Shown: piece after piece, positions 1 to 64,000 of the stretch
Position numbering within the stretch: position 1 is the stretch's first letter
How the letters are laid out: each line of letters opens with the position of its first letter
DNA from: a virus
Direction: 5' to 3' (one strand)
Virus record (IMG/VR): IMGVR_UViG_3300038466_000014
DNA: 64,000 nt
The notes under the pieces: generated by a model
Database searches by the model: none
What the model was told of the DNA's origin: nothing
What the model saw: the letters and a program-made list of their open reading frames with translations, nothing else
Position numbers and translations under genes: made by a program

Positions 1-867
1 CCTATACGAAACAGAATATACCTGTCCTCCGGATGGGTGCCATAATTTACAATCCACTCCATTAATAAGAGGTATAACCGCCTCATCAAATCCAACAAAT
101 TTAATATCCGGTCTTTTATTGACTATTGATCTGATAATGTTAATACCACCACCCTTGGATAAAAAAGAATAATCATGATTTCCGCCAAGCATGTACCACT
201 CAAATCCTACCGGAAGATTCTTTAAAACAGTTTCTTCCTGCTCCTTGGCGGTATAACAATAAACATCCAATTCCTGACCAGTATAAACTTTATATCCGGA
301 AACAATATCTCCCGGCACAAGAATATGTTTAATCCCTTTAGTAGAACATATATGACAAAATTCATTCAACGCGGTTATCTGACAAGCCTTGGAACCAAAG
401 TGCATATCCGATACTACAGCAAAAGAAAGTTCTTTTTCCTCAAGTGAACGCTCAAAAGTATATTTCTCATTAGACACACTTTCAGAAATAGACACAATAT
501 TATTATCGACTACAATTTCATATCCAATTTTACGTAAAACATCTATCTGAGACATAATACTATTAGGAGACATTTTTGCTTCATCACATAAATCGAATAG
601 TCTAACTACTTTACGGTCTTTTAGATATTCCATTAGATCAAATGATTTCGGCAGCTTAGGCGATATTTTAGCTTTTACTCTTAATCTTTCATTATGTTTC
701 CATTTTACATTTCTAACGTATTTTCTAAATACTTCGATGGGTTTGGAATATTCAAATTCCGAGATAGCATAATCATACATATTTTTTATGTTTAAACTAC
801 TAATGTCCCCATCTACCCTCTCGATGTGAGCCAATATATACCCGGTAAGATTTTTATACTCTGACAA
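1..867 (-). CDS. Calcineurin-like metallophosphoesterase (runs off window edge)
   Basis: Manual translation from TTG at 867, after a GGGGAG SD, gives VVSDMHFG, PGDIV, LGGNHD and LWHPSGG. Absent from the ORF track because it is open at the edge. Confidence 0.8.
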   Translation of the reverse strand, partial: MSEYKNLTGYILAHIERVDGDISSLNIKNMYDYAISEFEYSKPIEVFRKYVRNVKWKHNERLRVKAKISPKLPKSFDLMEYLKDRKVVRLFDLCDEAKMSPNSIMSQIDVLRKIGYEIVVDNNIVSISESVSNEKYTFERSLEEKELSFAVVSDMHFGSKACQITALNEFCHICSTKGIKHILVPGDIVSGYKVYTGQELDVYCYTAKEQEETVLKNLPVGFEWYMLGGNHDYSFLSKGGGINIIRSIVNKRPDIKFVGFDEAVIPLINGVDCKLWHPSGGQVYSVSYR

Positions 868-945
868 AATGTTTCTCCCCGGTAAAAGTTGAATTGGGTC
901 AGATATACAAATGAAAATGTTTATTTTATAATAACATCCTTGTGT

Positions 946-960
946 TTTAAAATTTGTCCT
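946..960 (-). promoter_or_regulatory. Motif A AGGACAAATTTTAAA (putative phage promoter)
   Basis: Exact 15-mer found 7 times, always intergenic and pointing at a gene start. Confidence 0.65.
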
Positions 961-1190
961 CTTGGATTTTAAACAAAAATCAACAAAAAAGAAGGTTTAG
1001 CGCAAGGGGAGACCGTAGTCCCCCATTTACTTGTTTTGATATATACTAATCTTTATGAAAGGAAAACAGAAATCTTCCGCCATAAACATAAGCTCCGTTT
1101 TCATCAATGGCATACCATGTATGGTAAAATATGCCCGGCGATTCACATAAATTAAATGACGATAAAAATTTACAGGTTGACCATAGATGT

Positions 1191-1229
1191 CGGGGTAGTA
1201 TATCCAAAGCCTCGGAATATACTACCCCG
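1191..1229. terminator. Long hairpin downstream of ORF 1235-1657
   Basis: 13-bp inverted repeat CGGGGTAGTATAT...ATATACTACCCCG with no clear U-tract. Confidence 0.4.
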
Positions 1230-1234
1230 TTAGC

Positions 1235-1657
1235 TCAAGGAAGCAGGGAGCGAACACGTTCGCTCCTCGCTTTTCCTGATTTCAACCGTCCCCAGCATCG
1301 CTTGCTGGGGAGTCGGTCGGTTGTGACAATTATTTCACCATTAGCAAGATCGAGCATCCCGGGAACCGGGTACTCGACCTTAACCCAGTGTCTGCCAGCT
1401 GTCCGGAGACGAATATCTCCGGGCCTCGCAAACCACTGCGAGCCATAAGAACATATCCCGAATGCCACGAACGTTTGTACTCCCGACTCGGCGAAAATGA
1501 CCCTATAGCAATCGGGGTCATCCTGTCTTTCCCGCCCTTCCTTCAGGGCACGTAAATCACTCAACAGATTGTCCATGCACCCCCATCCAAACGTCCCGGA
1601 TAGGGCCTCCATAATTTCAATTGTCGAATCCAGATTATACATCGTTACCCCTTTCAA
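1235..1657 (-). CDS. Hypothetical protein (GC-richer than flanks)
   Basis: 140-aa ORF downstream of a motif B copy. Confidence 0.6.
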   Translation of the reverse strand: MKGVTMYNLDSTIEIMEALSGTFGWGCMDNLLSDLRALKEGRERQDDPDCYRVIFAESGVQTFVAFGICSYGSQWFARPGDIRLRTAGRHWVKVEYPVPGMLDLANGEIIVTTDRLPSKRCWGRLKSGKARSERVRSLLP

Positions 1658-1720
1658 TCCTCAATACCGCAACTATCCCGGACCAATTCCAGAACATTAG
1701 CGATATTGTTATTTGTTATT

Positions 1721-1734
1721 ATTTAATATATATA
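1721..1734 (-). promoter_or_regulatory. Motif B TATATATATTAAAT (putative promoter)
   Basis: Exact 14-mer at 7 intergenic sites upstream of genes. Confidence 0.55.
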
Positions 1735-1738
1735 ATAA

Positions 1739-4315
1739 CTATTCATTTTCTACATTTTCATCCAATGTTAAATCAATTCCTTTATCGATCAGCCAGTCTC
1801 CCATCTGAATGAATATAGAATCGGTATCTGTATACAAAAGATACTTTATTAATTTCTCTTTATACCCTTCGGCAAATTCAGGATCAAAGTTTATCTCATT
1901 TGTCTTCATATACTCAGAAACATGATATCCGAGAAACTTAATTACTTCCTGTCCGGTAAGAGTAATAGACATTGCCAAATCATAGTTAAAGAATCTGAAT
2001 CCGGAATTTGCCAATACTCCATATAGGGCATTAGCCAAAATTTTATAAGCTGTTTGAATATTGTTATAATATTTCTCTTGTTCTTTCTCTTTACTTTTAA
2101 CATATACCTTCATCATATCTTTATATGTAGTACGCGAATCCATCAGATATTTCAGAATACTGTAAAGAAATGATAGCTCCTCATCATGACCTTTATATAT
2201 ACATCCGTTTATGGTTATAATATAATTATTGTCTATAATCCATTTTTCAAATTCATTATATGTAAATTGTTTTTCAATCATATTGTATAAAGGATCTAAA
2301 TATACTATAAAGTTATCTTTGTATCTGGATTGAATTTTATGTATAAAGTAATATGCCACATCTGTATCTACTTTCGCTACAAATGTATTTGGGCCTATGT
2401 TACAGCTTCTGACAATAGACGGATATAGAGACGTAAAGTCAAAGTCTATAACCCATTTATGAATTCCTGGTATTGGTTTTCTCACCACTGCTCCAGGAAT
2501 CTTAAACTTTTCTCCGATCTTAGGTCTGTTTCTGCATACACAATTTGAATTTTTGGCGTAAGACAACACCAGAGGATCCAGCAATCCAGTAGTGGTTTCT
2601 GCGGATCCCCAAGATGACGCGCAAATACGAATCAATTCATATTGTAACGATATATGTCCAAGTTTCTTGTCCAGTTCGTATAGAAGATCTGTATCGGTCT
2701 GCGAGTATTCCACGAACTTATGTATATCCTGTTCATATACGTGATCCAAGGTTCCTTCATAGGCAACTTTATCTTTTGATATATTTACTTTGGCTATGTG
2801 GGATAATTTATATGTGGGTTCTTTTCCCTGAGCAAATTTCTTATATAAAAACATCATATCCGGTATAGCTATTCCCGCTATATATGCCTTTTTAATATTG
2901 TTTATATCAAAACTCGCTCTTCCGACAGGAGAAATCTCGTTGAATGATATATGATTCTTTCGCATCCGCATAAACAAGGTTGGTATATCGAATGTAGATG
3001 TATTCCATCCTGTCAATATATCGGGCAATTCCGATTTCAATACTTTTATAAAATATAATATTAATTCTTTTTCAGTATCGAAAATTTTAACATCTTTATT
3101 ATCTAAAGATACCCCTGAATTTTTTATAACCCCTATGTCGTATATCAGCACCTGTGTAGGAGTATCTCCCATTTTATAAGATATGGCGTTTATCGGCGCA
3201 AGAGCGGTTTCCGGTCTGGGAAATGATTTTTTATGATCGTTCCACACCTCCATATCCCAATACATAGTCTTAAGATTGTAATTCTTTTCTGATAAATTTC
3301 TGAGAGTTTTCTGATAAAAATAGTCTATGGAATGTCTAAGATTTTTTTGCACATCGAATTCATATACTCCTACCTCATCACTTGGTTTTGTATCGAACCG
3401 GACAACGGCGTTTTCAACTTTTTCGACAATATCTGAAAAATCGAATGGTTTCTTTCCCTCGTAAAAATATCCATGATCACTCGATAATAAGTAAAACTTT
3501 TTTTCTTTTGTTTTAGCATTAACAAATGTGAAACAAATCTCTCTGGTCGCCTTTAAATTTTGACAGTCAATATATATCATATCGGGATCAAACATCCATT
3601 CCGGATAATTGAAATAAGTTATTGAATTATTTACTATAGAGTCCGGGGATTTATATTGCATTATATATTTAACGGCACTCTTAAAATCATTTAGAAATGA
3701 TTGATAGTCCTTTGTAAGTTTGCCATCAGTAGTTCTTATACCGCCATTTCGTTTCACGTAGGATGGGTGTGTCGTAATCATCACATCTCTTCCTTCAAAC
3801 TTATGGATCGTCCCCCCTTCCTGTGTTATCTTTTTAACGGATATACCAAGGGCTTTTGCTGAAGAATTACCCATGGCTAAAATCAATTTAGGATTGGTTA
3901 TTTTTATAATCTCAAGAAGATTGTTTCTGCAAAATGTATACGCCTCCTCTGGAGGATTTGCAGTGATCCATTTTTTTCCTTTTTTAGATAAGTTCGAACA
4001 TAAACATACATTGGATATGAATAGATTCAATTTACTCATTCCTGATTCAGTTTCCGCCGATCTGTATATGCTTCCGGCTCCTCCGATCAAAGGTCTTCCG
4101 GATTGCACTTCCTCATAGGCTGGAGCTTCTCCAAGGACCAGAATGTCTATATCTCTAATATACTCTCTATTACATTCTCCAGGAACTATCGGTTGTTTAT
4201 ATAAAGGACAATCGAAACAATTGGTAAATGGGGACTTCGGATTACTAATATTTCCCTCCTTTATAAAACAATTAAAATTTGAAAATCCTGTCAGATCTTG
4301 GCACCAGTCCAACAT
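1739..4315 (-). CDS. polB: Family B DNA polymerase, N-terminal subunit, fused to family-4 uracil-DNA glycosylase (UDG-exo-palm/fingers)
   Basis: UDG motifs CFDC, GEAP, SNVCLC, HPS. Exo motifs WDMEV, GWN..FD, YSQTD. Pol motifs DFTSLYPS, KILANALYG, YTDTDS. Stops about 25 aa after motif C. Confidence 0.92.
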   Translation of the reverse strand: MLDWCQDLTGFSNFNCFIKEGNISNPKSPFTNCFDCPLYKQPIVPGECNREYIRDIDILVLGEAPAYEEVQSGRPLIGGAGSIYRSAETESGMSKLNLFISNVCLCSNLSKKGKKWITANPPEEAYTFCRNNLLEIIKITNPKLILAMGNSSAKALGISVKKITQEGGTIHKFEGRDVMITTHPSYVKRNGGIRTTDGKLTKDYQSFLNDFKSAVKYIMQYKSPDSIVNNSITYFNYPEWMFDPDMIYIDCQNLKATREICFTFVNAKTKEKKFYLLSSDHGYFYEGKKPFDFSDIVEKVENAVVRFDTKPSDEVGVYEFDVQKNLRHSIDYFYQKTLRNLSEKNYNLKTMYWDMEVWNDHKKSFPRPETALAPINAISYKMGDTPTQVLIYDIGVIKNSGVSLDNKDVKIFDTEKELILYFIKVLKSELPDILTGWNTSTFDIPTLFMRMRKNHISFNEISPVGRASFDINNIKKAYIAGIAIPDMMFLYKKFAQGKEPTYKLSHIAKVNISKDKVAYEGTLDHVYEQDIHKFVEYSQTDTDLLYELDKKLGHISLQYELIRICASSWGSAETTTGLLDPLVLSYAKNSNCVCRNRPKIGEKFKIPGAVVRKPIPGIHKWVIDFDFTSLYPSIVRSCNIGPNTFVAKVDTDVAYYFIHKIQSRYKDNFIVYLDPLYNMIEKQFTYNEFEKWIIDNNYIITINGCIYKGHDEELSFLYSILKYLMDSRTTYKDMMKVYVKSKEKEQEKYYNNIQTAYKILANALYGVLANSGFRFFNYDLAMSITLTGQEVIKFLGYHVSEYMKTNEINFDPEFAEGYKEKLIKYLLYTDTDSIFIQMGDWLIDKGIDLTLDENVENE

Positions 4316-5060
4316 CCTCAGACAGCGGTTTTAAGAAATTGGATATACGTATATCCCAGGAAAATTCAATCATCTTATCAATATCTATTATGTAATAACT
4401 CGGAAGAAATTCCTCTTCGTATGGCATAGCAATAGCATTTCCAATTTTAATTCCTTCATCTATTAATTTCTTAATCCTGTCAGGAGATTTCATATAGTTA
4501 ATACCCTCAATATTAAACATATATCCTTTAGTACCTTGTTCGAAATATGGATATTCCAGTTTATTCCATAATTTCATACTTCTAATATGCATCGTCTGTG
4601 TTTTGTACTCATCATCATTTTTATTAAAATGGACAGGACGGGCAGCCTTCTTACTTCCTTCCAAAATACCAGTGATAAGTATTTCACGAGAGTCTGTTAT
4701 GAATTTAGCAATCTTTTTAAAATCTATATAGTATTCTCTAACAAGCATATCGAGTAACATAGACAATCTTTCTTTAGTAAATTCGGGATAATCCGATCTC
4801 CTAACCTCAATACCTTTATTCTCCATTTTATCCACAGGATCTTTTTCTTTATTTATGATGTGCAACGAATATTTCTTTCCCACTCCTGGGAAATATCCGG
4901 TATCTGCGACTAATTCCTGTTTGGCGTCAAAAAGATTGAACTTATCTTTGATATTATGTTTTCTGCCAAACTCCAGCGCTATAGGTACAATCGCGTTGGC
5001 TTTTATATTTTCAGCCTCTTTTAAAATAAGCGCAACGAGGTCTTCTTTTTTGATGCTCAT
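4272..5060 (-). CDS. polB: Family B DNA polymerase, C-terminal subunit (palm end and thumb)
   Basis: KQELVAD..GKKYS and KGIEVRRSDYPEFTK are the PolB motifs that follow motif C and are missing from 1739-4315. Confidence 0.85.
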   Translation of the reverse strand: MSIKKEDLVALILKEAENIKANAIVPIALEFGRKHNIKDKFNLFDAKQELVADTGYFPGVGKKYSLHIINKEKDPVDKMENKGIEVRRSDYPEFTKERLSMLLDMLVREYYIDFKKIAKFITDSREILITGILEGSKKAARPVHFNKNDDEYKTQTMHIRSMKLWNKLEYPYFEQGTKGYMFNIEGINYMKSPDRIKKLIDEGIKIGNAIAMPYEEEFLPSYYIIDIDKMIEFSWDIRISNFLKPLSEDVGLVPRSDRIFKF

Positions 5061-5200
5061 CGGGCACCGCCCGATGATTCCAGTTGAACCGCCTTTTCGG
5101 AACTCTGGTTTGGCGGACCACCAATAGACCGCACGGCTGAAACACTGTGTCCAACCGTTTGCTCATAGAGAAACCACCCATTGGCAGAAACATTAAAGGC
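5050..5200 (-). ncRNA. Predicted TnpB omegaRNA (right-end RNA); 5' limit approximate
   Basis: Inferred from established IS605 biology: the scaffold overlaps the tnpB 3' end and right end. The guide would be the flank AAAAGAAGACCTCGTTGCG. Confidence 0.5.
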
Positions 5201-6049
5201 CGCGTTTGAGTCTCTATGGTCAAAGTGAGAACATGAACATTTGTAGTTCTTTCCGTTTGGTTTGTTGATACTTCCGCACCTTGAGCAAACCTGACTTGTA
5301 TAAGCAGGATTTACGAAGAAGATTGGTATGCCAAGCAAAGATGCTTTGTATTTGATAAAGGTTTCCAAAGCAAAACGATGTGATTTGGCATAGTCAACAA
5401 CGGAACGACTCACTTTATGATTGATATCTTTAACTCTGTTTGACTGTTTACTTCTGATTTTCTTTAAAGCATCTTTAGCACCTTTCTTTTGTAAGTTCTT
5501 TCTTCTATTGCGGAAACTTTTAGTTATTCCAGACACATCTGGACCTAACTTCCTAACCTTTCCAGACATAACATCCGCACAAACCACAACATTCTCCACA
5601 CTGTTTCTATCAACTCCAAGAAATCCTTGAATTTTCTGTTCTTGTAAAACAGGAGTGTTGTAAGAGTAGGATATAAACCATTGCCCATTTCTTTTGAAAA
5701 ACTCTGCCTGTCTAATAAAACCAGAAATGGTTTTAGGAAATACAACAGGCAAAATAGATTTTTTGAAGAAGGCTGGGATTCGAATACCACCATCTACAAT
5801 CTTTACTTGTTTTCCTTTATCACCGCAAACAGGTAAAACAAGATTTTTGACCTGCTTGATCTTTTTGTTTCTCTGATATTTAGAAATAAGACTTTTAGCA
5901 AGAACACAAGGTATCTCTTTGTAATATTTAGAAGAAGATTTAGTTCTGTCTTCTATCATTCTGTTTACACAAACAGAAGCTTTTTGGTATAACTCGTCCA
6001 AAATAGGAGTAAGATTGTGAGGTATAACGACCTTAAAAGTAAGACACAT
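5057..6049 (-). CDS. tnpB: TnpB RNA-guided nuclease homologue, probably inactive
   Basis: RuvC-I GVDRN, Zn finger TSQVCSRCG..CSC and RuvC-III HRDSNAAFN present. The RuvC-II (IVLEDL-type) segment is not seen between AKSHR and LETFIKYKA. Likely start ATG 6049; frame is open to 6127. Confidence 0.88.
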   Translation of the reverse strand: MCLTFKVVIPHNLTPILDELYQKASVCVNRMIEDRTKSSSKYYKEIPCVLAKSLISKYQRNKKIKQVKNLVLPVCGDKGKQVKIVDGGIRIPAFFKKSILPVVFPKTISGFIRQAEFFKRNGQWFISYSYNTPVLQEQKIQGFLGVDRNSVENVVVCADVMSGKVRKLGPDVSGITKSFRNRRKNLQKKGAKDALKKIRSKQSNRVKDINHKVSRSVVDYAKSHRFALETFIKYKASLLGIPIFFVNPAYTSQVCSRCGSINKPNGKNYKCSCSHFDHRDSNAAFNVSANGWFLYEQTVGHSVSAVRSIGGPPNQSSEKAVQLESSGGAR

Positions 6050-6415
6050 TGTAAGTTCTTTCTCGTATACCATGTTGTGTTTGTAACCAAGTTTCGCTAT
6101 AAAATTTTCCATCAACACATTCTCCAAGATTTGATTTTAACTCTTCCAGAAATGGCTAAACAAATGTCTGTAAATATTTCTGAAATAAACGGTGAAGAAG
6201 ACCACATACATTTTCTTTTGGAAACAACACCACAAGACAATCTTGGTGGTGTTATAGGGGCACTAAAAGCACGGTCTTCTTCGTATCTACACGACAAATA
6301 TATCTTTCCATATTTGGGAAAACATTCCAGAACTCTTTGGTCTTCTGGGTATTTTATAGTATCCACTGGCGGTGCTCCTTTAGATGTTATTAAAAAGTAT
6401 ATCCAAAACCAATAA
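6017..6415 (+). CDS. tnpA: IS200/IS605 Y1 HUH transposase
   Basis: YHVVFVTKFR, HUH motif DHIHFL, LWSSGYF and catalytic YIQNQ. AGGAG SD before the GTG start. Confidence 0.93.
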   Translation: MRYNDLKSKTHCKFFLVYHVVFVTKFRYKIFHQHILQDLILTLPEMAKQMSVNISEINGEEDHIHFLLETTPQDNLGGVIGALKARSSSYLHDKYIFPYLGKHSRTLWSSGYFIVSTGGAPLDVIKKYIQNQ

Positions 6416-6488
6416 TAAGTATTAAATCCTACTTGTCAAGAGCCTAACCCCGAACACCGTTCGGGGATTGCGGCTCTAATACTGTTGA

Positions 6489-7154
6489 TTACACCTCCGT
6501 ACCAACCAATAGCTCCAGGTCTATATCACTATGATCCGAAAAAAATCTATCATTATCAACTTTTATATTTTTATTAAATAATTTCAAATAGTTTAACATT
6601 GACATAAGATCATCTTTATTATCTTCTTTCTCTATAATATCATTCACCGCCTCTAAAGCCAAATATTCTTTCCCGGATAATTTTTGTAGTTCGGATAGTT
6701 CCTTCTTAGAAATCTTTTTCTTTTTGTACTCGTTTAACTCCAAGTATTCCATCACCCCTGAATCGTTTTCTTCTTCTATTTTTTTAATCAATAGCTGTAA
6801 TTCGTATTTTTTTAGTAGTGGAAACTTCTGATGTAGATGTTGGATTTTCTCATCCACAGACGTAAATTTGAAAAACGATAAATCTTCTTTCTTTATATTA
6901 TAATACCGAATAAATTTCTTAAAGTATAAGAAAAATTCTGTATCATCTAATTTAAAAATATTATAATCGTTAAAATAATCATTTATAAAATCTGTTATAT
7001 TATCCATATAACCAAACATTGCTATAACAGATCTTTTTGATATTTGTTTTTGGATAACTGGATCGAGTGGAACATTTATAGGCTGATATAATAACCAATA
7101 TTTGAATTTAGCATATGGAGAATACTGTTTACCGCGTTCTTCTCCACCACTCAT
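6489..7154 (-). CDS. Hypothetical protein
   Basis: 221-aa ORF in the operon upstream of the polymerase genes. Confidence 0.7.
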   Translation of the reverse strand: MSGGEERGKQYSPYAKFKYWLLYQPINVPLDPVIQKQISKRSVIAMFGYMDNITDFINDYFNDYNIFKLDDTEFFLYFKKFIRYYNIKKEDLSFFKFTSVDEKIQHLHQKFPLLKKYELQLLIKKIEEENDSGVMEYLELNEYKKKKISKKELSELQKLSGKEYLALEAVNDIIEKEDNKDDLMSMLNYLKLFNKNIKVDNDRFFSDHSDIDLELLVGTEV

Positions 7155-7155
7155 G

Positions 7156-7446
7156 CTATTCTATGTTTTCTATTTTTTTCTTCGCGTTTTTATAAATCGC
7201 ACAAATCTTTTTATCGTTGTTAATAGATATCTTTCTAAAATCTCTCATCATTGTAGCTATAAGCATGGATGCTCTCCGGCTCCTTCTCGCTGTAGATCTG
7301 ACGGTTTTTCCAACCTCAGCAAGCCGTATAAAATCATTGAATGTTTTCTTTATAGATTCGAGATATTCCGAATATGACTCTGTGGAATTTATTAACTCAT
7401 CACAATCGTCCTGATGTAAAACATAATTCTCTTCATTGATGCTCAT
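7156..7446 (-). CDS. Histone H1-like (Hc1-type) DNA-binding protein
   Basis: AEVGKTVRSTARRSRRASMLIATMMRDFRKISI resembles the basic Hc1-family helix. Confidence 0.5.
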   Translation of the reverse strand: MSINEENYVLHQDDCDELINSTESYSEYLESIKKTFNDFIRLAEVGKTVRSTARRSRRASMLIATMMRDFRKISINNDKKICAIYKNAKKKIENIE

Positions 7447-7449
7447 GTC

Positions 7450-8709
7450 TTATTTCTCTCCTGCCATTAATGTTTTGAATTTTTTTACAACTTCATCGGT
7501 ATTTATCGAGTTCATACAATTAGGAGTATTATCCAAAGCCCTGACCATTTTACACTGTGTAATTCGATCGTCGTGTAGGAAACAAGGATACTTGTCGCAT
7601 TTTAGAATGTTTTTATCGGGTTGTACCCATTCGGAATTTTTGTAATATTTTACCCGCGTATCTCCAGTAAAGGGTCCATATAATGTAAGTGTGGGTTTCC
7701 CAAACGCCGCTCCAATATGACTGAAAGACGAATCGAGTCCTACCACCCCATGACATTTGGAAAGAACATAACATGCGTGCGCTATCGTTTCCGAACTCGA
7801 AGACGCATTGGTTATTCTTCCAGGAGAGTCCTTAAAATACGCAGCTATAAATTTATCATAATATGTACTTCTTTCCGGTCTATCCAATATAACAAAATTA
7901 AAATCGGTTTCTTTAATAAGCTGTTCTATAAGCAATCTCCAAAATTCCATAGACGCCGTTCTCAACATAGAAGATGTTGACATCTGCAATATAATAGTGT
8001 TTTCCGGAAGACGTACAAAATATTTTTGTTCAAATCCTTTAACGAACGATGTATTTGTCGTAAGCTCAGGACACCACATCTGTTTGGTCATGTCTATATT
8101 TAATCCGGCGGTCTTGTTCATCAGATCATAAGCATTTACACGTTCAGCTTCTTTACACGACTCTATAACCCCATCGAACATCAGATGATAATTAGCCATA
8201 AACATGGCTTTTTGGTCGAATGGGATAGGAATAACTCTGTCGATCAACCCCTCTGGATAGAAATAAAACAAATCCATGTTTTTTGGAGCAGTAGCAAACA
8301 AAATTTTACAGGTCGGATATTTTGCCTTTAAGTATTTAATCATAGGTTGTATGAAAATAAGATCTCCAATACCACCCGTTCGTGAAATGAGCAGTGTTTT
8401 GTTATTTAGATCTTGTCCATAGTATCTTCTGAACTGGGATTTAAAAGTTGTTTTGTGCGGTTTAAGTATTACCCTTCTGGTAGTCTTTGCCCGTTCCGCA
8501 TCGGCAAACATATATATCGGCATGGTAATAATCTGGTCTCTGGTTATTTTGAATTTTTGACCGCCCACATCCATTACCGCATTCTCAAGGACTTTCGCGT
8601 TGATGTACTTTGGTGTTTCCTTAATTATATCATCTACGGTCTCATAAATATCTTTTCGATTTATAAGTTCACCTACCCCAAGCTTTCTAAGTTTTGTTTT
8701 GGACTGCAT
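7450..8709 (-). CDS. Glycosyltransferase family 9 (heptosyltransferase-like, GT-B)
   Basis: RTGGIGDL and GLDSSFSHIGAAFGKPTLTLYGP signatures. Confidence 0.85.
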   Translation of the reverse strand: MQSKTKLRKLGVGELINRKDIYETVDDIIKETPKYINAKVLENAVMDVGGQKFKITRDQIITMPIYMFADAERAKTTRRVILKPHKTTFKSQFRRYYGQDLNNKTLLISRTGGIGDLIFIQPMIKYLKAKYPTCKILFATAPKNMDLFYFYPEGLIDRVIPIPFDQKAMFMANYHLMFDGVIESCKEAERVNAYDLMNKTAGLNIDMTKQMWCPELTTNTSFVKGFEQKYFVRLPENTIILQMSTSSMLRTASMEFWRLLIEQLIKETDFNFVILDRPERSTYYDKFIAAYFKDSPGRITNASSSSETIAHACYVLSKCHGVVGLDSSFSHIGAAFGKPTLTLYGPFTGDTRVKYYKNSEWVQPDKNILKCDKYPCFLHDDRITQCKMVRALDNTPNCMNSINTDEVVKKFKTLMAGEK

Positions 8710-8784
8710 GTTCTCCTCTTCTTAAAAGTTAAGTGTCTAAATTAAAATATGATTCTATTTATTGAATCTTTAAAGGTATTCCTG

Positions 8785-8799
8785 TTTAAAATTTGTCCT
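8785..8799 (-). promoter_or_regulatory. Motif A
   Basis: Exact copy 75 nt upstream of the GT9 gene. Confidence 0.65.
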
Positions 8800-8840
8800 C
8801 AAATTAAACGAAAATTTGATCATAAAACGCGAATAAGTTC

Positions 8841-8855
8841 AGGACAAATTTTAAA
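8841..8855 (+). promoter_or_regulatory. Motif A
   Basis: Exact copy upstream of 8909, divergent from the 8785 copy. Confidence 0.65.
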
Positions 8856-8908
8856 GGATATATAGCCTTTTATTTTGTTAACCTAATTTTCGAGGGAGGT
8901 TTTGTTTT

Positions 8909-9808
8909 ATGAAACTTAATTTGCACGTCTGTCTTCCGGCAAAAGACAGAACGATCTTAACCCGAAAATGTATAGAATCGATTCATCAGAATATGACAAG
9001 ATTTGATAATAAATACATATACTTATTTGACAACAATACGGAATTCTCCAAACCCCGTATAGATATGTTTTATTCATTATTGGAAAACAAACAAATCCAT
9101 TATTATTCAAACGATAATATGGATACAGTCTATAATTGTTTTCCAAAACCTATTTTAGTTAATAGATTTATAAATATGATGGAAGAAAGACATTTTATTC
9201 AAGCATCACAAAAAACACAAAGAGACGTTAAAGATTATTATTTGTTGAGTGATAACGATATGATTTATGGTCCCGGTTTCTGCGATTACTTTTTATCCGC
9301 TATGCGGTTTATAGAGTCTAAAAAGAATAATATTCATTTTCTGGTTAAGCATCCTGGAGGCGTTCCTTCCGCAGCACAAACGATTGCCACGGATTTGAAA
9401 TTAAACAACTTATTTAAACAAAATGAACAATTCAGAATTGTGTGTGCTATACATGGCGGAGGCAGTGGATGTTGGTTTATGAACTATAACATGTTAATAA
9501 ATATAAAATGGAATTTATCGGATATCTTGAAGGTATATGGAAAATTTAAAGGTCATGATACAACATCATGGAATATCATAAAAGAAAAACAACCGAATAT
9601 TCCTTATGTATGCGCAGTGGAAATACCCAACGAAAAAACAAATCCCGCCGTACTTCACTTAGGGCCTAAATATGGATCAATCTGCAATTCACTTGCGGCT
9701 AATAAATATAATGAGGAAAAAGCCCATATCCTTAATTCCGAATCTATACTCGAAAATATGAGTATATCCGACATCTTAAAAACCCACAACGAATTTATAA
9801 AATGGTAA
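8909..9808 (+). CDS. Putative GT-A (GT2-like) glycosyltransferase
   Basis: VCLPAKDR..CIESI, LFDNNT and a DxD motif (SDND). Confidence 0.6.
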   Translation: MKLNLHVCLPAKDRTILTRKCIESIHQNMTRFDNKYIYLFDNNTEFSKPRIDMFYSLLENKQIHYYSNDNMDTVYNCFPKPILVNRFINMMEERHFIQASQKTQRDVKDYYLLSDNDMIYGPGFCDYFLSAMRFIESKKNNIHFLVKHPGGVPSAAQTIATDLKLNNLFKQNEQFRIVCAIHGGGSGCWFMNYNMLINIKWNLSDILKVYGKFKGHDTTSWNIIKEKQPNIPYVCAVEIPNEKTNPAVLHLGPKYGSICNSLAANKYNEEKAHILNSESILENMSISDILKTHNEFIKW

Positions 9809-9821
9809 GGAGTAATTTTCA

Positions 9822-11648
9822 ATGGCTATAAATCTTATAATCGCAATTAATTCCAACAACGTCAATGCCGAGTACGTTTCTAAACTATCATTCATATATT
9901 CAAAATTAAATCCGTGTATTGGAATTATGGGAACAGATAGTGAAAAAATACTCGAATCGATTAATAATAAGCAGATTGTTAAATTCTTATCTCCATCTCC
10001 GTTTAACTATAGCATATGTATAAACAAGATTATGTCCACTATATCGGCAGAAGATACTGTCATTATTTCCGATGGTTATGCGTTGTTCAATCAAAACCCG
10101 ATTATAGAAATGATCGGAACTACTGATTTAGACTCTTCTTTTATAGTGAATAAGATCATTAGAATGGAACCGGATGCCAAACCACTATCTTTCGATTCAA
10201 ACAAGATTATAAGTGCTCTTGGGTTAAAAATTAAACATATTAAAACCCCGTCTCCGGATATACCGCTGGTAATTACAAAAGGTTATCATATCATAAGAAG
10301 TTTAAATGGTTTAGAAGAAACATATCAAACAGAGGCGTCGAGATTGAATATCATTTATAAATTATCCACTTACGGGTTATCCAAGATCGAGTGCGACAAA
10401 CCTGGATTATGTATAAATCAGGCAATATCCAGTCTAAAATACGATGAAACCACAAACGCGGTAAATATGATAAATGATAATTCAAATGGAGAAAAACTGT
10501 TTATACAGAACAATTACAAAAAAGAAATATTTAATGTTTATTTAGAATCACCAGATGTCTCAGACCCGGTAATAGAACCGGTATCGGAAGAACCCTTAGT
10601 CGTGGAAAATATAACTACGGATATTCCAGAAACCACAGAGGTTCAGGACCATGTAGAGAATGTGGAAGTTGTCGTAACTCCATTCGAAGGTATTGTGGTC
10701 GAGCAGATAGTCGCCACAGATGACGTTTTAGAGCGTCCTCTGGTAGTTCCTTCTTCTAATAGAAGCGGGATCCCCAATCTGAGACAACACTTTAAAAGAA
10801 GGATGGACGAGAAATATAGATATTCGTTGAAGAAGATGGGTTCTACTGTGCTCCTGGCAATGGAGTCAAACATTCCAGATATTATTTCCACATCTCCGTT
10901 AATATCATTTTTTAACAAAAACGGATATTATGTCGACGTACTTACTCAACAAAAAATAGGCAATATAAGCGCTCTTATAGATTCCTCGTTGATAAGAAAC
11001 AGATATGACGTATCCGATATGACTAAAAACAACATACCGTTTAAATCATATGTCTATATAATCAAAACTTCTAATTGCAATATCAAGCTTCCTGTCATTT
11101 ATCCAACATTAAATTGTAAATCAGGAACAAGCGCCGGTCCTGTTGAAGAAAACTTTAAAATACTGGATTATATCTATAAAGGAACTATTAGAAGGGAAGA
11201 CTATCCTCCACCATGTATATTTACACCTACGGTTTATCCTTTAAATCCAAAAACCATATTCTTATGCACGAGTCAAAAAACGCAATCCCGGGTAGATATC
11301 AATTTTGACGAAATCGCCAATAATTTGGTTGGTAAATATCCTGACATAGATATTATCCAAATAAATCTAAAAGGTGAAACTCCGTATCCGGATTGCGTTA
11401 ATAAAAAGATAACTGATCACCGTTCTATGTCCGTTAATGAAATAGGAGGGTATCTTAAAAAAGTTGTTTTAACTATTTCATCCTGTAATTCAGATCTTCC
11501 GTGGATATGCTATGGTCTTGGGACCGGTTTATTGTTGTTTGGTCCAAATATAAGTCAGATACCAAATTATCTTAATGTTAAAAAAGTGGCAACTCCATTT
11601 AATACTAATATTTCACTTATAATTGACAAAATATGCCCACTGTCTTAA
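9822..11648 (+). CDS. Putative degenerate two-domain glycosyltransferase-like protein
   Basis: GT-A-like N-terminus (FNYSICIN, ISDG), acidic linker and GT9-like C-terminus (NSDLPWICYGLGTGLLLFGP). Confidence 0.4.
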   Translation: MAINLIIAINSNNVNAEYVSKLSFIYSKLNPCIGIMGTDSEKILESINNKQIVKFLSPSPFNYSICINKIMSTISAEDTVIISDGYALFNQNPIIEMIGTTDLDSSFIVNKIIRMEPDAKPLSFDSNKIISALGLKIKHIKTPSPDIPLVITKGYHIIRSLNGLEETYQTEASRLNIIYKLSTYGLSKIECDKPGLCINQAISSLKYDETTNAVNMINDNSNGEKLFIQNNYKKEIFNVYLESPDVSDPVIEPVSEEPLVVENITTDIPETTEVQDHVENVEVVVTPFEGIVVEQIVATDDVLERPLVVPSSNRSGIPNLRQHFKRRMDEKYRYSLKKMGSTVLLAMESNIPDIISTSPLISFFNKNGYYVDVLTQQKIGNISALIDSSLIRNRYDVSDMTKNNIPFKSYVYIIKTSNCNIKLPVIYPTLNCKSGTSAGPVEENFKILDYIYKGTIRREDYPPPCIFTPTVYPLNPKTIFLCTSQKTQSRVDINFDEIANNLVGKYPDIDIIQINLKGETPYPDCVNKKITDHRSMSVNEIGGYLKKVVLTISSCNSDLPWICYGLGTGLLLFGPNISQIPNYLNVKKVATPFNTNISLIIDKICPLS

Positions 11649-12076
11649 ACATAAAAAATATAAATAATTATATAACCGATCATGGGATGCAGTATATAGA
11701 TAATTTAAAACATATGAACCACTTCGATTATAAACCCGTATTGATTCACCGCATTCTGAATAGGGATGAGGTAAAGTATAGAATAAAAATACAGACCCTT
11801 GATTTCTATGATGAATTATCATATAAATTATCATCTACAAACTTTTTCGTGATCAATTATAATTACGATATACCAACAGACTGTTTATTCGTATTATTAA
11901 ATTATTCACACATTATAATATCCCAGGATATAAATTTGGTTAAATTCGGAATATATCTAAATAAAAAAATAATTTCTTTTGGATGTAATAAATTAAGAAA
12001 ATACTCGGATAGGATAATATACTTGGAAAAATACACCGTATCAAATATTTTAAAAATAATATCAGATGTTGTATAG
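11633..12076 (+). CDS. Hypothetical protein
   Basis: 147 aa; last gene of the cluster before the terminator. Confidence 0.6.
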   Translation: MPTVLNIKNINNYITDHGMQYIDNLKHMNHFDYKPVLIHRILNRDEVKYRIKIQTLDFYDELSYKLSSTNFFVINYNYDIPTDCLFVLLNYSHIIISQDINLVKFGIYLNKKIISFGCNKLRKYSDRIIYLEKYTVSNILKIISDVV

Positions 12077-12081
12077 TTAGT

Positions 12082-12119
12082 CCGGGAGGAGGGAAGGTAT
12101 CCCCTCCTCCCGGTTTTTT
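12082..12119 (+). terminator. Rho-independent terminator
   Basis: CCGGGAGGAGGG/CCCTCCTCCCGG stem followed by a T-run, between convergent genes. Confidence 0.8.
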
Positions 12120-12121
12120 CG

Positions 12122-12238
12122 TTATGACCCCCGGATAACATCTATTATTCCGAAGGCCATAACGACAGCCCCAACCACAAGGCAGATGCCACCAACGGCG
12201 TCCGCCACCATTCTACCATAAAACAGAAATTCTACCAT
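12122..12238 (-). CDS. 38-aa membrane peptide
   Basis: AGGAGG SD, MVEFLFYGRMVADAVGGICLVVGAVVMAFGIIDVIRGS, directly after a motif B copy. Confidence 0.6.
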   Translation of the reverse strand: MVEFLFYGRMVADAVGGICLVVGAVVMAFGIIDVIRGS

Positions 12239-12256
12239 TTCTTCAATCCTCCTATC

Positions 12257-12270
12257 ATTTAATATATATA
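12257..12270 (-). promoter_or_regulatory. Motif B
   Basis: Exact copy. Confidence 0.55.
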
Positions 12271-12279
12271 AGCAATCGT

Positions 12280-12711
12280 CTAAAACGGGATATCATCACC
12301 AGTGTCCGGAAACACAGGTTGCCGGGATGTCTCTGGTGTGTTCTTGTTCTGTACCGGAGGAGATTTCGCCGGTTCCTGTGGAGAGTCACCCGAATTTTTA
12401 GGACCCTCGAACGTTACCGCATAAGCTATAATCTCTGTCCATAGATGTTTGTTCCCCTCTTTATCCTCATATGTCCTCTGGGTAAGTTTTCCGGAAATTC
12501 CTACGAAGGTTCCTTTCTTTAAATGATTTGAACAAAATTCGGCGGTTTTTCCGAAAGTCACAACCGGAAACCAATAGGTCTCCTTGGCTTTTCCGGTAAA
12601 GTCTGCCACCGCTACCTTCATCTTGGTTAGTTGCGTTCCATTATCAATAATCTTTGTTTCCGGATCCGCGCCAAGATAACCTGTAAAAGATACAACGTTC
12701 ACGCTTACCAA
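12280..12711 (-). CDS. ssb: Bacterial-type single-stranded DNA-binding protein
   Basis: GYLGADPE, LKKG..VGISGKL and acidic tail DDIPF. Confidence 0.95.
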   Translation of the reverse strand: MVSVNVVSFTGYLGADPETKIIDNGTQLTKMKVAVADFTGKAKETYWFPVVTFGKTAEFCSNHLKKGTFVGISGKLTQRTYEDKEGNKHLWTEIIAYAVTFEGPKNSGDSPQEPAKSPPVQNKNTPETSRQPVFPDTGDDIPF

Positions 12712-12748
12712 ACCTTTCTTTTGTAGTTACTACCATTGGTTTAAAAAT

Positions 12749-13135
12749 TTAAATCCATTTGTTTTCAATCATTACATTGGTTTTAATTTTCGTTTTTCTA
12801 ACGGAATCTAATAATTCTTTAAGAGATTGATATGGTCCGATTTCAAAGTAATGCGACTCTAATCTATTACAACAAGTAAGATAATGTAATGTCATGTTCT
12901 TTAATGTCGAATAGCTATGATATAATTTCATACCGCATATCGGACATTCTTTGTTTCTCATATGATTCCATTGATAAATTATCTTATTTTTATATGGACT
13001 GTACATATAAAAATGATGTTTAGATTCAAATCTGTCGGTATTTGTACAAGAAATAATATATTTACTATTACCGTCAATAATATTTGAAGTGATTTCCGCA
13101 TCTCCATCACAGACAGGACATCTAACAAGGTTCAT
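12749..13135 (-). CDS. Zinc-finger protein (Lar-like)
   Basis: Two CPxCG-type knuckles. Confidence 0.45.
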   Translation of the reverse strand: MNLVRCPVCDGDAEITSNIIDGNSKYIISCTNTDRFESKHHFYMYSPYKNKIIYQWNHMRNKECPICGMKLYHSYSTLKNMTLHYLTCCNRLESHYFEIGPYQSLKELLDSVRKTKIKTNVMIENKWI

Positions 13136-13137
13136 TC

Positions 13138-13551
13138 TTAGCCAGTAACTGGTTTATACTTTTTCAACATCTCCAAACAATGTAAATAATTATTATCGAT
13201 TTCTTGACATTTCTTTGATAGATCAGTCAGATAATTAATAATCTCTTTGTGTTTAATTCCGGCGTTATAACAAACCTCACTCCCGGTATTTCCATTACAC
13301 ATATATATCTCATCGAACAGATCGTGCATAATATCGGTAAGATTCTTTTTAATCTCTTCCAAATCTTCATATATAGGAATCGCCGCGTAGGATTCCCTCG
13401 CTATATTTATCATGGCTATCTGTTCATCGTCCAGATGGTTGGGAATAGTCTGAAGGATATCCTCCGGGATAAGATGCTGATAAGGACCGCACATACCCCG
13501 ACGAAGAACTTTTTTCAGTTCCACAGGATTCCAGGAAGAAGACGCAGACAT
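13138..13551 (-). CDS. Hypothetical protein
   Basis: 137 aa with AGGAG SD. Confidence 0.65.
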   Translation of the reverse strand: MSASSSWNPVELKKVLRRGMCGPYQHLIPEDILQTIPNHLDDEQIAMINIARESYAAIPIYEDLEEIKKNLTDIMHDLFDEIYMCNGNTGSEVCYNAGIKHKEIINYLTDLSKKCQEIDNNYLHCLEMLKKYKPVTG

Positions 13552-13571
13552 AAAAACTCCTTGATGTTTGC

Positions 13572-13793
13572 TTAGGGGGTTTTACATTTTTCTTTATTAT
13601 AACAAAACACATAATACTTATCTAAACTTTCCATGTATATCATTTTTCCTTTGAATTGTTGTTTCATTTTGTTAAACGCAATAGGAACGCATAAAAAATT
13701 TCCATTTTCATCACATTGGGTATATCCAGATTTGGTTTCTTCACATCTTATATTAAAAACAGATATCCCCGTTTTATAAATATTGAAAACCAT
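13572..13793 (-). CDS. Hypothetical protein
   Basis: 73 aa, co-oriented with neighbours. Confidence 0.5.
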   Translation of the reverse strand: MVFNIYKTGISVFNIRCEETKSGYTQCDENGNFLCVPIAFNKMKQQFKGKMIYMESLDKYYVFCYNKEKCKTP

Positions 13794-13843
13794 TCATATT
13801 CCACAGAATAATAAAAATTTAAATCATATTAAATCTCAATATG

Positions 13844-14251
13844 TTAGCCCATTCGCATCCATAAGAGATCGGGTATGAACTCTTTATTTTTCAGACGTTT
13901 CATTTTAGAAAAGATATGTTTGTTCTTCCTAATCACAGACTTGTAATTTTGTGTCACCCACTCAAACACTTCTCTATTATGTAATCCACTACTAATTTCC
14001 TCCTCGTTGTTTTCACGTAAGAGCGATATCCTTTTCGCTATAAAAATTACAAATCCTTTCTCGTAATTAAATCTTTTGTTTATCGATTCCATTTCTTCAA
14101 ACATCTCATCATATGCTTCGATATTACATGTAATAATCATATGTATAGTATCATCATCAAAAAACAGCACTGGGTTGAAAAGCTGAATAACACTTATAGC
14201 ATAGACTTTAGCCCATTTCACAATTGAATAGCGGGAGGGGTTCAGAATCAT
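13844..14251 (-). CDS. Hypothetical protein
   Basis: 135 aa. Confidence 0.6.
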   Translation of the reverse strand: MILNPSRYSIVKWAKVYAISVIQLFNPVLFFDDDTIHMIITCNIEAYDEMFEEMESINKRFNYEKGFVIFIAKRISLLRENNEEEISSGLHNREVFEWVTQNYKSVIRKNKHIFSKMKRLKNKEFIPDLLWMRMG

Positions 14252-14308
14252 CCGTGTCGACCAAACGGGAAGAAATGCCCCCGCGTATTAACATAATAGT
14301 TTTTTTCG

Positions 14309-14737
14309 TCAGACGCCACGACTGTCCTCCACATCTACGATTTTAACTAAATCCATATTTGTGTTATCTATCAAATAAGGTGTTTCGTCGCATAAATAAT
14401 TCGGAATATCAACTCCATTTTTCTTATCGGTGTTTCGGATAAAATGTCTAAGTAACGATTGAATATCATATGCGCACTGAACATCTTTTGGAGCCTCGTG
14501 AATACCGGTAGATCTCTGAAAAAACCGCATAAGATGATTCATCACTGCGGAAAGATACTCCCTAAACATATATCCGCGTTCCATATCTTTTTCCACATTC
14601 CTTCTGATTATAAGCTCGTTATAAACCTCTGAGAACTGAAAGCAGACAATCCGGGAATAAAAGTCCAGCGCCCGCATTACGGTTTCGGCTTTATCCCGAT
14701 CGAGTGTAAGAACGATTTTTTCGTTGGGTCTTTTCAT
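14309..14737 (-). CDS. Hypothetical protein
   Basis: 142 aa with AAGGA SD. Confidence 0.65.
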   Translation of the reverse strand: MKRPNEKIVLTLDRDKAETVMRALDFYSRIVCFQFSEVYNELIIRRNVEKDMERGYMFREYLSAVMNHLMRFFQRSTGIHEAPKDVQCAYDIQSLLRHFIRNTDKKNGVDIPNYLCDETPYLIDNTNMDLVKIVDVEDSRGV

Positions 14738-14835
14738 ATATATTCCTTTCCGTTACAAATTTAATTTTTTGTCCAGCCATATTTTGGAAAAGGGTAGAAG
14801 AGTATAACTTCTATTACATGTCATTCCGACAATTC

Positions 14836-15036
14836 TTATATATCCGCCTCTTCAAGCGCGCCAACAATACGGGATAATGTTGCGGTTGACGGCGTAAGAT
14901 CTCCAAATTTCAGATATAAAGCATTATAAATTTTACCGGGATCCAATTTTCCATTACCGTTGTAAATAAACCCGGTAAGCGCTGGTTCACCAAACGTTAT
15001 CATCCTGATCGCGTTCTCCGAATCGTCATATTCCAT
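14836..15036 (-). CDS. Hypothetical protein
   Basis: 66 aa with GAGG SD. Confidence 0.55.
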   Translation of the reverse strand: MEYDDSENAIRMITFGEPALTGFIYNGNGKLDPGKIYNALYLKFGDLTPSTATLSRIVGALEEADI

Positions 15037-15064
15037 CTATAACCTCAAGAATATTCTCAAATTA

Positions 15065-15310
15065 TTATCTTACTTTTTTCAAAAATCCCATTAATTTTTC
15101 TGTCTCCCAATACCATCCCATCTTTTCCCATATCCATCCATTGACATCATTATTATAATACACTCCTCTCACAATATCCCCCCAAATGGCCGGATCATAC
15201 GAATTATCTAAAATTATATTAATTCGAGTTCCGTCGGTCGGGGCATCCGACATCGGATAAACATCATGAACCAGATCATACTGCTGTGGTAACGCGTTTT
15301 TTCTGGGCAT
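15065..15310 (-). CDS. Small phage protein (PxxxAPxDGT type)
   Basis: PMSDAPTDGTRI motif and Trp-rich end. Confidence 0.5.
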   Translation of the reverse strand: MPRKNALPQQYDLVHDVYPMSDAPTDGTRINIILDNSYDPAIWGDIVRGVYYNNDVNGWIWEKMGWYWETEKLMGFLKKVR

Positions 15311-15324
15311 AATTCAACCCTCGA

Positions 15325-15768
15325 TTAGTATGGCTTTAATATATCAAATTCATAATTAATCTCTAATAATTTTCTATATACATATCTATTAGGAGCATAT
15401 CTCCTAAAGTAAAGATCGTCGTGCCCGTACAGAATCTTATGGATTGCAGCGGCGATGCCTGGAGATCTTGATACGCCAGCAGTACATTGCGTGAGTAAAG
15501 CATCCACTTCAGAATGTGCATATTTAGCTACAAAATCCAAAATATCTTTGGCTTGTGAGCTACTAAACATCAGTGGATTATTTCCATTATCCACATCAGT
15601 ATCTTCAAAAACCATTGTCATTTTATCGACAGCATTTACCAGCGCCGGAAAATTCTCGTCCGGGGTATTATTTACCGATATGACTATAAATCCAATACTA
15701 TTGTTTGATAATTCAGAACAAACTCCATCTATGTGAGCTTTTGGAAACGGATTTATATACTTAAGCAT
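15325..15768 (-). CDS. Tyrosine/dual-specificity phosphatase-like protein
   Basis: CX5R P-loop QCTAGVSRS. Confidence 0.8.
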   Translation of the reverse strand: MLKYINPFPKAHIDGVCSELSNNSIGFIVISVNNTPDENFPALVNAVDKMTMVFEDTDVDNGNNPLMFSSSQAKDILDFVAKYAHSEVDALLTQCTAGVSRSPGIAAAIHKILYGHDDLYFRRYAPNRYVYRKLLEINYEFDILKPY

Positions 15769-15779
15769 ATTAGAACCTC

Positions 15780-16241
15780 TTAATAATAACTATGACCCTT
15801 CATCATAAAATCTAAATTTCTTTTTATCTCTGGTGGTGTTCTTGGATCTCTCCAAGTATCGTAAATATCCATAATCGCATCTTCCTGTTTTCTATTAAAC
15901 CCTTCTTCTAAATATAACATAAACGGATCCCATCTTGTAAATATATAATATTTTCCAGACCCTTCTTCGTCTATCATTTCATATGATTCCTTGTATATGT
16001 CCATAATAAGATCTGATAATCTTTGATAATAATGATCATATTTCGATTCAAATTTTTCTTTACCTGGAAGATAACTAAATTCCATAAGATGTTTACGCAC
16101 GGCAACTAATTGCTCCGCGATCTGATATAGATTGGCCCCGGACACCTGACGGTTTTTCACACGGGTATCCTCCCAAAATAGACAATGCGTCGCATCCCAC
16201 CTTAACGGAGGACAATACTCTTCCGGCGTTGTGGTTTCCAC
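15780..16241 (-). CDS. Hypothetical protein
   Basis: 153 aa. Confidence 0.6.
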   Translation of the reverse strand: METTTPEEYCPPLRWDATHCLFWEDTRVKNRQVSGANLYQIAEQLVAVRKHLMEFSYLPGKEKFESKYDHYYQRLSDLIMDIYKESYEMIDEEGSGKYYIFTRWDPFMLYLEEGFNRKQEDAIMDIYDTWRDPRTPPEIKRNLDFMMKGHSYY

Positions 16242-16257
16242 GTTATTTCATATGTTA

Positions 16258-16615
16258 TTATGGTAATTCTCTAAATCCGACTATATTCTGATACCGCGAT
16301 GTATAAGGATCTCTATATCCATATACGGTAAATTCATATTTCCGGCCTACTTTAAATTTTGACTGAAAGGCGGATGAATTCCATTTACTAAATGCCATTA
16401 TCCATATTGGCAAACGGGCCTTTGTCTGTAAGTACGATCCAAAAAGAACCCGAATCGGTAACAATTCTATCCAATCCGGTAATCGTCGCATACACTTTTT
16501 CTGTTCTATAGTAATCTTTAGCGTAACTAATAATACCAAAAATCGTACCTACACAAATAAGTATCACAATAACAGTAGTCAAAACATCAGTAAAAGTTAC
16601 ACTATTGCGTTTCAT
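16258..16615 (-). pseudogene. Frameshifted membrane-anchored phage protein
   Basis: The TM half ending VLTDKGPFANMD continues in another frame as FSKWNSS..VGRKYEFTVYGYRDP near 16390. Confidence 0.6.
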
Positions 16616-16689
16616 TTAGACCTCCAAAAAGTAAAATTACAGAGACCCTGTATGACAGTAATATTATGTGCATAGCATATATAAATATT

Positions 16690-16902
16690 TCACACATAGT
16701 GAAGTTTTAAGTTACTAACTTGTTCTTCCAAATCTTCCACCATTTTTACTTTTTCATCGTGTTCTTCAGGGGTTTCGCACGAATCCAAATCTATAACTAC
16801 GGACTCAACCATCGGATCATTTGCAGCTATAAGAGAAATGGTTCCTCTTTCAACCACAATATATACTTTTGTTACTTCTCTGCGGATTCCCATACCGGGC
16901 AC
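16690..16902 (-). CDS. Hypothetical protein
   Basis: 70 aa. Confidence 0.5.
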   Translation of the reverse strand: MPGMGIRREVTKVYIVVERGTISLIAANDPMVESVVIDLDSCETPEEHDEKVKMVEDLEEQVSNLKLHYV

Positions 16903-17072
16903 CTTTCTATTGGTTGTTTTCGTAAATCTCTACGTTCGTATGCTCTATCTCTATCGTAACTAACATGAATAGTTTCTCCATGATCAACCATTATATATAT
17001 CTCATAACTACCATCCGGTTTTTTGTTTATTAATATTCTGTTTAGAACAATCGAACCCGTACATGTGTTATA

Positions 17073-17729
17073 TTATATTATTTTTATAGGAACTGCCGGT
17101 GTATCTTCTTCCTCTTCCTCATCATCACCCCATATTAATTCATCCTGAATAGCATTTAATTCGTCAATGGGTTCGTCGAACGTAGGAGCACAGAGGCCCC
17201 AATTGGAATCCAGAAGGACACCATTCAAAATTAAATCTTTATAAGTATATTCAATAAAAAGACCTTTACCAATTTCAACGTCTAATTCAAAATTACGAAC
17301 TTCATCCTTTTTAATAAACATACTTCTCGTGTATTCCGGATGCTCTTTTAAAAACACGGTTATTCTTTTATCAGTTAATCCCGACAAAACTAAAATATTA
17401 GATAATTCTTTTACGATAAAATCATTGTAGGTTATAATTATAAATCTTTTGTTATCGTTGTTAACAGACTCGCATATATTCCGTACAAATCCCATTATAT
17501 GTTTAGGATGTTTGTATATTTCTGGAAAAATATGCAAAACAGTATTTTTAAGCGCTGATAATTTGAATATTGAAACCATAAATTCAACATCCTCTAATTC
17601 GATATCTTCCGTTGGTGTGATAATCGTTATTTTAGATTCAAATAAGGCTGCGTTTGGACATAGATAAATACTGCCATCGTTAAGACGGGTTATCAATGAA
17701 TACTTATTCATGGTTTTACCTATGTTCAT
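17073..17729 (-). CDS. Degenerate C-terminal half of an AAA_15/AAA_21-type ABC ATPase
   Basis: FPEIYKHPK (cf. EPEAHLHP) and IITYNDFIVKELSN (cf. THSDYI). No Walker A. Confidence 0.5.
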   Translation of the reverse strand: MNIGKTMNKYSLITRLNDGSIYLCPNAALFESKITIITPTEDIELEDVEFMVSIFKLSALKNTVLHIFPEIYKHPKHIMGFVRNICESVNNDNKRFIIITYNDFIVKELSNILVLSGLTDKRITVFLKEHPEYTRSMFIKKDEVRNFELDVEIGKGLFIEYTYKDLILNGVLLDSNWGLCAPTFDEPIDELNAIQDELIWGDDEEEEEDTPAVPIKII

Positions 17730-17936
17730 TTTAAAAGGGTACTCAATCCTACGCGACTAACCATATCCTTAAATATATTATATGTTTCATCCGGAAACGT
17801 TCCAGCACATATCACCTTATTACCATCAGAAATGACCCATGGCCATTGTTTCGCCAATTTTTTTCCTAATCTTTAAATTAGTGTTATTCTTTTTATTGAA
17901 CATTTCCAGAGGGCGTTCGCTTCTTGTATTTTTCAT
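17726..17936 (-). pseudogene. Probable frameshifted small gene
   Basis: AAGGAGG SD, then 36 codons. A second frame (QWPWVISDG...) ends with TGA overlapping the ATG at 17729. Confidence 0.4.
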
Positions 17937-18037
17937 ACTCCCCTCCTTTAACAACAAAACAATGAATGATAAAATTATCAGCCATTATAATATCCATGTA
18001 ATCTTAAGGATATTATAATGGCTGTTCTCATATTGAT

Positions 18038-18051
18038 ATTTAATATATATA
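18038..18051 (-). promoter_or_regulatory. Motif B
   Basis: Exact copy. Confidence 0.55.
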
Positions 18052-18084
18052 ACAAAATTTAATAATTTTTTAATAATCAATTAC

Positions 18085-18532
18085 TTACCGGGCTTTTCGA
18101 TTTTCGATATTGAATGTGGATATAAACAATAAAATCTCCTCGTCCGGCATTACATCATGCGCGTCGATGTAGTGAGCATACCCTTCCGGCCACAACCAGA
18201 AACGCCCGCTATCGTCCAGTAAACTATATTCATCGTTTCCATTCATCTGTCCGCAGATTCTACAATCACTACATCCCATATGAATTAATTATGGCTACTT
18301 CATTTTCTATCCTGTGTAGTTTCGTAAGAAACAAGAATTTGAATTCCCCTCGGTTTATCCCATCTGATTTACATCTAACCCGAAGGGTATCTTTTTCCGG
18401 ATAAGGTAGTTCCTCTGTCGAATTATAACAACTTCTCCAGAAGCCGACTTTCTTTTTATTTGTAAATCCTAATAGATTTACCATTTGTTTTATTTTCATC
18501 GTGATTGCCAAGTATAAGGTGCTTAGTACCAT
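18085..18532 (-). pseudogene. Frameshifted conserved hypothetical gene
   Basis: VGFWRS..LPYP half and MGCSDCRICG..WPEGYAHY half meet at TCATATGGGA; restoring one AT gives SYMGCS. Confidence 0.55.
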
Positions 18533-18743
18533 TAAGTTTCTCTAAAACCCTTCGTACATTCGTTAAGCGGCGTTCAAATGGCATAAAATCACCAAGCATA
18601 AACACTGTATCATCTTTTTTTACTTTACGGTTGTGCTTTTCAATAAGCACGATGTTCATTTGTTTATAATCTTTAAAGGGTCTATTACAATGTCTAATAA
18701 TACTTCCGTGGTCATAGTGCTGATCCGATGTAAAATACAACAT
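18456..18743 (-). pseudogene. Truncated metallophosphoesterase
   Basis: TSDQH, LGDF and LGNHD present; the ORF ends before the C-terminal His motifs. Confidence 0.65.
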
Positions 18744-18745
18744 TA

Positions 18746-19375
18746 TTAATATACTACCTTATTATCTTCTATTATCTTAATAATAGAATTAATCATCTCA
18801 TCGGTTATAGTATTACTAATATTTGTAAGATAATTTGACAGTTCCGTTATATAAGCAGGTCTATTTCCTCTATCCATAGACTCAATCCTATCTTTTTCTA
18901 GAGGATCACATGCACCAATATGTAATAGCAACATCTTATTAATATACTTATATGTATAAAAATAAATTGCCACAAGTAATTTTAATAAATCCTTATGTGA
19001 CCATTGTTCTATATGAGGAATCATACTAATATTATCAGCATCAAAACTTATACTATAATGTAATAACCACTCATTAGAAATACCACCAACCTTCTGCATA
19101 TTACGTATGTCTAAAATAATACCTACCAACATTCTTAATTTGTTCTGCATAGATGTATCTTTAGGTAGTGGTATTATACAACGATTAATAGTAGAGCCTA
19201 AACACGTTTCAAATTTGCATAACTTTGGTATATAAAAATCATCTATCTTACAAGTACTAATTGTTTTAAAAATAAGACTATTATCATCTATAAGTTTCTT
19301 TACTACTTTGAGTATTATATCAGAGTTATAATGGTATGTATCCAAGTCAATGGGTGTCATATATTTGATGTTCAT
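18746..19375 (-). CDS. Hypothetical protein; start codon lies in the mini-IS right end
   Basis: 209 aa. ATGAACATCAA is the right end of the 147-bp element. Confidence 0.65.
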   Translation of the reverse strand: MNIKYMTPIDLDTYHYNSDIILKVVKKLIDDNSLIFKTISTCKIDDFYIPKLCKFETCLGSTINRCIIPLPKDTSMQNKLRMLVGIILDIRNMQKVGGISNEWLLHYSISFDADNISMIPHIEQWSHKDLLKLLVAIYFYTYKYINKMLLLHIGACDPLEKDRIESMDRGNRPAYITELSNYLTNISNTITDEMINSIIKIIEDNKVVY

Positions 19376-19511
19376 TGAATACCTCCCGATGATTCCGGTC
19401 TGGAGATCTCCGGCCTTTCGGCGTGAGTTCCAGCGTTAATGATCAATTTAATCCTCCTTGTTTACAGAGCCTAACCCCGAACACCGTTCGGGGATTGCGG
19501 CTCTAATACTG
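19365..19511 (-). mobile_element. 147-bp non-autonomous derivative of the IS605 element
   Basis: First 46 nt are identical to the IS left end. Ends GGAATCATCGGGAGGTATTCAATGAACATCAA versus IS GGAATCATCGGGCGGTGCCCGATGAGCATCAA. Confidence 0.88.
19372..19446 (-). CDS. 24-aa mini-ORF inside the mini-IS (TnpB C-terminus-like end)
   Basis: AAGGAGG SD, TTG start, MIINAGTHAERPEISRPESSGGIQ (TnpB ends ESSGGAR). Its TGA overlaps the downstream ATG. Confidence 0.55.
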   Translation of the reverse strand: MIINAGTHAERPEISRPESSGGIQ

Positions 19512-19825
19512 TTCATATAATCGCGCCCATATAAATTTGATTTTTTATTTAAAATGGCACACACAAATTCTATTAATCTGTATTTCGCGATAGAAATATC
19601 TCCGGTAGTTATAATATAAGGATTACCAGCATTATCCAAATATACTTTGTCGAGAAAAATATCTAAAATTATTTCCTCTTCTTTCAATCTTTTATATTTA
19701 TCAACAATCGTATATTTTACTTTAATATTTTCCTCGGTTAACATCTCTTGTTTATATAATCCTTGAGTAATTTTAAAATCTGTATCTATTAGTTCGACCG
19801 AATGTGGCTTTGTAATATTATTCAT
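19448..19825 (-). CDS. Hypothetical protein; C-terminal ~21 aa encoded by the mini-IS left end
   Basis: Reads through the left-end hairpin. In frame with 18746-19375 once the element is removed. Confidence 0.6.
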   Translation of the reverse strand: MNNITKPHSVELIDTDFKITQGLYKQEMLTEENIKVKYTIVDKYKRLKEEEIILDIFLDKVYLDNAGNPYIITTGDISIAKYRLIEFVCAILNKKSNLYGRDYMNSIRAAIPERCSGLGSVNKED

Positions 19826-20363
19826 TATCTATCCTATCTTCGTCTTCAAATGACTTTAGATATTCATAGATGTGAAATTCTTTTTCAAGACATTCCGGTA
19901 ATTCTTTAGCGTTTTCCACACTATCCCATTTATAAATAAGATCCACTCCATCTTCCCATATACCAGCAAATCCCATACCCGATTCGTAATACATAGCATA
20001 AATATTATACCCTTGGGATTGTAGTTGTACAAATGCTTCTATTGGCGGTGCCCATGCGGTGTATCCCCGTATCTCCAATGTATTATCATCTACCCTCTTC
20101 ATTTCCACCCCGCTTAAATCCCATTTAGTTCCCCAATTAATTTTTCTCCATTCATCCGCATGATAAAATCCATATTTTTCTTTTAATTTATTCTCTCTTT
20201 CGGCTCCAAATGGTGGAGTGTCATCGATCTCATCGTCACACAATTCTTTAGGACAAGGTAACAGTGATTGTAATACTTGTTTTTTATCACCATTAAAAAT
20301 CATATCTATAAGATCAGAATTCCCGTTGGATAGTGAAATGAAATTGTTGCAAAAATTAGGCAT
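19818..20363 (-). CDS. DUF1281/Api92-like ferredoxin-fold protein
   Basis: MPNFCNN, WRKINWGTKWD, TAWAPP and YYESGMGFAG. Confidence 0.75.
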   Translation of the reverse strand: MPNFCNNFISLSNGNSDLIDMIFNGDKKQVLQSLLPCPKELCDDEIDDTPPFGAERENKLKEKYGFYHADEWRKINWGTKWDLSGVEMKRVDDNTLEIRGYTAWAPPIEAFVQLQSQGYNIYAMYYESGMGFAGIWEDGVDLIYKWDSVENAKELPECLEKEFHIYEYLKSFEDEDRIDNE

Positions 20364-20378
20364 TACACTCTTCCTCGT

Positions 20379-20684
20379 TTATGTATACATTGCACAAGCT
20401 ACTATTTCTTTAACCTTATCTTGATTTCTCTTATACTCAATCCCGTCCTCATAAAACTCCATTTTCCAATCACCATCGATTGTTAAATGAATATCACATC
20501 TACCATATATACTGACCTCTTCGTCACAAAGAAGACATGTTAAACTTCCAAGTTGTATTTTTCCATCTTCATCAAATATCATATTCTTTTTCGCACACTT
20601 ACACCACATACAACTACAATATAAATCAAATGGACCGTCTTTATAATTATGTAATATTTTGAATTTGGTTTTTAATTTCGGCAT
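20379..20684 (-). CDS. Cys-rich hypothetical protein
   Basis: 101 aa. Confidence 0.55.
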   Translation of the reverse strand: MPKLKTKFKILHNYKDGPFDLYCSCMWCKCAKKNMIFDEDGKIQLGSLTCLLCDEEVSIYGRCDIHLTIDGDWKMEFYEDGIEYKRNQDKVKEIVACAMYT

Positions 20685-20712
20685 ATTTCCCTTTTAAGTT
20701 AATAAATATAAA

Positions 20713-21123
20713 TTAAGAACAGGATGAATATAAATTCTCACCGGAAAGCAATATAATCCTATTCCAAACCCCGTTATCGAGTATGTCGAATATTTCCCTT
20801 CCGCTCTCGCCCATTTTCCAATCTTCAAAATCAAGAATACAAGACATGTCAGTAAATTTAATAAGTAATCCAACATAGATATCACCATCTTGGAAATGCC
20901 ATTCCATATATAACATATGTCCTTCATCTAGATAAAAGGTTTCCGGTATATCAAGATTAACTTCATTCCCTCCCGGATAAGTATCTCTTATTTTATCAAT
21001 AATATTGTTCCAATTTGCTGGATCTGTATATGGTTCATTGGGATCATACTTCTTTGCGTACATATCCCTATATTTTTCCAGTTCTAATATAAATTGTTTA
21101 AACAATGATTCTTCAATATACAT
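20713..21123 (-). CDS. Hypothetical protein, paralog of 21174-21620
   Basis: Shared TYPxG..IP..F..MEWxFQ..YV.L.I..DMS.IL. Confidence 0.65.
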   Translation of the reverse strand: MYIEESLFKQFILELEKYRDMYAKKYDPNEPYTDPANWNNIIDKIRDTYPGGNEVNLDIPETFYLDEGHMLYMEWHFQDGDIYVGLLIKFTDMSCILDFEDWKMGESGREIFDILDNGVWNRIILLSGENLYSSCS

Positions 21124-21173
21124 TTTAAACTCCTATTGATTGGTTAGACAAAATTAATTATTTAATAATGATA

Positions 21174-21620
21174 TCATGGTTGAAACGGATAAATCAGGGG
21201 TGTATCTGAGTGCCGAATGATCTTATACCATATATCTTCATCAAGTGTCTTGATTTCTTCGGAATATTTTTCTTTCAAAATCGGATCTCTAAATTCTGGG
21301 ATATCGTATGATTGTGCTTCAAATGTTTCGCATTCCAGAATTCCGGACATATCATCTAAATTTATATGCAACGACACATATACATTATCGTTTTGAAAAG
21401 TCCATTCCATCATTATCTTTCCATCCTCTTCTGGAAATACATTCGGTATTTCAAGATATCCCTTCGGATAAGTACATATCAATCTATTTATAAGTCCTCC
21501 TATTTCATCGTCATTAAATCCTTTTCCCAAAGTCATTCCAGTTTTCCACCCATCTTTTAATTCTTTAAAACTATTTATTCTTTCTATAAATTTTTCAAAT
21601 TCCTCGTCTATATTTTCCAT
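21174..21620 (-). CDS. Hypothetical protein, paralog of 20713-21123
   Basis: Same shared motif string. Confidence 0.65.
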   Translation of the reverse strand: MENIDEEFEKFIERINSFKELKDGWKTGMTLGKGFNDDEIGGLINRLICTYPKGYLEIPNVFPEEDGKIMMEWTFQNDNVYVSLHINLDDMSGILECETFEAQSYDIPEFRDPILKEKYSEEIKTLDEDIWYKIIRHSDTPLIYPFQP

Positions 21621-21657
21621 GAAACTTTCTTGTGTTTGAAAAATTGTTTTTCTTGTG

Positions 21658-22152
21658 TCATTTTGGTTGCCATCCTCTTTTCTCGTATTCTCTTACTCTC
21701 TTCAGAGTTTCTTTTAGTTTAGGAGTGGGTGTATCGTGTACGATATCGTTTTCTTCCGCAAGTAATTTCTTGAGGAAATTTATTGCATCTTCTCCTTCCA
21801 ATACTGGAGTGGGTATGAACAATGGTTGTTTGTCTTCTGTATCTGTAGATATTTTGTTCAGATAATAAAATTCCAAGTTGTTTTTGTAACATAATAAATT
21901 CTCTATCGCTTTTTCGCTCTGCGCTATGGCTGCCGATACTACTTCTGATAGTACACGTTCAAAACTATTATCCAAACAAAATGTAGCAAATAGATCCACC
22001 TTATTCAACGATGTTCTATGTATTCTCCAACCACAATTATTGGAAAAATAGATCTGGGTCGCATCATCGTATTCACATAGTTCTTTCTGTACAATTATAT
22101 CACCATAACTATTAATTTGAATACAGTTTATGAGTGTTTCGTTTGCCGACAT
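21658..22152 (-). CDS. Hypothetical protein
   Basis: 164 aa. Confidence 0.6.
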   Translation of the reverse strand: MSANETLINCIQINSYGDIIVQKELCEYDDATQIYFSNNCGWRIHRTSLNKVDLFATFCLDNSFERVLSEVVSAAIAQSEKAIENLLCYKNNLEFYYLNKISTDTEDKQPLFIPTPVLEGEDAINFLKKLLAEENDIVHDTPTPKLKETLKRVREYEKRGWQPK

Positions 22153-22378
22153 TTATTTTTTACCTTGCCCTTTCACGGTCTACACTTAACACTTTTGGCC
22201 GCTCTACAAGAACCCGCCTCGTAATGTACAGGATCTTGTAACGCGCCAACCAACTGGTCTGGAGGCGGAGGGCGTCTCGCTTCTTCTGCTTCTTTAGACA
22301 ATGATGTAGGTAATTTCCTTGGAAATCTGAATAAAGTTCTCGCGATAATATCTTTCTTCTCAGACGGACAAGCAAAAA

Positions 22379-22603
22379 TCAACCACCAACAATCAACCAC
22401 CAACAATTATCCACTTTTTCCGCGATACAGAATTTATTATCTAAATAGAAAAACGCGATAAGATCTTCGACAATAAAATCTGTATCTACTTCATAGACGA
22501 TAGTTTCATCTATATAAGGGATGTGCCCTTCTGGAATTGCAATTCTGTACTCAAAGTCATTAACGTTGATTATCATTTTCAACATTCCTTTATTTCTGAC
22601 CAA
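22379..22603 (-). CDS. Hypothetical protein
   Basis: 74 aa; ends in a 14-bp tandem duplication. Confidence 0.45.
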   Translation of the reverse strand: MVRNKGMLKMIINVNDFEYRIAIPEGHIPYIDETIVYEVDTDFIVEDLIAFFYLDNKFCIAEKVDNCWWLIVGG

Positions 22604-22713
22604 CCAGCAACAAGAGATAATGAAAATTCATACGAGAAAATATCATCTACATCGAAAATTTGCGTGAAAATATTTTTCCATAGAAATGATTGTGTATCCA
22701 GTATCCAATTATT

Positions 22714-23100
22714 TTAATCTATTTTTATTCCTCTTACATTTTCACCGGTTTCAAGATGAAACATTATACGTTTATTAATAGGTACTGTACTATTAGGGTT
22801 GTGAAATATCCTAATTTTACTACGCGGATCAATGATGTGTCGAGCTTTTCCGGCACGACGAGATCTTAAACTTAGAAAGTCTAATCTATCAATGTCTTTT
22901 GGAACAGCATCCTCGGTATTAATACGAATATTTCGTCGAGCCAACCGTTCTTTTTGTAAACGGTCTTCATATTCTTTGCGTATGCGATCACGATCCTTCG
23001 GATCTTCTGCAACAACTAACTTACATAGTAAATCTAAATACTTCCCGGCCTCTTCGGGTTCAATGTGATATTCCTCAAAAAAATCTTTTTCCTTTATCAT
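22714..23100 (-). CDS. Hypothetical protein
   Basis: 128 aa, ATGA-coupled to the upstream gene. Confidence 0.6.
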   Translation of the reverse strand: MIKEKDFFEEYHIEPEEAGKYLDLLCKLVVAEDPKDRDRIRKEYEDRLQKERLARRNIRINTEDAVPKDIDRLDFLSLRSRRAGKARHIIDPRSKIRIFHNPNSTVPINKRIMFHLETGENVRGIKID

Positions 23101-23294
23101 GTCTTTTCATGTTTTAATGGTTCGTGACTTTCCGGAGAGCAGGAAAACCATCTAACAAACCTCAACGGGATATGACGATTCTGTCCGCTTTCGAGACGCA
23201 TCCACAAAAGATCTGATCCAAATCTAACTTCTGTTGCATCAAAAGATTCGAGATATCCATCATGCCACCGCACAGATACTTTTGTTTTATCCAT
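23097..23294 (-). CDS. Hypothetical protein
   Basis: 65 aa. Confidence 0.55.
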   Translation of the reverse strand: MDKTKVSVRWHDGYLESFDATEVRFGSDLLWMRLESGQNRHIPLRFVRWFSCSPESHEPLKHEKT

Positions 23295-23559
23295 TTTCCT
23301 CTACCTCGTAATAAAAATTTAAAGTTTGTTTTGTATTGTTAGATTCAAAAATAATTCCTACAACTTTACCATCTTTAATTATCTTTCTGATTGATTCGTG
23401 ATTACCTTCCTCGAATCCTTTACACATTTTTGGAAATCTTGTTCTATTCTTATATTTTAAACATTCAAATGATAACGTTGTCATAGCAAGACAATAAGCC
23501 AATCTTAAAAATTTACAATTAATACACGGATCTTTTGGGGGAATTTCTGATAGTATCAT
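23287..23559 (-). CDS. Hypothetical protein
   Basis: 90 aa. Confidence 0.55.
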   Translation of the reverse strand: MILSEIPPKDPCINCKFLRLAYCLAMTTLSFECLKYKNRTRFPKMCKGFEEGNHESIRKIIKDGKVVGIIFESNNTKQTLNFYYEVEENG

Positions 23560-24002
23560 ACAAATCCCACTGTTATTGGATTAAGTTCAAGAATGTCGCA
23601 CATTTTAATAATCAAATCTGTATTATTTCTATATCGCGGATTTAATAATGTTTCAACATCTCCAACACTCAAATCAGTTCTTTCCACAATGTCCTCTTTT
23701 GTCAGATTCAATCGATCCATAGCCTTTAAATACGATGTCGCCGGTTCTTCGCGCGATTTAATCGCAATTGCAGTTATATCGTCGTCGGCCCAATTTAATA
23801 ATCTGTCAGATAATTCTTTACCTGCATACTTTTCAAAATCTGCTCTGGTGAAGATAATATGTGTCGTAGCGCCATGTCTCCATAAGGAGATATGATCTTG
23901 GTCTCTTGTATATAATTGTGTTTTGGGGAATCTTCTTGCGGAAGGGGAATCTTCCCAAGGATATTCTCCATGATTAATTTTTTCAGTCATTGCTTTCTCC
24001 AA
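23556..24002 (-). CDS. Protein with C-terminal XRE-like HTH
   Basis: LNLTKEDIVERTDLSVGDVETLLN...IIKMCDILEL. Confidence 0.6.
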   Translation of the reverse strand: MEKAMTEKINHGEYPWEDSPSARRFPKTQLYTRDQDHISLWRHGATTHIIFTRADFEKYAGKELSDRLLNWADDDITAIAIKSREEPATSYLKAMDRLNLTKEDIVERTDLSVGDVETLLNPRYRNNTDLIIKMCDILELNPITVGFV

Positions 24003-24227
24003 CTATTCTCGTATTTCGTTTAATCTATTTTTCATCTCTTGACACCACTCGATCATATCATCCAGTTTTTCAATACATAATTTAAAATCGTATTGAGATG
24101 GATTGTTCTGCTCGACAATATATCTAAGCTGGGTTTCAATACTTTGTGCTCTTGGAATAATCGCAAAGCTAACTCCTTTTATAAGTGCAATAATCTGTTT
24201 TTTTGTTAAACCATGATGTGTTTCCAT
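24003..24227 (-). CDS. Hypothetical protein
   Basis: 74 aa. Confidence 0.55.
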   Translation of the reverse strand: METHHGLTKKQIIALIKGVSFAIIPRAQSIETQLRYIVEQNNPSQYDFKLCIEKLDDMIEWCQEMKNRLNEIRE

Positions 24228-24324
24228 TGTTTTTCCATTTTATTTATTAGGTAAAATTACATTTTTCTATACCAAGAAAAACAAGACTTCATCCGTAGAG
24301 TACCTGACGAGATCTGTAATTTTC

Positions 24325-24615
24325 TCATTTGTCCTGTTTGATATCGTGTATACCTTTTTCCAACCAAAGCCGTGTTCTTTCCTTTACACTACATGATTGA
24401 ATAAGTCCAGCCGTTTTACTAACGATAAAATCAAACGTAAGAAACCCAAACACTACCCACCCCACTGGAAATAAAATAATTAATAGTATAGAACCTTTTA
24501 TCCCACAAGCAAAAAGTCCTCCGTTAATCTCAGTATGAATATCGTGTATGAATATAAATTCGGCGAATAAAATCACCGATGTTAATAGTATACCTATACA
24601 GAACAAAACTCCCAT
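24325..24615 (-). CDS. Membrane protein
   Basis: Two hydrophobic segments and a GGAGG SD. Confidence 0.6.
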   Translation of the reverse strand: MGVLFCIGILLTSVILFAEFIFIHDIHTEINGGLFACGIKGSILLIILFPVGWVVFGFLTFDFIVSKTAGLIQSCSVKERTRLWLEKGIHDIKQDK

Positions 24616-24904
24616 TTAGTTGTCCTCCGTTTCTTTTATTTCTTTTATTCCTTTCAAATCCAAACTTTAAATATCTGTTAGGAATTGGAGGATGATATAT
24701 GGAATATATAACTCCAACAATTCCCAATAAAATTGTAAGTACACAATCACCAATAAATAAATACATAAAGGTATAAGAATGCTCTGGTCCGAACAGATGG
24801 GTGGATATAACTATAATAATCCAAGATACGGCTAACCTAATAACACATAAAATAAAAGCATTATCGATTATAAAGTTGTATATCGTTTTTACAAATTTTA
24901 ACAT
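24530..24904 (-). CDS. Membrane protein
   Basis: Two hydrophobic segments and an AGGAG SD. Confidence 0.55.
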   Translation of the reverse strand: MLKFVKTIYNFIIDNAFILCVIRLAVSWIIIVISTHLFGPEHSYTFMYLFIGDCVLTILLGIVGVIYSIYHPPIPNRYLKFGFERNKRNKRNGGQLNGSFVLYRYTINIGDFIRRIYIHTRYSY

Positions 24905-24914
24905 TTATATCTCC

Positions 24915-25490
24915 TTAGCCTCCCTCCCTATGACAGATAATTACTCTACTATACATCCCATTTGTCTCTTCAACCGTTTTATCGAACTCATCTTTATTCA
25001 TAAGAGTATTGAAATATAATCTATAATAATTCTTTCCATCAAACCTAACACATTTACAATCAAATTCATTTATTCTTTCATTCCAACGCGCATCAAAATA
25101 ATACGTCTTTATCAGTATCACATAATTCCCAGGTTTTGTAGGAGAACCTTCCATCCATATATCATCTCCCATTAACATATCCAATTGAATTTTTTCCTTC
25201 TCGTCTTTAATAATGTCATCGACCCGACCCAACGTTGTTTCTGCGATCGAAATCAAATTTTGCAATCCGACTTTTAATTTTCTTAACATATTACTATTAT
25301 TATCATCCATTCTTTTTGGTAATCTGCATCCTGCTGGGAAACGTCTTTCGCCAATAGGAGGAAACTCGTCGTGATCGATATTCACGTTTAGTTCACAAAC
25401 GGTACGTTTATTAATATACGATCTATATATACACTTCCAACATCCTATGAGATGCAGAGTTCTTTCTTCGTTGTTCATTTCAGGACTCAT
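24915..25490 (-). CDS. Hypothetical protein
   Basis: 191 aa. Confidence 0.6.
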   Translation of the reverse strand: MSPEMNNEERTLHLIGCWKCIYRSYINKRTVCELNVNIDHDEFPPIGERRFPAGCRLPKRMDDNNSNMLRKLKVGLQNLISIAETTLGRVDDIIKDEKEKIQLDMLMGDDIWMEGSPTKPGNYVILIKTYYFDARWNERINEFDCKCVRFDGKNYYRLYFNTLMNKDEFDKTVEETNGMYSRVIICHREGG

Positions 25491-25749
25491 CCTTTATCTG
25501 CGAGCGAAGATATGCTACGAGTTCACAAATCTCTTTATGAGGATATTTGAATTCGTTATCGACCATATATGGACAACCAGTGCCTGTACATTCAATAAAT
25601 TCATGTGTGATCTGATCACCCCTTCCACTACACGATTCACCAAGTTCATAAACTACTGTTTTAACTATTTCTCCACACATAGGACAAACATCATAAATAT
25701 TGGTCTCTTTTTTTTCGGTATCCATTATTCCTCCCTTAATGGTGTACAT
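25480..25749 (-). CDS. Small zinc-finger protein
   Basis: CPMC...CTGTGC. Confidence 0.55.
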   Translation of the reverse strand: MYTIKGGIMDTEKKETNIYDVCPMCGEIVKTVVYELGESCSGRGDQITHEFIECTGTGCPYMVDNEFKYPHKEICELVAYLRSQIKDES

Positions 25750-25855
25750 CCCGTGAAAAAACGGGACATTTCCTTGCTTAGAATTGTAATATCCTTATGG
25801 TTAAGACTAAATGTAAACCCCCTCTATTTTATAACTCGCATCTATATTATAGTAT

Positions 25856-26318
25856 TCATTTACCATGAAATCTGTTGAGTGTATGTTCGATGTATAATTT
25901 TCCATTGGGTTTATCCACGTCATCCACATTTTTTACAGTGGAAACGCTTCCGGAACAATGAGGAGTAGAACATCCAATCGATTCATAGTAATTATCGTAA
26001 AATTCATGGTTTTCAATAGCAACAACTCTGTTGTTGTCGGTTATAATATACGTCTATGGAATATCATTTATTTCCATCGGATTAATACATACTATAATAT
26101 GTCCTGCGTTGTTTCTACGCGCAGCATCTAATTTACAATTTAGATTTAAATTATATGTTTTAATATCTTTCTCATCGAATTTAAAAGAATACATTTTAAA
26201 ATATCCTGCATACGGATCTGTTATTACTCCTTTTAAAATGGAGACTACCGAAACGAGAAGAGTCAGTAAAATCGCAAATACACACGAACTGAATTGTTAT
26301 TATCGTGTTCTTACTCAT
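25856..26318 (-). pseudogene. Disrupted gene (early frameshift and in-frame TAG)
   Basis: Manual translation shows a long frame with a TM segment, broken by TAG at 26054-26056. Confidence 0.45.
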
Positions 26319-26325
26319 TATACCC

Positions 26326-26994
26326 TCACCCCTTGTATGTATACAATAAATTAATTATTTCTAATGGTGTATCCGTAGAAAGGTTGCTGATTACCGAATC
26401 TGGTTTGACCCCATAATCAAGTAGAATTTCTATAATTTCTATTTGTCCATTAATTACGGCGCTTATAAGCGCCTGTTCTCCGCTTAATTCCAAATCCACT
26501 CCACACTCAATCATCTTTTTTAATAACTTCGGATATCCAAGACCGGAAGCTAATCTCAATGGATACCCGGATCTCGCGTTTATGTTTGCGCCGGATTTGA
26601 TAAATAAATCAAATAATTTAAAATCCGATATATGGACAGCATAAATAATAGGATAATCATCGGATATATGTACATCCGCGCCATCTTCAAGAAGTTCTGT
26701 AATAGTTTCAGTATTCATAATTCTTCTATTTTTCAAAGTTATTGATGCTATCCGCGCATCGGTAAATTCTGCAATACTCATATCCGGATATATATTTAAA
26801 TGTTCATCTCCAACACTCTTCACATCATAAATATATTCTCTTGTGAACAGCCGGAGTCCAGAAAGCACATTCAGATTATTAAATAATTTCAATTCTTTAA
26901 AAGGGATTGGATATGGTATTTTGTTTATACCAGACTTAAACCGAGGTGTGTTATCGTATTGATTTTTAGATTTCGTTAGTTTGTAAAACTTCAT
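26326..26994 (-). CDS. Ankyrin-repeat protein
   Basis: GADVH..YPIIYA, GANIN..YPLRLA and ALISAVINGQIEIIEILLDYG repeats. Confidence 0.85.
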   Translation of the reverse strand: MKFYKLTKSKNQYDNTPRFKSGINKIPYPIPFKELKLFNNLNVLSGLRLFTREYIYDVKSVGDEHLNIYPDMSIAEFTDARIASITLKNRRIMNTETITELLEDGADVHISDDYPIIYAVHISDFKLFDLFIKSGANINARSGYPLRLASGLGYPKLLKKMIECGVDLELSGEQALISAVINGQIEIIEILLDYGVKPDSVISNLSTDTPLEIINLLYTYKG

Positions 26995-27793
26995 TTATTT
27001 CCTTTGGTTCTATAATTTCCGACCCGCATAATCTCTTAAGCGCAACTTCTATATATTCTTTTTTCAATTCACAACCAATAAAATTTCTATTTAATTTTTT
27101 AGCGGCTACACCTGTTGTACAACTACCGGCAAAAGGATCGAAAATATAATCTTTTGGATTAGTGCTTGCTAAAATTATACGTTCCAGAAGTTCCACTGGT
27201 TTTTGGGTTGGGTGTTTACCATAGAGTTTCTCTTCTGTTTTTGGAGATCCTATCACCCACACAGACTTCATTTGTTTATCGTTATTAATTTTTTTCATTA
27301 TATCATAGTTAAACACATGTTTAGATTTTGAATTCTTTACCGCCCATATCAATGTTTCTGTGGAATGTGTGAAATATCTACACGATAGATTTGGTGGAGG
27401 ATTGGGCTTTTCCCAAGTTATATTATTCAATATTTTATACCCTAATTTCTGCATAGCATATCCAATAGAATATATGGCATGATGCGTTCCGGATACCCAG
27501 ATTGTTCCATTATCTGTCAGCAACTGCTGACATAAAGTCAACCACTGTACATTAAATTCATGATTAACTTCTACACCGCCGGATTTATCCCACTCACCTT
27601 TATCAACTTTTACCCGTTTACCGGCGTGACAAGTCGTTCCGCCATTGGAAAGAAAGTATGGCGGATCCGCAAAGATCATATCGAATTTTATATTCTTATG
27701 ATCCGATAACAGCTTTTGCATAAAATGTATACACTCGTCTTCATAGACCCATAAATTTATGTTTTCAGAAACGATATTATTATTTTCGTTCAT
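26966..27793 (-). CDS. Beta-class amino-DNA methyltransferase (DpnA-like, m6A)
   Basis: IFADPPY, WEKPNPPPN, HPTQKP and DPFAGS in beta-class order. Confidence 0.9.
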   Translation of the reverse strand: MNENNNIVSENINLWVYEDECIHFMQKLLSDHKNIKFDMIFADPPYFLSNGGTTCHAGKRVKVDKGEWDKSGGVEVNHEFNVQWLTLCQQLLTDNGTIWVSGTHHAIYSIGYAMQKLGYKILNNITWEKPNPPPNLSCRYFTHSTETLIWAVKNSKSKHVFNYDIMKKINNDKQMKSVWVIGSPKTEEKLYGKHPTQKPVELLERIILASTNPKDYIFDPFAGSCTTGVAAKKLNRNFIGCELKKEYIEVALKRLCGSEIIEPKEINEVLQTNEI

Positions 27794-27912
27794 TGTGAAA
27801 AAGGAACCTTTCGCTGTTGGGTTGTATTTTACTGCTGATATACTAACAAAATTATTAATCTTTAATAAAAATCAACTTGTTTTTAACAAGGTTCGTATTT
27901 CAACTTTATCTC

Positions 27913-28592
27913 TCACTCCACTATATTTATATTTTTTGGCGATATTAGTTTTTTAAACGCTTTACATGTACCGCATTTACCACACTGAATTGTAGTATAC
28001 TCCCGCACACCTTCACACGTCCACATCATCTTAAATATTTTCTATTAAGATAGGAACTGTTATATATTCTGTTTATAATATCTTATTTAGTATCATATTT
28101 GAATAGGTAAACAAGATCAGGCGGTTTCTGACCTCCAGTACACCCTTTATAAAAATTATAAAACCCTTCTTCAAAAAATGGACGATCCAGCCAATAAGAA
28201 TATTCTCTTATGTATCCTAATAAAATCCGATCTATCTGAAGACCTGTAATAGATTGTAATAATCCGATCATCCATAACGGTTGTTGATAATACATCCAAT
28301 TGCCCGTCGGGGGGTTGCTAATATAGTCCTTTCTATTTTTATCAAAGTGAATCCATTCTTTAGAAGTTTCCATGCTTAAATTATAAGACTGTTCGTAAAA
28401 CCAAATATCGTTTAAATTATAATTATTTGTTAGTGTTCTGCGTATACGTTGTCTTGTATACGATTCTATAGCTGATTTATGAATGTTGTTCTTTAAATTA
28501 AAATATTGAGTAATAAATGGTTGTTTAGATTCTATTTGTTGTAAGACAATTGCGGTCGAATCCATACCGCCAGACCACACGATTAGATCCAT
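27913..28592 (-). pseudogene. queC: QueC-like PP-loop ATPase, disrupted
   Basis: WSGGMDST, then TK*DII premature TAA at 28083, then a frameshift into WTCE-x7-QCGKCGTC. Confidence 0.7.
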
Positions 28593-28619
28593 TTAAACTG
28601 CCGAAATAATAAAATTTGT

Positions 28620-28633
28620 TATATATATTAAAT
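28620..28633 (+). promoter_or_regulatory. Motif B
   Basis: Exact copy upstream of a two-gene plus-strand islet. Confidence 0.55.
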
Positions 28634-28704
28634 ATTAGATTATGAATTGTTTATAGTCTAAAGATTCTGTAATCCAATTACATTTTTATTCAAGGAAGTT
28701 TATC

Positions 28705-28986
28705 ATGCCCGTTGCAATCTATGTGTCCATAGCGATTTTAATGATTATGATTTTTCTCCAAAATAATCCGGAGTTTATTCTGATAATAGTTAGATGGTTA
28801 GTGAAACAACTGTTAAAAGGATTGATATTAGACGGGGCAGATATGGAAGAAGCCATATCCATAGTCAAAGAGAAAACCCCTGGTCTACCACTCGGAAAAT
28901 ATGAACTGGAACTTCTCTATGAGGAGGCTGAGGCGGAAGTAGACGAAGAGTATGGGGACGACGAATACACAGAACCCGAAAAATAA
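28705..28986 (+). CDS. Small membrane protein
   Basis: N-terminal TM segment and acidic tail. Confidence 0.6.
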   Translation: MPVAIYVSIAILMIMIFLQNNPEFILIIVRWLVKQLLKGLILDGADMEEAISIVKEKTPGLPLGKYELELLYEEAEAEVDEEYGDDEYTEPEK

Positions 28987-28999
28987 AGGAGGACGTGCT

Positions 29000-29247
29000 A
29001 TGAGTATTCTGACCGTCAAAAGGGGAGACCTTATTCTGGTTGAAACGGAAGCCGGTCTCGTGTACGGGGTAAAGTGGACGATACACTGATTTCTGACGGG
29101 GTACTTATACTTTCGGGGGAGGCATTACGACTTCCGGGAGATACCCGTAAACCGGAAGAGGTCGTTATCCAAATGGCACAACAACACCCCAAGATCAAAG
29201 TTTTACGAAGCTTCCCGGCACAACTGACCGAAGCTGGAGAGTTGTGA
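29000..29247 (+). pseudogene. Frameshifted small gene
   Basis: AAGGAGG SD, MSILTVKRGDL..VYG, frame change at a G-run, then KVDDTLISDG...EAGEL ending at the terminator. Confidence 0.5.
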
Positions 29248-29293
29248 AATAATAACCCGTGGATAAGTAATCATCCACGGGTTATTATTTTTT
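29248..29293. terminator. Bidirectional terminator
   Basis: AATAATAACCCGTGGAT/ATCCACGGGTTATTATT plus T-run, between convergent genes. Confidence 0.8.
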
Positions 29294-29299
29294 TGATAT

Positions 29300-29632
29300 T
29301 CATGGTATCGTATTACCACGCTCTTCTTTTATCCAATTCTCCCAGCGTCTACCTATCAACGGCATATCATATGCCTCATCGACATATAGCGCAAGCCATT
29401 TAAATGGAGCACATTGACATATATGCGTCCTTATACGCGAACATCCTAAACACGTTTTAAATTCAGCCCATCTATCATCCCATAATCCTTTTGAATATTC
29501 ATAATACGACCCTGTTGGTATTTCATCCAAACACTCACAACAAATATATGGTTTTCGTGATCTTCTTATCGTTTTTGAGAACAAAGCAGGCGCTTCATAA
29601 TCAGAATCACGGCACCCGCGCGAGCAGTCCAT
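29300..29632 (-). CDS. Cys-rich phage protein
   Basis: RKPYICCEC..IPTG..Y..FKTCLGC. Confidence 0.65.
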   Translation of the reverse strand: MDCSRGCRDSDYEAPALFSKTIRRSRKPYICCECLDEIPTGSYYEYSKGLWDDRWAEFKTCLGCSRIRTHICQCAPFKWLALYVDEAYDMPLIGRRWENWIKEERGNTIP

Positions 29633-29638
29633 TTTTCT

Positions 29639-30208
29639 TTATACCCCGATCATCTTATAAAACTCCTGTACTTGTCTGATCTGAAAGAGCGCGTCACCAA
29701 ACGCGGAATGTTTTTGTTCTGTTCTTTTTAAATTTTTAATCTCCGGAATTATTTCAAGCGTCCTTACATCCATGGTTTTCTGCTGACACCAGGGGGGATT
29801 CTCCGTCGTGTTTTTATATGCGTGCTCCAATATTTTAAGATCAAACGATGGTGGTTTAGACCAAAAAATTTGTTCCAAAGACGGATTATCAAGACGAAAC
29901 GCATCGTAACATCTATATGTTTTAGCCCTAAGCATATTCAACGCATAATTTAGAGTTGTATGGTTCTCAGGTTTAAGTGTTTTCTCCATAAGTTCTCTAT
30001 CCTGATTTAACCACCATTTTAATGCGGATGAACTTATACTCCTAAATAACTGAACTGACCAATCAATATACGACTGATAAGCAAAATCCATCAATATTAC
30101 ATTTTTAGTAAAAGGTATCATCGCTATCTCAACAATCACAGCATCATTTTCCAGTCCAAGGGTTTCTATGTCAATCATAAAATTCAAGGTTTCGTTGTCA
30201 TTTGACAT
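29639..30208 (-). CDS. DEDDh 3'-5' exonuclease
   Basis: MIDIETLG, SFDLKIL, DVRT and HSAFGDA. Confidence 0.85.
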   Translation of the reverse strand: MSNDNETLNFMIDIETLGLENDAVIVEIAMIPFTKNVILMDFAYQSYIDWSVQLFRSISSSALKWWLNQDRELMEKTLKPENHTTLNYALNMLRAKTYRCYDAFRLDNPSLEQIFWSKPPSFDLKILEHAYKNTTENPPWCQQKTMDVRTLEIIPEIKNLKRTEQKHSAFGDALFQIRQVQEFYKMIGV

Positions 30209-30959
30209 GTCGTTGTTTCTTTCCGTTTAAAAAGTCATTGTCGTTCATTTCACAGGCGGAATCCAAATATAAATCATTTATGTCTATAAACCCTTCGCCG
30301 TTCTTACACAACGGACAATCGGATTGTTTCCACGTCTGTTTATCTAAATAAATCAGACTATTACAATAATTAAACATTTCCCAGGATTCCGTACACACTG
30401 TAAAAATATCAAGGACATCAAAACCGTGGGAAAATATTAACTTTTTCAACCGATCCTTGGATATAAACATCTCATCCGGTTCTAAAATAACACAAACAGG
30501 AGTTTTAAGAAACCATCCTTTAATACATTCCCTGTTTGTAATCACATTTTGTTCCGGATCATAAATAAGGGCAACGGCCTTTTCCATACCAAGATATCCT
30601 CTTAAATAACCGCTAAATTCATATGCCAATACCACATTTCGTGAAACAACATAATCTATTTTTTTGCCGGGATATTTCATAGAAAATAATATAACAAATC
30701 TATAAATGATCTCACTTAAATACAGTGGGTATTGTAATATCTGACCAATCCTAAATACACAATTTGTATGTTCGCCGTTCGGCAGTTGTATATGTTCGTT
30801 TATAAAAGGTTTGGATTTCTCGATAATATCCGGTAGGATTTTAAAATGAGGTTCTAATCTAAAAAAATACTTTAAATGATTAGAAGATTGATTTGGGGGT
30901 TTCAATATTCCCTCCGGATATGTCATATTGTCATATAACCTTTCCGAGTCAATATCCAC
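30198..30959 (-). CDS. Degenerate orotate phosphoribosyltransferase (PyrE)-like protein
   Basis: HIQLPNGEHT..QILQYP, LAYE and terminal DCPLCKNG match PyrE architecture; the PRPP motif is degenerate. Confidence 0.55.
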   Translation of the reverse strand: MDIDSERLYDNMTYPEGILKPPNQSSNHLKYFFRLEPHFKILPDIIEKSKPFINEHIQLPNGEHTNCVFRIGQILQYPLYLSEIIYRFVILFSMKYPGKKIDYVVSRNVVLAYEFSGYLRGYLGMEKAVALIYDPEQNVITNRECIKGWFLKTPVCVILEPDEMFISKDRLKKLIFSHGFDVLDIFTVCTESWEMFNYCNSLIYLDKQTWKQSDCPLCKNGEGFIDINDLYLDSACEMNDNDFLNGKKQRHVK

Positions 30960-31132
30960 CGGCCACGATTTTCAATCAACCCCGCCCGCGCCCAGCGGCG
31001 CAACGTTGATATCGAAGCATTCTCAACCTGAGACAGTCGAAGTGTTTGTCCAGGCAAGATAGAAACATAGAGACCACCGTCTGTCTCGTTCATGTTTCTG
31101 GTAACTTTATACAATTTGGAACTTATTCGCAT
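30923..31132 (-). CDS. Small possible winged-HTH protein
   Basis: STLRRWARAGLIE..W.LTRKG. Confidence 0.45.
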   Translation of the reverse strand: MRISSKLYKVTRNMNETDGGLYVSILPGQTLRLSQVENASISTLRRWARAGLIENRGRWILTRKGYMTI

Positions 31133-31159
31133 TAAAAATTTCCTTAAAAATAATTAGGG

Positions 31160-31241
31160 TTGATGTGGATTATATTATAACGGGCAGTTTAACGACATGC
31201 CCGCAAGGTCGTCCCATAGTTGTTAAGCCTGATCTTCCACC
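31160..31241 (-). ncRNA. Candidate structured leader RNA
   Basis: GC-rich intergenic stretch right after motif B, with GTGGA/TCCAC and CGGGCA/TGCCCG stems and pseudoknot potential. Confidence 0.4.
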
Positions 31242-31246
31242 TTATT

Positions 31247-31260
31247 ATTTAATATATATA
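31247..31260 (-). promoter_or_regulatory. Motif B
   Basis: Exact copy. Confidence 0.55.
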
Positions 31261-31283
31261 GTAATCATATACTTTTTATTATG

Positions 31284-31721
31284 TCACAATCTAATGGCTG
31301 TAATATCCGGATCTATATTGTCAATTATATCTGTCACTACATTCCAATCCCCGCCGCCCAGAGCACACCCCATCAGATACGGAATATATATATTAAATTC
31401 CGGGTAATTTTCATTGCGGTATTCTGTGACATTTAATATGCATTTTCTTACAGCGTCATAATCTGTATACTGTTTATCGGTTCCATATCTAAACTGTCCG
31501 CACAAATTAGCGACTATTAAATCATTATTTATTTTCGAATATATTACTTCTCCCAATTGTAGTTTTCCGTTATCGAACGCGCGTATGTAATCTCTGTACG
31601 CCAGCGGATATTTCTTACGCAGAGCCAGCGCCAACCCAGCACCCATTGCCCCGAGGCAATTTACCTGATGACAAATAATACCCTTTTCGATTCTTAAAAG
31701 ATTACCTTGAATTATTTTCAT
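31284..31721 (-). CDS. Macro-domain (ADP-ribose processing) protein
   Basis: ICHQVNCLGAMGAGLA and PYLMGCALGGGDW. Confidence 0.9.
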   Translation of the reverse strand: MKIIQGNLLRIEKGIICHQVNCLGAMGAGLALALRKKYPLAYRDYIRAFDNGKLQLGEVIYSKINNDLIVANLCGQFRYGTDKQYTDYDAVRKCILNVTEYRNENYPEFNIYIPYLMGCALGGGDWNVVTDIIDNIDPDITAIRL

Positions 31722-32239
31722 TTCTTCTCCGTATTTATTAACCGTTGTCTGTATTCTTTTGCTTTGTTTATATCAGAGTCCGTGTGTACAGAACCTCCAG
31801 TGTTCATAGCTATATACCAATCTACAACTTCAAGTTCTGTTTTCAATTTAGCAACATAAAAAGACAATGAATAATCTAACGGTATATTATCCGCATATTC
31901 ATTAAAATAACATCCAAATACTTTTAATTTGTTATTAAAGAAATCGTCTATCGCAGAGAGTCTTTGTTTCCCATCGACCAAAACCATTCGTCCTTTAAAA
32001 TCTCTCATCCATCCTGGATGGTTAAAGTATATGTTTAATCCAGATCGCCCACCACGAAGAATCCATTCCATATATGCTGTTTTCTGAAACTCTGACCAAA
32101 CATATCCTCTTTGAAATTCCGGATTAAAATCAAGATCGTGATCTTTTATATAAATGTCTATATTTCTTTTTATTAAAGATAATGGTACATCTATATGATA
32201 TGTTAATATAGGTAGTCTTGGTATGTCATTAAATAACAT
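31718..32239 (-). CDS. Stand-alone DUF262 (ParB-like) protein
   Basis: PEFQRGYVW and VDGKQRL. Confidence 0.8.
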   Translation of the reverse strand: MLFNDIPRLPILTYHIDVPLSLIKRNIDIYIKDHDLDFNPEFQRGYVWSEFQKTAYMEWILRGGRSGLNIYFNHPGWMRDFKGRMVLVDGKQRLSAIDDFFNNKLKVFGCYFNEYADNIPLDYSLSFYVAKLKTELEVVDWYIAMNTGGSVHTDSDINKAKEYRQRLINTEKK

Positions 32240-32246
32240 AAGATGA

Positions 32247-33014
32247 TTACCTTTCCAGGTTCGCGGCTTCCAAATATATATCTTTTATTTTTTGTAATTT
32301 CGAAATATAATTCTTGAAGTTGCTTATTGTCGAAAACCGCTCATATAAAGGTAAATTAATAATCGGATGGTGTATTCTGATCGACAGAAAATTATCCATT
32401 CCTTCAAGCCCTGAAAGATTAATGGAATAATCTTTGTATTCATTTCTAAATTTATAATTATAATCTTTCAACGGAATAAACTCTTTAATATCATACATAT
32501 CTATGGATTTTTTCATAGCGTCCATTATATGCAGAACCGTTCCGAAATCAGTATATCCATAGTTACGCCCTGGATACATACCAGAGGAGAAAATATCTTC
32601 TACGTCCACAAACACCCCGCACTTCTTTACTTTTGGATCATTAAAATCTAAAACATACATATAATTGTTAACAATAATCTCATAATAATTCATATTATTA
32701 TTAGTTAAATATCTAATATGTTCAGGATCATTATTAACACTGTCTTCTAAGATACTCGGATCTATAAGACAGATTTTCTCGAATTTCAATCCATATACAT
32801 CCTTATCTTTATGAGAATTCGTTAGAATATATTCCCTAACCTTCGGGCATGTGTTAAAAACAAATGCCCTTTCTTGGGATATAAATTCTGTTTCAGTTTT
32901 ATGGCAATAATCATAATCTCTAGATAGTTTTGGAAATGTGGTTTGATGATACTCACATTTATGACACAACTCATTCATAAATCTATGTAGTTTCTCTTCT
33001 CCGAAAATTTCCAT
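32247..33014 (-). CDS. Hypothetical protein
   Basis: 255 aa. Confidence 0.65.
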   Translation of the reverse strand: MEIFGEEKLHRFMNELCHKCEYHQTTFPKLSRDYDYCHKTETEFISQERAFVFNTCPKVREYILTNSHKDKDVYGLKFEKICLIDPSILEDSVNNDPEHIRYLTNNNMNYYEIIVNNYMYVLDFNDPKVKKCGVFVDVEDIFSSGMYPGRNYGYTDFGTVLHIMDAMKKSIDMYDIKEFIPLKDYNYKFRNEYKDYSINLSGLEGMDNFLSIRIHHPIINLPLYERFSTISNFKNYISKLQKIKDIYLEAANLER

Positions 33015-33143
33015 TATTTATCTCCAGTAAAAATAAAGTTTTCGATTAATGATTCTGTAAACCGAATCATATGATTAAATATTTCATTGAACGGTATTAG
33101 CATTTTTTTATATTCGTTCCTCCCTCCATATTTTCTCCTATAT

Positions 33144-33620
33144 TTACTTAAACCTTTTACCAAATTTATAGCTTTCAAGGTCGCTTTCTTTTCGTCTCAT
33201 CTGATTCTCATGCTGACGTAACATATATTTGGCTTCTTTTTTGAAATGTCCATAATGAAATACCAATCTCTTTAATAGATTGTACTCCTCTATATTTAAT
33301 TCGCGGCGATTAAATTCGCTCATCTTATATAAAAAGTATTCGATCTCGGTATGACCAATTCTCGGATAAACAAACTGATAGGATCCGTATTTCGTTTCAA
33401 TCCAACATTTTTTGGTATTCCTATTGTAATAATATCCACATCTGTTAAACACAGGATCTATTTCTATCATATAATTATTTCTCAATTCTCCCTCTATATA
33501 TTCAAACGCTTCTTCGTTAAACTCTTCTTTATATCCTTCCGGTATATCATCGTTATTTAAGAAATAAAAATGTGTATCTAATGATAAAACATATATCTTA
33601 TCTCTTTTTTGCTTTTTCAT
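33144..33620 (-). CDS. Hypothetical protein
   Basis: 158 aa. Confidence 0.6.
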   Translation of the reverse strand: MKKQKRDKIYVLSLDTHFYFLNNDDIPEGYKEEFNEEAFEYIEGELRNNYMIEIDPVFNRCGYYYNRNTKKCWIETKYGSYQFVYPRIGHTEIEYFLYKMSEFNRRELNIEEYNLLKRLVFHYGHFKKEAKYMLRQHENQMRRKESDLESYKFGKRFK

Positions 33621-33897
33621 ACATATCCCACATTTTATTGAAAAGCGATTTTAAAATATTTGGCGCATAAAAATCATAAATATAATGTATCCATGGACCA
33701 TACGTATATAATAATTTAGAAAACAATGATTTGTTAATCTCTGCTTCTATTTTATCCACCAATATCTGCACCTCTCTCATAAATTCTGCTGATGGTACGA
33801 CGCAATCCTCTTCAGTTACCATTTTATCCAGAACGGTTGCCACATCAACATCATCCAAAGAACTGAATTTTTTATCTAAAACGACCAATGACTCCAT
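33598..33897 (-). CDS. Hypothetical protein
   Basis: 99 aa. Confidence 0.55.
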   Translation of the reverse strand: MESLVVLDKKFSSLDDVDVATVLDKMVTEEDCVVPSAEFMREVQILVDKIEAEINKSLFSKLLYTYGPWIHYIYDFYAPNILKSLFNKMWDMYEKAKKR

Positions 33898-34139
33898 TAA
33901 ATTAATATCACATCCACTTATATTTTTAACATAATGCCTCTTTTTTATAATGGTTCTCTGGTTATAACTATATGAGACTCCAAATCATTTAACAAGTATC
34001 CATAATCCTCAATGAATCCAGATATCTCCGATAGAACATCAATCAAACATTCTTCTACTACAATGTTATTTTTATCCATCACCGATACCCGATACAAATA
34101 GTCCAACACACGCATAGTATCTTCCCTTATATTCGAAAG

Positions 34140-35072
34140 CTATTCGTACTTTTTAATGAGTTGTTTCAAATCAGTTAATATGGAAACCGGTTTATCGTTT
34201 CTAAAAAGATCGTATAAAGAACCAAATTTCATTTTCAAACATTTTAATAACAATTCTTTTATTTCTTTTTCCCTCGGTCCGTATGGTAATTTTGTTTTAC
34301 TATATAACTCTTCCAAATGTTTTTCTTTCGAATCAAAATATTCACATAGTTGAGCGGGAGTCCATTCTCCGTTTCGTATGGATTTTAATTGTTCGTTGTT
34401 TTTCTCAAGATCCAAATCACCAGTAGATAGGATTTGCTCACACTCACTTAACAGTCTTACCAAATTATACCCGAATTTGGTATCAAATCCATATTTATCA
34501 ATAATATCACGTCTTTTACCTATTGGATTTTTAGTAAGCATTTTTGCCTTCTGGCTATATGCATATCCTTTAAATTTATAATAAGAACCGGCATGTAAAA
34601 ACATATGTCGGTTTTCACGTACCATCTTACCTATATCTGTACATTCAAGTATACATCTTTCCGGAACAAACAATGAATCTATCATATTCGGATTGTTATC
34701 TCTTATTAGTCTAAAATATTTGATTATATTATAAATATCCATATCATATTCTTTATTATCATATTTTATATGGTGTTGTTGCCAATTTTCAAATTTTTCA
34801 TAATTGTCATCAAATCCATGCAATACTCCATTCATATGCGGAAAAACAACCTCCATCTTAGGAATGCAAAATCCGTACACGTCAACGTCAGAACTATCTC
34901 CGGAAACACCATAAGCAAAAGATCCCATGATAACCAGATATTCTGTAGCCAAACAATATTCAGGACAATTAATCACTTTTTGTTCATAAAGTTTATTCAA
35001 TAATGTCATGCTTATTCCAGTTCTCATAAGGAATGAAAAATCCTTTTTTAGATATTTCAATCCATTTTTCAA
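34140..35072 (-). CDS. Pol-beta-superfamily nucleotidyltransferase (YcgL/RlaP-like)
   Basis: GSFAYG..SDVDVYG, NNPNMID, FKGYAYSQ and IRNGE. True start may be MTLL at 35009. Confidence 0.85.
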   Translation of the reverse strand: MKNGLKYLKKDFSFLMRTGISMTLLNKLYEQKVINCPEYCLATEYLVIMGSFAYGVSGDSSDVDVYGFCIPKMEVVFPHMNGVLHGFDDNYEKFENWQQHHIKYDNKEYDMDIYNIIKYFRLIRDNNPNMIDSLFVPERCILECTDIGKMVRENRHMFLHAGSYYKFKGYAYSQKAKMLTKNPIGKRRDIIDKYGFDTKFGYNLVRLLSECEQILSTGDLDLEKNNEQLKSIRNGEWTPAQLCEYFDSKEKHLEELYSKTKLPYGPREKEIKELLLKCLKMKFGSLYDLFRNDKPVSILTDLKQLIKKYE

Positions 35073-35469
35073 TATATAATTCTTTGCACGTGATAGGCAG
35101 TTTTCTAAATCTTGATTTATTTCTTTTCAAAATCTCTTTATATTCGTTCTGCGGTTTGTAGTTTTTGTTGTCTGAATCTATAGTTACCCATAATTTAGAT
35201 TTTGTCTCGATCGTTTTCTTTACATATAGTTTTCCATTTTCATCAACACCTGTAGAACAACAACTATCGCCATTATTTCTAAGAATAGATTCGTATTCTT
35301 CATATGATATAAAAATTGATTTATCAATAAAATAATGTCTTGGATACTTTTCTAACCATATACTCGTAAAACTTTTTTTATTGGTAAAATAAGAGTCATA
35401 TTCCTCCTGAATGTTTAAATCTATATCAATCGGATATGAAAACCAGTTTATAATTCCAATATACCGCAT
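34993..35469 (-). CDS. Hypothetical protein
   Basis: 158 aa. Confidence 0.55.
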   Translation of the reverse strand: MRYIGIINWFSYPIDIDLNIQEEYDSYFTNKKSFTSIWLEKYPRHYFIDKSIFISYEEYESILRNNGDSCCSTGVDENGKLYVKKTIETKSKLWVTIDSDNKNYKPQNEYKEILKRNKSRFRKLPITCKELYIEKWIEISKKGFFIPYENWNKHDIIE

Positions 35470-35505
35470 TACAAAAGATCCGTAATACTCTGAATTTATT
35501 TTTAG

Positions 35506-35874
35506 TTATACACATTTTTCTTTTGTTCTAAGTATTTGGACTATGTGTATATCTTCATCGATATCAGGCCAGCATATTCTCTCATTTCCAATTATTCTAT
35601 ACGAAGTCAACTCTTGATCTGTCGCGTTTTCCAGCTTTTTGTATCCATCTCTTCTAAACGCCAATACAGACCCGTTTTCAAAATACACATATATCATTGT
35701 ATCATCAAACAATATCTTTATAACATCACATACCATTGTTATCGTTTCTAAATACTGGCGTTGTTCTGTATTTATTTCTATTATATTTTTCATCTCGATA
35801 CAAATCCTTATATATGCATATACATTATATATGCATAAAATGAACATAATTATACTGGTTGCATACTCGGGCAT
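35506..35874 (-). CDS. DUF2442-like protein with hydrophobic N-terminus
   Basis: LENATDQEL..YRIIG..ICWPDIDEDI. Confidence 0.6.
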   Translation of the reverse strand: MPEYATSIIMFILCIYNVYAYIRICIEMKNIIEINTEQRQYLETITMVCDVIKILFDDTMIYVYFENGSVLAFRRDGYKKLENATDQELTSYRIIGNERICWPDIDEDIHIVQILRTKEKCV

Positions 35875-35875
35875 T

Positions 35876-36389
35876 TTATACGCCTTTCAAATTAATATTT
35901 CTCGTCCTACAAAACGTCATAAGAGCCAACATACTACTATCTAACGGATCATACACATTCAAATCATTTATACCACCATTGTTCTGGTTGTACCCGCTAA
36001 AAGGATTCGAACCGCATGCGTACATCATCGATCCAACGTCTATAAAAGGAAATGGTGCCTCATTATTTCCTATAAATCCTCCACGTACCAGTTTTTCAAA
36101 CATTGAAGTTTCCACGGGAAACGGACATAAACCAATCACAGTCACATCTTTTTTTTACTTAAGTAATATCTGGAAAAATCGAAAAGCATGTTCTGTATCG
36201 TTCGTTCTCTCCCAATTTACCGAAATAGGGACAATATTTTCTTTTGCCCACGGACTTCGAATTTCGTCGGTTCCGCAAAAGAACCGTTTCTTTTCGACTA
36301 ATACATTATCTTTTAACATAAGCACATCCTATAGCAAATACGGGTCCAAATACGTTATCCGATTCCACCGCCACAGATAGTATATCCAT
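35876..36389 (-). pseudogene. Disrupted exonuclease-like gene
   Basis: MDILSVAVESDNVFGPVFAIG, frameshift at an A-run, WAKENIVP, in-frame TAA, then PVE..PFPFIDVGS. Confidence 0.5.
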
Positions 36390-36463
36390 AATACCCCTTC
36401 AGTTTATTACCGTGTTCGTAATTTGGATTCGGTATATATGAAAAATTTTCCTTAATTATCCAA

Positions 36464-36955
36464 TTATTTCAAAATTGGCTTTCCAATTATAACCATATTT
36501 TTACCTTTAATATCCAAATTAGTTGTAAACACTTTAAACCCTTCTTTTTCAGAAAGGCGGACTAAATGATTGACCCATCTACCAAATGCATCTTTTTGAC
36601 AAACCATTTTATCAAACGGATACATATTAGGAAGGACACAACAAGGAACTATCATAAACGGAAGTCGCCTTCTCTTTGCTTCATAAATTATTAGATCTGT
36701 AGCCTCATCCGGATGCATTCCAACTAATAAGTCGAAATTGGTTTTTATATCCGAATTAAAAAATCTCTTTCTAAACTCTATTCCTTTTTTTCGTTGTTTA
36801 CGATTACGCTTATCAAACGTAACCGATTTTATATCGTATTTAGCCAATTCAGCACTAAGATGTCCTTTACCTCCGGCTATGTCCGCAACCAACCGGACAT
36901 TCGGAAACCATTGTCGAATAAGATACGCAAATTTTCTAAATCTGGAGGCGTCCAT
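36464..36955 (-). CDS. SAM-dependent methyltransferase-like protein
   Basis: ADIAGGKGHLS, GMHPDEAT and VPCC. Confidence 0.75.
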   Translation of the reverse strand: MDASRFRKFAYLIRQWFPNVRLVADIAGGKGHLSAELAKYDIKSVTFDKRNRKQRKKGIEFRKRFFNSDIKTNFDLLVGMHPDEATDLIIYEAKRRRLPFMIVPCCVLPNMYPFDKMVCQKDAFGRWVNHLVRLSEKEGFKVFTTNLDIKGKNMVIIGKPILK

Positions 36956-37146
36956 TAAGATTGCGTGGATATATTATTACATGTCATTTGTCTGCCAGTA
37001 GGTCCTATAATCGCGCATCTGTATATATATGCTTTTACTCTCGGATCGTTTTTATTTGTAATTATCGTATTACAATAAACGCATCCAACGCAAGAGGATT
37101 CATCGTTTTTAGCCGCCCTCCATTTTAACTCGTCTCTTTTGCGCAT
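36955..37146 (-). CDS. Small Cys-rich protein
   Basis: 63 aa. Confidence 0.5.
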   Translation of the reverse strand: MRKRDELKWRAAKNDESSCVGCVYCNTIITNKNDPRVKAYIYRCAIIGPTGRQMTCNNISTQS

Positions 37147-37162
37147 TTATTTCTCCGTCGGA

Positions 37163-37429
37163 CTATGAAACGACACGCTCCGTCCAGGAATACGGTTCGG
37201 GATCTTCGTCTGGCATCGGCCACCAGACACGGACCCTCTCCCGTCTCACCAGTTTCATTCCACAATTCTTCGGATAGTTGTTATCATCGACAATAATTCC
37301 TATACCAAACTTCTGATTGGATTTATCATCATCCATATACTCGAACAACACTTCCTTATTCGGAGCGGTTTTCGGATCATTACCTTGTCCATAAAGCGGT
37401 AGTATCTGCATGTAGTCGGATGAATGCAC
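37163..37429 (-). CDS. Hypothetical protein
   Basis: 88 aa with GGAG SD. Confidence 0.5.
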   Translation of the reverse strand: MHSSDYMQILPLYGQGNDPKTAPNKEVLFEYMDDDKSNQKFGIGIIVDDNNYPKNCGMKLVRRERVRVWWPMPDEDPEPYSWTERVVS

Positions 37430-37860
37430 ACATAACTCCTTGGATAATTTAGTCGTCCTTCAGGAACCCACCCTCCGGAAATAATTTTATCATACATAAC
37501 TTCAGGACATAATTCTTTTCTTTTGTCTGGTGATAAACAAATCTTTAGATCGTCAAAAAGAGAATTAAACGCCTTTCTTAAATCGGTAGTATTTATTGAT
37601 GCTTTTAAATATGTAGAAAACATTCTATCGAACACTTCTACATTTCCGTTTTTATCATATGATACGTTAAGCTCGCTACTGAATAATCCTCCGAATTTAT
37701 AAAACTTTGTTCCTGGCGGCGGTTGTAAATTATCTTTTAATATTTTAAAATATATCATTAAATAATGTTTACCGTCAGTTTTCATTTTAACGGTGTTAGA
37801 TACTATCTTATGTCCTTTTTCCCAATCTTCTTGAGACATTGAAAGAATCCTATTTTCCAC
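37300..37860 (-). CDS. Hypothetical protein
   Basis: 186 aa after a motif B variant; overlaps the next gene. Confidence 0.55.
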   Translation of the reverse strand: MENRILSMSQEDWEKGHKIVSNTVKMKTDGKHYLMIYFKILKDNLQPPPGTKFYKFGGLFSSELNVSYDKNGNVEVFDRMFSTYLKASINTTDLRKAFNSLFDDLKICLSPDKRKELCPEVMYDKIISGGWVPEGRLNYPRSYVCIHPTTCRYYRFMDKVMIRKPLRIRKCCSSIWMMINPIRSLV

Positions 37861-37930
37861 CTGTTTTCTCTGTGATTATAATATATAATACAAATTACCA
37901 TAAGAAACAGGATTCCCAATAATCCCATGA

Positions 37931-38007
37931 AAAACTTTCTATTATGTAGATGGGTAGAACCCCCAGAGTTAATTCCGGTATTCTATCCATCTACATTGAC
38001 AAGTTTT
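37931..38007. repeat. Long intergenic inverted repeat
   Basis: ATGTAGATGGGTAGAA (37944-59) / TTCTATCCATCTACAT (37981-96) with outer AAAACTT/AAGTTTT. Confidence 0.7.
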
Positions 38008-38052
38008 GGTTTCAGCTTCGCCTATACAATGAAAATCTATGAGTAAATTTTC

Positions 38053-38595
38053 TCACAGCTCGCTCGTATCAAACCCAAACACAAATTTACGAATCCTTTC
38101 GATTTCAACCCCATGGCACATCATACCATAGGTTTCCATACACTTCGGATATATCCTTTCGATAAACCGTTTGGATCTCTCCATTATAATCTTTATAACA
38201 TCATCTCCAGGATCTGCGTTGAAGAACAAAATAATTGCCCGATTGGGGTGTGGATTCGAATCGCATACCACGACATAGCGATCATCCACCACCGGGCGTG
38301 TATAACTATTGTTCTTAATCGGATCAGCTGCGGCAAATGTAAACGCATACGAGATGAGTCCGTCAGATGGGCGATAAAATGCAACGGAATTTTCTTTTAT
38401 CCACGAATCAATAATCTCTTCACACTCGGGAACATCCCGTTCGCAAGAAATCGTAAAAGCCAACTCATTATCATCTTCCTCCCGGATACAATACTTTCCG
38501 AGAACACTCGCCGCAAATTCATCCAAAAACCTCCCCGGAATAATCGCACAATCGAAATCAACAACGACACAATGCTTACCCAAAAGTTCAAACAT
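38053..38595 (-). CDS. Hypothetical protein
   Basis: 180 aa with GGAGG SD. Confidence 0.65.
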   Translation of the reverse strand: MFELLGKHCVVVDFDCAIIPGRFLDEFAASVLGKYCIREEDDNELAFTISCERDVPECEEIIDSWIKENSVAFYRPSDGLISYAFTFAAADPIKNNSYTRPVVDDRYVVVCDSNPHPNRAIILFFNADPGDDVIKIIMERSKRFIERIYPKCMETYGMMCHGVEIERIRKFVFGFDTSEL

Positions 38596-38610
38596 TTCAT
38601 CCTCCCTTAT

Positions 38611-39102
38611 TTAGTCTACGATGGAAACAACCAACACATTTTCCCTCTTCGAGTTTTTGACTCTTGGAGTCCATATATCCACAGTGTTTTTTATATCTTT
38701 ATGAGTAACATCTGATACGGTCCTTACGCCAAACCCTTCAATCCAAATTCTGCTTCCGAAGGGGAACAGTCCCAATAAATCCCGGCTAACCGCCACCTTA
38801 CCAGAACCCACCTTTTCGTTAATAGCGGTTTTAGTATGGCTGCCGGATGTGTAAAACGTGATCTTAACCCTCGCGTGATGTGGTTGAATCTGATTCAGCC
38901 GTTCTGTAAGTCTGATAATCATCGCATAATTGGCGTCTATTTGGGTCTGATTATCATCTAAAGTAGTTTGAATATCATCGAGATTCTGTAAAACATCTTC
39001 CGTTCCCGATCCGATAGGATAAATTATAAAACAAATCAACCCTATAAAGGTAATCCCAAATACGCTTCCGTATAACCAATGTCTTATTTTTTTGTTTTTC
39101 AC
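38611..39102 (-). CDS. Membrane-anchored 3D-domain protein (cell-wall hydrolase-like)
   Basis: TM, coiled coil, ITFYT, VAVSRD..PFGSRIWIEG..SDV..VDIW. Confidence 0.75.
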   Translation of the reverse strand: MKNKKIRHWLYGSVFGITFIGLICFIIYPIGSGTEDVLQNLDDIQTTLDDNQTQIDANYAMIIRLTERLNQIQPHHARVKITFYTSGSHTKTAINEKVGSGKVAVSRDLLGLFPFGSRIWIEGFGVRTVSDVTHKDIKNTVDIWTPRVKNSKRENVLVVSIVD

Positions 39103-39116
39103 TCATTAATCCTTTC

Positions 39117-39446
39117 TCACGGAGAGGCAGCTTTAGTTTCAATAATCATTTTGTTGAGTTCATCCTTATACTCAACAGATAATGTTTTATCATATTTTAT
39201 ATATGTTTTAATCATTGATGTTGCCGATATCTTATCGGGAACAAATCCACCTATCAGGACTACTATAATAAGGACAATTATCCACGGTTTTGTTTTTTCA
39301 ATCCATATTGATAGCGACAAATCGTTTGCTATGCACCATAATCCGATAACAGACATACCTAAAAAGGAAAGCGTCAGATACGCAACCATAAACGTCTCAA
39401 AGTATGTGATCACGTCGATGTTGCCGCACAAATAAAGCAAAATCAC
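39117..39446 (-). CDS. Membrane protein
   Basis: Two TM segments. Confidence 0.55.
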   Translation of the reverse strand: MILLYLCGNIDVITYFETFMVAYLTLSFLGMSVIGLWCIANDLSLSIWIEKTKPWIIVLIIVVLIGGFVPDKISATSMIKTYIKYDKTLSVEYKDELNKMIIETKAASP

Positions 39447-39676
39447 TTCTTTGATGTTTTTGTCTCCCTTTTAATATACTCTGAAAAATTACTTCTATAA
39501 CAGTATGTTTTTAGAAATCCAGCTTTTAATTTTTCGTAACACCCATCACATAAATCTATTTCATAATAATCCGGATCGTGGTCTACTCCGTTATATACCC
39601 GGTCAAGATCTATCCTCCTTGTAATAGCGGCATTTATACATCCAGGATAATCACACCTGATAACTGTATGTTTCAA
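39443..39676 (-). CDS. Small zinc-finger protein
   Basis: CDYPGC..DLCDGC. Confidence 0.55.
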   Translation of the reverse strand: MKHTVIRCDYPGCINAAITRRIDLDRVYNGVDHDPDYYEIDLCDGCYEKLKAGFLKTYCYRSNFSEYIKRETKTSKK

Positions 39677-39677
39677 C

Positions 39678-40667
39678 CTATTCGGTCCTTTCTCTGAAAA
39701 GTTCGTCCACGCTAATTCCTTTCCATCGTATCAATTTATATGGTTGCTCTTCATAAACAAAAACCGCCATCCTGAATTTTTTATAAAATCGTTTGGATAT
39801 AAACCACCTAAAGTAGTCACCAAAGTTTCTAATGTTATACTTTGTTCTTATATAAAGACCAATTGAATACTCATCGAAATATTCGAATCTATAATCAACG
39901 TTTAAAAGTTTAAGTAGGGATGTATATCTGTCATATAGTTTCAAAGTCTTTCCAAACGAATAGCGTGTATAATCAAATCTAAGCTCTACTTCATAATATC
40001 TGAAATCATCATATTCGCTTATAAAGCTACTATTAAGATTATAAGTAGCGATGAACAAATCCATTGTTTTTATAAATTGTTGTATAACACATTTAAAATA
40101 CGATAAATCTACAACATGATATCCGTTACTGACAAATTTTATATACGACAAATTAGAATCGTAAGACTGCCAATCAATAAGAATACTCTTACAAATACGA
40201 AGAAATCTTATATCTGGAACAATATTTCCAAACGGATCACAACATAGTTTCGTTTTTGATAAAAACTCATATTTTAAATCGTAATGTTTCATCATATCTT
40301 CTTCGTTATCATATTCTATTTCATTTAACTCTTCATGTATATCAATAGGACCGAGGTGTTTTATTTTAAACTTTTCAATCTTATCCATTATATCAGTATC
40401 TGAATCCCGCAACCATTCTTTAAACCACTCGGAGTATAATTCCGGAAGGGTGCATACAGACGTTCTTATCTCTTTCGTTTTCTTATCCATATTTTCAGTT
40501 AAACATCTACCATCTGTATATATCTGTACATTCGCTGTCAATTCAGTGACCGCGTTATTGGTTCCATACTTATAAAGTCCTACCGGTTGAAATGAGATAT
40601 AAAATAAGTCTTTATGACCAAATTCGAATATCTCGTTTCTATGGAGAGGTAAAAGTTCATTTTCCAT
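39678..40667 (-). CDS. Hypothetical protein
   Basis: 329 aa. Confidence 0.7.
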   Translation of the reverse strand: MENELLPLHRNEIFEFGHKDLFYISFQPVGLYKYGTNNAVTELTANVQIYTDGRCLTENMDKKTKEIRTSVCTLPELYSEWFKEWLRDSDTDIMDKIEKFKIKHLGPIDIHEELNEIEYDNEEDMMKHYDLKYEFLSKTKLCCDPFGNIVPDIRFLRICKSILIDWQSYDSNLSYIKFVSNGYHVVDLSYFKCVIQQFIKTMDLFIATYNLNSSFISEYDDFRYYEVELRFDYTRYSFGKTLKLYDRYTSLLKLLNVDYRFEYFDEYSIGLYIRTKYNIRNFGDYFRWFISKRFYKKFRMAVFVYEEQPYKLIRWKGISVDELFRERTE

Positions 40668-40795
40668 TTTTTACCTTTGAATAATTTTTTCCTCTGTGGT
40701 GTGGACTGATATGTCGCTCGAATATTTACCTGTTCATACAAAATTCTTTTTCATCTCCAAATTGAATATACCTTATATCATTTGGATCTATTCTA

Positions 40796-41227
40796 TCATA
40801 CATCCGCCATGATCCTCTCGCATATGATAGTTCGTGCTACATCATACGTTTCTCCGGCAATACTCCGATAACAAAGATTGATTTTATATCCTGAATCTGT
40901 TTTAAGGATTTCAGCCATATCAAACACTTCGTCATCGGAATCGCACCTGTCTGTCGCTGGTTGATTTTCCATATATACGACACCTTCCTCTTTAGTATTA
41001 AATTCCATTAAGGCTTGGTCGGATGCGAGAACCAGAATCCGTGAGTATCCAATCTTCCAACTGTTTGTTTTAATTTTAAATAATCTATCAAACGCCTCTT
41101 CTGGAGTTGATACATCATCCAACTGTGGAATCGTCCATGCTTTTACAGCTCCCACTTTTATAAGATTATCTTTTATCGGTATTTCTTTCAGTACAAGAAC
41201 CATGAATACTCCGAGTAATAAAAACAA
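40796..41227 (-). CDS. Hypothetical protein
   Basis: 143 aa; first gene after a motif B copy. Confidence 0.6.
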   Translation of the reverse strand: MFLLLGVFMVLVLKEIPIKDNLIKVGAVKAWTIPQLDDVSTPEEAFDRLFKIKTNSWKIGYSRILVLASDQALMEFNTKEEGVVYMENQPATDRCDSDDEVFDMAEILKTDSGYKINLCYRSIAGETYDVARTIICERIMADV

Positions 41228-41291
41228 ATTAATGTTTTAAACCACATATAATCATACGTCCATAATGGTGAAGTATGATTAATCTGCTATT

Positions 41292-41305
41292 ATTTAATAT
41301 ATATA
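41292..41305 (-). promoter_or_regulatory. Motif B
   Basis: Exact copy at the strand switch. Confidence 0.55.
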
Positions 41306-41378
41306 ATAAAAAATTTGTTTTGTAAAAAAATCTATGTAAAAAACATAGAAAATAACCACATTTTTTCAAAAACAAATC

Positions 41379-41393
41379 AGGACAAATTTTAAA
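41379..41393 (+). promoter_or_regulatory. Motif A
   Basis: Exact copy upstream of 41464. Confidence 0.65.
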
Positions 41394-41463
41394 AAGGGGA
41401 TAGATACACCCTTAAACCAACAAAAAACATTAACTTTTTAAATGAGTATAGGAGGGGTTTATA

Positions 41464-44445
41464 ATGACCCAACTTAAGGAATGGTTGAATAAAAGATTAA
41501 GACCTACGTATATTGATAACATCGATCTCGATACAATTGCTTCGTCTGACAGATCTGTTGTTATAGCCCCGGAGGGGTACGGTAAGAGCAGAAATATAAT
41601 CAGTGATATGAAAAAAGATAAGAGTAAATATTTCGTGTTTTCGACTCACACAAAAGTCAACGCCTTGGAAAAATCCCTTGTATGCGGTGAAAACGCCTTT
41701 CACGTAAAATCCGATTCAGAACTGTTTGTGAACATGGTTTCATATATATCTTCATCTATGGGAGAATTGCTTTCAAAAACAGATAGTTATACCCAGAATT
41801 ATTATATCGATCTGTTTATGTTCTCCTGTAAACCCAACAACCCCGAATCTCTGATAGATCTCAAAGAATGGACCGACAAAAAATATAAAGAATATATATA
41901 CAACAACGCTACACACTTCGATAATAAAAACGGATTCTACGAATATAATTTTGCAGTGTACGGAAAACTTCTCAAACAATTATCAAAACTCAAAGATAAA
42001 ACATATTATTTGTTTGTTAAAAAAGTATTTACAAAAGAAGAACTATTGTCCGATAAGACAGAACTTATAGAGAATTTCAAGAACCTTATCATTAATGATC
42101 CTTATATGGAAAACAAAGCGTGTTATACTAATTATACGGATAAAATCTCTTTCGGATATGACTCGTGCTATATCACTAAGAAAAACAGAGCGTGGCTCTC
42201 AGCACAAAAAACCCTAAGAGATAATACAATAAAACAATTTGTTTTAAATGCACAGTCTGGTATAGAATCACCTATCAATATTCTCGTAAGTCAAAACAGA
42301 ACAACGGATAATTATATAGCTCCGGCATTTAAAAAAGTAGATGTTAAATATAATAAATGTACACTTATTCATGACGAGATCATGGCCGATGCGTTTATTC
42401 AGGTAACAACGTCAGACATCAATAGAGTCATCGATATAGTCAAACGTGTAAAGGAAAGCAAAGATAAAGTTATATCTTATAAAGACGAAAGATTCATAAA
42501 AGATCTTGGATACACCAAAGAATTTAAAAGACTCATGAAATCAGATGATAATGATGTTGATATTTTAAATATCCATAATCCACAACCGTCTATTCCTATG
42601 GTAAAAGGATTCGAGTGGAAAAACGTTTCTTTTTCCGGAGAAACAGAACTGGCTTTAAGATTCAGACCATTTTCTAAAATAATTTGTTTGACATCGGAAT
42701 ATCTTCAGGCTGTTAACATGAGAATGCTCGGATTCAAAGTGTATGAGTGTCAAGCGGACTACAGGTTTAAAGATGATAACCTTAATATATGTATATCATC
42801 GTCAAATACAAAAACCAAAGTAATAACCTCCGACGAAACAGATAAATCTAATATTACCAATATGATAAATAATTGTAGACTGAATAAGTCTTTTACTTTC
42901 GGAGTATCCTCTTATGGCACCCAGATGAATATGGATAATTGCAAAGGTTTAAATATCGATTTTTCAAACTACGAAAAAATTGTATGTGTTAAGAATCCGA
43001 CGCATAAAAGTTTCTATACACATAATATTAAAAATTTTGTTGCTCTCGCGCATAACAGAGGTCTAAAAATATGCAAGAGTGATATTGAAAATATAATAAA
43101 TTGTTCAGTAGTGGACCAGATAAACCAGTTGTTTGGAAGATTTTCAGGATATAGAAATGTGGATATTCCTAAATATTTTCTTATTCACGATAAGGATTCA
43201 CTCGTTATGGCAAACATTAATAATTTTAGATACTCCGGTGTAAGTAAGAACTTTGATGATATTTACGAGTATTTATCAAACCCTCCGGAAAAGAACGATT
43301 TGGAAGAAGAAATTATCGTAGATGATCTTTTTATAAGAGAAGAAGAGATCAAAGTTATCGAAAAAACCGCTGACAAAATAGAACTGACTGTTTTACCTGA
43401 AAGTGAGACGAAAGAGATAAAAGCTCTTAGAAGTGAAATGATTAGGAACTCGTCCCGGAAAAAATACGCCCGACTTGTCAACAGGGTTTATAACGCTACT
43501 AATGTAAATCCTCCCAGATTCACACATGATATTTCTATCCAAGCGGAAGACACTCCGGACTTTTTAAAAGACGCATTATTCGTCCTAAACAAAGGATTAA
43601 ACGAATTACATTCGTTTGACAGGAAGACAGCCAAATTTCACGATCTCGTATCGAATCTTTACTATGAACGAAACGATATGTTTAACCTTAATTTAGAAGA
43701 AGATTTCATATATTACGAATGTAAACGTACCGGAAGAATGAAACAGAGATTATCGGGTTCCGGATTCGAAAAGATATACAACAATAGTTTCTTAAGAAAT
43801 GTTAAAAAGGCAAACAAGGAAAAATCCATAGAAAAAGTATTATCGGATCCTAAACTAATCGAACGTTATAAAGAAGTACAGAAGGTTAGATTCAAAAAGG
43901 ACTATTTCCTTGCATGGATAGAATATTACGTCACCAGAGGGAAATGTCCAAAACGGGATATATTAATAAACGGAAATGCATATATTAAAAAGCACGGACT
44001 GAATGTGGAGAGCATGGAAGAGTTAAGATTGTTCATGGTGAAGTTTATGCAAAATACGCTTAGAATGAAGACGAACAGTAAAATATTCAGTATTCATCCA
44101 AAGGACAATTTAGATTATATGACCAGCAAAAGAATTTCTCCGTCATCGCCAAGAGACAGTAAAAAGTATACCTTTATATATAGAGAGTTATCAAAGGCTA
44201 AATTCCTGGAAAACGGTATGGTCAAAAAATACAACGCAATCAAAAAACAACAAAATTATCTCGATATGCTTACACGTCTAAGAAAAAATACTTTTTTCAA
44301 CCTTTCCAGAAAAAACGGATACCTTGATATAGCGCATGCTGATAATAGAATTCCGTTTATATGTATGCCTATAAACTTAGAGAATAAAAATTATTCCGAG
44401 GAGGCCATAGAGCGGGCTTCCTATAAAAAGGTATATAGTCACTAA
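41464..44445 (+). CDS. Large divergent SF2 helicase-like protein (candidate origin-binding protein)
   Basis: APEGYGKS (Walker A), LIHDE (Walker B), LTSE (motif III) and QLFGRFSGYR (motif VI). Confidence 0.55.
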   Translation: MTQLKEWLNKRLRPTYIDNIDLDTIASSDRSVVIAPEGYGKSRNIISDMKKDKSKYFVFSTHTKVNALEKSLVCGENAFHVKSDSELFVNMVSYISSSMGELLSKTDSYTQNYYIDLFMFSCKPNNPESLIDLKEWTDKKYKEYIYNNATHFDNKNGFYEYNFAVYGKLLKQLSKLKDKTYYLFVKKVFTKEELLSDKTELIENFKNLIINDPYMENKACYTNYTDKISFGYDSCYITKKNRAWLSAQKTLRDNTIKQFVLNAQSGIESPINILVSQNRTTDNYIAPAFKKVDVKYNKCTLIHDEIMADAFIQVTTSDINRVIDIVKRVKESKDKVISYKDERFIKDLGYTKEFKRLMKSDDNDVDILNIHNPQPSIPMVKGFEWKNVSFSGETELALRFRPFSKIICLTSEYLQAVNMRMLGFKVYECQADYRFKDDNLNICISSSNTKTKVITSDETDKSNITNMINNCRLNKSFTFGVSSYGTQMNMDNCKGLNIDFSNYEKIVCVKNPTHKSFYTHNIKNFVALAHNRGLKICKSDIENIINCSVVDQINQLFGRFSGYRNVDIPKYFLIHDKDSLVMANINNFRYSGVSKNFDDIYEYLSNPPEKNDLEEEIIVDDLFIREEEIKVIEKTADKIELTVLPESETKEIKALRSEMIRNSSRKKYARLVNRVYNATNVNPPRFTHDISIQAEDTPDFLKDALFVLNKGLNELHSFDRKTAKFHDLVSNLYYERNDMFNLNLEEDFIYYECKRTGRMKQRLSGSGFEKIYNNSFLRNVKKANKEKSIEKVLSDPKLIERYKEVQKVRFKKDYFLAWIEYYVTRGKCPKRDILINGNAYIKKHGLNVESMEELRLFMVKFMQNTLRMKTNSKIFSIHPKDNLDYMTSKRISPSSPRDSKKYTFIYRELSKAKFLENGMVKKYNAIKKQQNYLDMLTRLRKNTFFNLSRKNGYLDIAHADNRIPFICMPINLENKNYSEEAIERASYKKVYSH

Positions 44446-45174
44446 TAATGTAAATTAATTTTAATATAGATTCATATTTTTATTTCCCAATAAAGGACGG
44501 GAATTTCCTTAAGAAATTCCGTCTGTCTTTCATTACCAGCATCCAGCATCCAGAAGATCTTTTAACGAAGTTTGTTTAAAAATTAGCCCTGAATGGTAAA
44601 AAAATGATGTCTGGTATTACCCAAAAAACCGGAAAATCCGGTGGTTTTTTGACCCAAAAAAGAGTCAAAATACCGGGATTTATGGAAGACAATGATTTTC
44701 ATAAATGGTTAATATTGTTGAATATAATCTGATCTTAAGGGTACTATTGTAATAGTAATACATATGGAAACTCTTCCGGCAGTCAAAATTTATCAAGACG
44801 ATTTAAGTTTATAACGATCCTGAATGGTGGTTCGGAATATAATTCCTCACAACCATTCAGTACATAAAACCCAAACTTCTATTTTTTTGATGTTTATATC
44901 TGTTTATTCCAAAATATCCATTCAGGAAATAAAAGAATTTAAGCGCCCCGTATTTTAGAAAATAAGTATGAAATACTTTCTAATTATTTAGCAAGGGGCG
45001 CAACTACCAAAATTACTTTTTTATTTCTACTTATTTTTTTATCTTATCCATTCAGAAAGATTATTTATCTTTTCTCTTACGCGAAAAGATAACTTACTGG
45101 ATACTTATTAAATAACCATTGAAAAAAAATCTACGATATTAGTGAAAATCCGGATGAAATTCAGAAAGTAAACC
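44446..45174. other. Non-coding repeat- and hairpin-rich region; candidate replication origin
   Basis: Five CTGAATGG/CCATTCAG copies, several hairpins and A/T tracts. Confidence 0.4.
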
Positions 45175-45189
45175 AGGACAAATTTTAAA
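45175..45189 (+). promoter_or_regulatory. Motif A
   Basis: Exact copy. Confidence 0.65.
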
Positions 45190-45228
45190 TGGAGTAGTAA
45201 GCATGGTTCTTTATAACCCACTGGTAGA

Positions 45229-45435
45229 ATGTGCGAGGACGATATGGAAAATAGTGTTGTGTATTTCGAAGTGCCTATAGACGAATATGAAGAAGTTGAG
45301 CTTAGGCGGCAATTGAAAAACAGTGGATTCGATTTTTCATTTAGTATATACGAGGTGGAAACATTAACTGTAGAACCACAGGAAGAGGAGTATTTGTCAA
45401 ATGAACAGGTTTTATTCGAATCAAGTGTTTTATAG
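45229..45435 (+). CDS. Small acidic protein
   Basis: 68 aa. Confidence 0.5.
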   Translation: MCEDDMENSVVYFEVPIDEYEEVELRRQLKNSGFDFSFSIYEVETLTVEPQEEEYLSNEQVLFESSVL

Positions 45436-46978
45436 CATAGATGATAACGGAAATATTTTAAACGTGTCTTTTGATTTTGGTAAAATGGAAGGAGACGACG
45501 GGAAAGAAATATGCGTACATCCGCGTCTTACCTTTTCGCTTTCCGAGGGAGATAACCGGTCACAAAAAATTAAGTTCGAGATGGGTTATCAGAATGCGAT
45601 GGTGTTTGTGGACGGGTTTAACAAATTCAAAACCGATAAAGCTCCGTTTACGATCACGAGAAATAACTCACAACAATCCAAATCCGTTACAGTGTCATTG
45701 GTTCCGTATAACGATCAAAAATATGTTAAAATCAACGGAAAAGATAGATTTAATGAGGGGTGGTGCGTGATCGAACCTCATATGTTCAGTATCCTTATAT
45801 CCATAATCAAGAACTTCTGTGATTCATATTATAATGTCTCTACAAACACCGCTTCTTTTTTTACATTCGAATTCTTAAGGGATAAGAATGCGGAACTTAT
45901 GGATAAAATATCAGATCTGGAATCCGTGTTAAAGAATTTGAATTTATCGGGTGGTTATCAGAAACCATTAGTTAAAGATTTGCCGGATGCTGTTTACGAC
46001 ATTCCACAAACAAGTACTACTGATAATAATCCGGGTATAACCGATACACAAAAAGATTTTAAATCTTTTATAATCAACAATTTGGATTCTGTTTCGTCTC
46101 CCATACTTGATGAGTTCAAATCTGAATTCAAACCGGTTCACAACCGCCCGGAATCGTTTTTAAGCGCGTGTCTGAAGAACGATATATCCAACATCAAGTC
46201 GTGGACTACAGCCGCCCTCAATTGTGCTGACGACGACCTGTGCGCGTTTATGTTCAACGGAATAGCGTTGTCTGAGAAAGAAAGAACAAATCTGATTGGT
46301 GATAAAGGTAGTAATATTTTCAAGATTATATTGGATTCCGCAAAGTCGTCTGTCCTGGCGTATACTATCAATAGAAATTCTAAGGAGTACGATGAAGATA
46401 ATCCGATATTTAAGTATATGAAAATTAAACCGCAAGACGTTAATCTTTATAATTATACACTTGAAATTATAGTTGTTATAGTTGCTATGAACATATTTTA
46501 TAGAAGGGGTATCTCCGGAAGAGATGTATCGGTGAATATAAAAGAGGATTATAAAAAGGCTTACTATCTGCTAAAGGTGCTTACGGGACATCTCGTCAAC
46601 AGCCTTGATTTTTCATTTATAAGTGTTATAGAAGAGGATATGAAAAACGTCATCAGGAATATTATCAATAGCGGTATGTTGAAAACCCTTTCGGGAGAAT
46701 ATGAATCGTTGACTGTTGGTAATACATTAAATTATTCTTTTGATTCTATGTATAACTTATGTATAAAATATATATCTATACTCAACCAGGAGTTGCCTCA
46801 AAAACTCGACGGGATGAAAAATTATGAACTACTTGTAAAAAAATATATTGAAACAGGCAATCCTATCGGGAATTCGGATTTTATCAACTCGCAGACTAAG
46901 ACACCCGCGATAGAAGAAGACATATTTTCACACGGAAGTCCTGCGTCTGAGCTTGAAGTTGATCCAATCTTCGCCTAA
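45401..46978 (+). CDS. Hypothetical protein
   Basis: 525 aa with GAGGAG SD. Confidence 0.75.
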   Translation: MNRFYSNQVFYSIDDNGNILNVSFDFGKMEGDDGKEICVHPRLTFSLSEGDNRSQKIKFEMGYQNAMVFVDGFNKFKTDKAPFTITRNNSQQSKSVTVSLVPYNDQKYVKINGKDRFNEGWCVIEPHMFSILISIIKNFCDSYYNVSTNTASFFTFEFLRDKNAELMDKISDLESVLKNLNLSGGYQKPLVKDLPDAVYDIPQTSTTDNNPGITDTQKDFKSFIINNLDSVSSPILDEFKSEFKPVHNRPESFLSACLKNDISNIKSWTTAALNCADDDLCAFMFNGIALSEKERTNLIGDKGSNIFKIILDSAKSSVLAYTINRNSKEYDEDNPIFKYMKIKPQDVNLYNYTLEIIVVIVAMNIFYRRGISGRDVSVNIKEDYKKAYYLLKVLTGHLVNSLDFSFISVIEEDMKNVIRNIINSGMLKTLSGEYESLTVGNTLNYSFDSMYNLCIKYISILNQELPQKLDGMKNYELLVKKYIETGNPIGNSDFINSQTKTPAIEEDIFSHGSPASELEVDPIFA

Positions 46979-47693
46979 AAACCTTTTGAAATATACAAAC
47001 CAAATCCAAACAGGGAGACTTTTATTTATGGCACAACAGGGATATTACGGTTACGAAAATCCACCCGAAAATCATAACTGTTTACTATCGGTTAAATTAC
47101 AATCTACGTTTAACAGAGCACTAACTATACCGTCTTATATATGCAAAATGCCTATCAATGTGGTAGTTTATTACCACAAGAAAACTGCCGGATTACAATT
47201 CGACGTGGATACAAGACCCTTATATATTCGTAATAAAGGGATTAAGGTAAATTTATACAGGAATATGAATAAGAGTAAATTTGTAGAAATGTTTGTAAAT
47301 ACAGCATCGATTAAAGAACCTGGATCTGACGTGCATTGTAAATATGAGGGATTAAAAGACATTCATACTGGTTTGGTTTATAATTTTACAAAAGAGAAAC
47401 TGGACCTTAACGCCGGAAAATCAAAGTCGTCTCCAAACAATTACGTTCTTGTTTTGGGATTCAAGATTGTAAACCTTGATAATGATTATAATTTCTTTTT
47501 CGTACAGAGAAGATGCTACAGCAACGATCAGAAGAATTGCATTATCCGTACCGCCGGAATACAGATTGCATCTCCAGACGGATTCGAAGCGTTTTCAAAT
47601 ATGTCTACCGCTTATGATAACAATTTGTTATTATCTGAAAAATCAAAGGAAACAGAACCGGAAGAAGATACTTATACCGGAGAAGAGGATTAA
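46953..47693 (+). CDS. Hypothetical protein
   Basis: 246-aa frame; probable start MAQQ. Confidence 0.7.
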   Translation: MKLIQSSPKNLLKYTNQIQTGRLLFMAQQGYYGYENPPENHNCLLSVKLQSTFNRALTIPSYICKMPINVVVYYHKKTAGLQFDVDTRPLYIRNKGIKVNLYRNMNKSKFVEMFVNTASIKEPGSDVHCKYEGLKDIHTGLVYNFTKEKLDLNAGKSKSSPNNYVLVLGFKIVNLDNDYNFFFVQRRCYSNDQKNCIIRTAGIQIASPDGFEAFSNMSTAYDNNLLLSEKSKETEPEEDTYTGEED

Positions 47694-47717
47694 TAATGAA
47701 ACTATGGCCGAGAGGAC

Positions 47718-47987
47718 TTGGAAGAACCGAAGTGGGTATGGATTTCAAGCAATATAAAGGAGTTAAAAACGGTTCTGAATTTAATGTTTATGGGTAAGAT
47801 GATTGATCCTGTAAAATGGGAATTTAAAATGGCTTTACCCATTCAAATGATAATGTTTCTTCTTACATGTATACCTGCGCTTATCAAAGATATTTTTTTA
47901 AATAGGAAATCATCGTTTGAATTTGACGTAACCCCGATTGAGGATGCGTACCAATCTATGGTTTATAGTAAACGTACAAGAATTTAA
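47718..47987 (+). CDS. Hypothetical protein
   Basis: 89 aa. Confidence 0.5.
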   Translation: MEEPKWVWISSNIKELKTVLNLMFMGKMIDPVKWEFKMALPIQMIMFLLTCIPALIKDIFLNRKSSFEFDVTPIEDAYQSMVYSKRTRI

Positions 47988-48011
47988 TTTTTCAATAAAA
48001 AGGATAATTTA

Positions 48012-49193
48012 ATGGCAATAACCAAATTAGCAGGATATATACATCATTATTACATTCACGATGTATTTGGATCGATGGTGAGATCTATGGCTGTGTTTCT
48101 TAAAAATGATTTATATCCACAATCCACGGAAGTTGTTATAGGTACATACGAAAAGGCCATCCAGCATTATAAGGATTTTAAAGAACAGGGAACGCATAAG
48201 TTTACATCTTCCCCCCCATTCATATCGTTAGATCCTAATCTGGATTTTGCTCCTGATGAAATCGCCGGAAGATTTCAGTATATGTATCCTAATCTCGCTT
48301 TTAGACAAGGCGGTAACAATTTTGGTCCTGATATATATTATGACGGCAATGTTAAAATATCACCGGTATTAAATTATTATAAGGGGTCTTTCGAGATAAT
48401 AGTATGGTGTAGAACAGTTTACGAATATATAGATTACAGATTTCTGACTTTCCAATTTTGTGGAGGTACAGACAGAACGATATATCCATTTAATTGTGAG
48501 ATAAATATGGTAATACCTGATTATCTTAAATATTATACGCACGACAATCCATATACTGCGGAAACTTATCCGTTGGATTGGGAAAATAACAGGGCGAAAG
48601 CCGTACTCTACAAGACATTGAATTTAAACAAATTTATATTTCCATTTACATTACGACCATATTTGAAATTTGTGAATATTGGAGATGCAAGTGAAAAATA
48701 CGGAGGCGATGATTTTTCCAGTTATAGATTATTAATTACTGTTGAATGGGAAACCCAATTTCCCATGTACTTATATATTGAAGATAATCTGTCACCTAAT
48801 ATCTCCAACTTTATCCTTGATATCGACATCGGTTCGTACTACGCCAATGCCGAAGGGTTGATCGCGCCAAAGGATATTGTACAGACACGGTTTGGAGATG
48901 AAGAAGGTGAGGTGTTTAGAGAAGACTGGACGGCATCCGGAAGGGCGACATATATTATAACGGAAGAGGATATAAACAATTTAGACAATGATGTTGATTT
49001 GGAAATAACACTTCCTGAAGTGGTAAATATAAAGAATATTAGAGTTTATCACCCAGACAGAGAGTTAAAGAAATTCTACGAATACGATGTAGATGGTGAC
49101 TCAGTGATTCTTATATTGAAATATGCGCATTTAAAAGAACTAATAAAAATAAACGATCTAATTACAATTGTGTTGTATCAAAAAACGGAATAA
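48012..49193 (+). CDS. Hypothetical protein, possibly virion structural
   Basis: 393 aa, acidic/aromatic composition. Function is a guess. Confidence 0.5.
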   Translation: MAITKLAGYIHHYYIHDVFGSMVRSMAVFLKNDLYPQSTEVVIGTYEKAIQHYKDFKEQGTHKFTSSPPFISLDPNLDFAPDEIAGRFQYMYPNLAFRQGGNNFGPDIYYDGNVKISPVLNYYKGSFEIIVWCRTVYEYIDYRFLTFQFCGGTDRTIYPFNCEINMVIPDYLKYYTHDNPYTAETYPLDWENNRAKAVLYKTLNLNKFIFPFTLRPYLKFVNIGDASEKYGGDDFSSYRLLITVEWETQFPMYLYIEDNLSPNISNFILDIDIGSYYANAEGLIAPKDIVQTRFGDEEGEVFREDWTASGRATYIITEEDINNLDNDVDLEITLPEVVNIKNIRVYHPDRELKKFYEYDVDGDSVILILKYAHLKELIKINDLITIVLYQKTE

Positions 49194-49199
49194 CCATAA

Positions 49200-49442
49200 A
49201 TGAACATTCTATGTAAATTAGGACGACATAAATGGGTTAATACGAGGGCTAAGAATAAAGCAAAACTTGAAAAAGAAATAGAGGAGAATTATTACGATAA
49301 TTTATATTTTGATATGTATATAACCGATGTTGTTCTATGTACGAAAAAATGTGAAAGATGTGGTATTATGTTTGATGAAATAAAAGAATATACTAAATGG
49401 TATGTGGAGACCAAAATGAAGCAAAAAAATAATCAGATTTAA
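49200..49442 (+). CDS. Small DUF1660-like protein
   Basis: LCKLGRHKW...CERCG. Confidence 0.55.
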   Translation: MNILCKLGRHKWVNTRAKNKAKLEKEIEENYYDNLYFDMYITDVVLCTKKCERCGIMFDEIKEYTKWYVETKMKQKNNQI

Positions 49443-49443
49443 T

Positions 49444-49457
49444 TATATATATTAAAT
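49444..49457 (+). promoter_or_regulatory. Motif B
   Basis: Exact copy. Confidence 0.55.
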
Positions 49458-49530
49458 ATTAATCAAACCCTCTCAATTCGGGTTGATTGTAGTACAAACA
49501 ATATAATATTTTTTGGGAGTCGAGTCTGAA

Positions 49531-49689
49531 ATGGAAATTATTTACAAATTTGGGTGGGGATTTTATGTTGTGAGCAGAAGAGGGACTTCCAAAACGATAT
49601 CCGCAGTACCGATCGCCAAACGCGCCACTGGTAGGGCGATTAGATTCTCCAGAACAGGTATCGGATTTGTATGGGGTGTTCAAACGTAA
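49531..49689 (+). CDS. 52-aa basic protein
   Basis: MEIIYKFGWGFYVVSRRGTSKTISAVPIAKRATGRAIRFSRTGIGFVWGVQT, between motif B and a hairpin at 49703-49726. Confidence 0.45.
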   Translation: MEIIYKFGWGFYVVSRRGTSKTISAVPIAKRATGRAIRFSRTGIGFVWGVQT

Positions 49690-49753
49690 TCGAATGTTCG
49701 GAAGGCCGGGAGATTGCTTCCGGCCTAACAAATTTACTAATCATGGTGTCATT

Positions 49754-50707
49754 TTGTTGGAAAAATATTTATGGGTTGAAAAGTATAGACCAAGAACGTT
49801 GGATGATATGGTGCTCGATGAAGTTAATAAACATATGTTTGAGAAATTCATATCCGATAAAAGTATTCCGAATCTTCTTTTTATAGGAAAGGCTGGAAGC
49901 GGAAAAACCACAGTGGCCAGAATTCTTATTGGTAACATAGTTAAAAAGGAAGATGTTTTGATTCTAAACGGTTCTTCGAATCGTGGTATTGCCATTGTAA
50001 GAGAAACCATAGACGAGTTTTTAAGTTTACCGTCATACTCGGATTCGAAAATTAAAATTGTGTATATTGATGAGTTCGATAATATGATGCCGGACGCTCA
50101 TAAGGCGTTACGGTTTAAAATCGAGGAAGCTCATGATATAGGAAGATTTATCTTTACGGCGAATTATAGGCATAGTATTCTTCCAGAATTATTTTCCCGT
50201 GTGGCAGAGTATCATTTCAAGGTCGTTGATTTTGAAACCTCTCTTAAATATGTATACTCGGTTCTCGAAAAAGAGAATGTTCAATTTGATAAAAATCATA
50301 TATCAGAATTGGTAAAAATATATTATCCGGATATTCGCAGAGTTCTTAATATGTTGCATGGATTTTGTGCCGATAACAAGATAATCGTAGGTACGGAATA
50401 TCTGTTGGAAAACGAAGATAAGGTTGTGGATAGTATAAAAAATATTTGTAAATCTTTAATGAATAAAGATTTGTCGGATATAAGAACCCACGTAGATTAC
50501 ATTAATAGTATTCTTGAGACGTATGATCTTGATTACAATTCTATTTTTAAAAGATTGTATCAGCACCAGGGAATTCCACTATGGGCCAAAGTTATTATGG
50601 GCGATTATTGTGATAAACATTTAACATCGATTGTACCACAACTGCCATTTTTATCTATGATTTCCAAAATGACCAGTGCTGGAAAACGAGTGTACAATCT
50701 TAAATAA
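49754..50707 (+). CDS. Sliding-clamp loader subunit (T4 gp44/RFC-like)
   Basis: LWVEKYRP, GKAGSGKTT, IDEFD, FTAN and PDIRR. Likely TTG start at 49754 or 49757; frame is open from 49667. Confidence 0.92.
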   Translation: MLEKYLWVEKYRPRTLDDMVLDEVNKHMFEKFISDKSIPNLLFIGKAGSGKTTVARILIGNIVKKEDVLILNGSSNRGIAIVRETIDEFLSLPSYSDSKIKIVYIDEFDNMMPDAHKALRFKIEEAHDIGRFIFTANYRHSILPELFSRVAEYHFKVVDFETSLKYVYSVLEKENVQFDKNHISELVKIYYPDIRRVLNMLHGFCADNKIIVGTEYLLENEDKVVDSIKNICKSLMNKDLSDIRTHVDYINSILETYDLDYNSIFKRLYQHQGIPLWAKVIMGDYCDKHLTSIVPQLPFLSMISKMTSAGKRVYNLK

Positions 50708-50718
50708 AACAGGACAGT

Positions 50719-51720
50719 ATGGGAGAAGAAAAATCCATACATTATGAGAAGCTCAGAAAACACTTAAAAAAGATTACAGGTCTTGGATATTACAATGCTG
50801 GGAAAACCGAGTTGATTTGTAGATGTCCTTTTCCTGGCTGTGAGGTAGATCAAAAAAAGAATTATTCATACGGGAGATTATATTTATCTACAGAATATCC
50901 ATTTTTCAACTGTTTTAGATGTAATACCAATGGTAGTATATTTAAACTTTTAGATTACCTTGATTTAGATTATAAAGAATATACATCATTAGAATCAAAC
51001 GATATCAAAAAATTCGTCAAATCTGTAAACTATAAAAATGTTATTAGAGATATAAATATTAATGATGAAAAAAACAATGATAATAAATATTTAAATAAGG
51101 TAGAGTATTTGAAAACCAGACTTGGTGCTGATTACAACATCAGAACCATTCCGAATCTCGTTTTTAATATAAAAGAATTTATAACCGACAATAAGATTAT
51201 ATTGAATGATAGAGAAAAAGGATTTTTAAATTATTATGAAGATAATTGTATAGGATTTATAGGTTCCCGTCATAAAGTGTTGGTTCTTAGAAGCATCAAA
51301 TCAGATGAACTCATATCGTACCATAAAATCAATATAGATGATTCTGCTGGATTTAAAGATTTTTATGGTATGAGTACAGGGCCGATTCTACCGGCAGATA
51401 TCAACAAAATTGTATTATGCGAGGGAGTGTTCGATTTTTTGGTCGGATACAACCATCTATCGAAACATAATAATTTCGAAAATGTGTGTCATTGGGCCGC
51501 TGTATTTGGTTCCCAATATAGACTATCAATATTTTCTATTATGGATTTCTTATGTCTTACTTATGTTGACGTAATAATTCTGTCTGATAAGGATAAAGAT
51601 ATTACTTATTACGACAAGATAAAATCATTGCCGTGTGTACGAAACGTCGATGTTTTCTATAACGTACAAGGACATGATTTTGGAGAACTTCCTATAGAGA
51701 TTGGAAGAGTAACACAGTAG
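50719..51720 (+). CDS. DNA primase (Zn finger plus TOPRIM)
   Basis: RCPFPGC..FNCFRC, LCEGVFD and SDKD. Confidence 0.8.
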   Translation: MGEEKSIHYEKLRKHLKKITGLGYYNAGKTELICRCPFPGCEVDQKKNYSYGRLYLSTEYPFFNCFRCNTNGSIFKLLDYLDLDYKEYTSLESNDIKKFVKSVNYKNVIRDININDEKNNDNKYLNKVEYLKTRLGADYNIRTIPNLVFNIKEFITDNKIILNDREKGFLNYYEDNCIGFIGSRHKVLVLRSIKSDELISYHKINIDDSAGFKDFYGMSTGPILPADINKIVLCEGVFDFLVGYNHLSKHNNFENVCHWAAVFGSQYRLSIFSIMDFLCLTYVDVIILSDKDKDITYYDKIKSLPCVRNVDVFYNVQGHDFGELPIEIGRVTQ

Positions 51721-51777
51721 GTACACGTAAGGATTGGGTTAAACAATAAAGTACATTTACATCTTCGACGATAGGTA

Positions 51778-52143
51778 TTGAGTCTAATGGAAGAGTTAGA
51801 AAAAGCGTTTAAAAATGATCATCCACAACTCGATCCTGAATTCAATATAGATAATTTATTAGAGTTGGAAATAAAAGCAAAGAACGAAAATAATTTTTGT
51901 GTATATGGAGATGGATGTTATTTCTCAATATATAAGATAAAACATGAAGGAACATACAAACATTTAATAATGTTTAGTATAACGGTTTCTCATAAAGCTA
52001 CAAATGATAATACGTACAGAATTATAAATCTTTTGAGTGTAATTGAGCAGAAATATGTAAATAAAATATGTAGATATAAGATGGTTAGAAATATTGATAA
52101 TGGTAATTCATATGCATTAGTGCAGGTAATACTAAACGTATAA
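51778..52143 (+). CDS. Hypothetical protein
   Basis: 121 aa. Confidence 0.55.
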   Translation: MSLMEELEKAFKNDHPQLDPEFNIDNLLELEIKAKNENNFCVYGDGCYFSIYKIKHEGTYKHLIMFSITVSHKATNDNTYRIINLLSVIEQKYVNKICRYKMVRNIDNGNSYALVQVILNV

Positions 52144-52167
52144 ACAAATCGAGGAAAGGTACAAGTA

Positions 52168-52812
52168 ATGAGTCAAAGTCCAAACAAAGACCTTGAATTG
52201 GTATTGTGTGTTGAGCAGGATTCATTGTTTGATTTTTTGGATACCGACGGCGGGTTTAAGTGTTATGTAGGATTGGAACTGGATGAACTACTTGATTTTA
52301 TTAAAGATAATAAACTATTCCTATATAGATATATGGCGGAAAATAAACCGCAATACAAGCAGATTATTCCATACTGTACATTAAAATGTGGCGATGATTA
52401 TTATCTTCTTACCAGAAAAGACACACAATACGAAACCAGACTTCACGGTAAATCACATCTTGGAGTTGGCGGGCACATAAATCCGTTAGACAGAAAAATA
52501 TATTCTAAAACCGATTCCGAATTTATGATGTCATGTATGAGAGAATTAAATGAGGAATTGAATATAAGCATCAATATTACTAAAGAAGATTTTTCCATGC
52601 TATGTTGCATTTTCGATAAAAAAAATGCTGTAGGGAAGGTGCATTTTGGAGTAGCGTTACTTTTAAATATACCAGAAGATAAAAAAGAATTAATCTCTGT
52701 TAAGGAAACAGATAAGATGGATGGTAAGTGGGTGTCTAAAACAGATCTAAAAGATATGTACGAGAGTATGGAATCATGGACCCAAATAATAGTCAAAAAT
52801 TTCATATTTTAA
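52168..52812 (+). CDS. NUDIX-family phosphoesterase
   Basis: KQIIPY, GVGGHIN, RELNEEL, VGKVHFG and MESWT. Confidence 0.85.
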   Translation: MSQSPNKDLELVLCVEQDSLFDFLDTDGGFKCYVGLELDELLDFIKDNKLFLYRYMAENKPQYKQIIPYCTLKCGDDYYLLTRKDTQYETRLHGKSHLGVGGHINPLDRKIYSKTDSEFMMSCMRELNEELNISINITKEDFSMLCCIFDKKNAVGKVHFGVALLLNIPEDKKELISVKETDKMDGKWVSKTDLKDMYESMESWTQIIVKNFIF

Positions 52813-52825
52813 GGGTAAACGAATG

Positions 52826-52840
52826 AGGACAAATTTTAAA
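52826..52840 (+). promoter_or_regulatory. Motif A
   Basis: Exact copy. Confidence 0.65.
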
Positions 52841-52914
52841 AAGAAAGGGTGTGGTATTGGGAGAAGTGTATAGTATAAATTAATTGGTTAATAAAACATT
52901 GAAAGAGTGGATAA

Positions 52915-53610
52915 ATGGACGAAAAGGATTATGGTATAAAACTTGGCTCCAAACTAATTCTAAAAATGGCGGATATACTTAATTGGATTTCGCACGACAA
53001 AACAGATAAAATTTCGTATGATCATATAGTAAAAGAATTTGGTGAAATACTTGGAGCGAGCAGGGCATTCATATTTAAACGATTTGAATCTGGCGGGACT
53101 ATATATTACAAAGTTACAGATTTGTGGACTGTATCTGATAAAGATAAATTATGTGATGTTGTTATAGCCAGATCCGATTTTCCGAACGTCATAGATATGC
53201 TTGAGAATAAAGAGTGTATATATGAAGATGTAGGTGTATTTTCGGAAAAAGAACAGAATTTCTTACGTAGCGTCAATGTCTTATGTTTGGCCTGTGTCCC
53301 TATTATAGGGTATGATTCAAATGTATGTGGATTTTTCGGATTTAATGATTGTGTCACTAACAGGGTGTTTACCGAGATAGAGCATTCCGCTCTAAAAGCT
53401 ATAGGGTCTATTATCGGAACAATTATGAGATTAGAAGAAGAAAGTAATAAACGGAGCGTTTTGATACAAGAACACATTCAGCAGTTTAGAACCCTTAGAG
53501 AGGAAATCGATAGACGTATAGCAATGACTACTGACGATGAATATACGATCAATGCCCATCAACATCTATCTATAGATCAGAACGAGTCATCTATGAGTGC
53601 TGAATTTTAA
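52915..53610 (+). CDS. GAF-domain protein
   Basis: ASRAFIF...LACVPI..GFFGFNDC..RVFTEIE..LKAIG. Confidence 0.8.
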   Translation: MDEKDYGIKLGSKLILKMADILNWISHDKTDKISYDHIVKEFGEILGASRAFIFKRFESGGTIYYKVTDLWTVSDKDKLCDVVIARSDFPNVIDMLENKECIYEDVGVFSEKEQNFLRSVNVLCLACVPIIGYDSNVCGFFGFNDCVTNRVFTEIEHSALKAIGSIIGTIMRLEEESNKRSVLIQEHIQQFRTLREEIDRRIAMTTDDEYTINAHQHLSIDQNESSMSAEF

Positions 53611-53669
53611 AGTTCTTTACACCTCACCTCAACTTCAACTTATCCCTTCTGCGATAGAAAGAACGATAA

Positions 53670-54290
53670 ATGGCACAGTACGAAGAATTAATAATCGAGA
53701 TATCCAAATTTATGGGAAGCATATCGATACTTGTTGGAAATATAGACAAGATGACTAAAGAATTACCGAGCGTTAAGGATTATAACCATTTGTATGGACT
53801 GGTTGATGATCTCGACGACGCACAAAAATCAATATTAAAGACAATTCAAGAATTCACACTCATTAATGAGAACCATTCAAAAACTTTTATATCCAATCTG
53901 ACAGAGATGTCTAAAAAAATGGATATAGTAAACGATCAGCTTAAGATTTTATCAAGTGAAAAATTTATTAATCATCTTAATGACTGTGATAGATCTTGTG
54001 ATATTATAAGTCAAATTAAAACCAACACTGCCGAATTAAAGAAGTCTTTCGATTCAGTTACTACAGAATTTAATAGGCTTGGAATTCTCTGGAAAGCTGT
54101 TGGTATATCTTTAGATGATCTTCAGGAAGTTGTTATAGCATCAAAACAAATAAACAGGATTGTAAACTGGTTTTCCGGATGGAAGAAATCTATTATATTG
54201 ATTTTTACCGGAGGAGCGGTTTTAATGTCGTTTTATGACGGGTTTGAAAAATTAATCGGGTTCATTGAAAAAATAAAGTCACTTTTTTAG
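53670..54290 (+). CDS. Coiled-coil protein with C-terminal TM segment
   Basis: Heptad-rich body ending in IILIFTGGAVLM. Confidence 0.55.
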   Translation: MAQYEELIIEISKFMGSISILVGNIDKMTKELPSVKDYNHLYGLVDDLDDAQKSILKTIQEFTLINENHSKTFISNLTEMSKKMDIVNDQLKILSSEKFINHLNDCDRSCDIISQIKTNTAELKKSFDSVTTEFNRLGILWKAVGISLDDLQEVVIASKQINRIVNWFSGWKKSIILIFTGGAVLMSFYDGFEKLIGFIEKIKSLF

Positions 54291-54304
54291 GAGGAGTTAT
54301 AGCA

Positions 54305-54682
54305 ATGACCGTATCGTTAAATCTTAAACAAATCGAGGAGCTTGTTATAAAAACCGGATCTCTTAGTAAAGTAATGCTTACAGATTTTCCTCTCGTGGTT
54401 TCCTGGAAACTGAGCAGAATATACAAGCAATTAACAGAGGAATATAAGACTCTTTTTGAGGTTAGAAAATCAGCATATCTAAAATATGGAGAAGATGCCG
54501 GAGACGGACTTATTAAGATAAAGCCGGAATTTAATGAAGCGTTTTCTAAAGAATTCAACGACCTTAATAATAAAACCATAGAATTTGATTTTGAGACAGT
54601 TACTCTAAAAGAATTGTCCGGGGTAAATTTGTCTCCCGCCGACATATATAATCTTGTAAATTCTGGAATTCTTGTAGAGTAA
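54305..54682 (+). CDS. Phage protein (DUF1617-like)
   Basis: FPLVVSWKLSR..R..LKYG pattern and AGGAGG SD. Confidence 0.55.
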   Translation: MTVSLNLKQIEELVIKTGSLSKVMLTDFPLVVSWKLSRIYKQLTEEYKTLFEVRKSAYLKYGEDAGDGLIKIKPEFNEAFSKEFNDLNNKTIEFDFETVTLKELSGVNLSPADIYNLVNSGILVE

Positions 54683-54695
54683 CGATTTTGAAAGG

Positions 54696-55487
54696 ATGAT
54701 AAATGTCTTGGAAAAGTTTGATTTGCTCATACCGGTATCCAATGCGGGAGGAGATGATTTTTATGACAGATTAAAAAATGTACAGATGACCGTAAATGCA
54801 ACCCCTGCTCAATATGTAAATTTATACATAATAGAACAGATTATAGATGAATCATATCCAACATTCTATAATAATTTAAAATTAAGAAAAGGCGTTAATT
54901 ATATATCGTGTTCATACAAAGAGTTTAATAAATCATGGTTATACAATATAGGATATAAACAGTCGAAGTCGGAATATATTATTTTGGGAGAATCTGATTG
55001 TACCCCGAATTGTCCATTTAGATATTATAAAGATATGCTTAAATATGTAAAAACAAGATTATGGTTTTTTGGTTGGAGTAAGTTAATATATTTGGATAAG
55101 ACGGGAAAAGCTGTAGTGAAGGTCGTGGAACCTAAACGTGGATATGCTGAAGGTGGATTTGTATTCTTCACAAGAGAATATTTTGCCAGGATTGGTTATG
55201 CCAACGAGTTTATAGAACATCTCGGTGGTATAGATAATGAACTTGCGGATCGGGCACGGTTATTCCAATCGGATGATATGTTCAAATGGACGATTTTTCA
55301 TCATTGGCATCGTCCGAGTTATATGAAGGATTTTAGAAAGGGAAGCCGATCGAAAAACACATCTATTTGTAGAAATGTTAGAACTAATACTGGAGCATAC
55401 ATTGACAAATTAAGATCGTTAAATGTAGGATCCAGTAAACCATTAAAGCAAACCATGTCGTGGGATAGTCTTGGTTTGCCTGTATGA
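54696..55487 (+). CDS. GT2/GT7-like glycosyltransferase
   Basis: FNKSWLYNIG, ESDC, GYANEF..GGIDNE and HHWH. Confidence 0.8.
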   Translation: MINVLEKFDLLIPVSNAGGDDFYDRLKNVQMTVNATPAQYVNLYIIEQIIDESYPTFYNNLKLRKGVNYISCSYKEFNKSWLYNIGYKQSKSEYIILGESDCTPNCPFRYYKDMLKYVKTRLWFFGWSKLIYLDKTGKAVVKVVEPKRGYAEGGFVFFTREYFARIGYANEFIEHLGGIDNELADRARLFQSDDMFKWTIFHHWHRPSYMKDFRKGSRSKNTSICRNVRTNTGAYIDKLRSLNVGSSKPLKQTMSWDSLGLPV

Positions 55488-55505
55488 GTAAAGGACCGTT
55501 AATAT

Positions 55506-57083
55506 ATGGTCGGAGAATATTTTCTCGATCAATGCGTAACTTTTTTAATAACCACTACCGAACTTAATCGGGTAAATAGAGAATTACTGGAATCTATTAG
55601 AATTATATTAAATAGATATAAAAAAGAACTGGATACAGAGCATAAACAATTCTTCGGAGAAAAACATGATTTTGTTTTATATTTTGTGGAATATAAAATA
55701 TCAAATGTTTATGATTTCGAATCATTTATAAGCGGATTAAGCAACGGTAAATTTCAGCATATGGTTGAATATATAAGATCTATCAAACAATTAGATACTC
55801 CTATAGACATCAAGATATTTTCAGATATGGTTTTTTCTAAAAAGAAAATGTCAGATATGCTGATCGGTAAAAAAAGAGTAATGAAGGAATTGGGAAAAAT
55901 AGATTCTGGAAGTTATGCGGATGAGAAGGAGGCTATTAAGATATGGGAAAAAGTTGTGTTTGATGTGAGTAAACAGGTTGCGGAAGTAAAGAAAAAAGAA
56001 GCTGTAGAAGGGATAACGTATATAGATGTCGTGGAAGATAATTTTGATGCCGTAAACACAAAACTCAAATCTCTCGACGATAAACTTACGGTTTTAAATC
56101 CCGGATTTAAATTCCTCAGAGAAGTGTTACCTTACGGCGGATTCGAGCCATGTAGATTATATTTGATAGGAGGAACCACTGGAGTTGGTAAATCAAATTT
56201 TCTTGTTAACGTAGCAGGAAATATTATCAACTCGTCTATAAACGAATCGGAGTCTGATGAGAAAAAAGACGGACTGTTATATATAACGGGAGAGAATCTT
56301 ATTGATGAAACTCTGGAGAGATTATATTGTCAGATGAGTGGATGTCCGGTTTCCAAGTTAAGAAAAAAATATGAACAAGATGATTATGACTTCGGAAAAG
56401 ATGTTAAAGAACTGTTCGTTGGTAAAGCGTATACAATCCAGATTGTATATGTAAAACCAAAGGTTACCACATTATTTGATATAGAAGCGATTGTGGATAG
56501 GTTTTTAACTTCCGGGAAAAATTTGAAAGGATTGTTTATAGATTATCTTGATTTGTTCCGGACTGGTAATGAATTTACAGAATTAAGACACGAACTCGGA
56601 AATGTAACTATGGGGCTTAAAAATATAGCGGTCTCATATAGAATTCCAGTGATAACACCAACACAGCTTAACCGTTCCGGATATAACGCCCCTTCGGGCG
56701 GGAACAAACCGTCAAAACATATCCCAAGCTTGGCACAGACCGGAGAGTCTATGCAGAAGGCGGATAACTCAGATTTCGTATTATTTTTAAATGCAGATTC
56801 AGAACCAGGAGACGAAAATAGAATACCTATAGTAAACTCTGAAGACAGGTTTATAAAATTTACAACCATAAAAGCGTCTGTATTGAAAAACAGAAACGGG
56901 CGTGTAGGATTAAATGTTGGAACTACTCTTATTACTAAAGACGATATCATATCCGTTAATGGAGAACAAGAGATTCTGGTTGAGAATATATTCAATTATC
57001 GTCTTGAAGAAAAACCAAAAAAAATTTCTGATACTGAACAAATAATGACTCAAAATAGAGAAGATAATTCTAATCGTTTTTAG
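55506..57083 (+). CDS. DnaB/gp41-like replicative helicase
   Basis: GTTGVGKS, FIDYLD, TPTQLNR, GES..ADNSD and KNRNG. Confidence 0.92.
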   Translation: MVGEYFLDQCVTFLITTTELNRVNRELLESIRIILNRYKKELDTEHKQFFGEKHDFVLYFVEYKISNVYDFESFISGLSNGKFQHMVEYIRSIKQLDTPIDIKIFSDMVFSKKKMSDMLIGKKRVMKELGKIDSGSYADEKEAIKIWEKVVFDVSKQVAEVKKKEAVEGITYIDVVEDNFDAVNTKLKSLDDKLTVLNPGFKFLREVLPYGGFEPCRLYLIGGTTGVGKSNFLVNVAGNIINSSINESESDEKKDGLLYITGENLIDETLERLYCQMSGCPVSKLRKKYEQDDYDFGKDVKELFVGKAYTIQIVYVKPKVTTLFDIEAIVDRFLTSGKNLKGLFIDYLDLFRTGNEFTELRHELGNVTMGLKNIAVSYRIPVITPTQLNRSGYNAPSGGNKPSKHIPSLAQTGESMQKADNSDFVLFLNADSEPGDENRIPIVNSEDRFIKFTTIKASVLKNRNGRVGLNVGTTLITKDDIISVNGEQEILVENIFNYRLEEKPKKISDTEQIMTQNREDNSNRF

Positions 57084-57092
57084 GTTTAGCTA

Positions 57093-57107
57093 AGGACAAA
57101 TTTTAAA
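57093..57107 (+). promoter_or_regulatory. Motif A
   Basis: Exact copy. Confidence 0.65.
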
Positions 57108-57160
57108 ACAGGTGGTATGATGTATATCCATATATACATCGATATGTTAACATGAATTAA

Positions 57161-57832
57161 ATGGAGGTTATTTTAGTAATGGGCAAACATAGTGATGAGA
57201 AACAAGCTTATATTGCGTTCTTAGAAGCCAATCTTGCAAGTCAAATAGAAAGAACCTATACCAAATCTCCGGCCCGCGCCAAGAAAGTCGAAGGAATGGG
57301 TTATAGGGGTCTGTCTTGCGGATTCGATGACGAACTGAACTGGACTGGCGGAACGGATAGGCAAACCGCCAAGAAGATGTCTGATATAGATGATCTTTTA
57401 GATGATATAACTTCGAATGTTGGAGTTAAAGAGGTATATAAGTCTCCGATGAATGTTCTTGAAGAGATGGATGCTGACGACGAAGAGGGCGATGGAAAAG
57501 AAGCTCTTAAGAAAAAAGCCGGTATCGATGAGGATTCAGATGACGATGAAAATACAGATGTAGAGGATGAAGACGCGGACGAGGATGATGAAAAAGAAGA
57601 CGAGGACGAGGATGAACCGAAGAACAAGTCAGGTAAAAAAGATAAGAAGACTGATGATGTGTTGGATGTAGATAAAGAACTTGATGAGTCTACCTTCAGC
57701 GGACTTGACAGAACGCAAGCGGAAATAATTTCGAACATTATATACGAGATGAATAGCATCGATTCCCAATCAGATACCCTTTTAGAGGGTGATGATTATA
57801 CAGATGATGAGTATATGGACTATGACGAATAG
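57161..57832 (+). CDS. Highly acidic low-complexity protein
   Basis: Long D/E tract; flanked by its own motif A and terminator. Confidence 0.65.
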   Translation: MEVILVMGKHSDEKQAYIAFLEANLASQIERTYTKSPARAKKVEGMGYRGLSCGFDDELNWTGGTDRQTAKKMSDIDDLLDDITSNVGVKEVYKSPMNVLEEMDADDEEGDGKEALKKKAGIDEDSDDDENTDVEDEDADEDDEKEDEDEDEPKNKSGKKDKKTDDVLDVDKELDESTFSGLDRTQAEIISNIIYEMNSIDSQSDTLLEGDDYTDDEYMDYDE

Positions 57833-57845
57833 AACAACCTAATCT

Positions 57846-57894
57846 AAAACGTGGGACGGGATTTGTATTTTATAATTCCCGTCCCACGTTTTTT
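57846..57894 (+). terminator. Rho-independent terminator
   Basis: AAAACGTGGGACGGGA/TCCCGTCCCACGTTTT plus T-run. Confidence 0.8.
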
Positions 57895-57910
57895 AATTCG
57901 TGTGAGGGAA

Positions 57911-58243
57911 ATGGCTCGTAAAAAGAAAGTAGAAATACAAAGATTATTATTTATTGTAAAAAAGCCTGGAAAAGTTTTAGAACTTCCCAACGGCAAAGTT
58001 AGGAGAAGTCCATTTTTTATGTTGTTTGATGAAGATCATAAAGATACATTACAAACCCTTATGAAAAGACACGGAATTATAGATTTTGAAATAAAGATTT
58101 TAAATGATGAAGAACTAAAGTTTGTTCAGGATATTATGGATTATAATCTAAAAAATAACAATTCTGTAAAATCTATAGATAAAGGTATGAAGAAAAGATC
58201 ATCCCCCGGAATAAACATAGACGCTTCTATTACAAGAGGTTAG
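57911..58243 (+). CDS. Hypothetical protein
   Basis: Likely start MARKKK after GAGGG; the track start (57851) lies inside the terminator. Confidence 0.6.
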   Translation: MARKKKVEIQRLLFIVKKPGKVLELPNGKVRRSPFFMLFDEDHKDTLQTLMKRHGIIDFEIKILNDEELKFVQDIMDYNLKNNNSVKSIDKGMKKRSSPGINIDASITRG

Positions 58244-58253
58244 TATAGGAAAC

Positions 58254-58757
58254 ATGGGCGAAAGAAAAATTACAATCTATCTTAAAGACCGAGAGGTTGT
58301 TTTAACGGATTCGGATGATAAACCAATTTCCGAGGAAGTTAAAGCCATAACTGAAATTATGAAACAACCCGGTATGATTTTAATACAGACCACTAATGAC
58401 GTTCTGTTTATTCGTAAAGAAGATATACGTGGAGTACATTTTGAAAAGGATATTAAGAGGCGGGGAAAGAAGAAAAAGATAGATATAGAAGAGGAATTTG
58501 TTATAAACTCCATTATAAAAGACGATAAAGATGATGACGATTATAATGGGCCTGAATTGGACCTTAATCTTCCAATTGATCCTCCACAGTCTAACCAGGA
58601 AGAATATTTCAAACAAGGTATCGTCGAACCTTCGAGCAATGAACCCGAATCCCCGGAAGAAATAGAGTCTTTAGAGGATGCGGAATTTATAGTGGAGGAT
58701 CCGGACAAAGTAGTTGCAGAGGTTGCTTCTTGGGATCAGGAATCTGATAATGATTAA
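58254..58757 (+). CDS. Hypothetical protein
   Basis: 167 aa with acidic tail. Confidence 0.65.
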   Translation: MGERKITIYLKDREVVLTDSDDKPISEEVKAITEIMKQPGMILIQTTNDVLFIRKEDIRGVHFEKDIKRRGKKKKIDIEEEFVINSIIKDDKDDDDYNGPELDLNLPIDPPQSNQEEYFKQGIVEPSSNEPESPEEIESLEDAEFIVEDPDKVVAEVASWDQESDND

Positions 58758-59175
58758 TATAACAATACTTCTATGTGTCTTTTTATTCACTGGATTTTTT
58801 TTGATCAAATTTTTAAATATTCACAAACGAAATTCCATATATAAATATTATGATAAACTAAAAGTAATATATGATAGTTCTTTTGATTTGGCGTTTAAGA
58901 AAATATACATTGAAAAAATATCATTATATCATAGCAGTAAAATTAAATTTGATGGTGTGGATATAGAAAAGGTAAAAAAAGAATTTATTCAATGTCTTTT
59001 TCTATTCCTCGGAGATAAGGTAATTCAAGATCTAATTGTTGTTCATGGAAGTTACGAAACATTGTGCGCTATATCTTTAAATAGGTTTGTTGCGGCGGTT
59101 TTAGTGGAGGAGTCCCAACGATTCAATGCGGAGACCGAAGTGTACAAACCAACAGTAATAAATATGGAGAATTAA
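58714..59175 (+). CDS. Membrane-anchored hypothetical protein
   Basis: N-terminal TM; probable start MINI. Confidence 0.6.
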   Translation: MQRLLLGIRNLIMINITILLCVFLFTGFFLIKFLNIHKRNSIYKYYDKLKVIYDSSFDLAFKKIYIEKISLYHSSKIKFDGVDIEKVKKEFIQCLFLFLGDKVIQDLIVVHGSYETLCAISLNRFVAAVLVEESQRFNAETEVYKPTVINMEN

Positions 59176-59178
59176 AAT

Positions 59179-61152
59179 ATGGCTGAAAAAAACGAATCTA
59201 TTTATAAAGATATGTTAGGCAAATTAAAAACAAATGTATTTAAAGTATCATCGGATAAAACAATAGATAAGATAGATATGGCAATTGAGAAGATTTCTGG
59301 TTCGATTATTGATAAAAATACCGTGAATTATGCGGAAACGATGCGGACAAAATTTTCAGATACTCTAAGCCAACATTTAAAAGACAATCCTTTATCAAAA
59401 GAATTTCTACACTCGTTTGTCAATGTGGACAGACATGTTAGATACTCAAACGCGGAGGAGATGGTTGATTGTATTCCGTATTGTAATGCGGCTCTTAAAG
59501 TGTTATCCTCCGAAATTGTTGCTCCAGATGATATAACGCGAGAAACCCTCAATATAATACAAGAAGAGAATCATTCCGATGTATCTAAAACTGAAGTAAC
59601 TAATATAAAAAGGATTCTGCGTATTCTTGGTATAGAGGATCATTTAACAGATTTAATATCCGAGACAATAAAATTTGGAGATCAGTTTGTTGAAGTGTGT
59701 GATTACACATCTGAAGATATTCCTATCTCTCAAATAGCACTAAACGAATCGTATTCTTCTTTTATGAACGAAGATGTGGAATTGGAATATTCAGTTCTAA
59801 AAGAGGGTTCGTTGGATAACATTAGAAATGCAAATGACGCATTTTCAGATAGGAAGATTAATATTCGTCCGGTTGTGGTAGAATCTTCAGGAAAAGATAA
59901 GAAAATAGATATAAACAATATACGGTTAATATTTCATGATCCGAGATACGTTATAAAAATACAATCGCAAAGATATAGAATGTGTCTTGGTTATTTAATA
60001 CTTCCCCGCTCTTCTGTGCTCGGCAGTTCAGGATTTGGAGATCCGTCCCATTCTTATTTAAAATCATTGGTCTATGGGGCCACTAATTATAAAGATATGC
60101 TCGGAATAGACAGATTATATTCACAAGTTGTAGGTATTATAAAGAAACATCTCAATAACGATGAAATATCAGTAGATAAAAAAGAAGTTATGGATATGAT
60201 GAAGAGATGTATTAGAGAATTCGATACTGAAAAACTTAGCGAGTTTAAAGTCCGATATGTACCTTCGAGCAGGATGGAACATTTTATGATGTCCAGCCGT
60301 AGATTTTTTCCCTATGGAGAAGGACTGTTTTATAAGTCGACATTTACAGCTAAACAATATATTGCTATGCAGACGGCGAGAACTATAAAGACTATTACGG
60401 ATTCCACAGACACAAGAATTTTTTACGTGGAAAACGGAACTCCAAGAGATGTTCGAAATACCATAGAAGAACTCAAAGAGTTCAGAACGAAGAAGAAAGT
60501 AACCCTGGATTCGATGGGTTCTTTAAGCTCTATACCAGGAATGATAACTTCTTATGAGGATTTATATGTCCCTCAGATTAATGGTAAGCGATTTGTTGAA
60601 TTTGATACACTGCCACCAGCCATTCAGCTTAAAGATGCGTCGGAAGAGCTTAAAGGTCTTAGAGATACAATTGTATCTTCATTGGGAGTTCCTCCAAGTT
60701 ATATCAACATCGAAGAGAATTTGAGCAACAAGGCGGCCCTGTCGTTTGAATCTATTTTATTCGCAAGAACAGTAATTAACTATCAGCAGCGTATGGGAAA
60801 ATATATTCGATCCCTTATCGATAAAATATATAAGATGATATATGATGAGCAGATGTCTTTGGGCACTGATATTAAATTTTATCCTCCTAAAATGCTGCAA
60901 ATAGAAAGGGACGCCGAATATATCAGAAACGTAGCTGATATTATAGGTTCTCTTGAGAATATCGGTGTGGATAGAAATTACCTCAAAGAAAAATATTTAC
61001 CTATAGATTTGAGACAGCATGAAGAAAAAGAGACGTTTACAAAATTAGATAAGAAACTCGAAAATCGTCCGGATAGTCTGAACACATATACTCCGGCTGG
61101 TGGTGGATTTGGCGGAGATACTTTTACGGGAGAACCTCCACAAAGTCTATAG
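59179..61152 (+). CDS. Portal protein (T4 gp20-like)
   Basis: RIFYVENG, EDLYVP..G..FDTLP, LGVPPSYI and E.ILFARTV..YQ. Confidence 0.85.
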   Translation: MAEKNESIYKDMLGKLKTNVFKVSSDKTIDKIDMAIEKISGSIIDKNTVNYAETMRTKFSDTLSQHLKDNPLSKEFLHSFVNVDRHVRYSNAEEMVDCIPYCNAALKVLSSEIVAPDDITRETLNIIQEENHSDVSKTEVTNIKRILRILGIEDHLTDLISETIKFGDQFVEVCDYTSEDIPISQIALNESYSSFMNEDVELEYSVLKEGSLDNIRNANDAFSDRKINIRPVVVESSGKDKKIDINNIRLIFHDPRYVIKIQSQRYRMCLGYLILPRSSVLGSSGFGDPSHSYLKSLVYGATNYKDMLGIDRLYSQVVGIIKKHLNNDEISVDKKEVMDMMKRCIREFDTEKLSEFKVRYVPSSRMEHFMMSSRRFFPYGEGLFYKSTFTAKQYIAMQTARTIKTITDSTDTRIFYVENGTPRDVRNTIEELKEFRTKKKVTLDSMGSLSSIPGMITSYEDLYVPQINGKRFVEFDTLPPAIQLKDASEELKGLRDTIVSSLGVPPSYINIEENLSNKAALSFESILFARTVINYQQRMGKYIRSLIDKIYKMIYDEQMSLGTDIKFYPPKMLQIERDAEYIRNVADIIGSLENIGVDRNYLKEKYLPIDLRQHEEKETFTKLDKKLENRPDSLNTYTPAGGGFGGDTFTGEPPQSL

Positions 61153-61182
61153 ATTATATTATAAAGGAAAGGATAAATTCCA

Positions 61183-61744
61183 TATGAAACAATCCATATA
61201 CTTGAAAAAAGGAAAATTTTTAGTGGAGCAGGAACCTCCACCACAAATTGTTCCGAATATCAAACAAAAAACACAAGCTACCAATCAACTAAGTACCAAT
61301 CAACCCCAAACACAATATGTTCAGCCATATCCTCCACCTCCAGAAGTACCGGCACAAACAGATATTTATTCACCACAAGCGGAATATATACCGTATGATC
61401 CAAATGCACAACCTCCGGAGGAGATTTTAGATCCTCTTGCCGCATCAAATCATAGTATGGTTAGAAGGAAGATTGGTACTGTACAAGAGTTGAAAAACAT
61501 TTATTCGAGATTGCTTACATTGGATGACTTGGTAGATAATTATTCACACGAGACTTTTTTGGAAATCAAGAAAACACTAACGGATGCGCTGGATTTATTT
61601 CATGTCATAGTGATAAATTATGAAAATTTAACGGATGTGGTAGATAACATTATATTGGATTATTACGACTTTTTACTAAAGATATCCGAAAGCACTATGG
61701 ATGCCGTTGACCAGATACATAGAGAATTAAATAAAAAGAAATAG
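61183..61744 (+). CDS. Hypothetical head-region protein (P/Q-rich N-terminus)
   Basis: Lies between portal and protease. Likely start MKQ at 61183; frame is open from 61100. Confidence 0.6.
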
Positions 61745-61777
61745 ATAAGTATTAGTTAAATACGAAAGGTATATGTT

Positions 61778-62533
61778 ATGTATATAATGAGTGAGTCTCC
61801 TGTATTAGGCACGCCTGTAATACAGAAAAAGACAAAGGATAAAATTAGGTGTGAAGCTGTTTTACAGACTGCTGGTGATGTGAATAGAAATAAACGGAGA
61901 TATTCTAAAACACTTATAGAAGATGGTATTTCAAAGGTTCGTGATAGACTAAAAGAAGGAAGTTTTTTAGGGGAACTTGATCACCCTATATCTGACAATC
62001 CTGTAAGGCAGATGACGGTATTATATAAAGAAGCTTCTCATAGAATTTTAGAGATGGGATGGGATGGGAATAAGCTTATAGGAGTAGTCGAATCTCTAAA
62101 AACCCCAAACGGTCAGATATTTAAAAATCTCGCGGAGGAAGGTATACCCGTAGGGTTCTCCTTCAGAGGTATCGGAGATCTAAAATCGAGAATAGAGAAT
62201 GGAGTAAAGATTAACGAGGTGGTAGGACCGCTACACGTTACTTCGTGGGATGCGGTATCGGTTCCTTCCCATATGGAAGCGAAGATGATTCGGATTACAG
62301 AAGGTGACATACAGGCGATTCAGGAATCTGCATGTATGATGAGAAATAAAACATCCAGATCGAAAATCGCACAATTACAAGAAGCATATAATCTAATACA
62401 CGATTCTGACGGTATTGTCGAATGCGGCGGTATGATTTGTACCAATGAAGGAATATGCTACCTTCCAAACGATTTCGATAAGCTCGTTGAAAATCATATT
62501 ATAGGATTGATAAAAAAATTTAATAAAAAATAA
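61778..62533 (+). CDS. Prohead core protease (T4 gp21-like)
   Basis: NRNKRRY, GELDHP, GFSFRGIG and WDAVSVPS. Confidence 0.9.
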   Translation: MYIMSESPVLGTPVIQKKTKDKIRCEAVLQTAGDVNRNKRRYSKTLIEDGISKVRDRLKEGSFLGELDHPISDNPVRQMTVLYKEASHRILEMGWDGNKLIGVVESLKTPNGQIFKNLAEEGIPVGFSFRGIGDLKSRIENGVKINEVVGPLHVTSWDAVSVPSHMEAKMIRITEGDIQAIQESACMMRNKTSRSKIAQLQEAYNLIHDSDGIVECGGMICTNEGICYLPNDFDKLVENHIIGLIKKFNKK

Positions 62534-62544
62534 GTTTTTGGTTT

Positions 62545-62585
62545 AATTCCCCCCATAGCAATACAGCCTATGGGGGGAATTTTTT
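62545..62585 (+). terminator. Rho-independent terminator
   Basis: AATTCCCCCCATAG/CTATGGGGGGAATT plus T-run. Confidence 0.8.
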
Positions 62586-63525
62586 AGTTAATTGTAGTAT
62601 ATACATATGGCCCGATAACACACGACGAAAAGTTAGGTATTGCATCGATAACTATACACTTATTCTTTATCATCAATATTTTCGGGGGGACTAAAACTCC
62701 ACTTCTAATATTAAATAAATTACATGGATACGTATCGAATACGTTTATCCCTATAATTTTACATGCTTTGTAGGTTTTGGTCTACTAACATATTTATTAT
62801 ATATTAGATCTTGACATTTGGTAATATTCTTAAACGATATATATTTTTTCTTCGATAGTAAAGTAAATATTTTCATTTTGTAAAATTGGCATTATTATAT
62901 TTACCCAACAACCAAAACCCGTACCCTTCCCCTCCATAGACTCAAATTCAAGATATTTGTAATACCAGCCCCTAAAAGACGGAGTAATAAACATATTGGA
63001 TTGTATACGAAACGTGGTACTTGTATAATCAGTAAAATATTTTTAGATTCTTAATAAGACAATAAATAAATATTTGATTTTAAATCGGTGTGTGGTTATA
63101 TATTATATTTTTTATGTTGGAATTTTTCTTGAACTCTGAATATGTCTCTTTATACAATGTATGAAAATTTTTCATTTTTTAAGCCATTTCTTACTATATG
63201 TTATTCTTTCGTTATTAACTTCGGTATTAAAAATATCCTGTTGGATAATCACCTATTAAATATAATGCAAGGTAAATATTTGTTATTAGCAATTCGAAGG
63301 TTTTCGGTTCTATAGTATTTATTCGCGGTATATGTATAAAAATAGGAATCGTAAATATGTTATGATCAATAATAAATAATGTAGTTATGAATAGTGGTTG
63401 TGGTAATTCTATAAAGTGCTCATTTAGTGTTAAAAATCCTGTTCGTTTATCATATAAGATCCTCCTCCGATCAGTATTATCTTTAAATATTTTATATTGT
63501 TTTTTATTTAACTTAGACTATAATT

Positions 63526-63831
63526 TCATTTGAGTATTCGACTTTGTAATAGAAATTTTTTAGGATATGAACAATGGATATCAAATGAGTTATTTTGCCA
63601 TATAACCACATTAAATAATTTTTTATCTCTTGAATTGTCTGGATATAATTTTTTTAATATTAATATATTATATTTGAATTGAAACTGATCGCTTAAACAT
63701 CCGATTAGTAATTCATTACCATTGGTATCTATATACAAATATTTAAACTTATGATAAATAATAGTGTCTATACGAGACCCGTCGATAAATTCCAGATATT
63801 CTACATGACTGATAGGGGTGTGTTTTTTCAT
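63526..63831 (-). CDS. Hypothetical protein
   Basis: 101 aa. Confidence 0.5.
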   Translation of the reverse strand: MKKHTPISHVEYLEFIDGSRIDTIIYHKFKYLYIDTNGNELLIGCLSDQFQFKYNILILKKLYPDNSRDKKLFNVVIWQNNSFDIHCSYPKKFLLQSRILK

Positions 63832-64000
63832 GGTATTTGTTTATTATAGTCGATAAGGAATTTCATATCAATCCTGTCAGCGATAAGAAACCAATTTTTA
63901 TATATAAAATAACAAATATATACTTTCTGTTTAAATACAAAAGTGTTTTGAATTTTAGTTAGTATAACCATTCCATTTTTACATCCGAAACAAATATCAG

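Follow-up and report, generated by a model that had tools for sequence, protein, structure and literature searches.

How can an insertion sequence persist in a phage gene whose start it has displaced? A transposon in the tightly packed genome of a phage should be lethal if it is not spliced out in the manner of introns, inteins, and IStrons. The locus considered here lies in a 64,000-nt stretch of the virus record IMGVR_UViG_3300038466_000014 (the window), which comes from an uncultured phage of ~180 kb. In it, an IS200/IS605-family element (copy 1) directly precedes polB-C, the gene for a PolB fragment that is described as part of an essential DNA polymerase. The original prediction held that such elements insert at ATGAA sites and resupply an in-frame start codon to the downstream gene, and our analysis partly supports this interpretation.

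Copy 1 and the gene that begins inside it

The boundaries of copy 1 (Table 1) were confirmed by two independent routes: they are the points at which homology between copy 1, a second copy in the window (copy 2), and ~20 related copies stops, and contigs of four unrelated metagenomes match positions 5050-6486 only and diverge outside. Both ends carry subterminal hairpins and lack terminal inverted repeats, and the flanks of copies 1 and 2 show no target duplication, as in the IS200/IS605 family. The predicted assignment to IS605 is borne out by these hairpins, by the target discussed below, and by the presence of a TnpA (PF01797) and a TnpB (PF07282). The tnpA gene, which is oriented divergently to tnpB, with an overlap at the tnpB 5' end, starts with GTG in copy 1 and with ATG elsewhere; the protein still looks intact when aligned with that of related copies, with the HIH motif and the C-terminal YIQNQ kept as in full-length copies. 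The tnpB gene of copy 1, on the other hand, has an 84-nt in-frame deletion (junction 5369/5368) that removed 28 aa including the RuvC-II VLEDL motif, and its frame stays open past the deletion to a TGA at 5059-5057. Judging from the alignments, the product is homologous to the TnpB family and probably nuclease-dead; its location in a transposon shell argues for decay instead of a TldR-like domestication. The left-end hairpin consists of an inner stem, CCCCGAAC/GTTCGGGG, with a GGT loop and an outer stem, AGAGCC/GGCTCT, and other copies carry compensatory variants (AAC/GTT, AAG/CTT, AGC/GCT); the 4-nt left guide CAAT is found at 6470-6467. Just inside this end, a promoter-like site that is conserved among related copies points toward tnpB and polB-C.

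Table 1. Positions of the features discussed, in window coordinates (a slash in a protein sequence marks the end of the element)
Feature	Position	Strand	Basis or detail
PolB C-terminal fragment gene (polB-C), 262 aa, MSIK/KEDL...	4272..5060	-	ORF; phrog_262 positions 598-823
IS200/IS605-family element, copy 1	5050..6484	-	1435 bp; full-length relatives, 1519-1520 bp
Right end of copy 1	5050..5080	-	Sequence reading, pattern search, fold
tnpB, probable start ATG 6073	5057..6127	-	PF07282, 2e-18; phrog_506, 2e-28; alignments
tnpA, Y1 HUH transposase, 132 aa	6017..6415	+	PF01797, 1.6e-29; alignment
Promoter-like site, TTGACA-16-TATTAT	6412..6439	-	Consensus match only, 11/12
Left-end subterminal hairpin	6439..6477	-	Comparison of copies 1 and 2
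Left flank ATCAA, target and left cleavage site	6485..6489	-	Read from sequence; copy comparison
Orphan Shine-Dalgarno, GGAGG	6494..6498	-	Direct sequence reading
Downstream half of split ORF, 209 aa, MNIK/YMTP...	18746..19375	-	Starts at right-end ATG of copy 2
Copy 2, 147-bp miniature (left end and right end)	19365..19511	-	Repeat, pattern, frame analysis
24-codon mini-ORF, residual tnpB frame	19372..19446	-	Sequence reading
Shine-Dalgarno of copy 2, GGGAGG	19382..19387	-	Comparison with copy 1; fold
Upstream half of split ORF	19448..19825	-	105 native codons and 20 codons from left end; stops inside copy 2

At the right end, positions 5081-5040 of the minus strand read GGAAT-CATCGGGC-GGT-GCCCGATG-AGCA-TCAA and then the flank AAAAGAAGAC, letter for letter as first described. 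This comprises the guide GAAT (5080-5077), the hairpin CATCGGGC-GGT-GCCCGATG (5076-5058), the linker AGCA, and the cleavage site TCAA (5053-5050), and the terminus of copy 1 can be written as GAAT-hairpin-ATGAGCATCAA. An ATG at 5060-5058 sits in the stem, which is predicted to be 8-9 bp long in both the minimum-energy and the centroid fold, and overlaps the tnpB stop as ATGA. Two matches to the 32-nt right-end pattern were found in the window, with 0 expected from 100 shuffles. The first 11 nt of polB-C, including the start codon, are element sequence, and the gene has no usable start other than the ATG at 5060, since ATG, GTG, and TTG are all missing from the stretch that leads from the junction to the invariant L13 and E15; on this point, the claim that the start codon lies within the element proved correct. 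In 8/8 relatives, polB-C is likewise a separate gene (263-270 aa), with N-termini no more than a few residues away from the junction; in this phage, whose genome is AT-rich, the 262 codons are uninterrupted and every invariant residue of the family is retained. The gene is therefore likely to be translated from the right-end ATG.

On the opposite side of the element, the flank ATCAA is the only one among the copies with a C at position -3, all others being (A/T)TGAA, and its first A doubles as the last base of the TAA stop of the upstream gene (6491-6489). If ATCAA is turned back into ATGAA, the orphan GGAGG lies 4 nt ahead of the would-be ATG. The flank would thus fit a TGAA target that later underwent a G>C change, and the empty junction may be reconstructed as GGAGGTGTA-ATG-AAA-AAA-GAA. 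Rebuilding an MKKED N-terminus by a C>G reversal, as had been proposed, is made plausible by the unique C, the position of GGAGG, and the N-termini of the relatives; its counterpart in an IS-free relative of this phage was not found among viral contigs, protein relatives, or GenBank phages. A search of viral contigs returned no close polB-C relatives, and the protein relatives share ≤50% identity and are not syntenic in the upstream region. With no close relative recovered in which the empty site of this phage could be read, the MKKED N-terminus is a reconstruction. With the element as query, megablast and blastn against GenBank phages gave zero matches, and in the search of sequencing runs, none contained >6% of the words sampled and none of those listed was an RNA run. 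The contigs recovered represent related elements in other genomes, none of them bridging the entire element.

Related insertions and the miniature copy

Approximately 20 independent insertions of the copy 1 family were found in viral and metagenome contigs; three of four genome-contig matches (L026, L028, and L029) were chance matches without a hairpin and were left out, and one insertion (L025) showed no recognisable left end. In the window and the fetched loci (n = 11), the left flank is ATGAA in eight cases, TTGAA in two, and ATCAA in one (copy 1), and the metagenome contigs provide further ATGAA flanks. A flank of (A/T)TGAA in 10 of 11 cases is what an IS200/IS605 target looks like. In IS608, the right guide GAAT pairs with the cleavage site TCAA, and the left guide AAAG pairs with TTAC (PMC5934647; PMC3201880). 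The right guide and cleavage site found here are identical to those of IS608 (PMC5934647), and the IS608 rule applied to the left guide CAAT would give TGAA, the flank observed, both as anticipated in the original prediction.

In 8/18 insertions, an ORF of ≥60 codons shares the frame of the right-end ATG, as compared with 19.6-23.6% of WTGAA sites (p = 0.014-0.042), and 5/12 insertions are placed at a start site, as compared with 7-9% expected (p ~0.001-0.002), the null being a crude ORF-based one. Because TGA is a stop, ORFs can accommodate insertions in just two of the three phases, so that the in-frame prior for intragenic sites is about one half. Related copies thus sit at gene starts more often than chance predicts, with modest statistics. 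At least five insertions are at native gene starts (L011, L024, L023, L025, and L017). For example, the cut in L011 reads TAA-ATG-AA with a Shine-Dalgarno upstream (a search for IS-free relatives of this target gene gave only the L011 gene), whereas in L024 a T-run and a TATAAT-like box are followed by ATGAA at the cut; position 4 of the NT5C profile aligns with residue 7 in L023, and position 5 of the RF-1 profile aligns with residue 9 in L025. The view that the element lands on start codons and keeps the frame is in agreement with these five cases but not with L014, L015, and L032, which lie inside ORFs in the other allowed phase and are out of frame. Tabulation of the flanks and frames showed ATGAA to be the commonest flank and the right-end ATG to be conserved, but intergenic copies (L001, L010, L016, L020, and L027) conserve this ATG just as well, because it belongs to the hairpin stem and to the tnpB stop. 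Its stem partner varies between CAT and CGT, whereas the ATG is constant, as the tnpB stop would demand. Deletion derivatives that feed a gene keep a tnpB-frame ORF ending at ATGA in five cases, namely copy 1 with its 84-nt in-frame deletion, copy 2 (24 codons), L017 (42), L018 (47), and L023 (22); L027 carries an in-frame fusion to the tnpB tail although no gene follows.

Copy 2, also described in the original prediction, is real. Its left end is a 51-nt repeat with 98% identity to copy 1, it carries the 32-nt pattern, it finishes with ATGAACATCAA and then ATATATG, and its left flank is ATGAA (19516-19512), adjoining CAG. Its proposed insertion at a Met-Lys start (MKY, now MNIKY) was not upheld: upon excision in silico, the 105 upstream and 205 downstream codons join in one frame as a 310-codon ORF, so copy 2 splits a gene and the flanking ATG is an internal Met. 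Both halves are ORFans, and the single-ORF ancestor is read from frame continuity only. The mini-ORF inside copy 2 starts with TTG (19446), 6 nt downstream of AAGGAGG, and its TGA (19374-19372) overlaps the ATG of the downstream half (19375-19373). The GGGAGG, 6 nt before this ATG, replaces the hairpin bases GGGCGG of copy 1, and the stem is destroyed (GCCCG to ATTCA); in the predicted folds, a 9-bp stem takes up the AUG of copy 1 and that of L011, and the AUG of copy 2 is free and has a Shine-Dalgarno. The existing annotation of the downstream gene has 204 aa, with a start five codons further in.

How the displaced start may be rebuilt

We consider it probable that copy 1 is a decaying IS200/IS605 element that became fixed at the 5' end of polB-C and rebuilds its start, that polB-C is reached by reinitiation after tnpB, and that the host now depends on the element. 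Elements of this family would insert 3' of (A/T)TGAA by pairing of CAAT with TGAA as in IS608, and their right end appears always to close with ATG-AGC-ATC-AA. Because the target ATG and the right-end ATG agree in phase with respect to the cut, an element that inserts after ATGAA rebuilds an in-frame start; landing after a Met-Lys or Met-Asn start would add only Ser-Ile (MKKED becoming MSIKKED) and might be harmless. In full-size copies, the hairpin encloses the ATG, which also overlaps the tnpB stop, and so termination-reinitiation after tnpB is the most likely route, the transcript coming from phage promoters upstream or perhaps from the left-end promoter-like site. TnpB binding or guide-RNA processing at the right end could hamper this translation. 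What followed in copy 1 agrees with this model: RuvC-II was lost through an in-frame deletion that preserved the frame to ATGA, and with the old ATG presumably drifted to ATC, the phage would depend on the ATG of the element, so that even a precise excision would not give back an intact gene. Copy 2 may represent a second outcome, in which a miniature inserted into an ORF in a compatible phase and split it, its hairpin later being remodelled into a canonical Shine-Dalgarno and its 24-codon relay ORF still closing with ATGA. A TnpB-PolB fusion made by frameshifting at the A-rich junction was rejected, as the tnpB frame stops ahead of the A-rich stretch.

The right-end ATG need not have arisen as a start codon. 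It might be a by-product of the hairpin stem and the tnpB stop, its use by polB-C being a lucky accident of one fixed copy, with tight phage packing clustering surviving insertions at gene boundaries and ATGAA being common at AT-rich gene starts. We find this unlikely, although the invariance of the ATG in intergenic copies, its variable stem partner, the three out-of-frame intragenic insertions, and a strict-count enrichment p of only 0.01-0.05 are all in its favor. Without rescue, however, insertions right after an essential ATG should be depleted, and at least five or six were found; moreover, copy 2 is under no hairpin or tnpB constraint, yet it has retained the ATG and gained a perfect Shine-Dalgarno, and the length of the linker sets the ATG in the exact phase of the target ATG. 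There is very little reason, on the other hand, to believe that polB-C is not expressed from the ATG of the element, whether as a pseudogene, by using a non-canonical start past the junction, or because an excised subpopulation supplies the function. The intact appearance of TnpA would be compatible with such scenarios, but the open frame with all its invariant residues and the lack of any ATG, GTG, or TTG past the junction speak against them, as does the fact that excision with ATCAA would give a startless ATC-AAA, that the left cleavage site no longer fits the guide, and that no contig joins across the whole element. Removal at the RNA level, regaining a normal mRNA junction, was brought to mind by the gene context, which is like that of IStrons and had led to the analogy drawn in the original prediction. 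It is extremely improbable, as Rfam (including group I introns) gave no match at E up to 1 over positions 4900-6600, the 69 nt between the left end and tnpA leave no room for a ribozyme, and the spliced product would again be ATC-AAA, with no start codon.

Beyond the probable rebuilding of the polB-C start, it is conceivable, if somewhat doubtful, that this IS605 lineage is specialised for phages as a start-codon homing element, with ATGAA as the TAM, the first codons of the gene as the guide, and an ATG-phased right end. The right end would then have been built with the ATG phase, the ATGA overlap, and the proto-Shine-Dalgarno GGGCGGT, at a cost of two residues. Homing is not expected from copy 1, since its TnpB lacks RuvC-II, and a literature search for start-codon-restoring IS605 or TnpB elements found nothing. 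If true, the homing reading would amount to a counterpart of introns, inteins, and IStrons that needs no splicing, by which an RNA-guided nuclease element could reside in essential genes and spread among co-infecting phages, and decay of the old ATG would make the host dependent on the element. Together, these data point toward a third solution to the problem of transposons in packed phage genomes, in which the geometry of the element end regenerates the displaced start and translation is probably relayed from an ORF of the element. If confirmed, this would explain the persistence of TnpB elements in essential phage genes, predict the sites open to them (ATGAA starts), show a route by which a host gene comes to depend on a selfish element, and provide an annotation rule, since gene callers may misplace such starts; the element end would also serve as a naturally occurring translation-restart cassette that is compact and portable.

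Comparison with known mobile elements

The closest parallels are with IS608 and IS605 of Helicobacter pylori, with which the family shares a Y1 HUH TnpA and a TnpB, the divergent tnpA/tnpB layout of IS605, and, as in IS608, subterminal hairpins that each have a 4-nt guide on their 5' side, and insertion 3' of a fixed short target without duplication. IS608 differs in its target (TTAC instead of (A/T)TGAA) and in the linker between hairpin and TCAA (~10 nt instead of the 4 nt found here). Also in contrast to IS608, the right end of this family has an ATG that matches the target ATG in phase and shares bases with the tnpB stop, and the hosts of the family are phages, with many copies on start codons. 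IStrons, which combine a group I intron with IS200/IS605 or IS607 components (Clostridium difficile, Bacillus, Clostridium botulinum), likewise carry TnpB, insert after a family-typical pentanucleotide, and persist in genes with little damage. Copy 1, however, has no ribozyme detectable with Rfam, and rescue would take place at translation initiation instead of splicing; it would be complete only at gene starts, the protein being split elsewhere. The 3' end of tnpB and the right end are laid out like those from which the TnpB system of ISDra2 makes an omega-RNA whose guide comes from the flank. By analogy, the left-flank motif would be the TAM, and the difference between the right-end TCAA and the target TGAA would separate self from non-self, whereas, unlike in ISDra2, the gene that is invaded would supply its first codons as the guide and the TnpB of copy 1 is without RuvC-II. 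Lastly, copy 2 resembles MITE/PATE derivatives and the RPEs of Rickettsia in being protein-less, short (147 bp), reduced to its ends, and located within a coding region, but instead of adding an in-frame peptide, it ends the upstream half of the gene and restarts the downstream half with a Shine-Dalgarno, an ATG, and a relay ORF.

Copy 1 and the polymerase gene downstream

The account in the original prediction of copy 1, the 1435-bp element next to the polymerase fragment gene polB-C, was accurate for its ends and the ATG lying inside it. tnpA and tnpB are divergent with overlapping 5' ends, a layout as in IS605, and the ATG at 5060 lies within the 3' arm of the right-end hairpin, overlaps the tnpB stop codon (ATGA) and opens polB-C. 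A conserved TTGACA-16-TATTAT site (consensus match only) just inside the left end points toward tnpB and the downstream gene. Relative to full-length relatives, tnpB of copy 1 has lost 28 residues in frame, including VLEDL of RuvC-II; the deletion is flanked by two short LE-coding repeats, and L011, L014 and L015 are intact here.

Features of the window and of related insertions
Feature	Coordinates	Strand	Remarks
221-aa ORF upstream of copy 1	6489-7154	minus	ends GAG-GTG-TAA, then TCAA, then left end CAGTATTAGAGCC
Left end of copy 1		minus	nested hairpin with CAAT (4 nt) at the 5' foot
tnpA	6017-6415	plus	PF01797, 1.6e-29
tnpB	5057-6127	minus	PF07282, 2e-18
tnpB deletion junction	5368-5369	minus	84 nt lost
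Right end of copy 1		minus	GAAT, CATCGGGC-GGT-GCCCGATG, AGCA, TCAA, then flank AAAAGAAGAC
polB-C	4272-5060	minus	262 aa
Split polymerase, both pieces	1739-5060	minus	ORFs share a 44-nt overlap
Glycosyltransferase family 9 (heptosyltransferase-like) ORF	7450-8709	minus	419 aa; adjoins replication genes
Copy 2	19365-19511	minus	147 bp
AT-rich inverted repeat pair	18032-18071, 49424-49463		40 nt, 85% complementary, arms 31 kb apart; chance possible in AT-rich DNA
L015 copy	9666-11185 of L015		full length
L020 copy	12360-12720 of L020
L023 remnant	11000-11065 of L023	reverse complement	right-end remnant

Among family B polymerases polB-C matches the last third, at the C-terminus (phrog_262 positions 598-823; PF00136 positions 281-350). 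The gene is not an insertion artefact; all eight relatives found are stand-alone proteins of 263-270 aa. The N-termini of these relatives begin 1-10 residues ahead of a conserved K-E-[ED], each with its own Shine-Dalgarno (SD) sequence and ATG. From the copy 1 junction to L13 and E15, both invariant, the window has no ATG, GTG, or TTG, so the ATG of the element is the only plausible polB-C start. The empty junction originally rebuilt by one C>G change fits its surroundings, with GGAGG 4 nt upstream of the spot where ATCAA would read ATGAA and the rebuilt ATG overlapping the upstream stop as TAATG. No IS-free relative of the window phage was found to prove it: the element had no match among GenBank phages, and a search of viral contigs gave no close relative of polB-C. 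The polymerase itself comes in two pieces whose order is permuted: the C-terminal one precedes an 858-aa UDG-exonuclease-palm piece, as in all three relatives with enough context. Distant relatives (L003, L004, L005, L006) keep this order, with 0-3 small genes in between, and no sign of an intein was seen where the polymerase is split.

Target sites and reading frames across the family

Scanning viral, metagenome, and genome contigs by sequence pattern recovered about 20 independent insertions that share these ends, comprising full-length elements of 1519-1520 bp (L011, L014, L015), TnpB-only forms (L024, L025), miniature derivatives, and solo right-end remnants. The left flank reads ATGAA in eight (copy 2, L011, L013, L015, L020, L021, L024, L032), TTGAA in two (L001, L014), and ATCAA in copy 1 only. 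Metagenome contigs from lakes, groundwater, sediment, and landfill align to 5050-6486 only, and several go on with CAT on the plus strand, that is, ATGAA again. The exact guide-cleavage pairing scheme applied here reportedly comes from structural work on IS608. In that element, the left guide AAAG pairs with the cleavage site TTAC and the right guide GAAT with TCAA (PMC5934647; PMC3201880). Applied to the left guide CAAT, this correspondence gives TGAA, and because the other copies carry (A/T)TGAA, the C unique to the left flank of copy 1 is best read as a post-insertion mutation.

Removing each element in silico and joining its flanks gave four classes. Copy 1, L011, and L024 lie at start codons. 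The L011 cut reads TAA-ATG-AA, preceded by GAGG and opening an ORF of 189 codons; in L024 a T-run and a TATAAT-like box precede ATGAA at the cut, with an ORF of 133 codons. Copy 2, L001, and L013/L022 are placed within an ORF or at its end, in the compatible phase; L014, L015 (HNH-like gene), and L032 lie inside an ORF in the other phase, with the ATG out of frame; and L010, L020 (just past a tRNA-like 3' end), and L021 are intergenic. Long in-frame ORFs also follow the right-end-only insertions L017, L018, L023, and L025, and Pfam domains begin so near the junction codon in L023 (NT5C) and L025 (RF-1), 3-4 residues past it, that these junctions are the native N-termini. Of 18 assessable insertions, 8 have an ORF of at least 60 codons beginning at the right-end ATG. 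This ATG is not specific to gene-feeding copies: intergenic copies keep it invariant too, as their hairpin and tnpB stop codon explain.

The null set was the 1697 WTGAA sites that these contigs carry on either strand; the corresponding frame was open for at least 60 codons at 19.6% of them and also closed within 25 codons upstream at 7.2% (23.6 and 8.8% on the element's strand alone). Against this null, binomial p is 0.014-0.042 for the 8 in-frame insertions, 0.03-0.05 for direct start sites (3/10), and ~0.001-0.002 for start sites with the remnants L017 and L023 counted (5/12). Because TGA is a stop, only two phases are possible within an ORF, and being in frame is by itself weak evidence. 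More informative is the excess at start codons, since such insertions without rescue should be purged by selection.

Two further loci bear description. The L015 copy sits inside an ORF of ~250 codons whose C-terminus is HNH endonuclease-like (CEYCG motif) and, if that reading is true, is a selfish element nested within another. The viral contig IMGVR_UViG_3300035158_000869 holds two copies (L020 and L032), one a 293-bp miniature directly 3' of the tRNA-like end, with an open frame throughout from the flanking ATG to ATGA.

Copy 2 and the start of translation

The left end of copy 2 matches that of copy 1 over 51 nt (98% identity) and its right end is a variant, the right-end pattern having two matches in the window versus none in 100 shuffles. 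It is flanked by ATGAA at the left, and its right end, ATGAACATCAA, is followed by ATATATG. Rather than the Met-Lys start originally proposed, the flank supplies an internal ATG, codon 105 of an ORF extending for 205 further in-frame codons once the element is removed; the upstream half now runs through 20 codons of the left end before a stop, and the split gene is an ORFan, no homologues being found for either half. Five substitutions disrupt the right-end stem and yield GGGAGG 6 nt upstream of the ATG, which is then unpaired; these changes suggest selection for direct initiation after the element became immobile. Copy 2 also retains 24 open codons of the tnpB frame, which run from a TTG of their own, preceded by AAGGAGG, to ATGA.

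The AUG of copy 1 and L011 is paired in a predicted 9-bp stem, and a good SD is absent before it (GGGCGGT differs from GGAGGT by a single mismatch). Given these features and the overlap with the tnpB stop, the most economical mechanism is probably a restart, in which ribosomes ending tnpB would resume at the overlapping ATG of ATGA and then translate the downstream gene. All gene-feeding deletion derivatives (copy 1, copy 2, L017, L018, L023) retain a tnpB-frame ORF ending at ATGA, which is consistent with such a restart; in L017, for example, an upstream ATGAA is fused to the tnpB tail over 42 codons, with similar ORFs of 47 codons in L018 and 22 in L023. This argument is weakened by L027, an in-frame tnpB-tail fusion without a gene downstream. 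At L023, ~48 nt of right end remain between an SD-ATG and the NT5C-like nucleotidase gene, and a short leader ORF terminates at the ATGA that the donated ATG forms, which resembles a fossil tnpB-to-ATG relay.

Relation to known systems

The original observation holds and its interpretation is supported in part, with no Met-Lys start at copy 2. Comparison across contigs gives the proposed placement solid support, and we infer the translation-restart mechanism from sequence features. A literature search turned up no account of an IS605 or TnpB element restoring a start codon that it had displaced, and start codons are unmentioned in the 2026 OMEGA review. An Rfam search of 4900-6600 at E up to 1 gave no ribozyme match, and copy 1 is not an IStron. 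It shows every testable hallmark of an IS200/IS605 element.

Follow-up and report, generated by a model that had tools for sequence, protein, structure and literature searches.

Transposons of the IS200/IS605 family such as IS608 and ISDra2 are peel-and-paste single-strand transposons with TnpA and TnpB-omegaRNA, and the right end of IS608 finishes in TCAA, as does that of the element described here. Split family B polymerases are known from some T4-like phages, in which the gp43 polymerase is cut after palm motif C, e.g. 43A/43B of Aeromonas phage Aeh1. Inactivated TnpB relatives, the TldRs, form clades outside transposons, with new gene partners and promoter-directed guides (PMC10705468). 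Re-initiation at ATGA overlaps and the opening of occluded starts by upstream translation are both established routes of translational coupling (PMC6728339).

We analysed a 64,000-nucleotide stretch of viral DNA, referred to below as the window, in which a transposon lies between an open reading frame (ORF) and the two genes of a DNA polymerase. The gene is placed in a protein database on a contig of 180,230 bases, and its neighbours in the window code for a clamp loader, a primase, a DnaB-type helicase and a virion protein. The source is a large uncultured phage. Searches of phage and viral collections with the DNA and with the thumb protein brought up no close relative of the phage, and none of the public sequencing runs contained more than 12% of the sampled words of this sequence. 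On the minus strand the order is 221-aa ORF, element, pol-C and pol-N, with the following coordinates.

7154-6489, minus strand: ORF of 221 aa
5050-6484, minus strand: IS200/IS605-type element of 1,435 bp, containing the left end, tnpA (on the opposite strand), tnpB, the omega-RNA scaffold and the right end
6017-6415, plus strand: tnpA, Y1 HUH transposase of 132 aa with a GTG start (PF01797, E 1.6e-29)
5057-6112, minus strand: tnpB, 351 aa, alternative start at 6049 (PF07282, alignments, fold matches to Cas12f/TnpB structures)
4272-5060, minus strand: pol-C, predicted polymerase thumb gene of 262 aa (PF00136 profile positions 281-350)
1739-4315, minus strand: pol-N, UDG-exonuclease-palm gene of 858 aa (PF03167, PF03104 and PF00136 positions 18-238)

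The start of tnpB was placed at 6112 by the gene caller (351 aa) and at 6049 in a preliminary description of this DNA, and the choice between the two is ambiguous because residues 1-17 are unstructured and poorly conserved. Without the deletion described below, the element would measure 1,519-1,520 bp.

The boundaries of the element were drawn from 6 to 20 independent insertions. On the left, homology among independent insertions begins right after T(G/C)AA. On the right, the shared homology runs through ...ATGAGCATCAA, and six independent insertions are homologous through ...GGTGCCCGATGAGCATCAA and unrelated beyond, so that the right end lies at window position 5050 and ATG-AGC-ATC-AA is element sequence. 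The element shows the traits of the IS200/IS605 family: each end has a subterminal hairpin, inverted terminal repeats are absent, and insertion is 3' of a short motif without duplication. Its smaller features are the following.

6485-6488, minus strand: target-motif position beside the left end, TCAA (left-flank comparison)
6448-6466, minus strand: left-end subterminal hairpin CCCCGAA-CGGTG-TTCGGGG (read from the sequence; conserved in relatives)
6412-6439, minus strand: sigma-70-like promoter TTGACA-16-TATTAT, 11/12 (consensus match only; bases conserved in relatives)
5369|5368 (5368-5369), minus strand: deletion junction GCT|TTG (alignment; the missing 84 nt encode IVLEDLGKISKKGKAKRYVQKSQWSFYQ in relatives)
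5057-5077, minus strand: right-end hairpin of 9 bp with a GGT loop (centroid fold -15.3 kcal/mol; invariant in relatives)
5050-5218, minus strand: omega-RNA scaffold over the 3' end of tnpB (consensus fold of 10 copies; intact in the window)
5030-5049, minus strand: predicted omega-RNA guide, thumb-gene codons 4-10, directly 3' of the right end

TnpA is 89-96% identical to its relatives and keeps its catalytic residues, namely the HUH motif (HIH) and the tyrosine (SGYF). Its gene starts with GTG in the window copy and with ATG in the relatives, and residue 99 of the protein, a conserved Trp in eight relatives, is Leu in this copy alone; together with the TCAA target motif, these are signs of wear on the window copy besides the deletion. 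According to the consensus scan, the predicted left-end promoter is directed through tnpB to pol-C. The right end is present as a single copy within the 64-kb window, and the remainder of the 180-kb genome may contain a second, intact copy. When metagenome and genome collections were scanned with 16-mers of the right end, most matches were due to chance in GC-rich genomes, and two extra true sites were recovered.

In the relatives the left flank consists of a ribosome-binding site (RBS) and ATGAA, followed by the element (GAGGCGCTAAATGAA|C, AGGAGTATAACTATGAA|C and AGGAGGTTACTTATAAATGAA|C), and when the flanks are rejoined the resulting ATG-AAx-... is in frame with the element's own ATG-AGC-ATC-AAx. 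RBS-ATGAA flanks and a common frame thus indicate that the family inserts inside codon 2 of ATGAA genes and gives the start back. The right end ...GCCCGATGAGCATCAA restores, in frame, an ATG and a further two and two-thirds codons, and the N-terminus of the host protein becomes M-S-I at the cost of two extra residues. At 16 of 20 distinct sites, the element's ATG set the frame of the longest ORF after the right end (binomial test against an expectation of one third, p = 2.5e-5); the ORF in this frame had 77-348 codons or ran off the contig in 13 sites and was only short in the remaining seven. Accordingly, codons 1-3 and two bases of codon 4 of pol-C (M-S-I-K) are transposon sequence.

The target motif beside the left end is TCAA in the window, versus TGAA in the relatives, mostly within RBS-ATGAA, and GGAGGT is found 4-5 nt upstream of it. 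Positions 6485-6488 and this GGAGGT are best read as the vestigial start and ribosome site of the thumb gene, the ATG having become ATC. The rebuilt empty site of the window, GGAGGT-GTA-AT(G)AA|AAAAGAAGAC, in which GGAGGTGTAATGAA is followed by AAAAGAAGACC, encodes M-K-K-E-D-L-V-A-L-I-L-K-E, and eight stand-alone thumb homologues (263-270 aa, 38-50% identity) start exactly there. By this comparison, the element inserted at what had been the ATGAA start of a stand-alone thumb gene. In viral contigs, the empty sites of three relatives could not be matched exactly, and the 192-aa neighbour gene had no homologue free of the transposon. Up to residue 79 of the thumb ORF, the element's ATG is the sole in-frame ATG, GTG or TTG, and we are confident that it is the real start of pol-C.

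By its profile match, pol-C encodes the thumb of a UDG-family B DNA polymerase that is split over two genes and of which pol-N, located downstream, codes for the UDG, the 3'-5' exonuclease and the palm up to YTDTDS. The same polymerase is split in L031, L033 and L034, with the thumb gene first and two to three genes between in L031 and L034, and the thumb gene second in L033. On these grounds, the split predates the insertion. Both the insertion sequence as the cause of the polymerase split and an IStron-like or trans-splicing arrangement were rejected, since element-free related phages have stand-alone thumb genes, in both orders, Rfam gave no match and the sequence after pol-N is not left-end-like.

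The minus-strand tnpB ORF contains ...SRSVVDYAKSHRFALETFIKYKASLLG..., and alignment of its product with 11 close relatives, the closest of which is 92% identical outside the gap, revealed one clean 28-residue gap between HR(L/S)A and LETFIKYKA, where the relatives carry IVLEDLGKISKKGKAKRYVQKSQWSFYQ. At the DNA level 84 nt have been lost, corresponding to reference element positions 1118-1201. Neither microhomology nor a flanking repeat was found at the junction, which led us to reject slippage between repeats as the origin of the loss. In a set of 107 homologues of at least 340 aa, the gap is unique to the window protein, the other 106 keeping the segment. The window deletion is a single event, which under neutrality would be in frame by chance in one case out of three.

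The lost segment includes the IVLEDL strand carrying the RuvC-II glutamate, and in the family profile the lost 'aivlEDL' aligns with RuvC-II ('...iqmEDL...') in Cas12f chains of known structure. The RuvC-I aspartate (GVDRN, 5609-5611), the CxxC...CxC zinc finger (5231-5287) and the RuvC-III aspartate (HRDSN, 5210-5212) are kept. The D-E-D triad is thus incomplete, with two aspartates kept and the glutamate deleted together with its strand. The preliminary description had proposed an in-frame loss of RuvC-II with these three motifs remaining; alignment to the nearest TnpBs confirms both points and sizes the loss at 28 residues and 84 nt. The only Pfam match of the window TnpB is PF07282 (TNB domain, E 2e-18), and Foldseek aligned its predicted structure with a probability of 1.0 to the Cas12f/TnpB structures 8dzj, 8h1j and 8exa. 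Taken alone, the deletion is an ordinary inactivating lesion in a known family.

The structures of the window protein and of the intact homologue P0002 were predicted using AlphaFold2 with the same 54-sequence alignment. The model of the window protein (pTM 0.52) has pLDDT values above 90 at residues 20-155 and below 50 at residues 246-252, and lacks both strands beta4 and beta5, which flank the lost segment. The P0002 control (pTM 0.69) shows a strand at 247-252 (AIVLED), a helix at 272-288 and a strand at 292-295. The RuvC core is accordingly unfolded in the model of the window protein and kept in that of P0002. A C-terminal tail of about 30 residues, which is the translated omega-RNA scaffold, is unstructured in both models. 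As the alignment indicates that the central RuvC strand, the catalytic glutamate and half of the next helix are gone, and the structure prediction supports this, the nuclease is very probably dead, as the preliminary description had suggested. We hold this conclusion with high confidence, and the models further suggest that the RuvC half of the protein is probably unstable.

The right-end hairpin, TCATCGGGC-GGT-GCCCGATGA, contains both the tnpB stop and the pol-C start in its 3' arm, the TGA at 5057-5059 overlapping the ATG at 5058-5060 (ATGA, 5057-5060). This overlap within the hairpin had been noted in the preliminary description and is present as given there; the hairpin itself stands as well, but not its length of 8 bp, since a G-to-A change converts a G-U pair of the family into A-U and gives the window copy 9 pairs. 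The centroid structure of a 71-nt stretch consists of the right-end stem alone, at -15.3 kcal/mol. The start region of pol-C (-30 to +18) was then compared with those of all 67 ORFs in the window that start with ATG and encode at least 120 aa. Its fold was the lowest of the 67 (-16.2 vs a median of -3.7 kcal/mol), and the probability of its ATG being unpaired was 0.01 vs a median of 0.51. The only Shine-Dalgarno-like run near this ATG, GGCGGU, is located within the stem-loop and forms a duplex of -7.1 kcal/mol, and could allow some direct initiation of pol-C.

Across the family members compared, the last cargo ORF always ends on ATGA. Two further TnpB lineages share just the last 30-34 nt of the right end with the window element. 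The TnpBs of L029 and L030 are 27-28% identical to that of the window, and L143 is beyond the reach of blastn outside the shared right end; in all three the cargo ORF ends at ATGA. In L025, tnpB is replaced by an ORF of 208 codons that has no Pfam match, is possibly HNH-like to judge from its CxxC pairs, and also ends at ATGA. A 565-bp derivative in L017/L024 carries a 166-aa TnpB remnant ahead of a 348-aa gene, and this remnant, too, ends at ATGA. It is a second frame-preserving case besides the window deletion.

The hairpin and the open tail are also needed for recognition by TnpA and for the omega-RNA stem, and conservation of these features alone is therefore no evidence for coupling. Taken together, the RuvC-II loss, the overlap, the only usable ATG, the most occluded start and the shared ATGA nevertheless make coupling a reasonable mechanism, and it is plausible as a family-wide design. 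We lean slightly towards a substantial dependence of pol-C translation on translation of tnpB. That the in-frame nature of the deletion reflects such a coupling constraint is a more tentative proposal, for which the chances fall just short of even.

The explanation that we propose, at about even chances, is that of a recently crippled IS200/IS605 copy that occupies the start codon of a gene essential to the phage, with a frame that still feeds pol-C. The family inserts after (A)TGAA, and its right end rebuilds an in-frame start of the host gene. In the window copy, an 84-bp deletion has removed the central RuvC strand, the catalytic glutamate and half of the next helix and very probably left TnpB nuclease-dead, with a tnpB frame that still reaches the TGA of ATGA. 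The sole ATG of the thumb gene is held in a stem of about -15 kcal/mol without a free Shine-Dalgarno sequence, and ribosomes ending tnpB would most likely melt this stem and then either re-initiate or admit a new 30S subunit. A tnpB frameshift would presumably starve the phage of its polymerase thumb, and only frame-preserving lesions would survive.

Alternatively, the deletion may be the random first lesion in a dispensable selfish gene, in frame by chance, with pol-C starting at the element's ATG independently of tnpB through breathing of the stem, through GGCGGU or through the helicase activity of other ribosomes. Such neutral decay, which we consider unlikely without being able to call it remote, agrees with a singleton deletion whose prior for being in frame is one third, with the -7.1 kcal/mol duplex of the Shine-Dalgarno-like run, and with the wear seen in the TCAA motif, the GTG start of tnpA and the Trp-to-Leu change at a position conserved in eight relatives. 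It does not account for a pol-C start that is the most occluded in the window, nor for the fact that all cargo ORFs of the family, even those that are 27% identical or truncated, end at ATGA. Furthermore, no relaxed selection after the deletion was detected, either in private changes or in pairwise dN/dS. The window copy has two private substitutions at columns conserved to at least 95%, the family median also being two, and its pairwise dN/dS against intact copies, 0.09-0.18, is also the range that these show against each other. For the branch of the window copy alone, the pairwise values yield a dS of about 0.3 and a dN/dS of about 0.09, which means that purifying selection acted along almost all of it. 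The dN/dS values are compatible both with a very recent deletion and with a shortened ORF that remains constrained.

It is also conceivable, but improbable, that the deletion is adaptive for the phage and that the transposon has been captured as a fixed leader cistron. Loss of RuvC would then stop TnpB from processing or occupying the omega-RNA of a shared tnpB-polC transcript and thereby free translation of the thumb, while the frame, the hairpin and the ATG would be retained as the only initiation device of the thumb gene. The element would be locked in by the G-to-C change in the target motif at its flank.

Nuclease-dead relatives of TnpB provide a precedent for a further possibility, a domesticated TldR-like protein whose WED/REC half and omega-RNA bind DNA without cutting it (PMC10705468), for example at the ATGAA-plus-guide site of transposon-free rival phages or at another target. 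The N-terminal half of the window protein is indeed predicted to fold with pLDDT above 90, dN/dS stays low and the omega-RNA scaffold is intact: the consensus of 10 copies has 53 pairs, 16 of them with compensatory changes, and the window copy keeps the structure. However, a very recent deletion would explain the low dN/dS just as well, the RuvC/TNB part is poorly predicted, and the core strand has been deleted rather than the site point-mutated. Inactivation of RuvC is not clade-wide, as the deletion occurs in 1 of 107 homologues, and the transposon context persists with tnpA, the left end and the right end all present. By analogy with ISDra2-type TnpB, positions 5030-5049 would act as the guide, which in the 64-kb window corresponds to the adjacent pol-C codons instead of a promoter; no second match to this native flank was found within the window at up to three mismatches. 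The RNA-guided regulatory role that the preliminary description had allowed for thus finds no support, with a singleton deletion, tnpA and both ends kept and a guide that matches its own flank only, and we regard a TldR-like function as quite improbable.

The sequence is a metagenome-assembled contig, and the deletion could in principle be an assembly artefact or a minority variant in a population with intact tnpB. This is still less probable, as the loss is a clean 84-nt block in unique sequence with no junction repeat to mislead an assembler, and the right end occurs only once in the window. Finally, an active nuclease using the ALET glutamate as a catalytic replacement is hardly credible, even though this residue lies two positions past the alanine where the IVLED strand formerly began: it aligns with the nearly invariant QLETF glutamate (E278 of P0002), 26 residues past the catalytic one (E252), which excludes half of the contrary case considered in the preliminary description, that the ALET glutamate is the catalytic residue of a DNA-cleaving protein, and the strand of the catalytic glutamate is gone, with the next strand also missing from the prediction.

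If pol-C depends on readthrough of tnpB by ribosomes, as in the explanation that we propose, an essential replication protein is hostage to a selfish reading frame. This would be a simple means for a transposon to resist deletion or degradation, and would explain why every cargo ORF in the family ends on ATGA. The crippled copy can be viewed as a natural experiment in which the nuclease was lost but the frame was kept, and which separates the enzymatic role of TnpB from its being translated. For annotation, the lesson is that an 'operon-coupled' start behind tnpB can be owned by the transposon.

In a limited literature search, we found no description of an IS605 right end that rebuilds a start codon or of this type of deletion, and no paper in which an essential polymerase subunit has its start site in the right end of an element. 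The unusual part is this setting, although the limits of the literature search leave its novelty unproven. Compared with IS608 and ISDra2, the window element has the same Y1 HUH TnpA, zinc-finger TnpB and subterminal hairpins at both ends, the same insertion 3' of a tetranucleotide without target duplication, and the same omega-RNA scaffold over the 3' end of tnpB with a guide read from the flank. Unlike them, it has a target motif embedded in start codons (ATGAA) and a right end with an in-frame ATG that overlaps the tnpB stop; the tnpB of its family continues through the omega-RNA to ATGA, which adds an unstructured tail of about 30 aa, and the window copy is without RuvC-II.

Like the TldRs (PMC10705468), the window TnpB has a destroyed RuvC site and a seemingly intact RNA-binding half. 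In contrast to the TldR clades, which are linked to fliC or oppF and have promoter guides, it is a single copy in a complete transposon whose guide is its own flank, and it has lost a core strand, whereas in TldRs active-site residues are mutated or the C-terminus is trimmed. With the split gp43 polymerases, the window polymerase shares a family B enzyme in two genes cut after palm motif C, but its N-terminal part is fused to UDG and the thumb gene is located upstream of the catalytic gene. The known ATGA coupling systems (PMC6728339, PMC12548453) resemble the window in their 4-nt overlap and in a start locked in a structure at the end of the upstream ORF. They differ from it in that here a gene of a selfish transposon takes the upstream place and an essential gene of the phage the downstream one, and in that the stem doubles as a transposase hairpin and a guide-RNA stem.

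The final 30-34 nucleotides of the element's right end are nearly identical to those of three TnpB genes found on other contigs, and in an element on a fourth contig a different gene takes the place of tnpB.

L029 6127-7231, TnpB gene with near-identical right end
L030 2709-3804, TnpB gene with near-identical right end
L143 129-1262, TnpB gene with near-identical right end
L025 10303-10929, minus strand, 208-codon ORF in place of tnpB

Outside the transposon ends, the three TnpB genes have little or nothing in common with the window tnpB; the proteins of L029 and L030 show 27-28% identity to the window TnpB. The left end of the L029 element is the same as that of the window element. The L025 ORF, which is joined in frame to the last 75 nucleotides of the right end and likewise stops at ATGA, contains CxxC pairs and is possibly HNH-like; a Pfam search with it gave no match. 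The transposon ends act like an exchangeable module, passed from one cargo gene to another.

In two short non-autonomous derivatives, the right end and the hairpin of the left end are both preserved.

L024 about 4394-4958, also in L017, 565-bp derivative
L021 about 1085-1390, 306-bp derivative

The 565-bp derivative is flanked by ATGATGAA on its 5' side and by a 348-amino-acid in-frame gene on its 3' side. The left end of the window element also contains a conserved, predicted promoter, which is directed inward, antisense to tnpA and toward tnpB and the host gene.

Window 6412-6439, minus strand, near-consensus sigma-70-type promoter (TTGACA-16-TATTAT)

Phage contigs carrying relatives of the element (L001 and L006) are rich in further selfish DNA.

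L001 4316-6478, RecA gene with LAGLIDADG intein
L006 8863-11140, ClpB-like AAA gene with intein

The polymerase in the window is encoded by two genes, and a GC-rich island directly follows the polymerase gene on its 3' side.

Window 1739-5060, minus strand, UDG-fused family B polymerase in two genes
Window 1180-1700, minus strand, GC-rich island

In the window and in three related phages (L031, L033 and L034), the polymerase is broken after motif C. In the window, the thumb gene is the upstream one of the pair and overlaps the catalytic gene by 44 nucleotides; among the related phages both gene orders occur, and 1-3 genes separate the halves. In L033, a NUMOD3 endonuclease gene is located directly 3' of the thumb gene.

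Neither an Rfam search of the island, even at E 1, nor a PHROG search with its 140-amino-acid ORF returned a match. Its GC content is 54% versus ~32%, its predicted folding (-221 kcal/mol) is far more stable than that of shuffled sequences (z = -7.4), and two strong hairpins are found at its end. The island could represent an acquired gene or else a large structured RNA.

Follow-up and report, generated by a model that had tools for sequence, protein, structure and literature searches.

A single flanking base may have locked an IS605-type element into a split DNA polymerase gene of a large phage

The 64,000-nucleotide stretch of viral DNA analysed here (the window) is part of a 180 kb contig of a large uncultured phage with clamp-loader, helicase, primase and virion genes. 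It raises the question of how a mobile element of the IS200/IS605 family came to lie at the very start of a DNA polymerase subunit gene, beside a flank unlike that of its relatives, and whether the phage could still do without it. Along the minus strand a 221-aa gene (7154-6489) is followed by the element (6484-5050), the subunit gene (5060-4272) and the gene for the large polymerase piece (4315-1739). Read directly on this strand, the left junction of the full element is ...ACGGAGGTG TAA TCAA|CAGTATTAGAGCC, in which the first base of the element is 6484, the flanking TCAA occupies 6485-6488 and its C corresponds to G6487 of the plus strand. A mini-copy of the same element, 147 bp long (19365-19511, minus strand), has the left junction ...GATTATATGAA|CAGTATTAGAGCC, with the flank TGAA at 19515-19512. 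The repeat comparison within the window showed that the left ends of the two copies are identical over 47 nt, and in the 51-nt repeat of family D4 the flank base is the sole difference between them. The contrast between TCAA|CAG in the full copy and TGAA|CAG in the mini-copy, with C at 6487, had been drawn in a preliminary description of this DNA and proved exact on re-reading.

The limits of the full element (1435 bp, 5050-6484, minus strand) were obtained by alignment with the copies at loci L011, L015 and L016, which are 88-91% identical to it and have unrelated flanks, and its parts follow the IS605-type order of left end, leftward tnpA, rightward tnpB and right end. Hairpins are subterminal at both ends, the end sequences differ and there are no terminal inverted repeats. 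The left end contains the guide CAAT (6470-6467) followed by an 8-bp hairpin, CCCCGAAC-GGT-GTTCGGGG (together 6448-6470, minus strand), 18 nt from the cleavage site; the DNA fold of this hairpin gave -14.1 kcal/mol (z -4.5), and in L027 and L030 the left stem is preserved via a compensatory change. The right end (5050-5080, minus strand), recognised by its fold and by the terminus shared with other copies, comprises the guide GAAT (5080-5077), the hairpin CATCGGGC-GGT-GCCCGATG (-10.2 kcal/mol, z -4.2) and then AGCATCAA. An ATG at 5060-5058 lies in the stem of this second hairpin and overlaps the tnpB stop as ATGA, and the last four bases of the element, at 5053-5050, are TCAA. The left end also includes a promoter-like TTGACA-16-TATTAT (6412-6439, minus strand), a sigma-70-like site by consensus match only (11 of 12 positions), which is directed to tnpB and the polymerase subunit gene and is conserved in other copies.

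Further copies were sought with a pattern made of the left guide and hairpin and with a right-end pattern, and matches were found in 20 IMG/VR loci, from which ten independent insertions were counted (L011/12, L013, L014, L015, L016, L022/26, L025, L027 and L030). At all ten other left ends that could be placed in IMG/VR phage contigs the flank TGAA accompanies the guide CAAT, TCAA being found only at the full copy of the window; seven of these flanks read ATGAA and three TTGAA. The right ends all terminate in ...GATGAGCATCAA and pass into unrelated DNA, the terminus being identical in 16 loci with unrelated right flanks. Insertion thus takes place 3' of a fixed tetranucleotide, TGAA, without target duplication. 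The search of genome contigs with the left-end pattern returned only three unrelated hairpins and no clue to a host.

In IS608 the cleavage tetranucleotide is recognised by base pairs with a guide, the four bases that stand 5' of the hairpin, and excision requires this tetranucleotide on the left side (PMC3201880; PMC5934647); guide base 1 is the partner of C at position -3 of the cleavage site, and guide base 2 that of T at position -4 (PMC3201880). When this rule is applied to the present element, GAAT leads to TCAA, which is the observed right terminus, and CAAT leads to TGAA, which is the observed flank. Complementarity at positions -3/g1, -4/g2 and -1/g4 was found at the right end and at all the other left ends, and it fails at the left end of the full copy, where at position -3 a C stands opposite a C. 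The C at 6487 is therefore a mismatch, because the IS608 rule predicts TGAA from CAAT. The target motif TGAA, predicted earlier and serving also as left cleavage site for the element, is hence supported by the ten other copies, by the mini-copy and by the guide itself. By analogy with IS608, the mismatch at -3 should weaken cleavage at the left end; a single mismatch may reduce cleavage by TnpA and not abolish it.

One account of TCAA would be that the element inserted there by relaxed target choice and that no mutation followed. Such a near-cognate site differs from TGAA at one position, and IS608 derivatives use their targets with differing efficiency (PMC3201880). However, none of the ten other copies lies at a non-TGAA site, and the subunit gene would before the insertion have had to begin at ATC behind a strong Shine-Dalgarno sequence, no other in-frame start being present. 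The ATC in question (6488-6486, minus strand, with 6487 as the changed base) is the presumed former ATG. It is preceded at a distance of 4 nt by the now orphaned Shine-Dalgarno sequence GGAGGTG (6492-6498, minus strand), a heptamer with only three occurrences in the 128 kb of both window strands, and it is overlapped, as TA-ATC, by the stop codon TAA (6491-6489) of the upstream gene. In the subunit frame a stop lies 12 codons before the ATC, and from there no ATG, GTG or TTG is met until codon 58. Since the gene needed a start before the insertion and this codon is the sole candidate, it is very probably, to judge from the sequence, the only plausible native start, ancestrally ATG, and the flank was hence TGAA. 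An ancestral ATG makes a near-cognate insertion at TCAA unlikely, and we attach a very low probability to it.

The position of the native start agrees with what is seen in other genomes. In nine stand-alone subunit homologues (263-270 aa) the N-terminus lies 2-4 residues ahead of the conserved block, and at L017 the subunit gene starts with ATGAAT. In L004, a distant IS-free contig of 245 kb, the gene directly before the subunit gene is homologous to the upstream gene of the window (34% identity, E 4e-18), and its TGA overlaps the ATGAAA of the subunit gene, so that an unoccupied ATGAA site is present at the corresponding place. In the comparison with IS-free relatives that the preliminary description had proposed, no close relative was found in the collections searched, the best homologue (P0002) having 50% protein identity. 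With 3500-8000 as the query, a blastn search in distant mode found nothing among 50,697 phage records, tblastn gave one weak match for the subunit and none for the upstream protein, viral contigs scanned with a single protein contained no relative, and a profile scan of metagenome contigs found one locus only, at 39% identity. The target motif, the Shine-Dalgarno sequence, the starts of the homologues and L004 all support the claim, made from the letters of the window, that one G-to-C change hit the target motif together with the native ATG. If 6487 changed after the insertion, the junction in an IS-free sister should be TAATGAAAAAAG, and TAATCAAAAAAG would contradict this order.

The upstream gene itself (221 aa, 6489-7154, minus strand, from the ORF list) belongs to an unnamed family; its product has 142 homologues, most of 150-210 aa, and no Pfam or PHROG match. 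Its 3' end bears on another origin of the flank, namely that the sequence left of the element is the worn right end of an earlier copy, TCAA being the terminus of that end and not a mutated TGAA. Such an arrangement could arise, for example, if recombination between an excised circle and a resident copy produced a tandem dimer and most of the left copy was then deleted. TCAA exactly matches the right-end terminus, and of the 30 nt to its left 14 agree with the right end, in the reading frame of the tnpB tail (empirical p about 0.006); background windows average 7.0 such agreements (sd 2.5), and the left flanks of other copies have 5-11. Moreover, the tail of about 12 residues of the upstream protein (the last ~34 nt, 6485-6524) is absent from the 142 homologues. 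A foreign origin of this tail was also sought in its GC-richness, which was set aside as a weak sign, 12% of the 34-mers of the window being equally GC-rich. On the other hand, a relic of this kind would make coincidences of the rare Shine-Dalgarno sequence that precedes an in-frame AT(C) by 4 nt and of the overlapping stop, and it would require both the formation of a dimer and an in-frame deletion. The putative relic has no hairpin, its likeness to the right end stops without extending further upstream, and 16 of 34 positions differ from the right end, although the element next to it shares 88-91% identity with other copies. This origin of the flank is considered improbable. Both alternatives that the preliminary description had mentioned, a right-end/left-end junction and a relaxed target, thus have something in their favour, in the first case the 14/30 likeness, and were judged weaker than a mutated TGAA in view of the coincidences that they impose on the Shine-Dalgarno sequence and the ATC.

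A further explanation would be that 6487 is a sequencing or assembly error, or a minority variant, and that the true flank is TGAA. The sequence is a metagenome assembly, and the base adjoins the 47-nt repeat that is present twice in the genome. It lies outside this repeat, however, where the sequence is unique; errors of a single base in a consensus are rare, and the same copy shows other copy-specific decay in the form of the tnpB deletion and the GTG start of tnpA described below. An error is accordingly held to be highly improbable. If it is set aside, every reading considered here arrives at the same state, a left end that has no cognate site and a gene whose only start is inside the element.

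The subunit whose start is concerned (262 aa, 4272-5060, minus strand) is the C-terminal subunit of a split family B DNA polymerase, as seen from a match to positions 281-350 of Pfam DNA_pol_B and from PHROG 262, DNA polymerase. Its first three and two-thirds codons (ATG AGC ATC AA) are element DNA, and the current protein begins with MSIKKEDL. The right end finishes with ATGAGCATCAA, so that 11 nt stand in place of the 5 nt of ATGAA; as this adds two codons, the right-end ATG is automatically in frame and M-K becomes M-S-I-K. Of the 16 distinct right flanks at the IMG/VR loci L011-L031, 8 continue the right-end ATG as an ORF of 80 aa or more, which suggests that the donation of a start codon by the right end is a general habit of the element family. 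Because this ATG overlaps the tnpB stop and sits in the stem of the right hairpin, it is probably reached mainly by ribosomes that finish tnpB and restart at ATGA. That such coupling is not general follows from the short elements at L021, L023 and L029, which keep the hairpin and are followed by in-frame ORFs; the notion that the hairpin must be lost whenever tnpB is absent was dropped on the same grounds.

The consequence of removing the element was examined in silico. Precise excision gives GGAGGTGTA ATC AAA AAA GAA GAC, and the next ATG after this joint is codon 77, the Met79 of the present protein, just as the preliminary description had stated; before it, only a GTG at codon 58 and a TTG at codon 64 are in frame. 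Met79 lies beyond the residues L13, E15, K47, Q48, E49, F57 and K62, which are invariant among the homologues. From the sequence the phage therefore appears to need the ATG of the element to make the subunit. The tetranucleotide at the left flank would also be the motif that TnpB reads at the emptied site, and restorative homing at the site of the full copy would be lost too, if this equivalence of motifs holds here.

Both genes of the full copy show changes when compared with those of other copies. The product of tnpA (132 aa, 6017-6415, plus strand) is a Y1 HUH transposase (Pfam Y1_Tnp, 1.6e-29), in which both the HUH motif (HIHFLL) and the catalytic tyrosine (SSGYF) are present; its start codon is GTG, as against ATG in the other copies. 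In tnpB (5057-6112, minus strand; Pfam Cas12f1-like_TNB, 2e-18; stop TGA at 5059-5057) an in-frame deletion of 84 bp, with the junction near 5368/5369 (5360-5377), was found by comparison with L011, L015 and L016. It takes out 28 residues, beginning with IVLEDL and including the RuvC-II glutamate, and the lost motif aligns to the I-x-M-E-D-L motif of the solved Cas12f/TnpB chains 9nzq and 8j12. The frame stays open beyond the deletion up to the TGA that overlaps the ATG of the subunit. The series of RuvC-I, -II and -III with zinc ribbon is thus incomplete, the RuvC-II segment being deleted here and intact in L011, L015 and L016; judged by these three copies, the loss is a defect of this copy and not of the family. 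The in-frame RuvC-II deletion and the GTG start are new to the present analysis. Window-specific changes in tnpA number 2 synonymous and 5 non-synonymous, compared with 11 to 2 in L016, and those in tnpB 34 synonymous and 11 non-synonymous. Since the changes in tnpB are mostly synonymous, the element would not seem to be old wreckage; the counts in both genes are small, and any signal of decay drawn from them is suggestive only. On opposite strands tnpA and tnpB share about 100 bp at their 5' ends (6017-6127), an overlap that is kept in all full copies.

Taken together, these data lead us to regard as probable a history in which the element was inserted on an ATGAA start and was later locked into the subunit gene by the change of G to C. 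An IS605-type element would have entered 3' of TGAA in ...GGAGGTG TA ATG AA|A AAA GAA..., the point of insertion being the start codon of the subunit gene where it overlaps the stop of the upstream gene. The subunit would still have been made, with MSIKKEDL... replacing MKKEDL..., and the orphaned native ATG could then have turned into ATC by G to C at 6487. This base is at the same time position -3 of the left site, and by the IS608 rule cleavage by TnpA depends on the pairing of this position with the initial guide base of CAAT. Excision would in this way be strongly impaired, a precise excision event would leave no start codon, and restorative homing would be gone. The element may since have decayed where the phage has no need of it, in the tnpB glutamate and in the weakened tnpA start, whereas the tnpB frame and the right-end ATG would have been retained.

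It is tempting to go one step further and to see in the element a required expression module, in which the promoter-like site of the left end, translation of a nuclease-dead tnpB with its frame preserved and the restart at ATGA within the right-end hairpin would together serve the subunit gene, the G-to-C change and the RuvC deletion having been selected since they would disarm excision and the cutting of emptied phage genomes by TnpB. This extension is regarded as doubtful.

The mini-copy, a candidate PATE/MITE-like derivative, has both ends and no transposase genes. Its left end is intact, and the 3' arm of the right-end hairpin has changed to GGGAGGT-ATTCA-ATG, by which the hairpin is lost (fold z 0.2). 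With the hairpin destroyed, the mini-copy is probably no longer mobilisable. Its removal in silico joins the ORFs 19825-19448 and 19375-18746 in frame to an ORF of about 310 aa, a gene for which no homologues were found. As it stands, the left end adds a tail of 21 residues to the N-terminal part of the split ORF, and the C-terminal part restarts at the right-end ATG behind the newly formed GGGAGGT.

The large polymerase subunit (858 aa, 1739-4315, minus strand) carries the UDG, exonuclease and palm domains and ends 28 residues after DTDS. The split of the polymerase lies after motif C, and the gene for the small C-terminal piece stands upstream of that for the UDG-fused piece, an order shared with L001 and L004; in L006-L010 the polymerase is unsplit, and in L003 and L005 it is split elsewhere, in normal order. 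The existence of stand-alone subunit homologues implies that the split is older than the insertion. For the large piece, a strong AAGGAGG (4250-4260, minus strand) is found 5-6 nt before an in-frame ATT, and a start at the first ATG (4315) would lie 44 nt within the preceding gene. Two intergenic motifs, GGACAAATTTTAAA (945, 8785, 41370, 45166, 52817 and 57078) and TATTATTTAATATATATAATAA (1716, 18036, 28604, 31242 and 41287), recur on both strands of the window and look like phage regulatory signals.

Members of the IS200/IS605 family are usually described as removable passengers, precise excision of which restores the site. At the full copy a single base appears to make insertion a one-way step, and the locus offers a testable example of a selfish element that would be indispensable without having acquired a new function. 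What is unusual about it is the start-donating right end and the fact that one base takes away both the native start and the left cleavage site; in the literature searched no account was found of a right end of the IS605 family supplying start codons, nor of such a lock. The base pairing at a cleavage site can thus double as a coding signal. For annotation it follows that, where phage genomes contain this element family, some genes have their first codons within the element.

Several known systems can be compared with the locus. In T4-like Aeromonas phages the family B polymerase is made as two products, gp43A and gp43B, split after motif C (DTDS); the present polymerase differs from these in its reversed gene order and in the UDG domain fused to the large piece. 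IStrons, in which a group I intron is fused to an IS200/IS605 or IS607 element, resemble the case described here in being IS605-type elements that survive in genes through rescued expression, but here the rescue would be due to a new 5' start codon and not to RNA splicing. Identity with an IStron was considered and rejected, as an Rfam search of 4500-7000 at E up to 1 matched no family and revealed no group I intron ribozyme, and only about 70 nt separate the left end from the end of tnpA. TldR proteins are reportedly nuclease-dead, domesticated relatives of TnpB. The tnpB of the window is like them in that RuvC catalysis is lost and the ORF is kept; it differs in that a 28-residue deletion has occurred in an ordinary copy of an element, with no evidence of a regulatory role.

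Its genes, the structure of its ends, the guide rule and its behaviour towards the target mark the element as an ordinary one of the IS200/IS605 family, closest to IS608/IS605 of Helicobacter pylori, with which it shares divergent tnpA and tnpB genes, subterminal hairpins and a 4-nt guide 5' of each hairpin. The right guide GAAT and the terminus TCAA are identical to those of IS608, AG stands directly 3' of the right hairpin, and, as in IS608, about 18-19 nt separate the left cleavage site from the hairpin and insertion occurs 3' of a fixed tetranucleotide without duplication. The two differ in the target, which is TGAA (guide CAAT) for the present element and TTAC for IS608, and in the right linker of 8 nt as opposed to 10. 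They differ further in that the present element resides in phage genomes, carries an outward-usable right-end ATG over the tnpB stop and has, in its full copy, a left site that is mismatched to its own guide.

Follow-up and report, generated by a model that had tools for sequence, protein, structure and literature searches.

IS608 and ISDra2 belong to the IS200/IS605 family. They use TnpA for peel-and-paste transposition and carry a TnpB-omegaRNA system. IStrons are group I introns fused to IS200/IS605 tnpB elements.

Palindrome-associated transposable elements (PATEs) are gene-less derivatives of IS200/IS605 elements (PMC3119063; 10.1101/2023.03.14.532601). In Aeromonas phage Aeh1, nrdA is split by mobE, a case of 'genes in pieces' (PMC3045599; PMC2988022). 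Rickettsia palindromic elements (RPEs) are intragenic MITEs, and in-frame cases are known (Ogata et al. 2000; PMC10969869).

The locus described here was found in a window of 64,000 nucleotides, the whole stretch of viral DNA that was analyzed (IMG/VR record IMGVR_UViG_3300038466_000014); the public protein record of the downstream ORF described below is from one 180,230-bp contig. The window is AT-rich (about 27 to 35% GC) and phage-like. At the locus, a GC-rich patch lies between two minus-strand ORFs, the N-half and the C-half, which are separated by a 147-nt mini-element (Table 1). Most genes surrounding it are on the minus strand. PATEs, omegaRNAs, intragenic in-frame MITEs, and phage genes in pieces are known; the mini-element is a single instance in an orphan gene. 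In an incomplete coverage of the literature, we found no paper on an IS200/IS605 end that supplies a start codon and none on a gene divided by a PATE into coupled cistrons.

The mini-element resembles PATEs in having IS200/IS605 left and right ends and no coding gene. It also inserts 3' of a TAM without target duplication, and an autonomous tnpA-tnpB relative is present in the same genome. Unlike typical PATEs, it lies inside a phage coding region and has a degenerate right-end hairpin, and it is probably no longer mobilizable. It also keeps too little of the right end for a typical omegaRNA and bears two strong Shine-Dalgarno (SD) sites. Its family shares the end plan of IS608 and ISDra2, with subterminal hairpins, a left TAM, a right TCAA-type motif, and strand-specific insertion. 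It differs from them in two respects: its TAM (WTGAA, usually ATGAA) includes a start codon, and a replacement ATG in matching phase is built into the right end, where it overlaps the stop of tnpB. The Aeh1 nrdA/mobE locus likewise has a mobile element in a phage gene and two separately translated halves, with the insertion providing a stop and a start. In Aeh1 a homing-endonuclease gene is the intruder in the gene of a known enzyme, whose reassembly was demonstrated, whereas here a transposon relic of 147 nt interrupts an orphan gene whose halves might assemble. RPEs are also palindromic, non-autonomous elements of about 150 nt that are tolerated in ORFs and have a length that is a multiple of three. 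They are translated through as in-frame peptides, whereas the mini-element, with its two TAA codons in frame, divides the ORF into cistrons. IStrons are, like the mini-element, IS200/IS605 relatives that limit the damage of insertion into genes. They restore the gene by RNA splicing; the mini-element has no intron (no Rfam match), and rescue would be by translational re-initiation.

Table 1. Features of the split locus and of the resident full-length element
Feature	Coordinates	Strand	Remarks
N-half ORF, 125 aa	19448..19825	-	104 native codons (...GRDYM) plus a 21-codon element tail; stop TAA at 19450-19448
TAM ATGAA, target motif of the mini-element	19512..19516	-	ATG in frame with the N-half; Met-104 of the reconstructed 310-codon ORF
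Non-autonomous IS200/IS605 element (PATE)	19365..19511	-	Left end plus short right end; lacks a transposase gene and a target duplication
Mini-element left end	19466..19511	-	46/46 identical to the resident full IS (6484-6439)
Imperfect palindrome AGAGCC...GGCTCT in the left end	19504-19466	-	Intact; folds in predicted structure
AAGGAGG, Shine-Dalgarno-like	19453..19459	-	Six nt before TTG at 19446
24-codon ORF, TTG start	19372..19446	-	Ends ESSGGIQ; TGA at 19374-19372
Degenerate right-end hairpin CATCGGGAGGTATTCAATG	19373..19391	-	Stem lost; GGAGGT and ATG exposed
C-half ORF, 209 aa	18746..19375	-	ATG AAC ATC AA (3 codons and 2 bases) element-derived, remainder native
TCAA, right-end terminal (transposon-encoded) motif	19365..19368	-	Closing bases of the mini-element
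Resident full-length IS200/IS605 element	5050..6484	-	Source or relative of the mini-element's left end; linked by repeat finding
Resident tnpA	6017-6415	+	Pfam Y1_Tnp, 1.6e-29
Resident tnpB	6127-5057	-	Cas12f1-like TNB, 2e-18

The mini-element is a real non-autonomous IS200/IS605 element, a PATE. It runs from 19511 to 19365 (CAGTATT...CATCAA) and is exactly 147 nt long. Related elements were gathered by exact-pattern scans of viral and metagenome contigs. These gave full tnpA-tnpB relatives (L001/L002, L004, L005, L030, and L031), tnpB-only elements (L003, L032, and L033), and other gene-less mini-elements (L029, 320 nt; L036, 201 nt). Nine independent sites read WTGAA (once ATGAG and once ATGAT) followed by the element start CAG. 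The 3' terminus ...GATGAGCATCAA was constant across the right ends aligned. Because the ends agree across the nine sites, the boundaries at 19511 and 19365, the length of 147 nt, and the lack of target duplication follow. The junctions are TGAA followed by CAG... on the left and ...CATCAA on the right, and the flanks are not duplicated, so that TAM, transposon-encoded motif, and absence of target duplication and of terminal inverted repeats are as in PATEs. An extended left-end motif (GCGC upstream of the TAM at 3 of 10 sites) was considered and judged to be chance.

Profile HMMs for the left and right ends were trained on eight other copies with the mini-element excluded. They matched it from 19511 to 19446 (E = 1e-17) and from 19411 to 19365 (E = 8e-5). 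The first-pass annotation had called a 147-bp mini-IS here, and the 46/46 left-end identity, these independent HMM matches, and the nine-site boundaries bear it out. It had also suggested looking for further mini-copies; the same scan of the window matched only the full-length copy besides the mini-element and found no further copy.

The left-end palindrome is homologous to that of the autonomous element, and a Y1 TnpA is encoded in the same genome by the resident tnpA. At the right end, about 68 nt of right-end sequence is retained in all, and the last ~47 nt are diverged. Sequence homologous to the hairpin for TnpA is present there with its stem lost, which makes the mini-element a degenerate former member. 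Directly upstream of the hairpin, the right end is nearest L036 (47/49 identities). Since the left end is that of the resident copy and the right end is nearest L036, the mini-element did not arise from the resident element by a simple internal deletion.

Other insertions of the family showed features of their own. L003 (2005-3226), a 1,221-nt tnpB-only element, and L036 (2871-3072), a 201-nt PATE, are both on IMGVR_UViG_3300009087_000006. L036 has a different left-end hairpin (CCACGAGCATCGCTCGTGG), the TAM ATGAT, and a right end nearly identical to that of L003. The unlike left ends and near-equal right ends suggest modular end exchange within the family. Near 2005, L003 interrupts an ORF in frame, ten codons short of its stop; upstream of the insertion this ORF stays open for at least 218 codons. 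The element swaps the C terminus of the host protein for residues encoded by its left end and is a second intragenic in-frame case. L004 and L030 have a common right flank (TGGCGTGTTGCAGCATAT) and unlike bases before the TAM (GCATTGAA versus TCCATGAA). The L004 insertion site adjoins a tRNA-like sequence.

Compared with L001, L004, L005, and L031, the resident tnpB is shortened by an in-frame deletion of 84 nt. The deletion takes out IVLEDLGKISKK...QWSFYQ, the region of the RuvC-II glutamate, and 28 aa including IVLEDL are gone. Because this region is deleted, the resident TnpB is probably nuclease-dead.

The first-pass annotation had proposed that the mini-element might supply a second omegaRNA. 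In this reading it would be kept as a source of omegaRNA whose guide, ATATATGACACCCATTG, directs TnpB in trans against the uninterrupted allele, which TnpB would cut or, if dead, repress. PATEs often encode omegaRNAs that act in trans (10.1101/2023.03.14.532601), and in the empty allele the 17 nt past the right end are preceded by a TAM. A complete scaffold next to the guide was not found, however. The ~68 nt of right end left compare with about 140 to 260 nt in the PATEs L036 and L029. The upstream stem-loop common to L003 and L036 (GCTCGGATGGAGCCTCGAA) is missing, the terminal hairpin adjacent to the guide is destroyed, and the only TnpB in the window lacks the 28 aa that include IVLEDL. An Rfam search of the window matched no family. 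We regard a role as guide carrier as extremely improbable, and with the short right end, the lost hairpin, and the shortened TnpB, the second omegaRNA is unlikely.

The resident full-length IS is flanked (6485-6491, minus strand) by ATCAA, unlike the ATGAA of the family. The ATG inside its right end opens the thumb ORF (262 aa) of a DNA polymerase. If that C were a G, the junction GGAGGTGTAATGAA would provide the thumb gene with an SD site and a TAATG stop/start overlap. Together with the ATCAA flank, this suggests that the left-over start codon mutated after insertion. The polymerase is of family B (1739-5060, minus strand) and is divided between two ORFs whose order is permuted. The thumb ORF (5060 to 4272; PHROG 262 positions 598 to 823) lies upstream of the palm ORF. 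The latter, a UDG-exonuclease-palm ORF of 858 aa (4315 to 1739), ends right after YTDTDS and overlaps the thumb ORF by 44 nt.

When positions 19365-19511 were deleted by script, one 310-codon ORF was restored, with no internal stop and with the sequence ...GRDYM-K-YMTPID... across the join. The element-free junction reads ...GATTATATGAA followed directly by ATATATGACA... in silico. Precise removal of the intruder thus gives a single ORF with a stop only at its end, and the first-pass claim that 19448-19825 and 18746-19375 join in frame (about 310 aa) was reproduced. The insertion point is an internal in-frame Met-Lys (ATG AAA) of the reconstructed ORF. The distance from the TAM ATG to the left junction is 5 nt, and that from the right-end ATG to the right junction is 11 nt. 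Both distances are 2 mod 3, so the two ATGs have the same phase relative to the downstream flank in every copy of the family. Because of this family-wide congruence, the in-frame join does not depend on the 147-nt length.

The native open frames comprise 104 codons in the N-half and 206 codons in the C-half, in AT-rich DNA. The 103 open codons that precede the element lie in stop-prone DNA of ~27% GC, where their occurrence by chance is very unlikely. The upstream ORF and the TAM ATG share one phase, and there are zero stops ahead of that ATG. The N-half and C-half were very probably once a single 310-codon gene, because two genes would have to share a frame by chance and then undergo a stop-loss.

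The other history is that the element hit the start codon (ATGAA) of a 207-aa gene and that an upstream 104-aa gene later lost its stop. Three of the four sampled insertions with a long ORF behind them (L001, L031, and the resident full copy) occupy a start codon, and genes in the neighborhood are mostly 100 to 220 aa. The N-half also weakly matches an 85-aa PHROG, but at E = 0.19 the match is not significant. Because the upstream ORF shares its frame with the TAM ATG and has no stop, an extra and unmotivated stop-loss would be needed (for example, TAA to TAT at 19519-19517). In addition, the 20 nt before the TAM ATG contain no SD-like 4-mer. We therefore hold a two-gene origin to be quite unlikely and a single ancestral gene to be the better reading.

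The first-pass annotation had suggested a search for an unsplit homologue of about 310 aa. None was found in ~5.8 billion proteins or in 1.8 billion representatives. Searches with the C-half returned only the query itself from 5.8 billion proteins, phage records (tblastn), and 1.84 billion representatives (HMMER). Protein searches with the N-half, longer and near-length proteins included, found no homologue. The N-half, the C-half, and the in-silico join had no tblastn match in 28 related loci. Pfam and PHROGs, searched at E values up to 5, gave only non-significant matches (phrog_19624, E = 0.19; MCM6_C, E = 0.036). The ESM Atlas model of the C-half has a pLDDT of 0.39 and no usable structural neighbor. 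Because no homologue, split or unsplit, was found, the one-gene reading is based on the logic of the sequence.

In related phages, the homologue of the neighboring 181-aa gene is followed downstream by an unrelated membrane protein of ~110 aa and then by a metallophosphoesterase of ~300 aa. No counterpart of the split ORF was found in these syntenic relatives. In the window, a metallophosphoesterase ORF of 95 aa (18456-18743, minus strand) matches positions 31 to 115 of the 245-position phrog_547 and retains DxH, GD, and GNHD. It may be a truncated or frameshifted gene. The overlapping ORFs that follow it (18532 to 18269 and 18279 to 18085) had no matches. At the start of the N-half (19816-19830, minus strand; ...GATAATGAATAA...), an ATGAA overlaps the stop of the 181-aa gene and is an empty potential target site.

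The order of translation signals at the locus is compact. The N-half TAA is followed after 1 nt by the TTG of the 24-codon ORF, which leads into the C-half through an ATGA overlap (TGA at 19374-19372, ATG at 19375-19373). A GGAGGT at 19386-19381 lies five nt ahead of this ATG. The reading of the first-pass annotation that the upstream ORF runs through the left-end hairpin and stops at the TAA at 19450-19448 was reproduced. So was its arrangement of AAGGAGG ahead of a 24-aa ORF that ends in ESSGGIQ with its TGA overlapping the ATG. A 5-mer SD precedes 24% of 74 long ORFs compared with 4% of random 20-mers, and the phage therefore uses SD sites. No promoter or terminator signal above shuffled expectation was found between the N-half and the C-half. 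The public gene call for the C-half begins five codons later (P0001, 204 aa). With the stop, SD, and start signals that the element supplies in this order, translation of both halves would be possible.

Two other ways of expressing the locus were considered and rejected. Ribosomal bypassing between the ATGAAC repeats (19516-19511 and 19375-19370) was dropped, as no stop follows the take-off codon. Stop-codon reassignment was dropped, as table 11 leaves long ORFs intact, the longest reaching 993 aa.

Several of these signals are family traits. All aligned right ends finish ...GCCCGATGAGCATCAA, and the ATG sits in the 3' arm of the terminal hairpin. The tnpB frame of the family (...LESSGGAR*) stops at a TGA that overlaps the right-end ATG. 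Residues 6 to 24 of the 24-aa ORF (GTHAERPEISRPESSGGIQ) align with the tail of the L003 TnpB (TETHAVKPEIFRLESSGGAR; ...THAVKPEIFRLESSGGAR*). The donated ATG with its stop overlap is therefore present as the first-pass annotation described it, but it is not special to the mini-element, since all aligned right ends have both the ATG and the ATGA overlap. The idea of a purpose-built relay ORF was given up, as codons 6 to 24 are a relic of the TnpB C-terminal tail. The ORFs downstream of L001 and L031 have the TAM ATG as their first start codon and are re-opened by the ATG of the right end (192 codons and >37 codons, respectively).

Other features were found in the mini-element only. Its right end (CATCGGGAGGTATTCAATG, 19391-19373) differs from that of the resident copy (CATCGGGCGGTGCCCGATG, 5076-5058) at five positions. 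A sixth change lies just past the hairpin, where ATGAGC became ATGAAC. These six substitutions are in the last 20 nt, are all GC-to-AT, and affect positions that are invariant in eight other aligned right ends. The predicted hairpin energy goes from -15.3 to -2.4 kcal/mol. One change turns GGGCGGT into GGGAGGT at a distance of five nt from the ATG, and no other single substitution would give this result. The first-pass claim that five substitutions break the stem and create GGAGGT 5 nt before the ATG was confirmed, with the sixth adjacent change added. With the family-type and the real end placed in the same context, the mean unpaired probability from -14 to +5 around the AUG rose from 0.21 to 0.46, and access to the initiation region in the mini-element is thus still only 0.46 on average.

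The left end also has a change. TTGACAAGTAGG became GTAAACAAGGAGG, which removes the TGA that ends this frame in the resident copy, yields AAGGAGG, and leaves as the stop a TAA that precedes the TTG by one nt. At the position of AAGGAGG, the left ends of other family members compared have AAGTAGG or more divergent sequence. No further SD-bearing right end was found in viral contigs, and that of the mini-element is a single copy among the collections searched. No donor of the GGAGGTATTCAATGAAC patch was found within the window.

The changes are clustered. There are 6 in 20 nt at the right terminus, compared with 2 in 49 just upstream (against L036) and 0 in 46 at the left end (Fisher p = 0.006 and 0.0003, respectively, for a region that was chosen post hoc). 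This bears on another account, in which the PATE killed a dispensable orphan gene. The SD-like motifs, like the short ORF and the open halves, would then be incidental, and the hairpin would have been lost by AT-biased mutation or in one complex event at a hairpin hot spot. All six of the changes are GC-to-AT in an AT-rich genome, the direction expected of neutral decay. The split gene has no recognizable relatives or function. The ATG, the ATGA overlap, and the short ORF were inherited and did not evolve at this locus, and there is a single instance. Against decay, the changes are uneven, with none in the 46 nt of the equally GC-rich left-end palindrome and with 2 of 49 upstream set beside 6 of 20 in the hairpin and tail. 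One of them is the sole single substitution that makes GGGAGGT from GGGCGGT, and 104 plus 206 codons are still open in stop-prone, AT-rich DNA. Neutral decay accounts for the direction of the changes but not for their clustering or for the intact halves. We consider simple decay of a dead gene unlikely, though less so than a two-gene origin.

The right-end changes fit selection for translation of the distal half. Selection is suggested for one lineage only, because one SD-bearing right end was found anywhere searched. We infer that both halves may be translated and still useful and that the changes may have been selected. The domesticated element, tuned for downstream translation, that the first-pass annotation described is likewise something that we infer from one copy. 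The decay of the right-end hairpin predicts loss of mobilization in trans, and the six changes probably immobilize the mini-element.

The explanation that we favor, and that we think is rather likely as a whole, is that insertion of the PATE split a 310-codon orphan gene and that its right end then became an initiation site. The host gene would be an orphan in an AT-rich, uncultured phage of roughly 180 kb. The PATE would have inserted by single-strand peel-and-paste directly 3' of an in-frame ATGAA. Its outward-facing right-end ATG would keep the distal part translatable as a separate cistron that begins Met-Asn-Ile-Lys. The outcome would be three tightly linked cistrons, the N-half, the 24-codon tnpB relic, and the C-half with 206 native codons behind Met-Asn-Ile. 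Ribosomes that end the N-half at the TAA could restart one nt on, six nt after AAGGAGG, and the tnpB-relic cistron would carry them to the ATGA of the C-half. Six GC-to-AT changes, arising once the element was in place or already in its direct precursor, would have melted the hairpin that buries the ATG and created GGAGGT. These changes may raise access to the start site and free the C-half start from coupling. Loss of the hairpin would also remove the structure that TnpA needs, and the element would therefore now be fixed. A stronger claim is that selection made this IS200/IS605 relic a fixed intercistronic translation module and that the phage makes a working two-piece protein. We advance it tentatively, as possible and as clearly less probable than the split itself.

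Phage genomes are almost wall-to-wall coding, and a landing transposon usually kills something. The ATGAA target and the phase-matched exit ATG let the family occupy start codons or internal Met codons without silencing what lies downstream. The mini-element indicates that this start-codon trick may work without any transposon gene and that an end sequence may later evolve from a transposition hairpin to a plain ribosome-binding site. If confirmed by expression data, the locus would be a compact natural case of mobile DNA that makes new intercistronic junctions as well as genes in pieces. A rule for annotation would also follow, in that ORFs starting M-(S/N)-I-K beside ...GATGA(G/A)CATCAA would be truncated or split genes. 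If the reading as a translation module is true, then, taken with the right end by which the family replaces start codons, it would show that the family persists in gene-dense phages by being non-polar and not by avoiding genes.
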